A stretch of DNA of 64,000 bases, taken from NCBI RefSeq assembly GCF_006345805.1, contig NC_042997.1:212412001-212476000 (forward strand). The letters are read 5' to 3'. The notes beneath the pieces were generated by a model. It was given only the letters and a program-made list of their open reading frames with translations. It searched no databases and had not been told where the DNA came from. Numbering within the stretch: position 1 is the first letter of the stretch; every line of letters begins with the position of its first letter. The stretch is from Octopus sinensis. Its lineage: Eukaryota. Positions 1 to 64,000 of this stretch are shown here, in pieces. The position numbers and the translations under genes are program-made.

Positions 1-299
1 CCAATATGTTGTGTTCCAAAAATCCTTTGAAAAATGAAAAAATAGCGATGGGAACAGGTGAAGGATGTCACTGGAAGTTCTTAGCTTGAACTTTGCACTC
101 TACACAATAACCTGTGAGTAACTGTGTAATTTGTGTCCTCCTTTCACAACAAAGCAGCCCTTTTTAGGATGGCACTGCCCTCCTCCTATGGTGGAGGGGT
201 CAAGAAAATGCAACCTAAAAATTGCTTGCTTGCATTGTTCCTTGTCATTTGGTGCAAATGAGTGAGCATCCAAAACTGCAGCAGAAGATTAAGCAAATC

Positions 300-1400
300 C
301 AAAACAAAAAAATCCTTTTCATTGCATTTTGGAATGTGAGCAAGAAAAACAGAACATAGGACCTCTTTGGTTGCTTGTGTCTCTCTTTCAGAAAGTAGAT
401 TAGTGGACTGTGGCCAGTCACAGGAGTTTGATGGTGGACACACTTTTTCCTGGATGGGTAACCCTCAGGAAGTAAAGGAAGAGGTGGGTGTTGGGTTTGC
501 TATTCAGAACAACTTGGTGAAACTTCTTAAATCTCTGCCTGTTGGCATTAATGAAATACTCATGTCTTGGTGTATCTGCATTGACAAAAATAAATACTTT
601 CAACTGCTATGATCCAACCATGAACTGAAATGAAATAGTCAAAGAGCAGTTCTACTCTGAGCTACATAGTTGAGCCAGTCAAGAGATATGATAAATGTCT
701 GTGATTTCAATGCATGTGTAGGTTGTAATACATCTGTATGGGCTAATGTAATAGGGAAGCATGAGGTTGCTATCACTTTGTGGTGAGTATGGACTTGTGG
801 TTATCACTACTATTTTTCAACTCCCCAACCACCTCTAAACTGCCTGGAAGCACCCCCCATCAAACCATTATCACCTCATTGATTACATAACTGTGAATTC
901 TTTCATGAGAGAAGTTTTCCAAGTAACAAATTCTTTCTCCATTGGGGATGATGGTCTGATCATAGACGGATACAATCAAAGGTGACTTTTACTCTTTGCA
1001 GTCCTATTCATAGCAATCGCACCTGACCAACTGGAAAAGTGGATGTGACAAAGCTGAGGAAAAAATGACAATTTATACCCACTTCAAACAGACTGACAAC
1101 AAACAGCCAACATCACAGACAACACAGATATTGAACCAGCGTAGTCTGCTTTTAAAACTGCTGCATTTAAGTCATCTTGTGAAACACTCAGGCATGTTAA
1201 GAAGAAGCATAGAGATCAGGTCGACTCAAATGATCCAAACATCTTTCATCTTTTGGACAAATACACAAGTGCCACTGTCAATGGATGTCACATAAAACCA
1301 ATGCCACAAAATGCAACAAGTTTGAAAAGGCCAGGAATACCCACCAACCTCAACTGAGGCAAAGGAAACAAACATGGTGGCAAAAGCAGGCACAAGAGTG
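300..1400 (+). mobile_element. Degraded RTE-clade (BovB-like) LINE, 5' part encoding AP endonuclease
   Basis: Fragmented frames give FIAFWNVS, VSLSESRLVDCGQSQEFDGGHTFSWMGNP..GVGFAIQNNLV..LPVGINE (ORF 367-612), FYSEL, DFNA.VG and HLIDYI motifs typical of RTE APE domains; multiple stops and frameshifts. Confidence 0.85.
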
Positions 1401-1489
1401 GCAGAATTTAAAGGGTGTTTTTGGACCCGTATTTGATGGTTCAACTCCTATACTTTCAATTGAGGGCACTCTTTTCATACACTCACACT

Positions 1490-1493
1490 TTCT

Positions 1494-1536
<43 letters not shown>
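1490..1536. repeat. (TC)n microsatellite
   Basis: Direct inspection. Confidence 0.95.
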
Positions 1537-2402
1537 CACAGATTATTGGTTGTCAAATCACTGGTCCACATGACAAAGTTAAAACCCAACAACAAACACA
1601 ATGATTTCAACTTAATAAAAGATGTCGAGAAAGAAATCACAAAACCTCTTTCTCTGTTTTGGTAACTTCCACAATAATTCCACCCCTCCTTTTATTTTTA
1701 TTTTCAAGGACATTTATTTAAAATATGAAATGATCTTATATTTTGCCACAACAAAACAGATTTAACAGTTGATGTTTATTGATAAAATAAAGCAAGGTTT
1801 ATTGTTATATTTGGGGAGGGTCATTTTGCCAGCAAACACACGCATTCTTTATTTGATCTTCACTTTAGCTTTATTCTTGTCTGAGTTCTTTTATCACACA
1901 TTCTGTGACTCCTTCAATGACTATCTTTTCTTCTCCTTCTTCATCTCTCTGGTCTTATCCTGCCTGTTTAGTGGAATTCCCCAAGATGGAATAGACAGGA
2001 TAAGACCAGAGAGAAGAGGAGACATGGAGAATAGAAAGTGACTGAAGAAGTGACAGAATGTGTGATGGAAAGAACTCTAACAAATAGGCTAAAAATAATA
2101 ATAATAATGTTAAAGAGAAGATCAAATAAATAGTGTGGATGTTTAACTGGCAAAAACTATGACCATCCCCAAGTATAATGAAAAATGTTTCAGCACAGGA
2201 TTTCACATCAAAAGTTGTATTTTATTAATAATATCTTTTGACTCACCAACTTACAAAGAAAAATTTCACTCTTCAAAAATCACCTACGTTTTCCTCATTG
2301 TTAGAAAATTTCAAAACCACATCTATGACTGGTATTATTTGAGAGAAGAATTGTACTTAGTTCTTATTCTGCATGATCATCTAGCCGTATTTTAACCATT
2401 TT

Positions 2403-2641
2403 AACCAAAAGGCGGCGAGCTGGCAGAGACGTTAGCACGCCAGGCGAAATGCGTAGCCGTATTTTGTCTGCCGTTACGTTCTGGGTTCAAATTCTGCCGA
2501 GGTCGACTTTGCCTTTCATCCTTTCGGGGTCGATTAAATAAGTACCAGTTACGGACTGGGGTCGATGTAATCGACTTAATACCTATGTCTGTCCTTGTTG
2601 GTCCTCTCTGTGTTTAGCCCCTTGTGGGTAGTAAAGAAATA
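2403..2641 (+). mobile_element. tRNA-derived SINE family A, complete with target-site duplication
   Basis: Head ggcggcgagctggcag..gggttcaaattc; central gtcgactttgcctttcatcctttcggggtcgattaaataagtaccag domain; 17-bp TSD cgtattttaaccatttt at 2386-2402 and 2642-2658; near-identical copies at 22882, 27826 and 48993. Confidence 0.9.
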
Positions 2642-3261
2642 CGTATTTTAACCATTTTCCTGCATACAGGTAAAATCATTGACTCTGCCCAAATATGAAA
2701 CTAAAGTGGGTTTTTTTTTTTTCTGCGTCCATTTCACTAATTTCACTTGCATCTTTTGTTTTCTTTGTTCTGATAATCTTTTAAAATAATAATTCCAAAG
2801 TGTTTTTCATTGAAGGCAGGAATGTTTAGTTTTGAAATGTTTAATTTGCCTGGAATCAAACACCAAAGCACAATGTGAGCTGATTTTCAGTTCTACTTCC
2901 AGACAAACCAAAGCCTGAACAGTAGTTCTTGGATTTGTAAATAGGTCAACTATTTATGGTTATTGGAATTCATGGCATTTGAGAGAGAGGGTCATTATTG
3001 GATTCACGATCATCAAAGCTATCCTTCTTATTTAGAAATTTATCTGATTTTTATATGTGTATCAAATGCTAGATGAAAATCATTTGTAACATTCTCTATA
3101 TCTTAATGTGAATGGATTGTTGAGAGACTGTGGTGATGTTATTTCAACTGCTTCCATCTGATAACAAATTAAAAAGACTTGGAATTTTCTCTCCACTACG
3201 TCACTGTCATACATATTAACTAGAAACTTATTAACATCTCTTCATGCTTTGATTTTATTTT

Positions 3262-3275
3262 TATTATTATTATTA

Positions 3276-3312
<37 letters not shown>
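3262..3312. repeat. (TTA)n microsatellite at the 3' end of an R4/Dong element
   Basis: Direct inspection. Confidence 0.9.
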
Positions 3313-3314
<2 letters not shown>

Positions 3315-4230
3315 TGTTTGACTTTTGCTTTGCATTTGCACAAGTTGGCTCCAAGTCTCACACAGAGACCTCAAGAGACAACAAGTTAGAAGTTCATGTT
3401 GGTGTTATGCCTAGGGTACCATATATTTGGTTTTGTACTTAGTGTTGTACTAGTGAATGTTTAAGAAACCAAAAGAAATTATGTGTTTGTTTTAAAACTT
3501 GAGATTACATAGAAAGTATTTTGCGTAGGATATGAGCAGTTCCCATGAGCACTATCTTTGGAATTTCTGCCATTTTGGGGTTTCCTGGTATCTGAGCTAG
3601 GTAGCAATCAGCCCCTTTTCCTATCATTCCCAGGGCACCTATGACAACAGGTATTGTTTTAGTCTTCAGGTTCCACATTTTGCTGATTTCTATTTCAAGA
3701 TCTTTATATTTGCTCAGTTTTTGGTAGGTCTTGACAGATATGTTTATATCGATTGGTACAGTCATATCAATCAGGAGGCATGTTCTTTGTCTGACGTCTT
3801 TCAATATGATGTCTGGCCTATTCGCATCTATCTTTCTGTCAGTTTGAACGGTGACTTTCCTGAGGAGTGAGATGTGGTCATTTTCAAGTGTTGGAGGTGG
3901 TTTGTGTTCCCACCAGTTTTTATCCTGGGGCAGGTCCAGGTTTTGAAAATTACCCAGTGAATATACTGTGCTGCTCTATTATGCCTGTTGGGATACTCTG
4001 TAGGCACAAGAGGACTGCACATGGAGACAACATGATCAATGGTTTCATTTTGTTGTTGACATACACGACATGTTGGGCTACTGCCGTTCTTTAATATGTT
4101 GGCCTGGTAGTTCCTTGTAGGTAGGCATTGATCTTGAGCTGCTATGATAAACCCTTCTGTTTCAAATTTTAAGCCAGAGGCCATTAGCCAGTGATGGGTC
4201 AGGGCTTTGTCAACATCGGCATTATTCGCT
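3313..4230 (-). mobile_element. 5'-truncated R4/Dong-clade non-LTR retrotransposon (CCHC knuckle, restriction-like endonuclease, 3'UTR)
   Basis: ORF 3828-4184 ETEGFIIAAQDQ..CRVCQQQNETIDHVVSMC; ORF 3505-3804 CLLIDMTVPID..KLSKYKDLEIEI..IPVVIGALG..GTAHILRKIL. Confidence 0.9.
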
Positions 4231-4387
4231 CATTATCATCTTTGCTATAGAGTTTTAAGTCATCCATATAAAATAGACGACTTATTTTCTTGTCACCAAT
4301 TTTATATCCCTACCCTGTTCTGTTGAGTTCATTCGGAAGGGGTATTAAGGCTATGCAGAAAATTATAATTATTGTTATTATTATATG

Positions 4388-4820
4388 TTTGACTTTTGCT
4401 TTGTATTTATACAAGTTGACTCCAAGTCTCACCCAGAGACCTCAAGAGACAACAAGTTAGAAGTTCATGTTGGTATAGATATTATTATTGTTGTTAAGTT
4501 TTACTTCTCAGAAGTTTTGCTCATTACTGTTCTGGTTAATTCTATGAGAGCAGACAGAGATCTATTGCCAAAGATCTCACAGGGTTTGTTTCAATGAATT
4601 ATAAGACTTGGTACTTAGATGTTAAGCATCATGCAAGATACTTCACAACCAAGTACTAATCTCAAAATCTTACCTGTCCCAAATAGAGCAGTTTTTTCAG
4701 CATGTCCTCTGCTCATATCAATTCCAATTTCTCCGACATATTTCTCAGACTTGGTTCTTAGTACTCTGAGCCCTGAGTTCCCCTACAACCATTGGCATGA
4801 CAGTTACTCTGTTATTATTG
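4388..4820 (-). mobile_element. Second R4/Dong 3'UTR copy (4388-4474) plus 3' coding remnant of another Dong-like element (4560-4820)
   Basis: 4388-4474 repeats 3316-3403; minus frames of 4560-4820 give VMPMVVGEL..KTALFGTGKILRLVL, the Dong C-terminus. Confidence 0.7.
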
Positions 4821-4822
4821 GT

Positions 4823-5108
4823 GCAAGTGTCTTCTACTCTGGCCAAAGCCTTGTGAATGGATTTTGTAGATGGAAACTGAAAGAAGCCTGTTGCATATAT
4901 ATATATAGATGTGTGTGTGTGTCGGTATTTGTTTCCCACCACTGCTTGACAACCGGTGTTGGTTAGGTTATGTCCCTGTAACCTAGCTGTTCAGCAAAAG
5001 AAACCAACAGAATAAGTACCAGGCTTAAAAAGAAACAAGTTCTGGGGTCAATTGTTCATGGTGCTGCCCTAGCATGGCCTCAGTCTAATGACTGAAACAA
5101 GTAAAAGA
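4823..5108 (+). mobile_element. tRNA-derived SINE family B (internal microsatellite), partial
   Basis: gcaagtgtcttctact..aaagccttgtgaatggattt..gaaactgaaagaagcc..gcttgacaaccg..aataagtacc..gactgaaacaagtaaaag; shared with copies at 20121, 29283, 30240, 43560 and 59222. Confidence 0.85.
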
Positions 5109-5159
5109 TGAATTATTATTATTAAGATGGTGAGCTGGCAGAATCATTCACAGTCTTTT

Positions 5160-8100
5160 ATGTGCTTAAGGCCCTCTTTACTGTCTCCCCTAAGAGACAA
5201 ACTTTCTGTAGGAGCTCCACCAGGCCTTCTATTTCAATCTCCTCCAGCCATTTACCTATATCTTGGCTTACTGTTTCCCAATGCACCGATTATTACAAGC
5301 ACAACCTTTACAGTTTTCCAATTTCAAATTTTAAGGGATTCTATTTTCTTTGTTTTTCTTCCTCTTTCTTTACGATCCTGGAATCAAATGGGCATGGTGG
5401 GTCAATAAGTAAGCGACTTCGCTTTTCCTTATCTACAAATATTATATCTGGTCTATTATTTTCTAATTTCTTGTCTGTTTGAATTGTAAAATCCCACAAA
5501 ATCTTGCATTTCTCCGACTCCAGTATTCTTTCAACTCAATGATTGTACCATGTTTCCAGCTTCAAATCCCCATTTCTGGCACATTTTACAATGTAAAACT
5601 TTCACAACCTGATCGTGCCTCCATTTCTTATATTCTTCCTGTACCAACTTGGGGCATTCTTCCACAATGTGTGCCACTGACTCATTCCAAGTTCCACAGG
5701 CTCTACATTTTTCTGACACATTCTCTCCATATATATTTTCTTCTCGTGTTGTTTGTTTTTATTGCTTGATCTTGGGCTGCTACAATTAGGCTCTCTGTTT
5801 CTTTTTTTTTTTAATTGCTCTTTTGTTAACCAAGCCCAGGATTTCATCCCACCTACATCTTCAGTGGCTCTCCAAAATGGGCCATGCACAGGTTTCTCTT
5901 CAATCTGTCTGACATGCTTTCTTTCTATTTCGTTCTTGTCTTTTTCTCCTATTACACGCTTCATCATCTATTCTCTCTAAACTGTGCTGTTCTGAAAATA
6001 CTCTACTAGACTTTTTCTTTCCATCTGTATACATTCTTCTACTTTTATTAAGCCTCTTCCACCCTGATCTCCCCTCAAGTACAGCTTTCAAATGGTGGGC
6101 TCCATACATCATCAATGACTTCCTAGTTTTTCTGTCAAGTTTCTTTACATCATTTCTGGTCCAGTCTATAGTTCCAACTCCATATGTGATTAAGGATACT
6201 GCTCTTGAATTTATTGCTTCAATAAGATTTTTGGAATTCAGCTTTGACTGCAATAATTTCCTGACATTCCTTGTCCACTCTCTACTGGTAATTCGCTTTA
6301 TTTCTTCATTTTTTTAATTTCCTCTGTTTCCAGTATTCCCAAGAACTTACACCACTATCCTTTCTCAACCGCTCTCATTATTTGCCCATTTGCCATTTCA
6401 ATCCCCTGCCTTCTTTCAAATCTTCCATACCTACATCATTTGAGAAAATGCAAATAGTATGTACAAGACTTTCAAGCTGTTTTTCATTTTCCACATAAAC
6501 CTTTATATCATCCATGAAAAGGAGATGATTTATCTGACCATTTCCTTTTCCCAAATCATAAGCAATTTTTAACTTTTCATAGTATCATAGTGAGCGGTGT
6601 TATGGCCAATACAAATAGTAATGGAAATAAGCTATCCTTTTGGAATATTCCTCATCTGATATTCATTTTTTGGAGGTTTTGTTTTCCTCCTATCAATTCA
6701 GTATTCCAAAATTTTATATGTTCATTAAGCATTTTTTCCATGTTTTTTGCTATTCCAAACATGTTCATTGTTTCACTTATCCAATTACATGGTTCCGTGT
6801 CCTGCATTTTTGTAATCTAACCATGCTACATTCAATTCCGTCAATCTTTTGTTGCCCTGCATTATTTCCTGCATCGTTTCTGTTCTTCTGGAAGTAGATT
6901 CTTACTTTCCAGATGGTTGTATAACTCTTCCATTGAGACACCGGTCAGAAGCTTCCACAGTAGTGGTAGACATGTTACAGGTTGAAAATTTGATGCCAAG
7001 TTCCCTTTCAAGGAATCCTTGAGGCATAGTAACACTTGTCATCCAGTCAGGGATGTGACTTTGCTGCCGGCAGTCATCCAGTTACGCAGCGATCCTTTCA
7101 TGCAACTCTGTAAAGTTCTTCAGCCAACAGCCTCGTACCCCATCCAAACCTGGTCCTTTCCAATTTGCTATTTTTGAAAACTTCTGTCTCACTGTTTTAT
7201 AGATTAATTCTGATGTCCTTTTGTCTTGGTGCAGTTGCAAGTTGCCTTTCTACCTTTGTTAGTCACTCCACACTTTCTTTTTGTCCCACCGATCGGTTCC
7301 ACAGCCTTCTTCAAAATTCTTTACCTTCTTGCACATCTGGTACCAGTTCCAGGTGTTGGTCTCCCTCTCTTTCCTCAAATAAACACCTTCTATTTGATTG
7401 GAACACTCTATTCTGTTTGAAACCTTTGCATCTTGCATCATATGTTTTCAATTCAGCCCTTAATGCTGTCCCCTTTCGTGTCAATTCCTTACATACTCTT
7501 TGTTTTCCTCTTACCTAACCCCTACTCTTCTCCATTCAATTTTCTCATGACTTCCTCACATCTTCAGTTCTCCTCTCATTATTCTATTTAATTGTCCCAC
7601 GTCTTTCCATGTCTTCTCCAGCTTCATTCTTATTCTCTTCTTCCAGTTTGCTTCTTTCTCTTTTCATTTGCTTTTATATCTTCAGTTTTTCGCTTGTACC
7701 CTGCTATGTTAGCAGCACCTATGATTACCTGCTTTCTTTCACTGATGTCTTTTTTGGGTTCTAATCGAGCTTAAAACGTCATTTACTTTGCCTCTGGCTT
7801 TCCTCACTTGTTTTCTGTCCACATATCTTTCATTCCACGATACTTCATTGTTTCCATCAGACATTTTACCTCGCAACATTTCTAAAATCTCCTTCTCTTC
7901 ACCATTCAAGTCTTGTGCACTACTTACTGTCACTTGTCCCTCTTGATCATCTTTATTAGTTGATTTAATTAATTATTCTCTGGTACTCTGCTGTTTCCAT
8001 CTGTTTCATATTCTTCATCCCTTACTCCTTCATTACCACTTTCTGCTTCTGCTCTTTTTTTTTATTGTTTCTCTGAATTTCTTCTATCTCTCCTCCCATA

Positions 8101-8830
8101 ATCCAGTCGTTCCTATGGATTGCCCTTGCTGGACGAATGCTTCAAAACCTCTTTTTCATCCCATATTCTCTTCCTTCGATTCATAAAGCCTCTTTTATTT
8201 GGTTCACTGCTCAGCCAAAATTCTATTACTATTTTATTATTTTCTTCTCATTTCATTTGTTTCCTTTTGCACTTTGGACTGCAATTTTGGTTCTGATCAA
8301 TAGCTTGATGACGAACTGCCGGAGCCTCATCAAATGCTCCCTGCCTGTCATGCTCAAGACCTTAACTGCTAACATTTCTGGTCCTGTTAGCGCAGTTGTG
8401 GTTATTATTTAATTTTGACATCACTCATTTAGAGGTTGCATTTGTAAGGTTGTGCAATTGTCAGTGTTTTTGTGACACCACCACCAGGTGGGTCGCTCTG
8501 AGAGCCCACACCTACCCTCATCTACACTGCTTTTAATGCCAGTCTCATTCAATCCATTGTTTTATATTTTTGCATTTGACATTTTCATTCCTGAGAATTT
8601 TATTATTGAGTGGCACAACCATCGGTGTTTTTATGGAGACCCCTTTTTTAGAGGGGTTGCCGACCAAGGCTAAAGTGACCCCACCAGACGCCAACCTGGT
8701 ATTTCTAAGTTTTGGGGTGGGCTTACAGCTACTGCATTTTCCCCCAACAGTCACCTGAAGGTAGTTGTGTTCTTCCCATGTTGTGACCCCTTAACTGGAT
8801 GCAGTCTGATGCCCTACGCCCGGCATTGTT
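5160..8830 (-). mobile_element. Near full-length but degraded R4/Dong-clade LINE (~3.7 kb; RT, CCHC, RLE)
   Basis: Minus frames: EPNKRGFMNRRKRIWDEK (N-term), ORF 7739-7933, LNSKNLIEAINSRAVSLITYGVGTIDWT..LDRKTRK (RT thumb, 5900-6253), CRACGTWNESVAHIVEECPKL (5531-5719), LLIDPPCPFDSRIVKKEEEK..LQKVCLLG (RLE end near 5160). Confidence 0.9.
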
Positions 8831-8909
8831 ATCCTTAGTATTATTACCCTTTGCTTGTATTGTTGGTGGTGGTGGTGGTGGTAGTAGCACTGTTGCAAGC
8901 TATTGTTCG

Positions 8910-10914
8910 CTTTGACTCTTACCATTTCTCTTTGACTCTTACCATTTCTCTTTGACTCTTACCATTTCTCTTTGACTCTTACCATTTCTCTTTGACTCTT
9001 ACCATTTCTCTTTGACTCTTACCGTTTCTCTTTGACTCTTACCGTTTCTCTTTGACTCTTACCATTTCTCTTTGACACTTACCATTTCTCTTTGACTCTT
9101 ACCGTTTCTCTTTGACACTTACCATTTCTCTTTGACTCTAACCATTTCTCTTTGACTCTTACCATTTCTCTTTGACTCTTACCGTTCTCTTTGACTCTTA
9201 CCATTCTCTTTGAACTTACCATTTTCTTTGACTCTTACCGTTCTCTTTGACTCTTACCGTTTCTCTTTGACTCTTACCATTTCTCTTTGACACTTACCAT
9301 TTCTCTTTGACTCTTACCGTTTCTCTTTGACACTTACCATTTCTCTTTGACTCTTACCATTTCTCTTTGACTCTTACCATTTCTCTTTGACTCTTACCGT
9401 TTCTCTTTGACTCTTACCATTTCTCTTTGACTCTTACCATTTCTCTTTGACTCTTACCATTTCTCTTTGACACTTACCATTTCTCTTTGACTCTTACCAT
9501 TTCTCTTTGACTCTTACCATTTCTCTTTGACTCTTACCATTCTTTTGACACTTACCATTTCTCTTTGACACTTACGTTTCTTTGACACTTACCATTTCTC
9601 TTTGACTCTTACCATTTCTCTTTGACACTTACCATTTCTCTTTGACTCTTACCATTTCTCTTTGACTCTTACCATTTCTCTTTGACTCTTACCATTTCTC
9701 TTTGACACTTACCATTTCTCTTTGACTCTTACCATTTCTCTTTGACACTTACCATTTCTCTTTGACTCTTACCATTTCTCTTTGACTCTTACCGTTTCTC
9801 TTTGACTCTTACCATTTCTCTTTGACTCTTACCATTTCTCTTTGACTCTTACCATTTCTCTTTGACACTTACCATTTCTCTTTGACTCTTACCGTTTCTC
9901 TTTGACACTTACCATTTCTCTTTGACTCTTACCGTTTCTCTTTGACTCTTACCATTTCTCTTTGACTCTTACCATTTCTCTTTGACTCTTACCATTTCTC
10001 TTTGACTCTTACCATTTCTCTTTGACTCTTACCATTTCTCTTTGACACTTTACCATTCTCTTTGACTCTTACCATTTCTTTGACTTTTCCATTTCTCTTT
10101 GACTCTTACCATTTCTCTTTGACTCTTACCATTTCTTTTGACTCTTACCATTTCTCTTTGACTCTTACCATTTCTCTTTGACTCTTACCAGTCTCTTTGA
10201 CTCTTACCATTTCTCTTTGACTCTACCATTCTCTTTGACTCTTACCATTCTCTTTGACTTTTACCATTTCTCTTGACTCTTACCATTTCTCTTGACATTT
10301 ACCATTTCTCTTTGACTCTACCATTTCTCTTTGACTCTTACCAGTTCTCTTTGACCTATTACCATTTCTCTTTGGACTCTTACCATTTCTCTTTGACACT
10401 TACCATTTCTTTGATCTTACCATTTCTCTTTGACTCTTACCATTCTCTTTGACACTTACCATTTCTCTTTGACTCTACCATTCTCTTTGACACTTACCAT
10501 TCTCTTTGACTCTTACCATTTCTCTTGACTCTTACCATTTCTCTTTGACTCTTACCATTCTCTTTGACTCTTACCGTTTCTCTTTGACATTACCATTTCT
10601 ATTTGACTCTTACCATTTCTCTTTGACTTACCATTTCTCTTTGACTCTTACCATTTCTCTTTGACTCTTACCATTTCTCTTTGACTTTACCATTTCTCTT
10701 TGACTCTTACCATTTCTCTTTGACTTTTACCATTTCTCTTTGACTCTTACCATTTCTCTTTGACTCTTACCATTTCTCTTTGACTCTTACCATTTCTCTT
10801 TGACTCTTACCATTTCTCTTTGACTCTTACCATTTCTCTTTGACTCTTACCATTTCTCTTTGACTCTTACCATTTCTCTTTGACTCTTACCATTTCTCTT
10901 TGACTCTTACCGTT
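8910..10914. repeat. 20-bp tandem satellite, ~100 copies, unit CTTTGACTCTTACCATTTCT
   Basis: Direct inspection; variants gacactt and accgtt; indel-rich stretch ~10050-10750. Confidence 0.98.
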
Positions 10915-11537
10915 GCTGGGCCTTTCTGGCCTTCGTTGCTTTTCTCTGATCGTTTCTCTTGCTTTTGTGTTTGTCTTCGTCCTCGTAGTTGACTGCGTTG
11001 GTGGCATGGCTTTTGACATAATGTACTTGGGGTACTTTCGAAGGCCTTCCAGAATGAAGTGCTAACGTTCATCTTCCTCGACATGCTGTTCCTGCCTATT
11101 TGAGGAAGATATTCTGTGGAGTCAGGGTGGGGGCTGCTGGATGGATTTTTGGTTTGGTCTATGTTAGGAACGAGAAGGGTTAACGGGGTTAGATTAGCCA
11201 TATATGTGCACTGGATCGTTATTCTCATGGCCATTCAGACTGCTTGGTTCATTTTCAAATAGCTGTCTGGTTGGTCAAGAGGAAGCTGCTTGGTGGTGGA
11301 TAGGGGCTGGTTGTTTGGTGTCTAGCGTATGGATGTGGGAGGACAGAGACAAGTTTCTGTTGGGAAATTAAATTTGAGGACTGGAAAATTAAATTCAAAT
11401 CTAAATTTAAGACACAGGATACAGGTTTTGAAGAGACATATCCTATATATTTATACAAATATTTGTGTATTATGATGTTAAGATCATAACTTACAATTTT
11501 TTCTCTGGAATGTCCTGGGATGTAAATAAACACCCTA
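10915..11537 (+). mobile_element. Probable 3' end of a LINE (tentatively L1/Tx1-like); a second diverged copy at ~11640-11665 plus 14393-14562 is split by the mariner
   Basis: 11366-11537 aligns with 14396-14562 (aaaattaaattc..gtattatgatgttaagatcataactt..tgtaaataaacaccct); frame ends ..CWEIKFEDWKIKFKSKFK..* followed by aataaa; clade assignment is weak. Confidence 0.4.
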
Positions 11538-11663
11538 CTTATTTTTGAGTAGCAACTGAACTACATGTTTGCAGAAAATGAGTGGGAAAGAGGGAGTGTG
11601 AGGGATGTATAGGGAGGGTGCAATTGAGATTATTCCTCGTGGGGTAAAGTTTCTTTCAAGAAA

Positions 11664-14394
11664 TTATCAGGTCATTAAGAATGAAATGTTCACTTTTGAA
11701 CTGTAAGTTTATTTTACTTTATCTCAAAAAATGCAATGCAGCTAATCAAAGTATGCACCTAAATTATCAACACAATTTTGCCATTTTATTGGAAGCTTAT
11801 TTATGCCGGCATCAAAGAATTCTGGAGAGCAAGAGGTGATGAAATCACAAAAGGCTGTTTTTACATCTTCTTCAGATTTTAAGTTTTTTCCAATGCAAAA
11901 AAGTTGTCTAATGCCTGGAAAATGTGATAGTCAGTTGGTGCAAGGTCTGGTGAATATGGTGGATGACAGAGTACTTCCAAGTTCCATTCCTGTAACTTGA
12001 GTAGTGTTCTTTGTGCAACATGTGGTCAAGTATTTTCTGGCAAGAGAATTGGCCTGTCTCTTTTGTCCAATCTCAGTTGTTTAATTGCAAGTTCACCCAT
12101 CATTTCATCCAGTTGGTTGATGTATACATCATCATCATCGTTTAACATCTGCTTTCCATGCTAGCATGGTTTGGATGATTTGACTGAAGTCTGGCGAACC
12201 AGATGGCTGCACCAGGCTCCAAACTGATCTGGCAGAGTTTCTACAGCCAACCACTCCGAGAGTGTAGTGGGTGCTTTTATATGCTACCGGCATGAGGGCC
12301 AGTCAGGTGGTACTCGCAATGGCCATGCTCAAATGGTGTTTTTTACGTGCCACCTGCACAGGAGCCAGTCCAGCGGCACTGGCAACGACCTCTCTTGAAT
12401 GTTTGTTCACGTGCCATGAGCACAAGTACCAGTAAGGTGATGTAGGTAACAATCATGCTCAAATGGTGCTTTTTGCATGCCACCGGCACGGAAGCCAGTT
12501 TGTTGCTCTGGCAACGATTGCACTCGGATAGTGCTCTTAATGCTTCACTTGCACGGATGCCAGTCATCGAATTTGATTTCAATTTCACTTGCCTCAACAG
12601 GTCTTTGCAAACAGAGTTGAGTGTCCAATGAAGGTAAGGTACACATAAATGGACTGGTTACACACCTGGCATAGACCACAAGGTTATGGTCTCATTTGGC
12701 TTGCCAAGTCTTCTCAAGCACAGCATATTTCCAAAGGTCCAGGTCACTAGTCATTGCCTCGGTGAAGCCCAATGTTTGAAGGTCATGCTTCACCACCTCA
12801 TCCCGGGTCTTCTTGAGTCTACCTCTTCTACAGGTTCCCTCAACCGCTAGGGTGTGGCACTTTTTCTCACAGCTATCCACATCTATTCTCGCGACATGGC
12901 CATACCAACGCAAACGTCTCTCTTGCACACCACGTCTGATGCTTCTTAGGTCCAACATTTCTCTCAAGGCACTAACACTCTGTAGAGTGTCAAGTATGCA
13001 CACTGACATTACACATGTCCTCAGCAATCACAGCCCATGTTTCACTGCCATGTAGCATGGCTCTTCATACACATGTCATACAGTCTACCTTTTACTCTGA
13101 GCGAGAGGCCTTTTGTCACCAGTAGAGGTAAGAGCTCTCTGAACTTTGCCCAGGCTATTCTTACTCTAGCAGTTACACTTTCAGCACACCCACCCCCGCT
13201 ACTGACTTGGTCACCTCGGTAACAGAAGCTATCAACTACTTCTAGTTTTTCTCCTTGGAATGTGGCGGAAGTTGTTCTCTGCACATTTTCAGTGTTATTC
13301 ATTGCTCCTGAACATCTGCCACATACAAAAACTATCCTCCCAGTTAGCCTTCCTTTGATATTGCTGCAACTCTTGTGTCCATAGCTTACACTTTGTACAT
13401 CTTATAGAGTTTCTACCTACGCCTTTTCTACAGATCGAGCAGGGCCTTCTACCTGAAGGGATTTGTGGTTTGCCTGCCTTCCTACTTATTAGGACTTTGG
13501 TTTTAACTAGGTTGACTCTAATCCTTGTTTCCACACTTGAAACTTCTCCTCTAGTTCTGATAGTGACTCATGCATCTGCTGTAATTGACTTATTAGGCCC
13601 CATGAAGCTGTAGTGGATGACACCCGTGCTGGACCACCAAACAGACACCATTAGCATCTTTTTGGTGAATATTCCTTTTTGGATTGTGTTTTGGCACTTC
13701 GTTTCTATCCAACCTTTGTGCAAAACACTTGCTGTTGTTGAAAAGAATCCAGTTTTTCATGACATGTAACAATACGATGCAAAAGTGGTTTGTTTTTATG
13801 CCAGGACAGCAAAGAACAGCAAGTTTCATGATGACGTGTCATTAGATGCTTGTTCACTTCATGTGTTAGCCACTTGTCTAGCTCCTTTACCTTGTTGATT
13901 TGTTTCAGATGGTCCAATAGAGCTGGAATCGAAACATCAAACCTTGCTGCTAACTCACGCATAGTTTGAGATGTATTCACTTCCCCTACAGTTTCCAGCC
14001 CATTTTGGTCTTAGGTCTATCACAGAGCTGATTTTCAAGAGTAAAGTCACCAGACCGGAACTCCTCAAACCATCAACATACAGTGTGCTTATTCATCACA
14101 TTTTCACCAAACACCTCATTGATCTTTCGAGCTGTCTGGGATGCATTAGTTCTACGATGGAACTCATATTCATAAACAGCACAAAATTTTTTATCTAGCC
14201 ATGGAGTCACGAAAATTGATTTACGAGAGAAAATTCACAATATAACCAGACACCGTGAATTGCATTTTGAAAAATGATGATTTAACTTTTCAATGTTGTA
14301 AAACAAAGAATTGTCAGGATAAAACATTAGAGTTAGCTACTGTCAAACTTGGTACTTAAGAAAATCAGACATTTAATTCTTAATGAGTTGATAA
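11664..14394 (-). mobile_element. Tc1/mariner DNA transposon remnant with both TIRs, interrupted by an RTE insertion
   Basis: TIRs ttatcaggtcattaagaatgaaatgt (11664-11689) and acatttaattcttaatgagttgataa (14369-14394), 23/26 match; transposase pieces KELDKW..HE..LLHRIVTCHEK (13705-13980) and HPPYSPDL (reverse complement of caaggtctggtgaatatggtggatg ~11941-11965). Confidence 0.9.
12128..13570 (-). mobile_element. 5'-truncated RTE LINE (RT C-terminus, 3'UTR, (GAT)n tail) nested in the mariner
   Basis: ORFs 13042-13302 EKLEVVDSFCY.GD..ARVRIAWAKFRELLPLL and 12692-13027 RRLRWYGHVAR..EGTCRRGR..KHDLQTLG; tail gttaaacgatgatgatg. Confidence 0.92.
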
Positions 14395-14639
14395 TCAAAT
14401 TCAAGAATGGGAAAATTAAATTCGAACCTAAATTTAAGACAGGATAAAAGTTTTGGAGACATATCCTATATATTTATACATATATCCATGTATTATGATG
14501 TTAAGATCATAACTTAATTTTTTTTTTTTTTTCTGGATCCCCTGGAATGTAAATAAACACCCTGCTGCTGCTGTTGTTGTTGTTGTAAAGGTTGCAAGCT
14601 GGTAGAATCACTAGCAAATTGAACAAAATGCTATAGTAA

Positions 14640-14830
14640 TAATAATAATAATGATGATGATGATAATAATATAGAAAAATACCTTAGGAATGAGAACCCA
14701 GGTTTGAAATTTCCCCAGGATACCTGAAGAAGGCTGGAGGGTATATCAGCTGAAACGCTGTGTTAACAACAAACAAGATGAGGACAAATATCCATCAAAT
14801 CTAAATAATGTACATAATTCCTCATCTCTT
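14640..14830 (+). mobile_element. Penelope-pLTR-like tail of the tRNA-headed element family, with degenerate hammerhead motif (14720-14763)
   Basis: (AAT)n then ttaggaatgagaacccagg..ATAC-CTGAAGA-A-GGCTG-loop-CAGCT-GAAA-CGCT-GTGT; reverse-complement homolog at 33681-33830. Confidence 0.7.
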
Positions 14831-15316
14831 AAATATAGAAATGAATTTTCTATACATGTTTTGTTTAATGAACAATTCTCTTAGCTTTCACTTCCACTCA
14901 ATATTTTCTTGTTAAACTAATCATTATTTCAGACTTTCATGACAAAACTCATCTTTCTCTTCTCATTTCTTTAAAATTTTCTTTCAATTCCAAAATTTTG
15001 GTTGATAAACAAAAGGAAATTAATTTTCCAATGGAGTGGCAAATTGTATCAATAAATATAAATTCTCTGGTAATATTTGTAATAAATTTACAATGAATCT
15101 AACATTTAACACAAGAACTGTTGTCTTTCATGTGGAAAGCATCTCTCAATCGTGTCTTCTCTCGGCAATTCATATTTGCAGTAAAAACATCGTTAATAAA
15201 GAAAGCACAATCCAATTAAGCCAATCTGTCAAAATGTGGAAACTTTTTCTCAGAAATGATATCGGCATAAATTTTGGTTATAATTGCAGTGACAATCACA
15301 ATCTTTCAATAAGGAA

Positions 15317-16070
15317 ATCATCATCATCAGCAGCAGCAGTAGCAGCATCGATTAACGTCTGTTTTCCCTGCTGGCATGGGTTGGATGGTTTGACTGAAGT
15401 CTGGAGAGCCAGCAGCTGCACCAGGCTCCAGTCTGGCCTGGCAGAGTTTCTACAGTTGGATGCCCTTCCTAATGCCGACTACTCCGAGAGTGTAGTGGGT
15501 ACTATTTACGTTCCACCAGCACAGGAGCCAGTCAGGGGCTACTGGCATCAGCCACATTCAGATGGTACTTTTTCCATGCCATCAGCCAGGGCTGGACGTG
15601 CATGGCTGCGATCTCACTTTAGTTGCCGAGTCTTCTCAATCACAGCGTATCTCCAAAGGTCCCAGCCTCCAGTCATTGCCTCTGTGAAGCCCAATGTTCG
15701 AAGGTCATGATTCACCACTTCATCCCATGTCTTCCTGGGTCTACTTCTTCCACAGGTTCCCTCAACCACTAGGGTGTGACACTTTTTCACACAGCTGTCC
15801 TCATCCATTCATACCACATGGCCAGACCAGCGCAGTCATCTCTTTTGCTCACCACATCTCATGCTTCATATGTCCAACTTTTCTCTCAGTGCACTTACAC
15901 TCTGTCGTGTATACACACTGTCATTACACATCCAGCAGATCATACTGGCTTCATTTCTTTCAACCCTACACATGTCCCCAGCATTCATGGCCCATGTTTC
16001 ACTGCCATGTAGCATGGCAGTTCGCACACATGCATCATACAGTCTACTTTTCACCCTGAGCGAGAGGGTG
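15317..16070 (-). mobile_element. 5'-truncated RTE LINE
   Basis: ORFs 15866-16087 and 15614-15808 (SRLYDACVRTAMLHGSETW; MDEDSCVKKCHTL..TWDEVV) plus shared 3'UTR. Confidence 0.9.
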
Positions 16071-16551
16071 AAATGAAAATACACCAAATTTAAATTGCTC
16101 TGATACCATAAAAAGACTGACAGATTGTAATTTTCTTCTGATTCTTTGAGAGAGGACTCCCGTATCGAAAACAGAGAACAAAGTAAATTCTTTCAGGGAT
16201 GTCCATGTTTTCTTTAGCTTGACATCTGTGTTTTATGTGTTTTGATAAATGGAATGACCTGCTGGTGGTTGACCAATCCATAGGTGCTTGTATACTTAAT
16301 CCTCAGGGAGACTCAGCATGGCACTGGACCACAAAGCTAGACCTTCAACAGATTCTGTCATAATGAAGTGGTTGGGTCAAGTCCATACTAGAGGATAATG
16401 TGTTCTTTCATTGAAGCAAACCTTGTCCCTCTACCCTCATTTATGAACCTATAACTTCCTCCAACAGCCATCAACTCACCATCTAAGTCATTCTTACCAT
16501 ATAGCCAAGCTATGATAGTATCTTTTATATCTATATATATATATATATAAT

Positions 16552-16850
16552 GTGGAGGCGCAATGGCCTAGTGGTTAGGGCAGCGGACTCGCGGTCGTAG
16601 GATCGCGGTTTCGATTCCTAGACCGGGCGTTGTGAGTGTTTATTGAGCAAAAACACCTAAAAGCTCCACGAGGCTCCGGCAGGGGGTGGTGATCCCTGCT
16701 GTACTCTTTCACCACAACTTTCTCTCACTCTTTCTTCTATTGGCCTGCTCGCTTAGCCAGTGGGGTGGCGTCAGTTGAAGGCTAAAACAATGTGAACGCA
16801 TTGTGACCAGCAATGTGTAACTACATCTGATAGCCTGGTCGGTCACGGTG
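16552..16850 (+). mobile_element. tRNA-derived SINE family D, CpG-rich (young-looking), between (TA)n tracts
   Basis: A-box-like tggcctagtgg and B-box-like ggtttcgattcc, followed by ~230 nt of non-tRNA body. Confidence 0.8.
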
Positions 16851-17014
16851 ATATATATATATATAATATGTGATAATTAGTTGGTTGTCATAATAAAACT
16901 AATTGTCACATATTATATTTATAGATAAATTCCTCTATTTACATAATAGCGATATCTCATTCATTCTTTTGTTGTCATATTATTATTATTATTATTATTA
17001 ATATATATATATAT

Positions 17015-17278
17015 ATATATATATAATAAATATTAGGGAATAAATCCAAATTTACAGGGAAAAAATCAGATTTAGGATTAAATCCAATTTTATAGTAAAA
17101 TATTATATAATATTAATTCATAAATTAAAACAGATTAGGAGATCGAAAATCCACCTGACGAATGTCATTGAAGACATAAAACGATTGTAGTGGCGGTTTA
17201 TTTCTTTATATTAAAAATTTTTATGTATTGATTAAGTTTTTCCTTGTTTGTTTTGCAAAATGGTGGTTTTGTCTCGAA

Positions 17279-17285
<7 letters not shown>
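17015..17285 (+). mobile_element. Penelope-like 3' end/pLTR with degenerate hammerhead (17151-17193)
   Basis: Frame ending ..KSDLGLNPIL*; CCAC-CTGACGA-ATGTC-loop-GACAT-AAAA-CGATTG-TA-GTGG; flanked by (TA)n on both sides. Confidence 0.65.
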
Positions 17286-17325
<40 letters not shown>

Positions 17326-18532
17326 GCCTTGCAGAGTTTGTAAATAGTGTAGTGGATAGGGTTGATGGAGATGATGTCACTAAAGTGATGTTACTGGGCT
17401 TTTAGAATTGTGGTATTTGAAATGAAAATTATTTGGAAATCTCACAAACAATTTTAAGGGTTTACAGAGCATCTTAGGGAAAATATTGTGGAGGTTTTTG
17501 AAAGGAGTGAAGAGGGGCTAGAAGGATCAAAGTGATTGCCATACTGGAGCATGGAAACTATGAGTTATGAATGAAGCCTCTGTTGCAACCAGTTATATAA
17601 TGGGGTTTATAATGGAACTAGGATATTTATATTAACCAGTTATATAATGGGATTTTTTTTCTGAGTTCAAATTCCACTGAAGTCAACATTGTCTTTCATC
17701 CTTTTGATATTGATAAAATAAGTACCAGCTGTGTACTGGGGGTTAATGTAATTGACTTACCCTTACCCTGAAATTGCTGACCTCAGGCCAAAATATGAAA
17801 CCACTTTAAGGGTTATCTTCTGTGCTATTTCATACATTCACTGCTAGATTCCACTATATTCTCACCTTTTATCAAGGTGTAGGTTGAAGTCAAAGAGGGA
17901 GACCTCTCAGTGGTTGCTTGACCTGCTAGAAATATCAATCAAATCTTCTTCAAATCACAGTCTACAACTGTGAAAGGCAAAATACAATGGCTAATAATGT
18001 AGTGTTACATTATTAACAAGTTGTTTGTAATACTGGACAGTCATGGTTGGAATGCCTTTGATTATCAGTCAGTCTGATCAGCCACCAGCATGATCTTGTT
18101 ACCATTCCTTCTCTCTATCTGTTTCATCCATTCTTCATTTCCACAAGAATTCTTATAACTTCCATTTCAATTCTTTTGTTTGGTTTTGCTAAAACTGAAC
18201 TGCAAAAAAAAAACCCCTGCAGACTTGGTTCATATCTTCTCTTCATTAATTAATAATATTCATTATATCAGCTGCTTGCTAGCATCCATAGTGGTGGCCA
18301 CTGTTCTGGATTAAAGTAAATGCTGTAAATTAAAACCTCTCCCTTAATCTCAAAGATAAGTTTGGAGATTTTCTTAGAATTATATTTTCAGTTGAAGTCT
18401 GACACCACTTCATTTGATAGCAAAATGATAACTGTTCAAAGAAAATATGTTAAATGAATAAATATATTTCTTAAACATTTTACATTATGTGATGTGTGTG
18501 GGTGTAGAGGGAGATGCACACGTTTATAAACA

Positions 18533-19220
18533 TACTGGCAGCATAGCCCGGCGTTGCCTGGTTAGTTTGACATTTAATGTAAACTTGATGTCCAACATCG
18601 GTGTAGGGAAAATCTATGTGAACTTTCAAAAAATATCGCAGAAAAATCGGTTTGATATGTATGCCACATATGATGTAATTAACCGATTTTTTCCAGTAAT
18701 AACATATCCTATTGGAATCAAAAGGGCCATATAGTTCCTTGGAGTAGACATGATGCTCGCTGTGAATTTAAAAAAAAATTCCTGCCAATTTGTTAAAGAT
18801 ATTGTCAAAAATATGTCATCTTGAATTTGAACGTGATTTCCCAAAATGGCATGATTTTATCGATTTTTTCTGATGGTAAGGTATTGCATGGAAAACTAAC
18901 GTCAGAATTAAGTTCCTTAGGGTAACATTAAGCTTTACCATGAGTTTGGTGAAAATCGATTGCAAGTTGTGAAAACTATAACGGAAAATGTGTTGCATAT
19001 GATAAGCTTAGATTCTCAACCCCATGTCGAATTTATCGATTTTTTTCAGAACTGGGGGAACTTTTCAAAATTTTCGCTGCATTAGTTTTGAATTATGACA
19101 TTGGGCTATGTGTGTGTCAAGTTTCATCAGAATCGTTTGAAAGCCGTGGTCAGGGTGAGGGTACAACCTGACAGACACACAGACAGACAAACTGCCTTTT
19201 ATATATAGAGAGAAGAGATA
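18533..19220 (+). mobile_element. Non-autonomous Helitron/Helentron-like (DINE-1/HINE-like) element
   Basis: 5' tactggcagcatagcccggcgttgcc; internal repeated gagtttggtgaaaatcg/aagtttcatcagaatcg motifs; 3' acagacagacaaactgccttttatatatagag..agat, an architecture recalled for such elements. Confidence 0.55.
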
Positions 19221-19222
19221 TA

Positions 19223-20062
19223 GTTGCCATAGTAACAAAGCTAACACACACAGTGAAGCTGCTTGGCAAAGATTGACCATGAACTCTGCTGTACATGTGC
19301 ACTAATTTTTAATATTCTAGCTCACTTCCACTGTTTACAGCAGTGCTTGGAAGGAAGGTGTGTAGCGTGTGATTGTCACATTGACCATGACAGAGAAAGT
19401 TTTCATGGTGATACCTTACCTGCTCAGAGGCTTGTGCAAAGTTACAGAAAGTGTATGGAGAGGTGTGTATGAGCCGTACACAAGTGTATGAGTGGTTCAG
19501 ACGTTTCTAAGATGGTTGAAAAAATGTTGATATTTCCAAACATTCTGGGAGACCCGCAACCAGCAGAACTAAGAAAAATATTGCAGATGTGCATGCAGCT
19601 GTGAGGGAAAAGCATCTAATCACCATCCGTGAGTTATCAGAAGATGTGCAGATTAGTTACGGTTCAGTTCAGTCGATTATCACTGAAGATTTGGGTGTGA
19701 GACGCATGTCTGCCAAGTTTGTGCCAAAACTGCTTTCAGGTGATCAAAAAGACAATCGGGTTTCAGTTGCACAAGATCTCCTTGACTGTCGAGAATGATG
19801 GAAACTTTTTGAAAACTTTGTGTAGGCCTCTGAGCAGGTATCTCCAAGCTTCTGGCAAAATCCAATGCAGATTCTCTGCTCAACTTGCTCTTTCATGGTC
19901 AATGCAGTGATCACACGCTACACACCTTCCTTCCAAGCACTGCTGTAAACAATGGAAATGAGCTAGAACGTTAAAACTTAGTGTGCATGCACCACAGTGG
20001 TTAAGGTCAATTGGTGCCAAGAGGCTTCACTCTGCATGCTTTAGCTTCGTTACTATGACAAC
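19223..20062 (+). mobile_element. Mariner derivative: 5' half of the transposase followed by an inverted copy of its own 5' end
   Basis: Plus frames SRTQVYEWFRRF..ITIRELSEDVQISYGSVQSIITEDLG..SAKFVPKLLS; ~19815-20062 is the reverse complement of ~19223-19450. Confidence 0.88.
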
Positions 20063-20120
20063 AATCCAAATACTCACTAATCAGACAACACAACACACAT
20101 ATATAAACGTATATTTTATC

Positions 20121-20448
20121 TGTTACTTGTTTCAGTCATCAGGCTGTGGCCATGCTGGGGCACTGCCTTGAGGAAATCTAGTCTAAGTAATCGACCCCTT
20201 TTGCTGAACTGCGAAGTTATAGGGATGTAAACATATCAACACCAGTTGTCAAGGGGACAGCAAAGACACACACTCACCCATAAATATGTACGATGGGCTT
20301 CTTATAGTTTCCATTTGTCAAATCCACTCACAAGGCTTTATTGGCTTGACACTTGAGTAGATAACAATTGCTCAAGGTGACATGCAGTGGTAGTGAATCC
20401 AGAACAAAGTGGTTAGGAACCAAATTTTTTTACCATACAGCCATACCT
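20121..20448 (-). mobile_element. SINE family B
   Basis: Reverse complement of the family B consensus seen elsewhere in the window. Confidence 0.8.
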
Positions 20449-20473
20449 GCACCTATGACCATACTTGCACACA

Positions 20474-21470
20474 CATCATCATCATCATTTAACATCCATT
20501 GTCCAAGCTGGCATGGGTTGATCAGTTTGGCCAGTGCTGGAAAGCTGGAAGGCTGCACCAGACTCCAGTCTGATTTGGCATGATTTTCTACAGCTGGATG
20601 CCCTTCCTAATGCCAACCACTGTGAGAGTCTAGTGGGTGCTTTTACATTTCACTGGCACAGGTGCCATTTGTGTGACACCTGTATCTGCTATGACTGACT
20701 GATTTTACTTGGCTTAATGGGACTTATTTTCAAGTATGACATAATGCCAAAGGTCTCAGTCATTGCTTCCTGGAGGCCCAACACTCAAAAGGTGCTTTAC
20801 ATGTGCCACTGGCATCAGCCATCTTGCCCCCATGAGGTCCAATGCTCGAAAGATGCTTTTTACATGCCACAGGCATGGGTGCTAGTTATATAGCACCAGC
20901 ATCGGCCATGACTACAATTTCACTTGGCTTGCTGGGTCTTCTCAAGCACTGCATATCACCAAAGGTCTCAGTCACTAGTCATTGCCTCTGTGAGGCTCAA
21001 AGTTCAAAGATCATGCTTCACCATATCGTCCCATGTCTTCCTGGGTTTACTTCTACCACAGGTTCCCTCCACAGATAAAGGTTGGCACTTCTTTACTCAG
21101 CTGTCCTCGTCCATTCATATCATATGACCATAGCAGTGCAGTTGTCTCTCTTGCACACCACATCTGATTCCTCTTATGCCCGACTTCTCTCTCAAGATGC
21201 TTACACTGTCAAACATGGGCACTGACAGTGCACATCCAGCGAAGCATACTGGCTTCATTTCTTTCAAGCCTATGCATATCCTTGGCTGTCATAGCCCATG
21301 TTTCACTGCCATGTAACATAGCTGGTTGCACACAGTTATCATACAATCTGCCTTTCACTCTGAGGGAGAGGCCCTTTGTTGCCAGCAGGGGTAGGAGCTC
21401 TCTGAACTTTACCTAGCCTATACTTATTTTCACAGCTACACTCTCAGAGCATCTACCTCCAAATATATAT
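20474..21470 (-). mobile_element. 5'-truncated RTE LINE
   Basis: (CAT)n tail, shared 3'UTR and RT C-terminal remnant homologous to 12128-13570. Confidence 0.88.
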
Positions 21471-21690
21471 ATATAGATATATATATATATGTAAATGGAT
21501 GAATGAATTATCCTTTGTTTACCATTAACATGGAAAATTTAATAAACAGTTACCAGGGTAGCAAAATTCACACAAGTAACAAGGATGTAGCGACCTATTC
21601 AAAGGCAGAAACACTGGGTTAATGTGCAGTTATTTGTGTAGTATAAGTAAATAAATGGAGTTGAACACAGATGCTATTCAAATTCTTTTA

Positions 21691-21772
21691 ATTTGACATA
21701 TGTTTCGAAGACAACATTGGTTTTATTCCAAAGGAATAAACGGTGTGAAATGCAATCTTCTCATCAGGAAAG
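21691..21772 (-). ncRNA. Type I hammerhead ribozyme motif, antisense copy with weakened stem I
   Basis: CTTTC-CTGATGA-GAAGA..TCTTC-GAAA-CATATG-TC-AAATT; core intact, the G that opens stem I is missing. Confidence 0.6.
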
Positions 21773-21896
21773 AAAGAGAGCCTATCTCAACAACAAGACA
21801 TTATAACAATTTCGATGACTGCATAAATGATAAATAGAACGTTATTGCAGTCATCAAAATTGTTATAATGTCTTGTTGTTGAGATAGGCTCTCTTT

Positions 21897-21979
21897 CTTT
21901 CCTGATGAGAAGATTGCATTTCACACCGTTTATTCCTTTGGAATAAAACCAATGTTGCCTTCGAAACATATGTCGAAAG
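21897..21979 (+). ncRNA. Type I hammerhead ribozyme, canonical core, predicted cleavage after C21974
   Basis: Stem I CTTTC(21897-901)/GAAAG(21975-79); core CTGATGA(21902-08); stem II GAAG/CTTC enclosing TTTATTCC-ttt-GGAATAAA; GAAA(21963-66); palindromic stem III ACATATGT; GUC triplet. Confidence 0.85.
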
Positions 21980-22082
21980 TAAAAGAATTTGAATAGTATC
22001 TGCGTTCAACTCCATATAGATAGATATGTATGTATGTATGTATGTATGTAGCACGCACTCTTGAGGACATGCAATGAATTCT

Positions 22083-23290
22083 AAGCTATTTCTTGCATGC
22101 ATCAAAGACGTTTGGTCTGACCATCAGCATTCAGAAAACTGATCTTGTCAATCAACCCATTTGTGACCGTCTTCCTACTGTTTCCCTACTCTACATGTTG
22201 ATGGGAAAGCATTAAAAACCGTTTCCTCCTTCATTTATCTTGGTTCCATTGTGTTGATGATGTGAAGATGGATAAAGAAAAAGAGTCCAGAATTGGAAAG
22301 GCTAGCTCCGCTTTTGGTAAGCTTTATCACAGGCTATGAAACAGCCACAACATATCGTTGAAAGTGAAAGTTAATGTATATGTATAATTCAGTGGTCTTA
22401 ACAGCATTGCTTTATGAAGCGTAATCTTTGACTCTGTTCCAAAAGCACATCAACCAGCTTGACACTTTTCATATGCGATGCTTGCATACTATCTCCAACA
22501 TAAAGCCGAGTGACCATATTCATAACAGTGAGGTACTAACAAAATGCAACATATCAGGTGTGGAAGCCATCCTCATCAAAATACAGCTTAGATGGTCAGG
22601 TCATCTCTCACATATGAGTGATATCCAAAGTAACTTCTCTTTGGCCAAAGGTCAGTTGGAAGGCCACTCTTGTGCTTCAAAGACAAACTAAAAGACAATC
22701 TGAAACGATGCAACATTCCCTTTTCTTCCTGGGAGATCAAAGCATCAGATTACAGAACCCGGTGCCAGTCCTGCTTCTCCTCACTTCAAAGATTTGAGCA
22801 AAGTTGACTCCAACTTTGGGACCAACTTCAAGCAAGCATGAAGGCTCGCTGGCAAAACGCTGCTTCTCTGAATGGAAACCTATTTCTTTACTACCTCCAA
22901 GGGGCTAAACACAGAGAGGACAGACAAACGGATTAAGTTGATTATATCGCCACCAGTGTGTAACTGCTACTTATTTAATCGACCCCGAAAGGACGAAAGG
23001 CAAAGTTGACCTCAATGGAATTTGAACTCAGAACGTAGAAGCAGATGAAATACCGCTAAGCATTTCGCCCGACGTGCTAACATTTCTGCCAGCTCCTCTG
23101 AATGGAAACCTTAAATGTCATTGTAGTTTTGTGGTAGGAAGTAAAGCAGGTCTTGCCTTCCACTCAAGAAAACTCATAGTAAATGATCTACAAGCCCTCA
23201 AGCAAACTGAGTCCTCAACTTGTTCCATTTGCCTAAAGGTTTGCAAGGAACCAGCCGGCCTCAAAGAGACACATTCATGTCCATAGGACA
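22083..23290 (+). mobile_element. RTE-BovB-like LINE 3' fragment interrupted by a family A SINE
   Basis: SRIGKASSAFGKL..KVKVNVY; ORF 22428-22691 HINQLDTFHMRCL..IQLRWSGHL; C-terminal TCSICLKVCK. Confidence 0.85.
22882..23095 (-). mobile_element. SINE family A with 16-bp TSD
   Basis: TSD ctctgaatggaaacct at 22866-22881 and 23096-23111. Confidence 0.9.
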
Positions 23291-23807
23291 TGATTAATAC
23301 TATATTTTACTGAACCCTTATTTTGTTGTTCATGACCAGAGAAGCCATCATATATATATATCAAAACAGGAGATAGGAAAACTTTTTGGCATTATTTATT
23401 CACCATTACACATGTTTCATTTGCTAGTAGGAATTACAAAACTGTACAGATATTAGAAGACATACAAGATATCTCATATTACAAATTCTTCAGATTGAGA
23501 ATCAAATGATACCAAAAAATGTTCCAATCTTGTGTTTTGATATTATTATTCTGAAGAAAATATTTTCTGGTATTTTTAACTTTTATGCATACCTCACACA
23601 AATATCACATCTACATTCAGATTTGGAAAACTGAAATAAACAGCTGTGCCTCAAGAGGACACATCTTGGATTTTAACCCTATTGATATAAAACATATATG
23701 TGTCTGTCTGTGTGTATTCTCATCATTTCCTGTTGTTGTCTTTGCTTGCTTCAAACCATTTTGTTTTATTTCATTTTATTTTATAATTTTTTTTTTTTTA
23801 CTTACAG

Positions 23808-23912
23808 AGGGAATTAAAGTTGCAAAATCCACATCAATAAATAATCTTTTAAAATCTGAATTCTGGCTTATAGTAAACAACAGGGAATATCATGTCACAC
23901 CTCCTGAACAAA
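23808..23912 (+). CDS. MCU: MCU coding exon (N-terminal domain; equivalent to human residues ~131-166)
   Basis: Poly-T tract plus cttacag acceptor and gtaagt donor; encodes (x)GIKVAKSTSINNLLKSEFWLIVNNREYHVTPPEQ(T), versus human GVRVAASTGIDLLLLDDFKLVINDLTYHVRPPKRD; phase 1/1; splices in frame to 51538. Confidence 0.95.
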
Positions 23913-24727
23913 GTAAGTACAAAGACTTTCTCGCTTTACTTTTTCAATCCTAAATTTCATTCAGTATATTTTAATTATAACATTAATTATAACTGCAGTA
24001 TCTTGTGGATCTACAATCTTCACTGTCTACAAACTGCCAATGGTTTATAAACCTTTATAATTGGCATCACCTTTTGGTTCCATTTCAAGTTGTCACTCAT
24101 TATTCAACATATATTCTTATTTGGTCAATCTCACTGAGTGAAACTTCTCTCAGCCTGTCTTCTACCTTCACTGACTTGAATTGTTTTAAATATCTTATCT
24201 TATAATATTCTTTGATGAGAGTCTGATTTCTTTGCAAAGTGGTTACAGTACAAAATATTTAGGATCTCCCCTTAACCATCACCACATTAACTAACTCTCT
24301 CAGTCCTTCTTAGCTAAAAACGTCTATAATACTTTTTTTTTATTATTTATTTACACCTGGTGTTGCTACTTTCTTTATTCCCTCCAATCCGGTCACTTCT
24401 CTCTTTACACTTCTCCATTTAGTTCCGTGCCACCTACTGCTTGTTTCGGGCTCTGTTTCAACCCCTCAGATTTGTGATCATCCTGCAGTCTTCTGCATTT
24501 AAGTTTTTTAATTCTTTCTCACTGTCTAACAAACTGTTGTCCAGCTCCAGTTGGAAGTTGACCCTTATTTAGAAAGATATTTCAACTTTCTTACTTCTAA
24601 CAATAGAATTTACATCATGGAGTTCCAGAAATTCTGTTATGTCAGTTCAATGTTGCTTGTGCTCTCACCACGGATTGACTCCATTCACACCCATGTAGCA
24701 GCCTGTCGTGTATATATATATATATAT

Positions 24728-24995
24728 GTGAAGGGGCATAGCGTAGTGGTTAGGGTGTTGCACTTGAGATGGCGAGATCATGGGTTCGATTCCCAGACTA
24801 GGTTATTTTGTTGTGTTCTTGAGCCAAGCACTTCACGTTGCTCTGCAATCATTTCATGTGACATGTGGCACATGGTGCACCTGTACAGGTAATGTCGATT
24901 TGATGGAAGCTGTGACCTTTTGTGTACACAAACATTTGGTCACAATAAACAAATCATCCGTGTGGTTGTTTGGCAAGAAATCGCTGAAACCTCAT
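24728..24995 (+). mobile_element. tRNA-derived SINE related to families D/E
   Basis: agcgtagtggttagggtg..gggttcgattccc head followed by gttgtgttcttgagccaagcacttcac. Confidence 0.75.
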
Positions 24996-25030
24996 ACATT
25001 GTCTAACAACAGGAGAGTCCATTTTATATA

Positions 25031-25290
25031 TCATCATCATCATCATTTAACGTCCGTTTTCCATGCTGGCATGGGTTGGATGGTTCAACCGGGGTTTGCA
25101 CCAGGCTCCAATCTGATCTAGCAATGTTTCAACAGCTGGAAGCCCTTCCTAATGCCAACCACTCTGAGAGTGTAGTGGGTGCTTTTTACATGCCACTACC
25201 ACTGAGGGGCCAGTCAGGTGGCACTGGCATCGACCACGTTTGAATGGTGCTTTTTACATGCCACCAGCAGCATTGGCATTGGCCACAATT
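25031..25290 (-). mobile_element. RTE 3'UTR/tail fragment
   Basis: catcatcatttaacgtccgttttccatgctggcatgggttgga..ctggaagcccttcctaatgccaaccactc. Confidence 0.85.
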
Positions 25291-25294
25291 ATGC

Positions 25295-25336
<42 letters not shown>

Positions 25337-25659
25337 GTTAGATAGAAAGTGAATGGGAGATGTGTGTGTGCACGTGATGTCAAATTATGGCACTTAACTC
25401 TTTCAACCCATTTAGCTTTGAACTTTCTGGCCCCTAGTTGTCTTGTATAGAATTGAATATTAGTCTAACTTTTGTTCAAGTGTTTCTCAAGGTTTGGTAA
25501 ATTCGGTTCCCGTCTGCTCGCAGGATATTGCTCCTATTGGCTGTCAGGGAACTCGTCTGCCTTTGACATGCCTTTACAAATGGCGTCCTCTTAATCCGTT
25601 TTGTTTTATTCCACTTTTAATGTTACTTATGTGGAATGCAGGGAGGAGGAGGGATTTAT

Positions 25660-25943
25660 TGGTTGCCAGCATCGCCTGGCCCCGAGCCGGTGACACGTAA
25701 AAGCACCATCCGTTCGTGGCCGTTCGCCAGCTCTGTCTGGCACCTGTGCAGGTGGCACGTAAAAAACACCCACTACACTCGCGGAGTGGTTGACGTTAGG
25801 AAGGGCATCCAGCCATAGAAACACTGCCAGATCTGACTGGGCCTGACGAAGCCTTCCAGCTTCACAGACCCCAGTTGACCCGTCCAACCCATGCTAGCAT
25901 GGAAAACGGACGCTAAACGATGATGATGATGATGATGATGATG
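25660..25943 (+). mobile_element. RTE 3'UTR/tail fragment, inverted relative to 25031-25290
   Basis: ..ccaacccatgctagcatggaaaacggacgctaaacgatgatgatg. Confidence 0.88.
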
Positions 25944-27199
25944 AATCAATTAAGAATTATTATTTGGAAACCAGTTTTCCTTCAGGGAAGATATTCTTTT
26001 TGGAATATAGATTTCTGTTAACAACAACCTTTGAACGCATTTGATCAATTTAATCTACTTGGTTTGTACAAGGAACATTAAACCAACATCAGTTAATAGG
26101 GTTGGTGGTGGTGGTCGTGGTGGTGGGGATTGATTAATCAAACATTCTGACTTAATCCTATTACTCATTAAAATGTCATCCCAACTCATTCCTGCATTTC
26201 AGATCAATGCTTACACGAAAACTCATATTTCATTGTAAAACATCCACCATGTTAACAGCTGTTGAATCCTTTTGTCAGAAATGTTTTGTTGGAGGGGGAA
26301 CATGTGGAGCAAATGAAGAACTTGATCTGTTGTACAAATGAGAACAAACACAGCCCTGTAAACGGTTTTCTCCTACTCTAAGCTCAAAGCCTGACATTTT
26401 GAGGGAAGGGGTCAGTCATTTACATCATCTCCAGTGTCTCACTGGTACTTAATTTATCGACCCCAAAAGGATGAAAAGCAAAGTCAACCTTAGCAAATTT
26501 CAATGCAAAATGTTTTATTGTGTGTGTGTGTTTTAATTTTTTTGTATTTATAAGAGTAAACTATCCAATGTATTTTTATGTTATTTAAGAATTTTAGATA
26601 GCAGGATGTGGTTTGTGAGAAATTTGGCTGCTATTTCCAATGGGTCATGGAGACCATTTCCTTTGTTGGACACTTAGACCAGCCGACATGGTGTGATGCT
26701 TCCTTGTTGGGTTGGGCAGCAATGCCGTTGGAAACAACTCTGTTGTACTTTGTATTTCAATTCTTGAGAGAGGTGATTGATGAAAGGTTGGTGTGAGATG
26801 TGAGTTATTTAGAAACAGTGTGATAAGTGGGGAGCGGAATAGCTGACAGAGTTTTAGTTTCATTTAGAGATACGCTTATACTTGCATCATTATCATAAAT
26901 ATCCAGATCATAAAATAACTTTTAAAGTTTATATTTTCTCTGTAAACTTAGAATCTTACTCTGGATATTCATGTTATTTTATGACAAGTTGTTTTCACTG
27001 GTCAGTTTTTCTGTCCTTGCCAACCATATAGTTATAAACAGCCCTCTTCTTTAGCTCCATGGGATTTTTCCCTATTCACTTACACCTCAGTATTGTTTCT
27101 TTATTTCATAATTTTGTGAGATGGAAGGGGTTTTACAAGTTGTCCAAGACCAAATAATATCAATCTAGGCTGCTGTTTCTCTTTCAATGGTTACATGTT

Positions 27200-27490
27200 A
27201 CCAGCTGCAGCAAAAGGCATGGGTCAGGAGGAAATTCCAAGGAGCAAACATTGTGAGGGAAAATGACTGAGTGTGTTTGGGTGGATGGACTCACCCTGGG
27301 TGGCACAGAATCAGCCAGTTCTGCTGGTCAGAATACACCGCCCATGTGTGGATTAGCCAATCACTTGAATATCCTTCTTTCAGCTGCTGCCTGTGCATCA
27401 AATAGCTGCACCAACTTTCCAGATGTGGGAGCAGAAATCCATTGTGAGTCTCACCTGACAGAGATTCCAGTTGTTGAGGCTTGAAGAGGA
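27200..27490 (-). mobile_element. Old LINE C-terminal remnant (Jockey/CR1/L2 group)
   Basis: Minus frames QVRLTMDFCSHIWKVGAA and APWNFL resemble the Q.RP..EYCSHIW and WNSLP motifs. Confidence 0.5.
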
Positions 27491-27825
27491 TTTGTTATTA
27501 GTAAGATAGGATTGACAAAAGGTCAACATAAATTTATAAGGATTTATAAATGTAGTTCCTATTTGTAAACACAAATAGGTTTTTTTTCTTGCATGAATTT
27601 AATTTCTCTAGATCAGTTTTAATTGATGGCCTGTAAATGCCATTAAAAGTGTTTCCTAACTTTCAGTCAGACATGGCTAATTATTCTGATCCATTGATTT
27701 AACTTTCTCGCATAACTGGTGCAAACATAAAGCAATAATGAGGAAACCATCAATTAATTGAGGCCTTAAAATCTGGCCATAATTTCTGTTCAGTACCAAA
27801 CTCCATTTTTGTGTGTTACCTTTGG

Positions 27826-28058
27826 AAGGCGGTGAGCTGGCGGAAACGTTAGCACGCCAGGCGAAATGCGTAGCCATATTTCGTCTGCAGCTACGTTCTG
27901 AGTTCAAATTTCGCTGAGGTCGACTTTGCCTTTCATCCTTTCGGGGTCGATTAAGTAAGTACCAGTTACGCACTGGGGTCGATATAATCGACTTAATCCG
28001 TTTGTCTGTCCTTGTTTGTCCCCTCTATGTTTAGCCCCTTGTGGGTAGTAAAGAAATA
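27826..28058 (+). mobile_element. SINE family A
   Basis: High similarity to 2403-2641. Confidence 0.9.
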
Positions 28059-28855
28059 GGTAGAGCTCTTTGCAATTAGAAATAAAAGATACATTCTTTC
28101 ATTTTTGGTATTTTATCAAAATAGATTCCAGCAAGATTTTTGCTTTATTTTTGATTTTTGTTTTACTGATTTTTAAGAAAATAAATAAAATTTAAATGAT
28201 GAATTACTATACATTATATAACTTATTGTTTTCTTTTTCATTCAAAAATTATTATATAATTTTAGTTATTACATTTTTTACTTTTAATTTTCATCAGATT
28301 GATTTTTAAATCAATAGTATTCCTTAATGTAGATCAATCAATGAATCAGTAAGTTCTTCTTTCACAAAACATTGCATCTTTAACAGTGGATGTGTATCTA
28401 GATCCATTTCACCTTCCCTTCCTGGATCATCCCTCTTACTGTATTTGCCGTTCATTTATTTAACCCTAGGAATGCCACAGCTACACAATCTCAGTTTATT
28501 GTTGTTACATCACCATATTTACAGGCAATTCTACAGGGTGTGGCAAACAAACCCCTCATATTGTAGCTGGTCATTGGTGTAAAATGTAAGTAGGAAATAT
28601 TCTGCTACACCATACTTAACAGTAGCAGAGCTTCACTATTTTGGGTTATTCTAGTACAGAGTCTAAGTCACCGTATTTACAGTTTCCATATATATTTTTG
28701 ACATATCCTACCTCAGTGGAAGAAAAAATCAAAATGGTCTGCACAGCAGCATTTATTCGACAGGGGATCAAAGAATTCTCCAAACTGCAGTCTCTAAACA
28801 GCCAGTACACAGCAGTTTTAGAAATGAAACTCTTCTAATTAATTATAGTAAAACA

Positions 28856-29045
28856 CATCATCATCATTCATTTGCCATGCTGGCACGGGTTGGATGGTTG
28901 ACAGGGGCTGGGAGCCATATCAGGGGCCATCATATTTTGGCATGGTTTCTACAGCTGGATGCCCTTCCCAATACCAACCACTTTACAGAGTGTACTAAGT
29001 GTTTTTCTATATGGCACCATCACTGAGAGGGTCACCAATTACCTT
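28856..29045 (-). mobile_element. RTE 3' tail fragment
   Basis: Shared tail motif. Confidence 0.75.
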
Positions 29046-29282
29046 ACAAGACAAAAAAGGCAACAAACCCTCTGCTTGGATGGGGTAAATATTTAACAAT
29101 ATAATTCATCTCCTCTAATTCTCAAAAGCTTTTCAAAGAATCTTGCCAAGTTCCACCTTGCCAGTTATTACCATTTTACTGGTTCCTGGCAGGAAGCCGC
29201 AGCCATGCTGGGCTGCATTGTTTTACTTAGAATTTTTTAAATTTCTATTTTGCTATTTAAAAGAATATTTTCAGTTAGGCTC

Positions 29283-29645
29283 AGGCATCACTGTGTGGTA
29301 AGAAGCTTACTCCTTAACCACATGGTTCCAGGTTCAGTCCCACTGCATGGTGCCTTGTGCAAATGTCTTCTGCTATAGCCTCAGGCCGACAAAAGCCTTG
29401 TGACTAGATGTAGTAGACAAAAACTGAAAGAAGCCTATCGTGTGTGTGTCTTTGTGTCTCTCCCCCACCCCACTGCTTGACAACCAATGCTGATGTGTTT
29501 ATGTTTCTGTAACTTAGCAGTTTGACAAAAGTGACTGATAAAATAAGTACCAGGTTCTAAAAAGAAGCAAAAAAAAAAAAAAAACGACGACTGGGGTTCA
29601 TATATTCAACTAAAAACCCTCCAAGTTTGTGCTCCAGCATGGCCA
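29283..29645 (+). mobile_element. SINE family B, near complete
   Basis: tgtgtggtaagaagc..ccaggttcagtcccactg head through ctccagcatggcc end. Confidence 0.85.
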
Positions 29646-30239
29646 AAGGTTTTATAATTGTTTAATTTTACTATTTTGAAATGTATTTTATAGAAACTTT
29701 TCTTCGTTGTTGAAGTTGGTTTATTTGTCAGAAGTAAACCATTAAACGTTTTTGGTGCTTCTCAAAGTCACTCTCTGAACAATGGCAAAGAGCGCATCAG
29801 GAAACAAACGGTCAACTTTTCAAATCTGTTTTTTTCTCAAAATACATTGTGTGTTCAGTTTCTCCAGGACAGAGTTTATTTTATTTATTCATCTGTGTGT
29901 GTGTTAAAAGCTAATTTCTTTCAACGTGAAAGTTGTTAGTATTTGTGTAAACAACCTTATCGCATATTTATTGTTGGTAGAAGTCAGTTACCTTTGTGAG
30001 ACCAATAAGTACAAGGGAACTCCTCTTGAAAATGTCGTCTTCGTATTCTGGAAGTAGCTGGTCCCTTATGATAAATGACATGCCAACATGTACAGTCAGT
30101 ACAATTACTTTCAGCAATATCTACCTAGTCCTAGCACTTGTCTACAAACAAAGGGGCCAATTTCTGGGCCCAGACTCCCAAGCATACATCCAGTTCTAAA
30201 ACTGTTTAAGCAAGATTTTCATTCTAATTATCTTTTATC

Positions 30240-30545
30240 TTCTATCTTTTCCTTGTTTTAGTCTTAAGACGGTAGCCATGCTGGGGCGCCACCTTCAGGA
30301 ATTTTAGTCAAATGAATCAGCCCCAGGATTTATTTTTCATTTAAGTCTAGCACTTATTCTATCGATCTCGTTTGCCAAACTGCTACAAGGGCTTCTTTCA
30401 GTCTCTGTTTACCAAATCCACTCACAAGGCTTTGGTTGGCCCTAGGCTGTAGTAGAAGACACTTGCCCAAGGTGCCACACAGTGGGACTGAACCTGGAAC
30501 CATGTCGTTGGGAAGCAAACTTCTTACCACACAACCATGCATGTT
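30240..30545 (-). mobile_element. SINE family B
   Basis: Reverse complement of family B. Confidence 0.8.
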
Positions 30546-30894
30546 TTGCTTGCTTGTTTGTTTTTGTTTTTTTTTCATAAATACTAAAAATTTACCTGAA
30601 ATTGGTTTGGTTCTTTCTCATCATCATCATTTTAACATTTACTTTTCTATGCTTTCGTGAGTCAGACTGAATTCGTTAAAGCAGGTTTTATACAGCAGGA
30701 TGCTCTTTCTGTTGCCAACTGTCACTTGCTTCCAAGCAAGGTAACATGGCTCCCCCTCGTGACCAGACATGTTTTCACTGTTGATTGGAAATGAAGGGCA
30801 TCTTTTGTGTGATGGTTGTTTGTTTACAACTATCATGCAGTGTCAAGGTAAAGAGATGCTATCACACACAAACACAAACATACACATACACAAC

Positions 30895-30934
<40 letters not shown>

Positions 30935-31504
30935 ATGGGTCTCTTGTGCAAACAGAACAAAGAGCACAGAAACGGGGCCAGTGGGTTTTTTTGTTAATTA
31001 TGAAAACAATGAAGGAGGTATTTGAATTACGATGATTAGGAAACTAAATTCAATAACTTTTTCTGTTTCACTTGTAACTATTTTTAGTTTTCACCTGCCA
31101 TTAAGCCAGTCTGTGTTTATGAAATGAAAGAATCAGTGAACTTGAGCAGTCAATCTAGTTCAGGTGTGCAAACTTTTATTCCTGTCCCACTGGGGTTTAA
31201 CCTAAATCAATAACACAGCTTTTATATATTTAACCTGAAACAACAATAATGACAGTTTCTCCTTCCTTTCTCTCTCTCTCTCTCATCAATACTATTGATT
31301 AGACAAATGCCATTAACTGTGCTGAGCATGAAATATATTTCCCAGTAATTTTAGATGGTTATATTGACCCCAGCATTTTACCTAGTAATTATGTTATCAA
31401 TCTCATTTTTGTCAAATGGTTATGTCCACCTTGGCTTAAATCCACAGGAATCTCAGTATTCAAATGCAACAAAGTGTTTTTACAGCTCATTGGTTTGTAG
31501 ATCA

Positions 31505-31900
31505 AACCTCAGTAACAAAGCATCGGATGGTGCTTTTTATATGCCACCGGCACCGAAGCCAGTCAAAGCGGCACTGGCATCGGCCACGTTTGGTTGGTGC
31601 TTTTTACGTGCTACTGGCATGGGGCTCACAACTACAATTTCCATTTGGTTTGATCTTGATATTGTTGTTGATGTTGATGTACTTGACTCAATAGGTCTCC
31701 TCAAGCACGGCATGTTGCCCTACAATCCAAGGTACTTTTGTGTGGGCTGGTTATGCACACTGGTGTAGGTTACAGCTGTGGACTTACTTTATTTGCCGGG
31801 TCTTCTCAGTCACAGCATACCTCCAGAGGTCTCGGTCTTTTGTCATTGCCTCTGAGGCCCAACGTTTGAAGGTCATGCTTCACCACCTCATCCCATGTCT
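31505..31900 (-). mobile_element. RTE 3' fragment
   Basis: Reverse complement encodes TWDEVVKHDLQTLG, followed by 3'UTR subrepeats. Confidence 0.8.
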
Positions 31901-31909
31901 TGAATAAAA

Positions 31910-32370
31910 CTGACTGGGCAAAGTTCAGAGTTACTACCTTTGTTGGTAAAGAAGGGCCTCTCCCTTGCGTATATACAAACAGCATTGCTACATGTTAGTG
32001 AAACACAGGCTGTGACTGCAGAGAACATGTGAAGGCTTGAAAGAAATGAAGCCAGCAGTCTCTGTTGAGTGTAGGATATCAGTGTGCACATAGGACAAAT
32101 GGTAAATGTTTGGGGAGACAAAATGGATACAAGGCATCAGATGAAGTATGCAAGAGAGAAGCCTACACTCGTAAGGTCATGTAGTTAGTATGGATGAGGA
32201 GGAGGAGAGCTGCATAAAGAAGTGCTGGTCTGTAATTGTGGAGGGAACTTGTGGAAAGGGTAGACCGAGGAAGATGTGGGACGAAGTGGTGAGAAATGAT
32301 CTTCAGATTTTGAGTCTCACAGAGGAGATGAACAACTGGCGATTTGCTGGACTTGAGAAAATCTAAGTTA
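31910..32370 (+). mobile_element. RTE RT C-terminal fragment (different subfamily, opposite strand)
   Basis: WAKFR..RLERNEAS..EGTCGKGRPRK.WDEVVRNDL in broken frames. Confidence 0.75.
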
Positions 32371-32379
32371 GAGCCAAAA

Positions 32380-33000
32380 GTAAAAATGTGTCCCCACTTC
32401 CCCACCAACCTACCTTCCATCACTTATGCCCACCACCACTGTACTCACCTCCATTCCCCCTCACATACCTACCTGCACAATATGTTCCTATCAAATCCTT
32501 TCCCCCATAACATATCCTCCCAACACCCTCTCCCTCCACCCTACTCATTAAATTCTCTGCCCACCCCCACCTCCCACTTTCCTTTCACAGTCTCTTGAAC
32601 CCACTCACCCTCTCCAATCCCTGGTCCACCTCACTATATACCCCTCACTGTAACTTGGGTGTATGGCCCTCTTCCCCCCCTCCACAAAACATCTTCATTC
32701 TTCTCTGCTTTCTTTCTCTCCATTTGAGAGATAGCAATATTCCTCTTCCAACGCAAGATGCTTTTCCACTCCTCAATGCTACTGGGAAGGGTTAGGGATT
32801 GTCCTGCAAGTTATTTGGTACCATGGAGAAAGCACCTGTTCCACACTCTGCAAAGTGGTTGGCATTATCAGGAAGGGCATCCAACCATAGAAACCATTCC
32901 AAAGCAAAGCTTGGTGCAATTTTCTGATTTGCTTGTTCCTGTTGCACTGTCCAACTCATGCCAGCAAAGAAACTGGACATTAAATGATGATGATGATGTA
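32380..33000 (+). mobile_element. C/T-rich tract followed by an RTE-type tail
   Basis: Pyrimidine-rich ~400 nt, then cacactctgcaaagtggttggcatt..ttaaatgatgatgatg; same layout at 39640-40640 and 55990-56870. Confidence 0.6.
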
Positions 33001-33294
33001 GAGTGTGCTGTCACAGCTTTTGACGTTTCCTTTTTGCAAAGAACTTGACATTTTGAATTTACAGAAAAATTAAAATTTATGGTGACTCCTCATTAAACTG
33101 TAGCCATGATAAAATATATGGAAGGTAAATACGCTCATGCACACACATTGGCTGTAGATATTCAACAAAAGACCAATCATGATTTCTTCCTCGTCGGGTT
33201 TAATATTTAAATACCACATTTTTTTTTTTTTAAATCATGGTAAAGATTTAAAATTATGAACAAATATCAACAAAAAAGTGCATTGTTTTTCTAG

Positions 33295-33527
33295 CACCAT
33301 CCGATCGTGGCCGTTTGCCAGCCTCGTCTGGCACCTGTGCAGGTGGCACATAAAAAGCACCCACTACACTCATGGAGTGGTTGGCATTAGGAAAGGCATC
33401 CAGCTGTAGAAACACTGTCAGATCAGACTGGGCCTGGTGCAGCCTCCTGGCTTCCCAGACCCCAGTTGAACCGTCCAACCCATGCTAGCTTGGAAAACGG
33501 ACGTTAAACGACGATGATGATGATGAT
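33295..33527 (+). mobile_element. RTE 3'UTR/tail fragment
   Basis: Shared tail motif ending in (GAT)n. Confidence 0.88.
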
Positions 33528-33680
33528 TTTATTTACATTATGATTTCTTGAATTACATTTTGAAATTGGTTTGAGGAAAGAGATTTTCCATCTTATATTT
33601 GTCATGTCTGTGTGTTGCTTGTATTTATCTTGAGGTGGTGTGAGGGAGTGAATGAGTTTCCAGTAGTTATCTTGAAATTA

Positions 33681-33925
33681 TATTATTTACACTTGACAGA
33701 TATTTGTCCTCATCTTGTTTGTGGTTAACACAACGTTTCGGCTCCAGTCTTCATCAGGTGTCTTGGGGAAATTTTGAACATGGGTTCTCATTCCTAAAAT
33801 TCTTTTTTCAAAGTTGTTGTTTTTATTATTATTATTATTCATGTCACTGCCTGGAATCGAACTCAGAATCTTGGGGTTAGTAGCCTGCGCTCTTAACCAC
33901 TACGCCATATGCCTGTTGCCATATG
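33681..33925 (-). mobile_element. tRNA-headed element with (AAT)n linker and hammerhead-bearing PLE-like tail (motif 33728-33761)
   Basis: Minus strand: A box tggcgtagtgg, B box gagttcgattcc, (aat)n, ttaggaatgagaaccc, ACAC-CTGATGA-A-gactggagcc-GAAA-CGTT-GTGT, end gtaaataata. Confidence 0.75.
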
Positions 33926-34094
33926 TTGCTTCATCAGGTCGTTAAGAAATTCTTTTCCTAATCATGTGGTGCTCGGTTCAATCCCATTATGTGCTTTCTT
34001 GAGCAGGTTTCTTCTATAACCTCAGGTCTTGAGAATAGAATTTGGTTGATGAAAACTGTGGAAGTTCATTGTGCATGTGTGTGGGTAACATCTT

Positions 34095-34215
34095 CGTTAT
34101 TATTATTATTCAGGTCACTGCCTGGAATTGAACTCAGAATCTTGGGGTTAGTAGCCCACGCTCTTAACCACTATGCATATGCCCGTGGGCATATCCGTCA
34201 AACGTAAATAATGTA
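34095..34215. mobile_element. Second head of the same family, with palindromic centre and plus-strand 3' terminus
   Basis: Minus-strand tRNA head 34111-34183; palindrome ATATGCCC-gt-GGGCATAT (34177-34194) fused to ccgtcaaacgtaaataatgta, which matches 14788-14812. Confidence 0.7.
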
Positions 34216-34724
34216 TCTTCGTAATTGTGTTACATCCACATTTCATGCTCGTGTGTGTGTGTGTATATATATATACACACCTGTACAAGATGTGTCAAAA
34301 CATGTAAGTCAGGTATTGTATTAAATAGGGTTTCAATATATTTAACTAAAACCATTTGGCACTGTATTCTAGCATGGCCACACTCAATTAGCTAAAAACC
34401 AATTAAAAGTAAAATAAAAGAACGATATCAGGAAGTTTTATGCAAGACATTCTAGAATTTTCTGACTTTTGGCATATTTCCACTTTTGTGATATAGATTT
34501 AACATTGGATTAAATAATGACCCTTTCTACTGCAGGGTACAAGGCCTGAAATTCCGTGTGGAAGGTGTGGTCAATTACGTTGACTTCAGTATTTAACTGG
34601 TTTATATTTTCTTAACCCCAAAAGGATGACACATAAAGTTAGCCTTGGCAGAATTTGAACTCAGAACATAGGCAGCTTGTCAGTCTCCAAATAAAATAAT
34701 AAGAATAATAATCATAAATATCCG

Positions 34725-35130
34725 TTTTTCCATGCTGGCATGGGTTGGATGATTTGATTGCAAACTGGTAAGGTGGTGGTGGTAGGGGAAGTTTGCACCA
34801 GCTTCCAATTTGATATGGCATGGTTTCTATGACTAGATGCTCTTCCTAACATCAACCAATGTAAGAGCGGGCGTTTTTTTACGTGCCACCAGCATGGGTG
34901 CCAATTATGCAATACTGGTATTGGCTATGATTTCACTTGGCTTGACAGGCCTTCTCAAGCACAGCATATCACCAAAGGTCTTGGTCACCTATCATTGCCC
35001 CTGTGAGACCCAACATTCAAAGATCATGCTTCACCACCTCATCCCATGTCTTTCTGGGTCAACCTCTTCCACAGGTTCCCTCCACCATGAGCGTTCATCA
35101 CATCTTCACTCAGTTGTTCTCATCCATATT
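34725..35130 (-). mobile_element. RTE 3' fragment
   Basis: Tail plus RT end homologous to the other copies. Confidence 0.8.
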
Positions 35131-35539
35131 ATTATTGTTATTAATAATGATGATAATAATTCTTTCTACTATAAGGAGAGAATGCCTGAAATTTGAGGGA
35201 GAGGACTGGTTGATTGCATTGACCCCCACTGCTTAACTGGTACTTATTTTATTGGCTCTGAACGGGATGAAAGGCAAGATCAACCATGACATAATTTGAA
35301 CGAAGAACACTAAGCGCTTTGTCCAGCTTTGCTAACAATTCTGCTGCTTAATAATGATCATAATAATTGTTTCAAATTTTGGCACAAGGCCAAGTATTTT
35401 GGGGGTCAGGTTAAGTCAACTACATTGACCCCAGTGTGTAACTGGTACTTATTTTAGTAACCCCGAAAGGATGAAAGGTAAAGTTGGTCTTGGTGGAATT
35501 TGAACTCATTTGTAAAGGACAGAATGTCACTAAGCCTGG

Positions 35540-36310
35540 AATTTCATAATCAGTTCCACCATGAAGCTAACAACTTAAAAGACCAGGAAGCATCATGGAG
35601 GTGGCTCAGCAAAGGTGACCTCAAAAAGAAGAAGACTGAAAGCCTAATCATTGCTGCCCAGGATCAGGCATTGAATACCAACTCAATGGAAAGGGATATA
35701 TACCACACAGTTGCAATGAACCTCTGCAGAATATGTGGGAAAAGGGTCGAAAGTGTGACTTCAGAAATATGCCAGAAATATATATACATAAGAGGTAACA
35801 GGTTCTTGATAATGGACAAAAACAAGAAAGCAAAGATGCTCTGGAACTTTGACTTCTAGACAGACAAAATTTTAGAGCACTGACAGCAAGATATAGTAGC
35901 CTTTAGGAGGGTCAAAGAAGAGTGCCTTATCATAAATGTGGTCATGCCAGGAGATCAACATATTTTTTGAAAGAAAGGGAAAAGTTCGACAAATACGGAG
36001 ACCTAAGAACTGAGATCACCAAGATGAAGCAGCTGTGAGAGTGAGACATAAAGGTTGATCCTGTTGTCATCGGAGCAATTGGCTGAATACCACCTGACCT
36101 GAAGAAACATCTGGAAACTTTTGAAATACCCAACAATCTAGGTGTATTGCAAAAGTCGGCATTACTTGGAACTGCATACCATGCCAAGTACTGTCTGAGG
36201 CATTTGTTGTGTCTTGGCAGACTGTACAAATCCTCAGAAGACACACAATTCTTCAATCTGCATCATGATATTGGATACTGTGCAATGGCTTCAATAATAA
36301 TAATAATAAT
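35540..36310 (+). mobile_element. 5'-truncated R4/Dong fragment ending in (AAT)n
   Basis: SWRWLSKGDLKK..TESLIIAAQDQALNTN..CRICG..KMLWNFDF; PVVIGAIG..LQKSALLGTA. Confidence 0.88.
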
Positions 36311-37251
36311 ATCAGAAATATTGTCATTAGATTTCTTTAAAATATTTCTTCTTTTTTGTTGTGTGTGTCACATGTTCAGAATGTTTTAAATTCCTTGAAA
36401 CTTGTTTCCATCAGTTTTCAGTGAATTTTATTGTTGATTCTTAGTTACATTTTAATGTTTTCTGTTTAATATTGCTAATATTGAAGTTCTATATTTTGTG
36501 ATCTGTATATCCCTGTATAGAATCCATTTTCAGATTCTAGCTTGGTGTATATTGATATGTTTTGATGTGTAGGACGGGTGGGGCCCAGTATTTGCCCCGA
36601 TTTCAATCTATCCTGAAACATCAGCTGAACCTGATTGGAAATGAAATCGGTTACCATAGGGGTCATCAGCTGTTCTTTTAACCTACTTACCTAGTTTGTA
36701 CAATAGAATCTATTAAAGTATTGCTCCCCCAACACAGATGTGGAATTTTTTTTATAAACCATCAGGGTTCATTTGGCAGAATTTGAACTCAGAACATAGG
36801 CAGCTTGTCAGTCTGCAAATAAAATACACACTGGGGTCAATGTAGTTGACTTAACCTGACCCCTAAAATACCTGGCCTTGTGCCAAAATTTGAAACGATT
36901 ATTATGATCATTATTAAGGCAGCAGAATTGTTAGCAAAGCTGGACAAAGCGCTTAGTGTTCTTCGTTCAAATTCTGTCATGGTTGTTCAGTGGTCTTCAT
37001 ATATTTCTACAGAAACACTAACCTGACATGTTTTTGTAAACCATTACAAGAGATTTGATATTCAGTTTTAATCATTCTTGAGGTCTTAAATGATAGTTTT
37101 GTGTTGTTTAAATTCAATAAAACTATTTTTTTATAAAATGGACTTTTCTGCATAAAATATTCTTTAAAGATATATGGTAACAATGTCATTGTAAGCTGCT
37201 GGAGTCAAAAACATCATAGAAATCCTCTGGTTAAACAAACACACACACACA

Positions 37252-37291
<40 letters not shown>

Positions 37292-37687
37292 TGCACACAC
37301 CCACACACACAGTGGAAATATATCTCTTAGGTTTCAAGACTTTCTTTAGGAAGACTCTTTCATGAGAAATTGTTTCTGCATTCCTTGTCTTGCAGTGTTT
37401 CACATAAATGTCTTTGATTAAGTCACAATAAGTCTTCAACCAACAAGGCAGCCTCTCAACCTGCTAGAATTAACAGCCAAACTTCCCTCAATACTACCAT
37501 TAAAAAATGAAAGTAAAAAAAAAACCAACCCATTTTGCATAGTCAAGTCTTTTTGTAGATTACAAACGTGAAAAGGGACTGCTTGGTGTGTGGCTACAAT
37601 CTGTTTTGTTCTAAAGCTGGCTTGATCAAGGCTGACCTGTGGTTATAATATCAGCAATAAATTTCTGATAAAACCACACTGTAAAGA

Positions 37688-38003
37688 TCATCATCATCAT
37701 CATCGTTTAACGTCCACTTTCCATGCTAGCATGGGTTGGACGTGTGACTGAGGGCTGCACCAGGCTTCAATCTTGATCTGGGCAATGTTTCTACAGCTGG
37801 ATGCCCTTCCTAACGCCAACCACTTCGTTAGTGTAGTGGGTGCTTTTAACGTGTACCGGCACGGGGCTAGTCAGGCGGTACTGGCAACGACCTTGCTTGA
37901 ATCTTTTACACATGCCACCGGCACAGGTGCCAGTAAGGCGATGCTGGTAACGATCATGCTCGAATGGTGTCTTTTATGTGCCACCGGCATGGAGGCCAGA
38001 TAG
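37688..38003 (-). mobile_element. RTE 3'UTR/tail fragment
   Basis: Shared tail motif. Confidence 0.85.
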
Positions 38004-38715
38004 CCGCTGATATAATATTGATAGTGTATTGCTTTTTGATGTTACGCTCACCTGAACACCTCTGGCTGATGTGATAGCTCAAGAACCAAAATAAAGTATT
38101 TTCCAACATAGGCCATCACTACATTCTGCAAAAACTAATGTATGAAACAAAAATGTCCTGAACACTGATTCCTGTAGTCACACAACAAGATGATGATGGA
38201 TGGAATGCTTTTGATGATAGGGCTGTTGTCTCCAGGCTGCTGACCTCAATTGTAAGGTTGCCTCTACTGTTTGCTCAAAATGAAATAAGGAGAGATATAA
38301 GTTCTATGTGTGTAGCCATGAGTAAAATAATGATGTCGTCCTCAGCTCTTTTGCAGCCACTTCATCTTACTACTTTCTTTTATATATTATGTAAATTGGA
38401 TTTAATTATTCAGTTGTTCATAATATAATGTCACAACTGTGCCACTGATTCATTTTCAAGGGATTTTTTTTTCCCTCTCTGTTAATATTTTCTCAAAATA
38501 AAAGAGTATTATTAAGAATTTCTTTCTTTTCTTAACAAAATATTTATGCTTTTCACAGGTTTCATGATTGCAGTTTAGTTTTGTTCAAATCTATCTGCTA
38601 ATTCATTTTGTCATTATTATTATTATTTAGAAATACCTTTATGTAAAAGACATTATGCAGGGAAGAAAGGAAATAATGGTAATTTTCTTTTCTGATCTCT
38701 CTCTCTCTCTCTCTT

Positions 38716-38758
<43 letters not shown>

Positions 38759-38877
38759 TGTGTGTGTGCGTGTATATATATATAGATAGATAGATAGGAA
38801 ACTGAAAACTTCTCAAATTATTTGGAATTTCTTCTGATCTTCAGACAATAGTAACGAATAAAGCATAAAGAAAAATA

Positions 38878-38912
<35 letters not shown>

Positions 38913-38917
<5 letters not shown>

Positions 38918-39116
38918 TAGGTGAATGAATTATCCTATGTTTATCGTCAGCATGGAAAATTCGTTTAACCGAAACCTGGGTAGCAAATTCACGTCAGAAA
39001 CACGGTTGAAGCGACCTGCCAAGGGTAGAAACTCCGGGTTCATGTCTAGAAATTGGTGTGTTGTATATGAATAAATGAAAGAATGGAGTCGAACGAAGAT
39101 GTTAACAAAATTTCTT

Positions 39117-39120
<4 letters not shown>
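38913..39120 (+). mobile_element. Homolog of the 21490-21690 PLE-associated segment, truncated just before the hammerhead
   Basis: gaatgaattatcct..catggaaaatt..gggtagcaaa..gcgacct..aatggagt.gaac; lies between (TA)n and (CT)n(TA)n. Confidence 0.7.
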
Positions 39121-39167
<47 letters not shown>

Positions 39168-39370
39168 GTGTGTGTGCATGTAAGTATATAATAGAATGTG
39201 TTGAAAATCTTTCAAATGATGAGTGTTGACTGGGTGCAGGAAAAATCCCATTAAACTTCATTTGTCGAGGCCCCTGTTTGAAAAGGTTCCATACTAGGAA
39301 TGCTCAAGACAGGATAGAAGGTGACTTGGAGTTATGGTAGTGATTGAAAAAATAGAACAATAGTGGTCAT

Positions 39371-39535
39371 CACCATCATTGTTTCATGTCTGTTTTCCAT
39401 GCTGGCATGGGTTGGAAGGTTTGACTAAGGACTGGCAAGCAAGGAGGCCGCACTAGACTCCAATCTGATCAGACAACGTTTCTACAGCTGGATGCCCTTC
39501 CTGATGCCAACCACTCCGAGAGTGTAGTGGGTGTA
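39371..39535 (-). mobile_element. RTE tail fragment
   Basis: Shared tail motif. Confidence 0.8.
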
Positions 39536-39639
39536 CAGAAAAATGTGTTATGAAAAGTCAACAAAATTTGGATGCAATCAAAGTTGGTGTACAAGTGATA
39601 GGTGTATATATAGTTAGACCTATATAGCTGTTGTGTATA

Positions 39640-40640
39640 GTTAGGCGTATATATGTGCCCTCAGCCACTGCTCTCTTTCTCCACTGTTATATTTCATTCT
39701 AAACACCTTCTCTTATCTGCTAACATTCTCAATACTCTCCCATATATCTATCATCATGATCTACCTACAATAACAGCCCCTTATGTGTCCCTATATCTCC
39801 CTCTTCACTTCTCCTACACCTTGCACATCATCCCACTACTTTTTGTTCTATTCTCCATCATGAGCCCCCCTCCTCCCCCTATATCTTGCATATTGCCCCC
39901 CCCTCTCCATTACTGGTGTTCCCCATCAGTTGCATCCCCCCCGCCCTTGTTCATCTCTCATTACATTAACCTCTACCTCCACCTGCTCTTATCCTCCCCC
40001 TCTTGCCCTCTGATGAGTATCCGCACACTCATTGTTCAAAGCCTCCCTGGACCTCAAGTGGCCTGAACTCTTTGCATGAACACCACCTGTACTTAACTCC
40101 TTGTCCCCCTACATGGCCTTGCTATTTGCTTTTGAGCCAAATTAACTAACTAACTAACTAACTAACTCCCTCATCCCCTCCCATATCCTCCCTTATGCTC
40201 ACCCTCTTGGGAGCCTGTTCTGGTACCCCATCACCATCTTCCTTTCATCTCCTCCAGCCATGTAATCTCCTCCATAACAAGACACCTGTGCTCCCCCCTC
40301 CATCATACTTTAGCCTTTCAACACCTGGCATAAAGCCATCCACCTCCACCTTCCCCTCCCGAATGCTTCCTGGTTGTAGGGGCTTTTCGTTTTCCCTTTT
40401 ATTCGGTTCTTTTCTATCTTACAAGCAACATGGCAAACTCACTAGTGTTGGTGGCACAAAAACAAAAGGCACCGAGTCCACTCTGTAAAGTGGCTGGCAT
40501 TAGGAAGGGCATCCAGCTGTAGAGACCATGCAAAAGATGACACTGGAGCTTGACGGAGCCCTGCACCTTACCAGTTACCTGTGGAACCACCTTAACCCAT
40601 GCCAGCATGAAAAGCAGATGTTAAATGATGATGATGATGA
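39640..40640 (+). mobile_element. Long C/T-rich tract followed by an RTE-type tail
   Basis: ~750 nt of pyrimidine-rich sequence, then ccactctgtaaagtggctggcattaggaagggcatccagc..gttaaatgatgatg. Confidence 0.6.
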
Positions 40641-42189
40641 TTCCCTTTCCAGTTGGGGCAACCATCTATCTCCCCTACAGCAGGTTACCTGTTTCTCTCC
40701 CCCAATAATTGCTTTAGCCTTTCAACACCTGGTAAAAAGTCACTTCCTACCCACCTCTCCCAAACTCCACCCCCTCACACACACACACACACAAGCACTT
40801 AGTTGAGGGAGATTTTTCCTATTCTTTACACATCTTGCAAGTTCCTTGGCAACCATACTAATGCCAGTGGCACAAAAAAAGTGTAAACTTACTGGCATTC
40901 AGAAGGGCACCCACCTCTACAGCCCTTATCAAAGCTAACACTGAAACCCGACAGTTTTGATAAATGATTATTATATATATATATATCATCATCATCATCA
41001 TTGTTTAACATCCACTTTCCATGTTGGCATTGGTTGGATGGTTTGACAGGTAAGTGGCCAACTGGGAGCTGTCCAGACTCCATCTGTCAGTTACATATAA
41101 CTCTGTCTCAGATGAGTGATTGTGTGTTATGCATTTGCTAATTGTTTCAGGGGCCTTTGTAGTTGTCAGCTGATACAGATAGTTTCTCACCTTTGACCCT
41201 GAAGGGCATTGAGGCTGTAACACTTTCCACTGAGTGGAGCAATTTGAAATTGTCTTACTCAAGGACACAGTGTGCATTGCCAAGTTTAGAAATTGAACCT
41301 AACACCCTCAGCCACTTGGCTTTACACACTCACCAGTCTGTGCAAAGGCTTGGACTACTAAATGTGAAACAACAAAGAAGAATCAAAATGGAGTCTGACA
41401 ACAGCACCATCGCCTTTTATGTTGGTATTATTGATAAAGGCGGCTGATACTAGAAGAGATGGCAGTTAGGAGCATGTCTGCAGGAAAGGTCAAAGGACAC
41501 ATCTTAAGTTCTGTGTAGAAGAATCCTTGACAGAATGAGTGCCGTTTTTCACATGGACAGCTGACAACATCTCTTCAACTAGGAATTTCCTTGATCATAC
41601 AAGGAAGCTATACCCATGATTAAACCAAGTGCTATCTGGGTCTCTTACATTCAGCAAGTTTTCTTTTCAGAGTTAGTGAAGGAGAGCCCTTTCTAGTCGA
41701 TCTGTGCAATCATCATTATCATTTAGTTTTCCATGCAGACATGATCCAAGCCAGTTCTTATGTGGAGTTATATTTCTCTTAAGCAGGACACCATGTCTCT
41801 TGCAAGACATTTCTCTTACTCAAATTTGCATTGTTAATATATTTTGATTACAATTTGTTCATATGCTTATTTAAATAATTTCAATTCACTCTAGTTTCCC
41901 CCTACACACACACACACAGATTTCCTTATATATTTTCACTCAATGGTTCCTTTCTAAGAACTTCCCCTATAAACCGTTTACAGTTTAATCAAAGACTTCA
42001 TTTTATTCAGTTATTTGTATGGCACATAATCCTTTCCCCTATATTTTTTCTATGCATATATTATTAATATTTTTTCTCCTAGTCCCTAACATCACCTTAT
42101 ATTAAGCTCTGTCCACGCATTTTGGTCACTCCTTTTATTGAATATTTTTCAATTAGGAACTTCAGCAAATGGAATGGGCTATTTTTTCA

Positions 42190-42651
42190 GCATCCTGCGT
42201 CACGGAAGCCAGTCGAGGCGGTGCTGGCATTGGCCACGAGTGGGATCGTGCTTTTTACGTACCACCAGACCAGGGATCCTGGCTGGTTCAATCGAAATCA
42301 AATTGAACCAGCCAGGATCCCTGGTCTGGTGGTACGTAAAAAGCACTATCCGACTCGTGGCCGATGCCAGCACCGCCTCGACTGGCTTCCATGCCGGTGG
42401 CACATAAAATACACCAATCCGACCGTGGCCGTTGCCAGCCTCGCCTGGCACCTGTGCAGGTGGCACATAAAAAGCACCCACTACACTCACGGAGTGGTTG
42501 GCGTTAGGAAGGGCATCCAGCTGTAGAAACATTGCCAGATAAGACCGGAGCCTGGTGCAGCCTTCTGGCTTCCCAGATCCCCGGTCGAACCGTCCAACCC
42601 ATGCTAGAATGGAGAACGGACGTTAAACGATGATGACGATGATGATGATGA
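42190..42651 (+). mobile_element. RTE 3'UTR/tail with an 89-bp fold-back inverted duplication at its 5' end
   Basis: Arms 42204-42292 and 42302-42390, 3 mismatches, 9-nt loop; (GAT)n tail at 42630-42651. Confidence 0.88.
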
Positions 42652-43559
42652 TTGGGGGTGGTGTATGTATGTTTGTCTTTTTTCTTGTCAGTTTCCGGAG
42701 TTTCATCTGAAGATTAGTAACAAAACACTCTGAGTAATGATTTGTGAAGTTTTCAGTCTCATACTTATACCTCTACTTTCTGTATTGAGCACTCTCTTGC
42801 TGACATTGTGTTCATATCCAGGGTGTGGCAGGAAAACCTGATGGATTTTAAAATGACAATGATTTGACTGATGGCTGGGGTGACAATCATGACCTTGATG
42901 ATGCTGATGCCATTTCAATAATTATGAAACAATCAATTTATCTCATGAGGCTTTTGTGAAATAACCCACAAGAGAAAGCAAATGAAACTTCCAAGCGAAA
43001 CTTTCTGTTGCATTTTAACGACCATCATAATGGTTAGAAAACTTTTGGTTCATGAAAAAAGAAACCCCGATGAGCTGTGTGGACCGCAGATAACATCAGG
43101 TGAGACGACGTAGTGAACAGTCCTTGCCGTTCTGCTGCTGCACTCGGCATTTTGTTTGTGAAGAATGCTGCACCCTAATTTAAATATTCATCCTTGTATG
43201 GTTATGGGTTTTGCAAGAAATAAGTCAGTTGAAAAGCACCAGATGACATGTCTTGGAACCCTTTTCAAGAACGATGGAGCACATTTCCATCTGTTTGTTT
43301 TCATAAACAAAATAAATTTACTTCTGACTGGAATCCATGGCATCGAGAGTCCCATACACTGTGAACATGCAACTATGTCGAGATGTGTGGCAAACTGTGG
43401 TGTGGTTGCTCCATGCTGGACACACAATAACAATGAATTCTGAGGATTCTGGTTTCATGTTGTGCCACATAGCAGCAGTGATCAGCCAAACGGTAAGATT
43501 TTCCTTCCATGGACATTATTAAAGAACCCATATTACTCTTTTACTCTCTCTCTCTTACT

Positions 43560-43754
43560 CTTTTACTTGTTTCAGTCATTTGACTGTGGCCATGCTGGAG
43601 CACCGCCTTTAGTCGAGCAACTCGACCCCGGGACTTATTCTTTTTGTAAGCCCAGTACTTATTCTATCGATCTCTTTTTTGCCGAACCGCTAAGTGACGG
43701 GGACGTAAACACACCAGCATCGGTTGTCAAGCAATGCTAGGGGAACAAACACAG

Positions 43755-43828
<74 letters not shown>

Positions 43829-43985
43829 GACAAGCTTCTTTCAGTTTCCGTCTACCAAATCCACTCACAAGGCATTGGTCGGCCCGGGGCTATAGCAGAA
43901 GACACTTGCCCAAGATGCCACACAGTGGGACTGAACCCGGAACCATGTGGTTGGTTAGCAAGCTACTTACCACACAGCCACTCCT
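43560..43985 (-). mobile_element. SINE family B, full length, with expanded internal (TA)n
   Basis: Complete head-to-tail match; (TA)n at ~43763-43826. Confidence 0.9.
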
Positions 43986-44342
43986 GCTGACCATGCACTT
44001 CCCCAACATGGTGACCTATCATGGCCTGTTCAGTTACTTGTCCTTTTCGTTTGGGATTATTCTCTTTTATGGCAACTTCAAAGGGAAAGGATTTCTCAAT
44101 GAACTTCACACGCTGGATCAACTGAAGCATTGAGGTTATGGCAGTAGTATTAGAAATGGTTTGGCACAGTATGGAAAATAAGCCAACATTTCAATGATGT
44201 TAGTATTGAAACTAAATCAACTGCTATGGGTTTATAAATGGCACACATTGTTCTCTATATTTACTCAATAAAAGTTACTAATTATCTTATGTTTACCAAC
44301 ATTCTATTCATTTAAAAGCCATCAGGTTTCCCTGTCAAACCC

Positions 44343-44380
<38 letters not shown>

Positions 44381-44654
44381 TGAGAATATATGAGGAGAAT
44401 GTATTTTCATGCAAAGTTTACTAAAATTAATTCTCAAGTTATGTCAAATTTAGATCTACAAAACACTGTAGAACTTAAGTGTAAATAATTAAACAAAGAT
44501 ATGTCAAAATATTCAATATTCTTCTTATAATTTCTCACTTGCCGTATGTGTTTCACAGACATATGCATAAGAAATATATACATATATGTTGCCTCCCTCA
44601 GTAGGAACAAAAGACAACACTATTTGAAAATTACTGTGAACGTATGTGCATGTA

Positions 44655-44694
<40 letters not shown>

Positions 44695-45169
44695 CACACA
44701 CACATACATACACACACACGGACATGTAGATACTCTAGTAAACACAAATCGAAATATTAGCTAATCAACTAAAACATCATGCTTTGCCATTTAAAGTGGC
44801 AGACCATCCAAATTTAATGTTAAAGAAACAGATAGGAACTATAATGATAATAATAATTATCAGTGCTTTGAGAATAGTACCAAATGGTGCTCTTAAACTC
44901 TATGGTGAAATATCAGAAAACTCAACTACAAAATAGTTTTGCCCTGGTTACTGCCCACTTCCTAAGAATAACGGTTTCAAAGTCACAGATATTACAACAA
45001 ACTTTTGACAGAATCTTAAGTCTCAGTGTCTGGTCTCTTTTCCTTGCTGGTCATAAATAACAGCCATAGGAAAATGTCCATCTTGCTTTTTGTTGAAGTC
45101 CAAGAGTGAGATTTGGAACAATTTGTATAAAAGAAAAGCAACAACAAGGTAAATAATATTAATAATAAT

Positions 45170-45330
45170 TTTGGTTTCAAATTTTGGCACGAGGCCAGCA
45201 ATTTTGGGGGAGGGGTTAAATCAATTACATCCGCCCCAGTGCTCAACTGGTACTTATTTTATCCACCCTGTAAGGATGAAAGGCAAAGTGGAGCTCAGCG
45301 GAATTCGAACTCAGAATGTAAAGACGGACG
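45170..45330 (-). mobile_element. SINE family A relative
   Basis: gtttcaaattttggcac..actggtacttattttatc..ggatgaaaggcaaagt..attcgaactcagaa. Confidence 0.75.
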
Positions 45331-46110
45331 TCACGTTTTGGCTCGAAATTCATGTAATACAAAGCAAACAAAAATGTGTGTGTGAATGTATGTGTACATA
45401 TATATGTGTGTGTGTGTCAGTGTGTCAGTAGTTATTGTGATTTTTGTAGAATTATAATTTTAATGATAACATGCTATTTGTAGATAAATATAATTTTTGT
45501 TTTGATTGCCTTTTTGAGTTTCTTCAAAATTGTTTCTGTTCACTAATGATGATGATGATGATGATGATTTGTAGAGATGTTGTTGTTGTTGCTGTTGTTT
45601 GTAGCATTAACATAAAACCAGATTTCATACTGCGTAGTATTTAGCCGTGGTTGATTACCATTCCTGTTTGCGTTGGCTGCAGTGGTTGGCATTTTCTGTT
45701 ATTTAGTTGCTGTGGTTATGTTTCTTTCTGTTGTAGTGTAAAGTGATTCTGTGTCATTTCAGTTTTAATTATTTTCTGTGCTAGAACAAAGAAACTTTTC
45801 AGCAATTATTTATCTTTTGTAAGTTCAAAACTACAAAAGAATCACCTTTTCAGCTTCATCTTGTTTATAAATTTTTTAAAATTCCTTTTTCAACCGTTTA
45901 ATCAGCATTTAAACCTCTCTAATTCATTTTTAATCAAAACATTTTTTCCGATATTTGTTTCTGATGTGTAACAATCTGCATTTAAAATATTTACAAATGA
46001 ATTTAACTTTTACAAATTCAATGTATTTCAAATATATAGAATTTGTAAATCATGTTTGTGTGTATATATATATAAGTGAGCAAGTTGGTGTGTGAAAGCA
46101 CGTGGTTGAA

Positions 46111-46391
46111 TATATAGAAAATAGTAAAAAGTGAAAAAACTACAGAAGGCTTGTTAGGTTAAAAAATATATTTGAGTCATTATGTCAGAAGAATGTTATA
46201 AAATTTTTTCATACAGTAACATAGTTTTTGAAGAAATTACCGGTTTCGTGTTAACTTTTCAAATTTCTCAAAACATTGTCTTATGTCTTCGTTATGAAGT
46301 GCAAAGAAGACATAATGTCTTCTGACATAATGACTCAAATATATTTTTTAACCTTTTAAAACAAGCCTTCTGTAGTTTTTTCACTTTTTAC

Positions 46392-46402
<11 letters not shown>
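46111..46402. mobile_element. MITE-like inverted repeat, ~82-bp arms
   Basis: 46111-46192 is the reverse complement of 46318-46402 apart from a 5-nt insertion and one mismatch. Confidence 0.75.
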
Positions 46403-46426
<24 letters not shown>

Positions 46427-46429
<3 letters not shown>

Positions 46430-46754
46430 TCTCCCTGTTTTTTTCTGTCCCTTTCTGTAGAAGAGCGTAGGCTCGAAACGTAAAAGACTTTTTTCTATTC
46501 CTGAGCGTTATACTAATACATCTGTTTGTTTTGTACACCACCTGTCTTCGTCTTTTATTTTTTTCGTAAACTCTCCCTATATATATATATATTATATATA
46601 TATATATTCTCTCCCTGTTTTTTTCTGTCCCTTTCTGTAGAAGAGCGTAGGCTCGAAACGTAAAAGACTTTTTTCTATTCCTGAGCGTTATACTAATACA
46701 TCTGTTTGTTTTGTACACCACCTGTCTTCGTCTTTTATTTTTTTCGTAAACTCT

Positions 46755-46760
<6 letters not shown>
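46427..46760 (+). repeat. Two identical tandem units (period 180 bp), each with a variant hammerhead motif (46447-46488 and 46627-46668)
   Basis: Lines 46441/46621, 46501/46681 and 46561/46741 match; motif GTC-cc-TTT-CTGTAGA-A-GAGC-gtag-GCTC-GAAA-CG-TA-AAAGAC. Confidence 0.85.
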
Positions 46761-46800
<40 letters not shown>

Positions 46801-46806
<6 letters not shown>

Positions 46807-47058
46807 TTGCTATTATGTTAAACTGTCGTATGTCCAAATTTGGCCAAATGTGTTTTTTTTTTTAATGTTTATTTTTGCTTAAAACAGCTGGTTCTTTCAG
46901 TCAAAGTATCATATCTCCAGCTGCTTCAGCTGCCAAGATATGAAAATTATCAAAGTGTAGTACAACATTTTTGCTACGGAATGGTGAAACCATTTTTTTC
47001 ATTTTCAGAAAAAGCAACATTTTGGACTTACGACACTTTTGCATAATAGCAACGATAT
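46801..47058. mobile_element. MITE-like element with 38-bp imperfect TIRs
   Basis: atatcgttgctattatgttaaactgtcgtatgtccaaa (46801-38) versus tttggacttacgacacttttgcataatagcaacgatat (47021-58). Confidence 0.75.
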
Positions 47059-48291
47059 TTACAGTTATAACAACTGAATACTGTAAAACTGTTTAATCCT
47101 GTTTCTTTGTAATCAAGAAACTAATTACTTACGTAATAGTAGTAACGAGGAAACCCATGAATTGAATGACATGCTTAAATGAAGTAACTGTTAATGGTGG
47201 TAGTGGTAGTAGTAGTAGTAGTAGTAGTAGTAGTAAGCAATGATACTGTTCTGTGCAGTGAATAACTAAATGAAAGTCAATATCTCATAATTGTGTAGGA
47301 GAGCAGCAGAATGGTTTATAAGGTTGCAGCTAAATGGTATTGATGACTGGAGAATTATAGGAAACCATGGACATACTCTAATTGTGAAAATTGGTGCATT
47401 TCAACTTAAAACGTAGCCCTGGGGGTCAATATCTGGTTAAAATGTTATCAGCTGAGTTATGGTGATTCTGAATAATACTTATTGGGGTAAAGACAGTCCT
47501 GTATAATCTCAGAAAATATCAGATTACATTTCTGGAATGATATTGGGATATATTAGTATATAAAGAATAATATAATTTATTATATATTTGTAAATCAGGA
47601 TTTATATTACATCTATATATATATATATTACTGATATTTCTTGCTGTCTGCATGGCTCTGTAATTAAGGAGTATGTTTTGCCAGGTTTGATCCCATTCTG
47701 TGGTAGAGGATGAGTCATTTTTCCAAAGGCGGATTTTTTTCTGAGTGAAATTTTTGAGGTGAAAACTGTGAAGAAACCTGCTTTATAATAAATGTAGATT
47801 CACATTGTGTGTTGGTGTGTGTGTGTGTCTATTACTGAAATTGAATTATTATCTCATGACTGAAGTTTGATGCAACTGCAGTATCGCGAAACGTGAATGG
47901 TAAGAGAATAAAAGCTCATGCCTCACGTGCGTTGAGCTTTACCTTTCTCATTTGTTCAGCTTAATTCAATGTTTGATCTGATCTGAGATCATGTGCTGAA
48001 TCAAAAACAATTGCAGCATGGACGGTGTTTAGAAGCCATTTAAAAACACAAAAAACTGTTAGATTCACTTCAACATTTAAATTTAATTTTCCAATATATA
48101 TATATATATTCAAATAAAGGCTATAAACCTCATTAAGAGATAATAAAATCCAATGAAAATACTGGTTAGCTACCAATCCACAGAAAGTTCAAGTATAAGG
48201 TGACTATATGAAAAGAATAAAGAGAAACTGGAGAAGCAATAAATAAAATAATATTTTATTAATTACCTCTCCATTTTCTCCTTCTTCGTTA

Positions 48292-48370
<79 letters not shown>

Positions 48371-48992
48371 CTACAGTGTCAATGGTTCTGCAGTTTGACA
48401 TAGTTTGTCATTTTGAACGCTTTAACTGCTCTGCATGGGATTGGTTCTCTGTGAGGCTGTTGAGAAATGAAATATTCTAAGGATGCCATTATATTGCATC
48501 AATATTTTTAATTGACAGTTTTAATGAATGTCTTTTGAAATTGAAAAATTTCATCAAATCACAGTTGCCTCCTTCTATTAGGAAACAATGGTCAAGAAAT
48601 CCAACCTCTGCATTTTACTTAAAAATCTGTTGTTAACTCTTTGACTGGTTTCAGTCTCTGAACTGTCACCCTGCTGGTGCCCTCCCTCGCCAATTCTCTT
48701 GGGGCCGAGTTCTTTTCTTTTTTATATTTTTAAAATCTCTTTTTGTTAAAGGGCAACATTGCCTTTGATGTAACTTTGACTGATTTACTTTAGTAAACAG
48801 TGGTATAGGCACACACACACACACACACACACATGACAATGTCTGAGCTGGGCAAAACTTCAGAGTCACTGTTTATAATATTCCTGTTTAAGTTTAATAA
48901 ATTTTTACTCTACAAAAATATAGAGTAACCATCAGATTAATATAAAATTGTTGTAACTGATTATAAAAACAAACAGTAACATAACATTATAT

Positions 48993-49220
48993 ATTTCTTT
49001 ATTGCCCACAAGGGGCTAAACATAGAAGGGACAAACAAGGACAGACAAAGGGATTAAGTCGATTATATCGACCCAGTGCGAAACTGGTACTTTATTTATC
49101 GACCCCGAGAGGATGAAAGGCAAAGTCGACCCCGGCGGAATTTGAACTCAGAACGTAACGACAGATGAAATACTGCTAAGCATTTCATCCGGCACGCTAA
49201 CGTTTCTGCCAGCTCGCCGC
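48993..49220 (-). mobile_element. SINE family A with TSD
   Basis: cataacattatat at 48980-48992 and 49221-49233. Confidence 0.9.
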
Positions 49221-49266
49221 CATAACATTATATGTGCGCACACACACACACACACACACACGTGAC

Positions 49267-49604
49267 GATGATGATGATAGCTGTGTGGTTGTACATAAAA
49301 TGTTTGCTTTGCAAGCACATGGGTCTGAGTTCAATCCTATAATGCTGCAGAAACCTTTTGCTGCCCAGCAACAGATGAGTGAAACTGGGAGGACAAAAGC
49401 TGAACACATGTTGGACACACACATATATATATGTGTGTGTGTGTGTGTGTCCACACCCAACTTGTGTTCAGCTTCTGTCCTCCCAGTTTCACTCATCTGT
49501 TGCTGGGCAGCAAAAGGGTTCCGCAGCATTATAGGATTGAACTCAGACCCATGTGCTTGCAAAGCAAACATTTTATGTACAACCACACAGCTATCATCAT
49601 CATC
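49267..49604. repeat. Long near-perfect inverted repeat (148-bp arms, tRNA-SINE-like head)
   Basis: 49267-49414 versus 49457-49604, ~4 mismatches; spacer (CA)n(TA)n(TG)n. Confidence 0.92.
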
Positions 49605-50030
49605 ATCATAATCATCGTTTAACGTCCGTTTTCCGCGCTAGCACGGGTTGGACGGTTCGACCGGGGTCTGAGAAGCCAGGGGCTGCACCAGGCTCCAGTC
49701 TGGCAGAGTTTCTACAGCTGGATGCCCTTCCTAATGCCAACCATTCCGCGAGTGTAGTGGGTGCTTTTTACGTGCCACCTGCACAGGTGCCTGGGGGTCT
49801 GGCATATCATCGTTTAATGTCTGCTTTCCATGCTGGCATGGATTGAACAGTTTGACAGGACCTGGCAGGCCAGGGAGCTGTGCTGACTCCTATTGTCTGT
49901 TGTAGCATGTTTTCTATGGCTGGATACCCTTCCTAATGCCAACCACTTTACAGAGTGTCCACTGGTGCATTTTTGCAGCCCCAGCATGAGTGCATTTTAT
50001 GTGGCACTAGCACCTGTGAGGGACAAGCCT
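49605..50030 (-). mobile_element. Two stacked RTE tail fragments
   Basis: Tail motif starts twice, at ~49610 and ~49806. Confidence 0.8.
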
Positions 50031-51537
50031 GCATCTATGACTGACAGCAGTTTTACTTAAGTATGGCTGCGTTTATGTATGAATATAACTGTGTCTGTTT
50101 TCACTACAGTCACATGGTTATACATGCACCTATGCACACACACACACACACACACACATTACATCTAATGAAAAATACACGAATATGAAATATAAAAGAT
50201 AAAAGATGTTTCTTCCTCCTTTCTTACCTGTTTACTGCTCTAATTGGTTCTTAAATGAATTAAATTATCTGCTTTAGAATTAAATTACAAATGAGTGTTC
50301 CAGTAATAACTAGCTTAAAAGCTTTTAGATGTTTGCCTTGCTCTCTTCTCCACCCAGTTTGTCTGTTCCTTTATCAACATTGATTGGCAGGTATTAAATA
50401 AATATAAAACGATATTACAATAAAATACTTATTGAATTGGGTCTACTCTATGGAGTGGCCTATCTTTGAAACGTTCTCACATATTTGTTGAATAGTATTC
50501 TGTGGATGGTTTATGAAATGATTATCATCATTATTATTTCTTTATTTGAAAAGAAAAGCAGGCTACTATTGTCAGACCTAAAAATTCTTTACAGAGGCTG
50601 TATTCCAACAAATTAGGAGAATGGAAAGCCAATTATAAATACTTTATTTGAAAATTTAAATTTGTTGAAGATGTATTATTTTATGCCAATTGAGATGCAT
50701 TTGTTAACTAGACCCAAGAAAAATTCCACAATAGAGAAATATTTTTTTTAATTGCGTTTCAAAAATACTGAGTAATTGAAGGAATAGGGATTTAAAATCT
50801 ATAATAATAACCATTGTTTTGTAACATAATTTTAAAAATATGTTTTTAACTGAATCCCTTTTTTTTTTATTATTATTATTATTATTTGACTATTTGACTA
50901 CAAATAGCTTTCAAAGCACCAGTGGGTATTAGGGAGGTGACTTCACAGAAATATGACACATATTTGTGTTGTTTGGAGAAAGTCATTAAATAATTACAGT
51001 CAGAACTCCGATGAAGTTCCAACAACAAAAGATAAAAACTTGAATTTTTGTAATTGCTTTTCAACTCTGTTCAATATAAATGTTATTATTTTATCAAACT
51101 GTTTGCTTAAAACATGTTGTTACTAATTCTTTAACCCTTTCAAATCCAGAACCCCTGCTGATCCTCTTATAAAACTCTTCCATACCGCTGGCTTTACTGT
51201 AAAATTTTTCTGATAATGGTGATCTGATTATTCTAAGATCCATTTTACTGAGGGTCGAATTTAGTGACTTGAAATTAAATCTTTTTAAGAAAAATGCTTT
51301 CATTTTTCTTCTTTCTTTATTTTAATAACTTTTAATAGAATCTTTATTTTACTGAATTATGTTCTGCTTCTCTGTTAATAAAACAGTTTTTTTTTTCTGT
51401 GTTTTGTTTGTATATAACCCCCTTGTTTTTTTTTTGGTGGGTTTTTTTTTCAGTCAAAAGTTCTTTCTCTCTGTTTAAATGTTTAAACTTTATTTCTTAA
51501 CTGCATAAAATATCTATTTCTGTATTCTTATTTGCAG

Positions 51538-51701
51538 CTTTTCTGCTTGGTAATGAAAGTGTAGAAAAACTTTCTGATATCAAGATGTTAGTGTCTCAGT
51601 TATATAGCTCACTAAACATTGAACAGTACCAATTAGAAAGAGAAAACGATTTGCTACAGAGGTTAGAGGATCTTAAACTCCAACTGGAACCACTAGAAAA
51701 G
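51538..51701 (+). CDS. MCU: MCU coding exon (linker and coiled-coil 1; equivalent to human residues ~166-219)
   Basis: tttgcag acceptor and AAG|gtaacg donor; encodes (T)FLLGNESVEKLSDIKMLVSQLYSSLNIEQYQLERENDLLQRLEDLKLQLEPLEK, versus human DLLSHENAATLNDVKTLVQQLYTTLCIEQHQLNKERELIERLEDLKEQLAPLEK. Confidence 0.96.
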
Positions 51702-52689
51702 GTAACGCTTCCCTTCTTTTTGTTTCTAAATTAAAATTTAAAGTCATTCTGATTAATTAATAAATTTATAGCAGTTGAATTGTTTTGATAATTTAATTTA
51801 CATTTTCTAAATTGTTTTTAACCTTGAAAATGTTAATATTTCTTCAAGAAAGTTGTAAAATATAGACATTATTTTCCACACAAGCTTTTAATTATATTCC
51901 AACAATCTCAGAGAGTCCATAAAATAAAACACAAGAATAGAGAATGGCTCACTTTTGCTGGTTGAAAAGTGAGCTTAGTGAGAGTTAATGTTTATTTAGA
52001 CTTGATGGATATATCAAATTCTTATTGTGCAACTGTGTCCACTCCTTGCTAACACCAGACTTACTCCTTTTCTGAGACCACACACAAGAATTTGTACCTC
52101 TGTTTTTTGGCTTATCAAAAACCTAACTAAGTCCTATGCCTTCATCTTGTCACTTGTACACAGCACACAACTATTCCTCTTTGCTCCAACATCTCTTCAA
52201 TCTCACCTGACCTACATCTCATAGTTATTGATGGTAGCCTGAAGTTTTAAACCATTCAGGGAGAATAAAGTGTGTCAACAGTATGAGAGTCTGTGGGACT
52301 GTTTTGGTCACGTCTGAAAGGTATCACACTGGTCAGTTATTTCCAGCCAGAGATAATATGATTTATTGTTTCCTCTCCATCTCCACATATTCTGCAGTTA
52401 CTTGTTATGTTTCTTTTCATTACATTAATTTCTGGTGGGGAGGCTTTGGTCTTGTGCTGCAATTAAAAATCCTTCAGTCTCTGCTTTAAGTCCTGAGCTT
52501 CTCAACCATTGTTAGGATTTTGCTTAGTCTCTTTCTTGTTACTATCACCACCACCACCACCACCATTATTATTATTACTAATCTGTGAGTGTTGGTACTA
52601 TAATAGCAAAAATCAGGTTTTAAATTTATCTTGGCAACTTTTGGCTATGGAACTGTAGAAAACGTATATATTTGACTATCGAGAAGTGG

Positions 52690-52900
52690 TGGAGTGTGAT
52701 ATGGCCTCGTCCCATGTACAGAGCTTCAAGTCGTCCAGGAAGGGGTCATACCCAACAATTGGTGTAGCATCATTTTTATCAACAGCCACAAAGATGAAAG
52801 AGAAGCCTTGGACAAAAATAAATATGGACATATCAGATTACTAGACCAGGTCATGAAAGGTACAGAAAGGGTCATAGGTCAAGTAATTAGAAAGAGAGGG
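52690..52900 (+). mobile_element. RTE RT N-terminal remnant
   Basis: GVIPNNWCSIIFIN..ALDKNKYGHIRLLDQVMK.TERVI. Confidence 0.75.
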
Positions 52901-53146
52901 CTGGGATGAAGTGGTGAAGAATGTTCTAAACAAAGCTGAGCTTCACAGGGGAGATGACGAAGGACTGAGACAAATGGCAATTTGCTAAAATTTTAGCTGC
53001 ATAAATGGTGTGATTGCCAATAGTCAGGACAATAACTTGTGTGTCTAACAGAGATTCAAAGTAAACTTTCAAAAAATATTTCAGTAAATAATGCTATTGT
53101 TGCCCATCTGGTGAACAGCCAAGGAGTGAAAGCAGATGCAAGAGTC

Positions 53147-53410
53147 ATCATCATCATCATCATCATTTAATGTCCATTGTCCATGCTGGCATGGGTTGGA
53201 TGGTTTGACCAGGGATGGCATGCTGGAAGGCTGCACCAGACTCCAGTCTGATTTGGCAGGGTTTCTATGGCTGGACGCCCTTCCTAATGCCAACCACTCT
53301 GAGAAAGTAAGGGCTCTTTTAACATGCCGCTGGCATGGGTGCCATTTTGCCTGACCCCAGTATCTGCCACAACTGCAATTTTGCTCAGCTTGGTGGGTCT
53401 TCACCACTCT
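53147..53410 (-). mobile_element. RTE tail fragment
   Basis: Shared tail motif. Confidence 0.8.
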
Positions 53411-54851
53411 GAAGAAATCGGCCAAAGAAGAATGATTTGTAAAAGTACAAAATCACGGTGGTGCTCCAGCATGACTGAAATGAATAAAAGAGTATATATA
53501 TGTGTGTGTGTGTATACACACACACACATATCATTCCTTTCTAAATTTTCATTTCTTTCAAAATGAAACTAGCTATTATTTCAGAAGATTTATTTGGTTA
53601 AAAGGGAAACCTGTAATTTTCTTGCCATTGACCTAAATGTTTTTACAATATTTTAGCTTGTTTTAATGAACATGGTAATTAGGAGCATTAGCATTCGTTA
53701 ACTTTTCCACTCCTTTGCATAAACATCTCTGTCCCTCTCTCTCGCTTTCATTATAAGACCACTTCTACCTAAATTCTTTTCTTATCATCCATAATGAGTT
53801 CCTGACCGAATTCTTCATCAGTGATTGTTTCCAACATCACCTGCTTTTCCTGCCCAGACTTCCATTGTACCCCTAATTATCAGAGTCAGCATGTCATTAT
53901 TTCTATCTTTCCCTTCCTCACACTGTCTTTAACCGTGTGATGTGTTTGGGGTCCCTGGACTTCAGGCAACCTGTGTCAAAGAGTGTCTCTGCTACTTTTA
54001 ATCTGAATCTGATTTCTATGTAAACCTAATTTTATGCTCCCATCCTGCTATGCACTGCCCCCTACATTGATCCCCTTTCAATCAATTCTATAATGTATTA
54101 ACTTTAAGCATTCTAGGAAGATAAAGTCCCCCAAACCAAATTACTGGGTAAAGATTTATTAAACTAACTTAATCCCCTTAAACTTTTTTGATATGAACCC
54201 ACTCACTGGCTTTATAAGAACCTTCCAGTTTTAAAGGGACCTCAATTAGAGCCTTCTTCCATCAAAATTTCAGGTTAATTTATGTTCTAAACCCCAGTTT
54301 GATAACAACAAATTTATTTTCTTGAATTATTCATTAATTTCATAATTAGTTGAAATGGTATGCTTAATGAAACATTGAATAAGATGAGATTGGTCACAAA
54401 TAGAATGGTCTTGATCAAGGTTTTGCTCCACCAGGGTTAGCAAGGAATTAAACAACAATAAAAACAGTAACAGCAACATTGTGTATGCCATGCTAATTAG
54501 GAAATCACTATGTACTTGTTCAACCCGCTGGAAATAACAGCTGAGTTTCACTCATGTGTACTGCTAAAAATACAAATGGTATATTTGACCAGAGATTTCC
54601 AAACTGTGTTTCAGGACTCTAGTTTGTTGATAACCTCAGATGTGTTCCTAAAATAAGTAAGTCAAATCTAATTGCTTTTCTTTAAGGAGTATTTAACTGT
54701 GAAATTCATTTGATACACATACACACACATTCACGCACACACATACATGCACACATGCAAGCATGCATGCACACACGCATACATGCATGCATACACGCAT
54801 ATGTAAATACATGCAGACATACAAACATACATATCATTTAAATATATATAA

Positions 54852-55193
54852 GCCGTTCGCCAGCCTCGTCTGGCACCTGTGTCGGTGGCACATAAAAAAC
54901 ACCATCCGAGCGTGGTCGTCTGCCAGCCTTGTCTGGCACCTGTGTCGGTGGCACATAAAAACACCATCCGAGCGTGGCCGTTCGCCAGCCTCGTCTGGCA
55001 CCTGTGTCGGTGGCACATAAAATCACCCACTACACTCTCGGCGTGGTTGGCGTTAGGAAGGGCATCCAGCTGTAGAAACACTGCCAGATCTGACTGGCTT
55101 GGTGCAGCCTTCGGGCTCCCCAGACCCCAGTTGAACCGTCCAACCCATGCTAGCATGGAAAGCGGACGTTAAATGATGATGATGATGATGATG
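54852..55193 (+). mobile_element. RTE 3'UTR with three ~62-bp internal tandem repeats and (GAT)n tail
   Basis: Unit starts at 54852, 54915 and 54977. Confidence 0.9.
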
Positions 55194-55499
55194 AAAAACA
55201 GTGTATTTCAACAGAAATATGGGTGCAAAGGGGCTAAACTTGATTTTTGTTGTTTTGTTTTTTGTTTCATTTGCTCTGCTGGTAGGGACTTGGCACAAGA
55301 CCCTTAAAGGCTCTCAATGAGAATGATGTGGTTTAGGTTTACATTTCTCTTGATTAGTTGGCAGTTGCAGGACAGCAACATAAACCTGTTCTCATACAGC
55401 ACCAGACTTCTTAGTTAACCTATACAGTAGTGGTAGCAGTAGTAGTAGTGGTAGTAGTAGTGGACATAACAGAAAGGGTTTGTTGCGAAATATTTTGTT

Positions 55500-55766
55500 G
55501 CCGCCTTGACTGGCTTCCGTGCCGGTGGTACGTAAAAAGCACCAACCGATCTTGGCCGTTTGCCAGCCTCCCCTGGCACCTGTGCAGGTGGCACGTAAAA
55601 AGCAGCCACTACACTCACGGAGTGGTTGGCGTTAGGAAGGGCACCCAGCTGTAGAAACACTGCCAGATCAGACTGGAGCCTGGTGCAGCCTCCTGGCTTC
55701 CCAGACCCTAGTCAAACCGTCCAACCCATGCCAGCATGGAAAGTGGATGTTAAACGATGATGATGA
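55500..55766 (+). mobile_element. RTE 3'UTR/tail fragment
   Basis: Shared tail motif. Confidence 0.88.
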
Positions 55767-55989
55767 GTGGCAGAAAAAACCAGTTTTATATAGAACTGGA
55801 ATTAGGTTGGTGAACAAAGACCGCCATACACACACACACACGTACAACAGGCTTCCACACAGTTTCCATCTACCATGTTCACTGTCAAAGCATTGGCTAG
55901 TGCAGTAGAAGACACATGGCTATGGGGGTTACGAGGTAAGCTTCTTCATACGGCTGTGCCTGCACTCACACACGCACACAGTTAGGGAA

Positions 55990-56870
55990 TTGTATCCCTT
56001 CCCTTCTGCGGTTACATTCCCCCCTCCCTACCTCTCATCCCTTTCCCTACACTATTTCCACCAATCACCTCCTTTCTCTGCTTTCACTCACTGTTCTCCC
56101 CCCCTCCACTATACTCCGTTCTTAACACTCTCACCTGCTTTCATTTTCAATTTCCTTTCATATCTATCTCCATGCCCCATGGTGTATCTCTACATCTTCC
56201 TCTCTCCATTGCCTCTACTCCTTGCACACCACTGCTTTCTGATCTATCCACCTTCCTGAACCACCCCTATATCTCTTACCTTATTCCCCTTCAACCGCAG
56301 ACCCCATCCTTCTTCATCACCCTACTCCTCACTTGGCCCCTACCATGATCCACTGTCCATACCCATTCTTTCTTATTCCTTCAGTATTTATTCTAGCACC
56401 TCATCGCTCTCTTCCTTTCATCTCCTTCAGCCGTGTATCTCTCCTCTATAGCAAAACACCTGTACTTGTCCCTCTGCCCTTCTATCAGCCTATCAACCCC
56501 TGGCACACAGTCACCCATCTCTTTCTTCCCATCTCAAATACTCCCCCTCTTGGTAGTTGTAGCTTCTTCTTTATCCCTGTTCTTTTTCTGTCTTGTCAAT
56601 TTACGTAGCAACCTCACTTGCGCCAATGGCAGGGGGCAAAAAAAATCACCCTCTACACTCTGTAAAGTGGTTTGGGGCTTGACACATTTGCGCAGCTTGC
56701 TGGTTCCTGTCAACCCAAGTCAGTCAGGAAAAAGATGTTAAATGATGATGACATAGAGATTTTACTTCAGTCTAGTCAGTCTCTTGCTACTCTAAGTGTT
56801 GCTTGTTTGTCCAACCCATGCCGGCATGGAAAGCGGACATTTGATGACGACAGCAATGATGATGATGAGT
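55990..56870 (+). mobile_element. C/T-rich tract followed by RTE-type tails
   Basis: Same layout as 32380 and 39640; shares acacctgtactt with ~40063. Confidence 0.6.
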
Positions 56871-56886
56871 TCACAAAATTTATAAC

Positions 56887-56932
56887 TTGTCTGAAGATCC
56901 TGTGTACCAACTAGCGAAAATTAGAGTCGCAA
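56887..56932 (+). ncRNA. Degenerate hammerhead-like motif
   Basis: TTGT-CTGAAGA-T..ctagc-GAAA-attagag-TC-GCAA; stem I intact, stems II and III damaged. Confidence 0.4.
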
Positions 56933-57010
56933 AAAACTAACATGACAAATAAAGCTTACCATTAATCTCTACTGTGGTATTCAGAAGGCTTTCATTTCTG
57001 ACACTTAACA

Positions 57011-57049
<39 letters not shown>

Positions 57050-57298
57050 TACAGACACACACACACACACATACATACACACATATACACACATACACAT
57101 ACACATGCACACATAAATATGCACACACACATACATACACATACATATACACACACGTACATATACACACATATACACACACATACACACACATACACAT
57201 ACACACACATACACATATACACACACATATACACACACACATACACACACACATACATACACACACATATACATATACACACATATACACACATATAC

Positions 57299-57329
<31 letters not shown>

Positions 57330-57600
57330 TACAGACACACACACACACACACACATACATACACACACATACACACACACATACACATACACATGCACAC
57401 ATAAATATGCACACACACATACATACACATACATATACACACACGTACATATACACACATATACACACACATACACACACATACACATACACACACATAC
57501 ACATATACACACACATATACACACACACATACACACACACATACATACACACACATATACATATACACACATATACACACATATACATATATATATATAT
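57011..57600. repeat. Compound (CA/TA) cryptic microsatellite, tandemly duplicated with ~288-bp period
   Basis: Marker catgcacacataaatat occurs at 57104 and 57392. Confidence 0.9.
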
Positions 57601-57775
57601 AACAAAAGACGAAGACAGGTGGTGTACAAAACAAACAGATGTATTAGTATAACGCTCAGGAATAGAAAGTCTTTTACGTTTTGAGCCTACGCTCTTCTAC
57701 AGAAAGGGACACAGAAAAAAACAAGGAGAGAAAAAAATGTGTGTAGTGGCTTACGATCTATCATGGCGACTGATA
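57601..57775 (-). mobile_element. Third copy of the 46427 family; hammerhead motif 57669-57710 with G12->A
   Basis: Reverse complement of the 180-bp unit; reads GCTC-AAAA-CG instead of GCTC-GAAA-CG. Confidence 0.85.
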
Positions 57776-57783
57776 TATGTGTC

Positions 57784-57856
<73 letters not shown>

Positions 57857-58260
57857 ATACATACAATGTAGATTGGATTAAAATCCAAGTTGTGTCCTCT
57901 TGAAGCAATCTTGCTTATTTCAGTATTTCAAATCTGTGGATGTTATATTTGTGTGAAATATTCACAAGAGTTGAAAACTCTGGGAAATATTTTTTTGCAG
58001 AGTAATGTGTTTCATTTGCAGGAGATGCAAAACTGTGTGTGTTAGATGAACATAAGAAATTCTTCTCAGAGAGAATCAAACACTACATTCTCAGTCTGAA
58101 GAATTTCCAATAAGAGATATCTTGCCTGTCTTCTAATATCTGTACAGTTTTGTAATTCCTACTAGCTAATGAAACATGTGTAATGGTGAATAAATAATGG
58201 CAAAAAGTTTTCCAATCTCCTGTTTTTTACACACACACACACACACACGTGTGTGTGTAT

Positions 58261-58432
58261 ATCATCATCATCTTTTAGCGTCCGCTTTCCATGCTAGCAT
58301 GGGTTGGATGGTTCAACTGGGGTCTGGGAAGCCAGAAGGCGGCACTAGGCCCAGTCTGATCTGGCAATGTTTCTACGGCTGGATGCCCTTCCTAATGCCA
58401 ACCACTCTGTGAGTGTAGTGGGTGCTTTTTAC
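58261..58432 (-). mobile_element. RTE tail fragment
   Basis: Shared tail motif. Confidence 0.85.
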
Positions 58433-58613
58433 GATCCAAATAAGCAACAAGGATATCCAAGGTAGTGTAGTACAATCGTTTCATGCTACTTCATTTTATT
58501 AAACAATGTAAGTATTACATCAGTTTTAAAATGTAGAGCAATCTTCAGCCACATATAGAATTTTTTTAATTAAATGGACAATGTACATTTTTATACTTAT
58601 TTCATTTGCCAAC

Positions 58614-58654
<41 letters not shown>

Positions 58655-59221
58655 TATATGAGAGAAAGAGAGATGAGCAGGGAAGTATTTTTGGTGACCA
58701 ATGGAAGTAGTTTAGGATGCAGGAAATAGGGAGGATTAACAGTGAAGTCTCCCATATTTTAGTTAGCATCTCCCTTCATTTTCAGTTGGGTCCATGATAC
58801 AGATGCAACCAGTGGATATCTTACTTTAATGATTTTCCTTTGTAAGATAACACAGTTTTTTAAAAGCTCTGTGAATGTAAGATAAAATCATAAACATTGC
58901 TAAATAGGTTTGTTCCCCCCTGCCCCCCCCCTCCTCTATCACACATTCACAATCACCAAATTGTAGAATTGTGAACATCTCTATATTTTAATAGACTATG
59001 TTTAGTTATCTTAGGGAAACTGACACAGTTTATGTTGAGTGGTTTTTGAAAATGAAAAAAAAAAAACCCAAAAAAACTTCGAGTGGTGTACGACTTGGAA
59101 TCTATCAAGAAACAAGCTTTTACAGAAATGAAAGTTTTATTTCATTTCTGCCATCAATAAATATTAAATGACTGCAAAGTGGTTCCTACTGCAGCACCAG
59201 TGTTTGGCAGCAGAGTAGTCC

Positions 59222-59413
59222 TCTTTTACTTGTTTCAGTCTTTTGACTGCGGCCATGCTGGAGCACCGCCTTTAGTCGAGCAAATCGACCCCAGGACTTA
59301 TTCTTTGTAAGCCTACTACTTATTCTATCGGTCTGTTTTGCCGAACCGCTAAGTTACGGCGACGTAAACACACCAGCATCGGTTGTCAAGTGATGTTTGG
59401 GAGACAAACACAG

Positions 59414-59463
<50 letters not shown>

Positions 59464-60075
59464 CAAAGTTGAGTTGTGGGGTATCGCACGAGTGGAATTA
59501 TATACGAAAGAAGGTTTGAAAATGCAATTTAAAAGATGTTTATTTACTTTACTGGTTTCACTCTTTGGAAAAGATTGTCAAAAGTAACATGTGGAAGTTT
59601 GGTTGCGTTAATTATTGGTTGTTGCAAATTGCTACATTACATATATATATACAGTCTTTGGTAACAGGGACATGTTAAGGACATAAAAAAGTACAACAGT
59701 ATGTTGAGAATATAAAGAGGTTTAACAAGCTCATTGAAAAAATGGGCAGAAAAGATTAAAACAAATATATTATACATCTCAGGGTAATTTCCAGGAGGAA
59801 TTATTAAAAAAGTTCAGTACAGAATATTATGAATTCAAAAAGATTTACATTAATGTAGTGCTGAGGTTGTTACTGACCTGTCCGTTTTAGCAGAAATATA
59901 TATATATATATATATATGACGGGCTTCTTTCAGTTTCCATCTACCAAATCCACTCACAAGGCTTTGGTCGACCTGAGGCTATAGTAGAAGACACTTGCCC
60001 AAGGTGCCACACAGTGGGACTGAACCCGGAACCATGTGGTTGGTACACAAGCTACTTACCACACAGTCACTCCTG
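59222..60075 (-). mobile_element. SINE family B split by a ~450-bp insertion in its internal microsatellite
   Basis: 3' half 59222-59420 and 5' half ~59915-60075 are continuous once 59461-59900 is removed. Confidence 0.85.
59461..59900 (-). mobile_element. PLE-like insertion carrying a hammerhead-like motif (59544-59587)
   Basis: TTACTT-TTGACAA-TCTTT-tcc-AAAGA-gt-GAAA-CCAG-TA-AAGTAA; (TA)n on both sides. Confidence 0.55.
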
Positions 60076-60099
60076 CGCCTGTTGGTTCCTGTTGGTTTC

Positions 60100-60415
60100 A
60101 CTTAAAACTTGGTAGGCTCCTGGCACTCCATCAGTTGTGTCAACTAATGTTCCAGTTGAGCCAACCAATGGAACAACCAGTTCATGAAATTCGCATGCAA
60201 GTGGCTGAGTACTCCGTAGACATGTTTACTCTACATGTAGTTCTCAAGGAGATTCAGTGTGACGCAGATTGTAACAAGGTACAATACGGGTTTTCCAACT
60301 GAGTGAACTGGAGCAACGTGAAGGAAAGTGTCTTGCTTAAGGACACAAGGCATCGCCAGGAATCGAACTCACAACTTTATGATTGTGAGCTGACTACCCT
60401 AACCACTTAGCTTCA
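60100..60415 (-). mobile_element. tRNA-derived SINE family E
   Basis: Head (reverse complement of ggaatcgaactcac..ctaaccact) plus gagtgaactggagcaacgtgaa..gtcttgcttaaggacacaa domain; a shorter relative lies at ~41220-41310. Confidence 0.7.
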
Positions 60416-61317
60416 TGCTTTTCACTCTCATCATCATTCAATATCTGTTTTCCATGCTGGCATGGGTTGGATGATCTGACAAGAACAGGTAAGGCTGAGG
60501 GCTTCACCAGGTTCCGTTGTTTGTTCTGGCCATAGTTTCTATGACTGGACGCCCTTGTACAATGCATAAGATGACATTTCCATCAACTGGCGCCATCCTT
60601 ATAATTATAAGATGAATACTCCATCTAGGGAGGAGGGGGGGGGCTCAAAGAGGCCATAAACAAGAAAGATTACTTCAATAAAATCAGTTAATCCAAAATT
60701 TTGAACACATTAGACAATGTAGGCAGGAGATAGCAACTGGTTAATGTAATGAATAGGATTGGGTTTCCACCTGTATAGGGAAATATCTTCAGAACACAGA
60801 ATGCTGGATTTGAGATGGTATCCACCTAAGACTGAGGGTCAGCAGTGTTTGTGTGTGTGTAGTGAGAGAGAGAAAGTAGTGACGCTGCTGTGATTTTCAG
60901 CAACACAGCTAGAAACGTATTCAGAGGAGTTTTTTTCTGTTTGATAAATATAAGCTCAATAGGAGTTAACTTCCATGTTGTGTTTTTACCTTTTAGATAT
61001 CAAAAGGGAGTTTTTGTATACTAATAACTTACATAGCTTAATTCAACTGAAATTTCTCATTCTTTGTATTATGCACGTGAGACAGTATTTCGCAGAAAGA
61101 AACCAACCCTGAAGCATTTTTAGTCACCCTTTATTGATATTTATAACAAGTGTCACTATTTTTTCTCCCTCCCCCCCCCCTCTCTCTCTCCCCACTTTCC
61201 AATCCCATAATGTAGGTTTAAGACCCTACTGCAGGGCATCATGGGCAAGTGTCTTCTACTGTAGCCTCAAGCTGATCAAAGCCTTGTCAGTGAACTTGGC
61301 AGACAGTCTGAAAAGCC

Positions 61318-61502
61318 CATCATCATCATCGTTTAACGTCTGTTCTCCATGCTAGCATGGGTTGGACGGTTCAACTGGGTATCTGGGAAGCCAGAAGGCT
61401 GCACCAGGCTCCGGTCTTATCTGGCAATGTTTCTACAGCTGGATGCCCTTCCTAACGCCAACCACTCCGTGAGTGTAGTGGGTGCTTTTTATGTGCCACC
61501 TG

Positions 61503-61505
<3 letters not shown>
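61318..61505 (-). mobile_element. RTE tail fragment
   Basis: Shared tail motif. Confidence 0.85.
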
Positions 61506-61538
<33 letters not shown>

Positions 61539-61810
61539 CTTTCCTTTTATGTTTTACGGGTTTCAGCCAGATACTGAGGCCATGCGGGTGCACCACTTTT
61601 ACTGCATCCGAGGATTTTTCCAGTATTGCTTCTGGTTTATGAAACTAGTTCTGTATTCACCATGGTAACTTTAAAATAAACCTCATTCATCTCACCCACA
61701 TTCTACAATCATTTCATCTCAAGGAGATTTGCCAATGTTTTATTGAAACATTGATCATTCAACACACAGGGAAGATAAGGTTTTTTTAACCGCTCTTCTT
61801 CGTCTCTCTA

Positions 61811-62040
61811 TCATCATCATCATCATCGTGTAACATCTGCTTTCCATGCTGGCATGGGTTGGGCAGTCTGACTGAGGATTGGCAATCCAGAAGGCTGCAC
61901 CAGGCTCCACTTTGATCTGGCAAGGTTTCTACAGCTGGATGCCCTTCCTAATGCCAACCATTCTGAGAGTGTAGTGGGTGCATTTTACGTGCCATTGGCA
62001 TGAGGGCCAGTTGGGTGATACTGGCATCAGCCATAACAAT
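61811..62040 (-). mobile_element. RTE tail fragment
   Basis: Shared tail motif. Confidence 0.85.
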
Positions 62041-62052
62041 GATTTCTATGTT

Positions 62053-62084
<32 letters not shown>

Positions 62085-62104
62085 CATACATATATACATA
62101 CAAA

Positions 62105-62147
<43 letters not shown>

Positions 62148-62149
62148 AT

Positions 62150-63120
62150 TAATAAAAGGAATTCCAACCTTGTCTGATTTTCACCTTTTATTTACAATCT
62201 TATAATGATATATTATAAGACAATATAATATAATAGAATAAAATAAAATAAAATAGTAGAATGTTAAATGTTCATTTTGATTGAACTAGTACTTTCATGC
62301 ATTAAATTCTGCAATCTTCAGGTTCCTGTAGTAGTGGTGACAGTCATGCTTCACAAGTTTTGACTGTAGCAAGATGATTGAATTTGTGCCTTAAATACAG
62401 CTGTGTAGGCTCCAGATTGCTAGGTTTTGCAAACTGTATTCTGACCAATCAGTGTGTAGTATCACTCAATTACTTAAGCTGATTGGTTGGTTGAGCTGAT
62501 TGGTTTAGGTGTCACGCTTTGTTGGACATGTCAAGAGTCCTGTATCTTAACCCTGGCCGAAGCAGCAATTGTTGGGCTATTTTTAGAAATGTTGTAAATA
62601 GCCTTTGTCAGAGATTTTTATATTTTTATATTTCAATTGTCATCATCATCGTTGTCAGCACCTTAATTATTGTTGCTAGTGGTGATGGTGGTGACAATAG
62701 AACTTTTAACCCTAAATAAGATAATTTTCCTGCTATCTAAGTATTATTATTATTGCTTATTTAGCTTGGGTTCGAATTTATCAATAAAATTCTTTTCTCT
62801 GATTTTCCTCTCAATTTCACTTGGGCTTTGTAATTTGTAGAATGGAAATATTATATATATTTTCTGACCACATGTTGCTAGGTGGTTACTCAAAGGTATC
62901 TGACGGACCTCTGGGTCTCTAATCTGTTCTCGGTGTACACGTGAGCGTTCTGATAGTGCGTTTCCCGTCTGACCTACATATATTTCTTCACAATATGGGC
63001 ATTTGATGCAGTAAATTAAATATCTGATTTTGCAGTTCATATTCGCGCTAATGATCTAAGTGATATGATATATATGTAAAAAATGTAATATATAAATAAA
63101 TATCTGTAAATATAAACCAT
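62150..63120 (-). mobile_element. 5'-truncated Penelope-like retroelement: GIY-YIG endonuclease plus 3' pLTR
   Basis: Open frame 62750-63040 ..YLIYCIKCPYCEEIYVGQTGNALSERSRVHREQI..HL..ERKIREKNFIDKFEPKLN*; hammerhead in the 3' region; (TA)n on both sides. Confidence 0.93.
62283..62325 (-). ncRNA. Type I hammerhead ribozyme motif in the Penelope pLTR
   Basis: GAAC-CTGAAGA-tTGCA-gaatttaa-TGCAt-GAAA-GTAC-TA-GTTC; core intact, palindromic stem III AGTACT, U.U at the base of stem II. Confidence 0.75.
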
Positions 63121-63152
63121 CCGATCTTCTGATTACCTCATTTCTTCTAATT

Positions 63153-63186
<34 letters not shown>

Positions 63187-63232
63187 ATATACATACATAT
63201 ATATATGTGTATATATATATATATATATATAG

Positions 63233-63982
63233 AATCATCATCATCATCATCATTTAGCGTCCGCTTTCCATGCTAGCATGGGTTGGATGGTTCAACTTGG
63301 GTCTGTGAAGCCAGAAAGCTGCATCAGGCCCAGTCTGATCTGGCAGTGTTTCTACAGCTGGATGCCCTTCCTAACGCCAACCACTCCGTGAGTGTAGTGG
63401 GTGCTTTTTACGTGCCACCTGCACAGGTGCCAGACGGAGCTGGCAAACGGCCACGAACGGATGGTGCTTTTACGTACAACCGGTATGGGGGCCAGGCGAG
63501 GCTGGCAACGGACACGAACGGATGGTGTTTTTACGTGCCACCGGCACGGAGGCCAGTCGGGGTGGCGCTGGCAACTGCCACGATCGGATGGTTCGCTTAA
63601 CCACAGCTGCAATTTCCATTGAAGTTGATCGACTTCGATTTTGGTTCTGCTTTCTGATATCTGATTTGATTTGGTTTGATTTTGATTTGATTTGATCTTC
63701 ACTTATCTCAACGGGTCTTCACAAGTGGAGTTTTGTGTCCCAAGAAGGAAAGGTATGTAGGCCACAGGTTATGTTCTCACTGGTCTTGCCGGGTCTTCTC
63801 ACACACAGCATACTTCCATAGGTCTCAGTCCCTAGTCATTTCCTTGGTGAGACCTAAAGTTCGAAGGTCGTGCTTCACCACCTCGTCCCAGGTTTTCCTG
63901 GGTCTACCTCTTCCACAGGTTCCCTCAACTGCTAGGGTGTGGCACTTTCGCACACAACTATCTTCAGCCATTCTTGTCACAT
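63233..63982 (-). mobile_element. 5'-truncated RTE LINE (RT end, 3'UTR with subrepeats and (GATTT)n, tail)
   Basis: Reverse complement encodes KCHTLAVEGTCGRGRPRKTWDEVVKHDLRTLG; (CAT)n tail at 63233. Confidence 0.92.
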
Positions 63983-64000
63983 GAATATTAGAAAAAAACC

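What the first reader, a model, noticed from the sequence alone, without database searches (positions are those of the whole stretch)
21897..21979. Fully canonical hammerhead ribozyme on the sense strand of an MCU intron
Seen: every conserved core nucleotide is present (C3-U4-G5-A6-U7-G8-A9, G12-A13-A14-A15.1, U16.1, C17). Stem I is a perfect 5 bp (CUUUC/GAAAG). Stem II closes with G10.1-C11.1 and carries an unusually long nested hairpin (UUUAUUCC/GGAAUAAA). Stem III is the palindrome ACAUAUGU and the triplet is GUC. Established: minimal type I HHRs with palindromic stem III occur in Penelope pLTRs and can cleave as dimers. Inference: the motif lies ~1.8 kb upstream of an MCU exon in the transcribed orientation, so it could cut the MCU pre-mRNA co-transcriptionally after C21974.
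Basis: partly seen in the sequence, partly recalled or inferred. Interest (0 to 1): 0.85.

Follow-up and report, generated by a model that had tools for sequence, protein, structure and literature searches.

The report
Retroelement hammerhead relic locked in hairpin
The hammerhead ribozyme motif is really there, but it is half of a head-to-head duplicated retrotransposon fragment in a repeat-filled intron, so in the MCU transcript it should pair with its mirror copy rather than cut the RNA.

Summary
Window 21897-21979 (+) carries every hammerhead core nucleotide, a 5-bp helix I, a G10.1-C11.1-closed long helix II, the palindrome ACAUAUGU as helix III, and a GUC cleavage triplet. Chance expectation is about 0.001 per window. 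Rfam Hammerhead_1 aligns end to end but scores 18.7 bits against a gathering score of 34.

The motif is the right arm of a near-perfect inverted duplication: 21655-21823 versus 21846-22015, 170 nt, 6 differences, 22-nt spacer. The left arm holds a mirror hammerhead on the minus strand with a broken helix I.

The left copy runs a further ~200 nt to a (TA)n tract. A third, hammerhead-less copy of that 200-nt body (38915-39119) starts within 4 nt of the cleavage site.

This architecture matches published descriptions of Penelope-like element and retrozyme insertions: inverted 5'-truncated twins, microsatellite targets, and a dimer-type type I hammerhead.

In the plus-strand pre-mRNA, 80 of 83 ribozyme nucleotides pair with the antisense arm. 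Forcing the ribozyme fold costs about 115 kcal/mol. Helix III has only 2 bp as a monomer, and no sense partner exists within 64 kb. Cutting of the MCU pre-mRNA is therefore very unlikely. This is an ordinary transposon relic of low interest.

The parts
21897..21979 (+). Type I hammerhead motif. Helix I 21897-21901 / 21975-21979; core 21902-21908 and 21963-21966; helix II 21909-21962; palindromic helix III 21966-21973; C17 at 21974, with predicted cleavage between 21974 and 21975.
   Evidence: Read directly; regex and descriptor scans; RF00163 full-length alignment at 18.7 bits, below the gathering score of 34.
21690..21772 (-). Mirror hammerhead on the minus strand. Core and helices II and III are intact, and helix II is one to two pairs longer because of a U in place of C. 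The 3' strand of helix I reads AAAUU instead of GAAAG, so helix I is broken. C17 is at 21695.
   Evidence: It fails the helix I requirement of the descriptor.
21846..22015 (+). Right arm of the inverted duplication. It is a 5'-truncated element copy in plus orientation: 51 nt upstream of the hammerhead, the hammerhead itself, and 40 nt downstream of the cleavage site.
   Evidence: the repeat finder I1 and I2; global alignment showing 170 nt with 6 differences.
21655..21823 (-). Left arm of the inverted duplication. It is the same element segment in minus orientation, meeting the right arm head to head.
21824..21845 (.). 22-nt spacer that forms the loop between the arms.
21491..21654 (-). Continuation of the left copy beyond the palindrome. 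With 21655-21694 it forms a ~200-nt non-coding body downstream of the cleavage site, ending at a (TA)n tract.
   Evidence: 73-76% identity to 38915-39119.
21463..21490 (.). (TA)n-type microsatellite abutting the 3' end of the left copy. The string ATATAGATA at 21471-21479 recurs in direct orientation at 22014-22022, making it a candidate target-site duplication.
   Evidence: family D1. This is low-complexity sequence, so the evidence is weak.
22014..22050 (.). (ATAG)2(ATGT)n microsatellite abutting the 3' end of the right copy.
38915..39119 (-). Third, hammerhead-less copy of the 200-nt body, bounded by (TA)n at its 3' end and (GA)n at its 5' end on the minus strand. Unambiguous homology starts 4 nt after the position equivalent to the cleavage site.
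   Evidence: blastn E = 5e-26; alignment A1; sequence.
23808..23912 (+). MCU exon in the N-terminal domain, equivalent to human residues ~131-165.
   Evidence: Matches PDB MCU chains at E = 2.5e-5; tblastn E = 4e-6; splice signals read.
51543..51710 (+). Next MCU exon, equivalent to human residues ~167-222.
   Evidence: tblastn E = 4e-13. A Logan ORF from a related species is 98% identical.

Best explanation
The motif is a real hammerhead-type sequence that belongs to a decayed retroelement insertion, not to the host gene.

The element, read 5' to 3', is: at least 51 nt, then a type I hammerhead, then a ~200-nt non-coding body, then a microsatellite end. At this locus two 5'-truncated copies lie head to head, forming a ~360-nt palindrome with a 22-nt loop between microsatellites. 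They sit in a transposon-filled MCU intron.

This is the insertion pattern described for Penelope-like elements (PLEs) and their non-autonomous retrozyme derivatives. The PLE enzyme nicks and extends both DNA strands at AT-rich or microsatellite targets.

In the element's own life cycle the hammerhead has a 2-bp helix III with a palindromic loop. It is built to pair with a second copy in tandem transcripts, form an 8-bp intermolecular helix III, and trim unit-length RNA.

At this locus it is a passenger. In the MCU pre-mRNA the antisense twin is transcribed first and zips up with the ribozyme arm into a ~170-bp double-stranded hairpin, so no cleavage is expected.

Shown: the motif, the palindrome, the energetics, the third copy and the microsatellite flanks. 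Inferred: the PLE or retrozyme origin, formation of the palindrome in a single event, and catalytic silence in vivo.
For: Sequence evidence from this window:
- The motif is real and its chance rate is low.
- The arms are 170 nt with 6 differences and meet head to head.
- The element is a repeat. The left copy's body has a 73-76% identical copy at 38915-39119. That copy is also bounded by (TA)n and starts within 4 nt of the cleavage site, as expected if hammerhead-cut RNA or the unit boundary defines the 5' end.
- Of the 6 differences between the arms, 3 fall in the 83-nt ribozyme and 2 destroy helix I of the left copy. So there is no sign of selection on the ribozyme after insertion.
- The hairpin dominates the fold: -276.6 kcal/mol overall, 80 of 83 ribozyme nucleotides paired to the other arm, and a cost of 114.6 kcal/mol to force the ribozyme.

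Published descriptions that match:
- PLE hammerheads have a short palindromic helix III, a conserved G10.1-C11.1 pair and a long helix II. They occur mostly as single truncated copies, and dual motifs 100-700 bp apart on opposite strands are noted. Single motifs are inactive (PMC4209133).
[quoted passage not shown] The hammerhead lies near the 3' end, and (TA)n or other microsatellites are the preferred targets (PMC8557442).
- The PLE protein cleaves and extends both strands and prefers AT-rich DNA (PMC11167929).
- About 44% of Xenopus retrozyme copies are intronic (bioRxiv 10.64898/2026.07.22.740005).
Against: - No PLE reverse transcriptase or GIY-YIG endonuclease remnant lies within 19300-23800 in any frame.
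- No other hammerhead-bearing copy could be retrieved from any collection. Family membership therefore rests on one locus plus one hammerhead-less copy.
- The extra nucleotide between A9 and G10.1 that is typical of PLE minimal hammerheads is absent.
- The two outer ends differ by ~160 nt (40 versus 200 nt past the cleavage site). That is more than the published 30-40-bp 'tail'.
- Two other short-spacer palindromes of unrelated repeats occur in the same window. Inverted duplication may therefore be a general habit of this genome rather than a PLE signature.
- The RF00163 score is below the gathering threshold.
Confidence: 0.72

Rival explanations
1. One reading: an active intronic hammerhead that cuts the MCU pre-mRNA co-transcriptionally after C21974, as a monomer or dimer, lowering or regulating MCU expression.
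For: The core and three helices are complete on the sense strand. Helix I is intact only in the sense copy. The third copy supports GAAAGU as the ancestral sequence there.
Against: - The antisense arm lies immediately upstream, and the hairpin is favoured by about 115 kcal/mol over the ribozyme fold.
- The ribozyme fold is disfavoured even in isolation.
- Helix III has only 2 bp as a monomer, and there is no sense partner within 64 kb.
- No loop-loop tertiary contacts are evident.
- Single minimal Penelope-type motifs (S. mansoni) are inactive in vitro and dimers are weak (PMC4209133).
- The arms differ equally inside and outside the ribozyme.
Confidence: 0.04
2. A chance hammerhead look-alike inside a foldback or MITE-like palindromic repeat that has nothing to do with ribozymes.
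For: The Rfam score is below the gathering threshold. The hammerhead fold is not the predicted minimum. A few tens of chance hits are expected per multi-gigabase genome. No homologues with covariation are available. Palindromes are common in this window.
Against: - The expected count is only about 0.001 per window.
- Several features lie beyond the descriptor yet match PLE or retrozyme hammerheads: an 8-nt palindromic helix III, a GUC triplet, and 7 pairs available in helix II.
- The repeat unit is asymmetric. The body extends only from the left arm and exists elsewhere without a palindrome, which does not suit a MITE.
- The third copy begins at the cleavage site.
Confidence: 0.08
3. The functional unit is the ~170-bp intronic double-stranded RNA hairpin rather than the ribozyme. 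It would act as a substrate for Dicer (small RNAs against the element family) or for ADAR editing, or as a structure that affects splicing of the long MCU intron. This reading is compatible with the transposon origin.
For: The fold is extremely stable, at -276.6 kcal/mol with z = -36. Generic long-hairpin microRNA models match well below their thresholds, for example MIR2646 at 133.8 bits against a gathering score of 245. The hairpin is transcribed in the sense orientation within an intron.
Against: There is no conservation or expression evidence. The Rfam matches reflect hairpin shape only. The other palindromes in the window suggest such hairpins are by-products of insertion.
Confidence: 0.1

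Closest known systems
Hammerheads in the pseudo-LTRs of Penelope-like elements (Cervera & de la Pena 2014, PMC4209133; structural arrangements in PMC8557442 and PMC11167929)
   Same: - Type I topology with a short helix III and a palindromic sequence suited to dimer formation.
- A G10.1-C11.1 pair, a long helix II, and a short open helix I.
- Copies that are mostly truncated and dispersed.
- Pairs of motifs on opposite strands 100-700 bp apart.
- An inverted 5'-truncated twin copy.
- Microsatellite or AT-rich targets, with the hammerhead near the element's 3' end.
   Different: - There is no unpaired nucleotide between A9 and G10.1.
- Helix II carries a 54-nt insert with a nested 8-bp hairpin.
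- No reverse transcriptase or GIY-YIG coding remnant lies nearby.
- The outer ends of the two copies differ by ~160 nt rather than by the 30-40-bp tail.
Metazoan non-LTR retrozymes (Cervera & de la Pena 2020, PMC7229834; Li et al. 2026 bioRxiv 10.64898/2026.07.22.740005)
   Same: A short, AT-rich, non-coding element of a few hundred nucleotides carrying one type I hammerhead that needs a partner copy. Monomer copies are dispersed and often intronic. One copy begins at the cleavage site, as a unit-length RNA would.
   Different: It is not in a direct tandem array. Here the two copies are inverted, so no circular RNA can be excised. No expression data are available.
Conserved intronic hammerheads of amniotes (HH9 and HH10; de la Pena & Garcia-Robles 2010, cited as ref. 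22 in PMC7229834; details from my own knowledge)
   Same: A hammerhead on the sense strand inside an intron of a protein-coding gene.
   Different: Those ribozymes are single-copy, conserved across species, have stable helices and loop-loop contacts, and are not clamped by an adjacent antisense copy. None of these properties is seen or could be shown here.

Membership tests
Hammerhead ribozyme, type I (Rfam RF00163) | Conserved core: C3 U4 G5 A6 N7 G8 A9, G12 A13 A14, the A15.1-U16.1 pair, and H17. | tested here: met
   All are present at 21902-21908, 21963-21966, 21973 and 21974.
Hammerhead ribozyme, type I (Rfam RF00163) | Three helices around the core, with helix I open-ended and helix II closed by G10.1-C11.1. 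| tested here: met
   Helix I has 5 bp. Helix II has 4 bp, then a bulge and 3 more bp, then a distal hairpin. Helix III has 2 bp as a monomer or 8 bp as a dimer.
Hammerhead ribozyme, type I (Rfam RF00163) | Score at or above the family's gathering threshold. | tested here: not met
   No hit at the gathering threshold in the window. The score is 18.7 bits against 34, with E = 0.02 in a 106-nt search. The shortfall comes from the 50-nt loop-2 insertion and the A-U-rich stems.
Hammerhead ribozyme, type I (Rfam RF00163) | Compensatory changes in the helices among homologues. | tested here: inconclusive
   Only two near-identical copies exist. Their 3 differences inside the motif lengthen helix II in one copy and break helix I in the same copy. 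No further homologues were found.
Hammerhead ribozyme, type I (Rfam RF00163) | Site-specific self-cleavage. | not testable with these tools
   This needs in vitro transcription and RNA end mapping.
Penelope-like element insertion / PLE-type hammerhead | Short helix III with palindromic 15.2-16.2 positions and loop, allowing an active dimer. | tested here: met
   ACAUAUGU is self-complementary, and the 8-bp duplex has -7.0 kcal/mol. The criterion comes from PMC4209133.
Penelope-like element insertion / PLE-type hammerhead | [quoted passage not shown] | tested here: not met
   G10.1 follows A9 directly and pairs with C11.1.
Penelope-like element insertion / PLE-type hammerhead | An inverted 5'-truncated twin and/or partial tandem, with a microsatellite or AT-rich target. 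| tested here: met
   The arms are head to head with a 22-nt spacer. (TA)n lies on the left and (ATAG)(ATGT)n on the right. The criterion comes from PMC8557442 and PMC11167929. Caveat: unrelated palindromes also occur in this window.
Penelope-like element insertion / PLE-type hammerhead | Linkage to a telomerase-like reverse transcriptase and a GIY-YIG endonuclease ORF. | tested here: not met
   A six-frame Pfam scan of 19300-23800 finds only a Mos1 HTH_48 remnant. This is expected for a severely truncated or non-autonomous copy, so it does not exclude PLE-dependent mobilisation.
Metazoan non-LTR retrozyme | Direct tandem repeats of 170-400-nt units, each with a type I hammerhead. | tested here: not met
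   There is no direct repeat of the unit. Tandem Repeats Finder reports nothing at this locus, and the two copies are inverted.
Metazoan non-LTR retrozyme | Expression as small circular RNAs. | not testable with these tools
   No transcriptome of the source organism is available.

The most novel reading that the evidence does not exclude
The antisense arm acts as a built-in clamp on a sense-strand intronic hammerhead. Unwinding or A-to-I editing of the hairpin, or pairing in trans with transcripts of other element copies, could conditionally release the ribozyme. It would then cut the MCU pre-mRNA, giving a switchable self-cleaving intron.
Probability: 0.02. Interest if true: 0.8.

Novelty: new member of a known kind. 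Interest (0 to 1): 0.18.

Why it matters
It matters little for biology at large. Type I hammerheads with a palindromic helix III occur by the thousand in animal genomes as parts of Penelope-like elements and retrozymes, and many copies lie in introns.

Two things may be useful:
- **A caution for the scan.** A perfect hammerhead core in an animal genome should be read together with its repeat context. Here an antisense twin 130 nt upstream changes the functional prediction completely.
- **A possible genomic trace of cleavage.** A hammerhead-less copy of the element begins within 4 nt of the predicted cleavage site. That may be a trace of hammerhead processing before retrotransposition. The ~170-bp double-stranded RNA that the MCU intron must form is also a plausible target for editing or small-RNA pathways.

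Tried and rejected
- **Rfam at gathering thresholds on the whole window:** nothing. At E up to 10 on 900 nt, only generic long-hairpin microRNA models appeared, far below their thresholds. I rejected these as reflecting hairpin shape only.
- **Pattern scans for hammerheads with the same helix III.** Viral contigs gave 0 matches. Metagenome contigs gave 3 related contigs, L001-L003, which have no homology to the arms and no convincing helices I or II. I rejected them as unrelated.
- **Protein searches.**
  - The first MCU exon peptide found nothing.
  - The second exon found one Logan ORF, P0001. It comes from a related species whose contigs are ~78% identical to 50062-52345 and do not reach the hammerhead.
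  - The ORF that reads across the antisense hammerhead had no relatives in either protein library.
  - An exact look-up of the ORF over the MCU exon returned nothing on record.
- **Source organism:** not identified. A literature search on the run accessions gave an irrelevant hit.
- **Upstream MCU exon.** The only positionally tempting tblastn hit (3133-3195) has stops and no donor site, so I rejected it. A hit at 19637-19738 is the helix-turn-helix of a mariner transposase.
- **tRNA-like SINE head in the element:** ARAGORN found none.
- **Published sequences.** Supplements and full-text sequence-string searches for this hammerhead found nothing relevant.
- **Loose regex hits** at 58096, 60792, 23493 and 3669 fail the structural descriptor.

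Full report

Yes. Reading 21897-21979 on the plus strand gives the following:
- CUUUC (helix I, 5' strand)
- CUGAUGA (C3-A9)
- a 54-nt helix II that opens with GAAG and closes with CUUC, so G10.1 pairs with C11.1
- GAAA (G12-A15.1)
- CAUAUG then U16.1
- C17 at 21974
- GAAAG (helix I, 3' strand)

A regex scan for the core and a stricter structural descriptor both find this site. The descriptor found nothing in 300 dinucleotide-preserving shuffles of the window. In 250 Mb of first-order Markov sequence with the window's composition it found 1-2 hits. That is about 0.0005-0.001 expected per 64-kb window on both strands, or a few tens per multi-gigabase genome.

Rfam gives no hammerhead at gathering thresholds, nor at E up to 10 in a 900-nt search. 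When only 106 nt are searched, RF00163 (Hammerhead_1) aligns over its whole length, 1-45 of 45, at 18.7 bits against a gathering score of 34, with E = 0.02. The model places a 50-nt insertion in loop 2.

So the motif is present, complete and not a chance product at the scale of this window. It does not pass the curated family threshold.

**2.

The motif is one arm of a palindrome. The repeat finder reports arms 21692-21823 and 21846-21977 as 98% complementary with 22 nt between them, extended at 85% to 21643 and 22027. A global alignment sets the arms at 21846-22015 and 21823-21655. That is 170 nt with six differences: 21856 A/G, 21958 C/U, 21975 G/deletion, 21979 G/U, 21997 U/C and 22003 C/U.

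The minus strand therefore carries a mirror hammerhead at 21772-21690. In it, helix II is slightly longer because of the U at the 21958-equivalent position. The 3' strand of helix I reads AAAUU, so helix I is lost.

Three of the six differences lie within the 83-nt ribozyme and three within the other 87 nt. There is no sign that the ribozyme has been protected since the arms formed.

**3. The element behind it**

The left (minus-strand) copy does not stop at the end of the palindrome. From the cleavage site it continues for ~200 nt (21694 down to 21491) to a (TA)n tract. This body is 73-76% identical (E = 5e-26) to 38915-39119, a copy that has no palindrome and no hammerhead. That copy is also bounded by (TA)n at its 3' end.

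On the minus strand its homology begins at GUAAAGAAAU, 4 nt after the position equivalent to the cleavage site. The four nucleotides before that, GAGA, belong to a (GA)n tract and match GAAA at 3 of 4 positions. It also supports GAAAGU, the right-arm version, as the older state of helix I.

The right arm ends only 40 nt past the cleavage site, at an (ATAG)2(ATGT)n tract. A 9-nt string, ATATAGATA, occurs in direct orientation at both outer junctions (21471 and 22014). It is a candidate target-site duplication, but the evidence is weak because the sequence is low-complexity.

Flanking sequence:
- By my reading of the six-frame translation, left of the (TA)n tract lies the C-terminal tail of a LINE on the minus strand.
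- By the same reading, a CR1/L2-like LINE tail lies on the plus strand to the right of ~22055.
- Pfam recognises neither LINE tail. It finds only a Mos1 HTH_48 remnant near 19418-19516, and no reverse transcriptase or GIY-YIG domain in 19300-23800.

**4. Comparison with the literature**

- *Cervera and de la Pena (PMC4209133)* describe hammerheads in the pseudo-LTRs of Penelope-like elements.
  - They have a very short palindromic helix III, a conserved G10.1-C11.1 pair, a long helix II and a short helix I.
  - They occur mostly as single, truncated copies. The authors note dual motifs ~100-700 bp apart on opposite strands.
  - Single motifs showed no detectable self-cleavage, and dimeric constructs showed only low activity.
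- *Craig et al. [quoted passage not shown] They also state that hammerheads lie near the 3' ends and that microsatellites, including (TA)n, are preferred targets.
- *Frangieh et al. (PMC11167929)* show that a purified PLE protein cleaves and extends both DNA strands, prefers AT-rich DNA, and starts reverse transcription at internal sites. This gives a mechanism for head-to-head twins.
- *Li et al. (bioRxiv 10.64898/2026.07.22.740005)* relate animal retrozymes to PLE pseudo-LTRs. They report that ~44% of Xenopus retrozyme copies overlap introns.

The locus fits this picture in topology, target and ribozyme type.

It departs in four ways:
- it lacks the unpaired nucleotide between A9 and G10.1;
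- it has an unusually long helix II;
- it lacks any nearby PLE ORF;
- its two outer ends differ by ~160 nt rather than by a 30-40-bp tail.

Two other short-spacer palindromes of unrelated repeats lie in the same window: 49263-49608 and 42198-42396. Inverted duplication as such is therefore not specific to this element.

**5. Will it cut the MCU pre-mRNA?**

An MCU exon lies at about 23808-23912, and the next at 51543-51710, both on the plus strand. The first of these starts at about residue 131 behind a polypyrimidine tract and AG, so the hammerhead lies in an intron. I could not find the upstream exon in the window.

The mechanism fails on structure:
- The whole palindrome folds at -276.6 kcal/mol, with z = -36.
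- In the nascent transcript 21640-21985, at the moment the ribozyme is complete, 80 of its 83 nucleotides are paired to the antisense arm. Imposing the hammerhead fold costs +114.6 kcal/mol.
- Because the arms meet at a 22-nt loop, the hairpin can zip up nucleotide by nucleotide as the right arm emerges. This point is inference.
- Even as an isolated 83-mer, the hammerhead fold (-9.6 kcal/mol) loses to an alternative (-13.5) and makes up ~0.07% of the ensemble. Nearest-neighbour energies ignore core tertiary contacts.
- As a monomer, helix III is A-U and C-G closing an AUAU loop. The 8-bp form needs a second sense copy, and none exists on the plus strand of the window.

**6. Verdict**

The motif is a Penelope-type hammerhead in a sense intronic position. 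It is best explained as a silent relic of a head-to-head retroelement insertion (confidence ~0.7).

| Alternative | Confidence | Note |
|---|---|---|
| The hairpin itself as a double-stranded RNA substrate | ~0.1 | Not exclusive of the best explanation |
| A chance look-alike | ~0.08 | |

It is a new member of a known kind, and interest is low.

Noticed in passing
window 38915-39119 (minus strand): A hammerhead-less copy of the element's 200-nt body lies between (TA)n and (GA)n tracts. Its 5' end falls within 4 nt of the position equivalent to the hammerhead cleavage site. It may be a retro-copy of ribozyme-cut RNA.
   Followed up: partly
window 49263-49414 / 49457-49608: A second near-perfect palindrome with 152-nt arms, 97% complementary, and a 42-nt spacer. 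It looks like two copies of a SINE with a tRNA-like head (GAGTTCAATCC box) placed tail to tail across a (CA)n(TA)n(TG)n tract. It is unrelated in sequence to the hammerhead element.
   Followed up: partly
window 42198-42292 / 42302-42396; related tandem arrays at 54852-55027 and 63400-63556: A third short-spacer palindrome (95-nt arms, 95% complementary, 9-nt spacer) lies inside a G+C-rich repeat family containing GGCACATAAAAAGCACC. The family also forms 61-62-nt tandem arrays and recurs many times in the window as ORF-like LQLDALPNAN translations.
   Followed up: no
window 8906-10911: A 2-kb minisatellite: about 102 copies of the 20-nt unit TTCTCTTTGACTCTTACCAT at 92% match.
   Followed up: no
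window ~19418-19516 (+), extending to ~19800: A remnant of a mariner/Mos1-type transposase N-terminus (Pfam HTH_48, E = 3e-6). A weak tblastn hit of human MCU at 19637-19738 belongs to this remnant, not to MCU.
   Followed up: yes
window ~20900-21440 (-) and ~22055-22800 (+): Two different 5'-truncated LINE C-terminal tails flank the hammerhead palindrome and point away from it. One has an RRLRWYGH-type motif and the other a QLRWSGH-type motif. I recognised them by eye; Pfam does not cover these regions.
   Followed up: partly
window 23415-23493 (-) and 58096-58174 (+): Two copies of another dispersed repeat give a loose CUGAAGA...GAAA regex match. They lack helices I and III and are not hammerheads.
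   Followed up: yes
L004-L006 (Logan runs SRR11869394, SRR11869384, SRR11869390): Contigs from a related, unidentified species align to window 50062-52345 at ~76-79% identity, including the second MCU exon. The same read sets could be used to look for the orthologue of the hammerhead locus.
   Followed up: partly
window 46397-46788 and 57013-57601: Two long-period tandem duplications embedded in microsatellite-rich sequence: a 180-nt unit in 2.2 copies at 99% match, and a 288-nt unit in 2.1 copies at 96% match.
   Followed up: no
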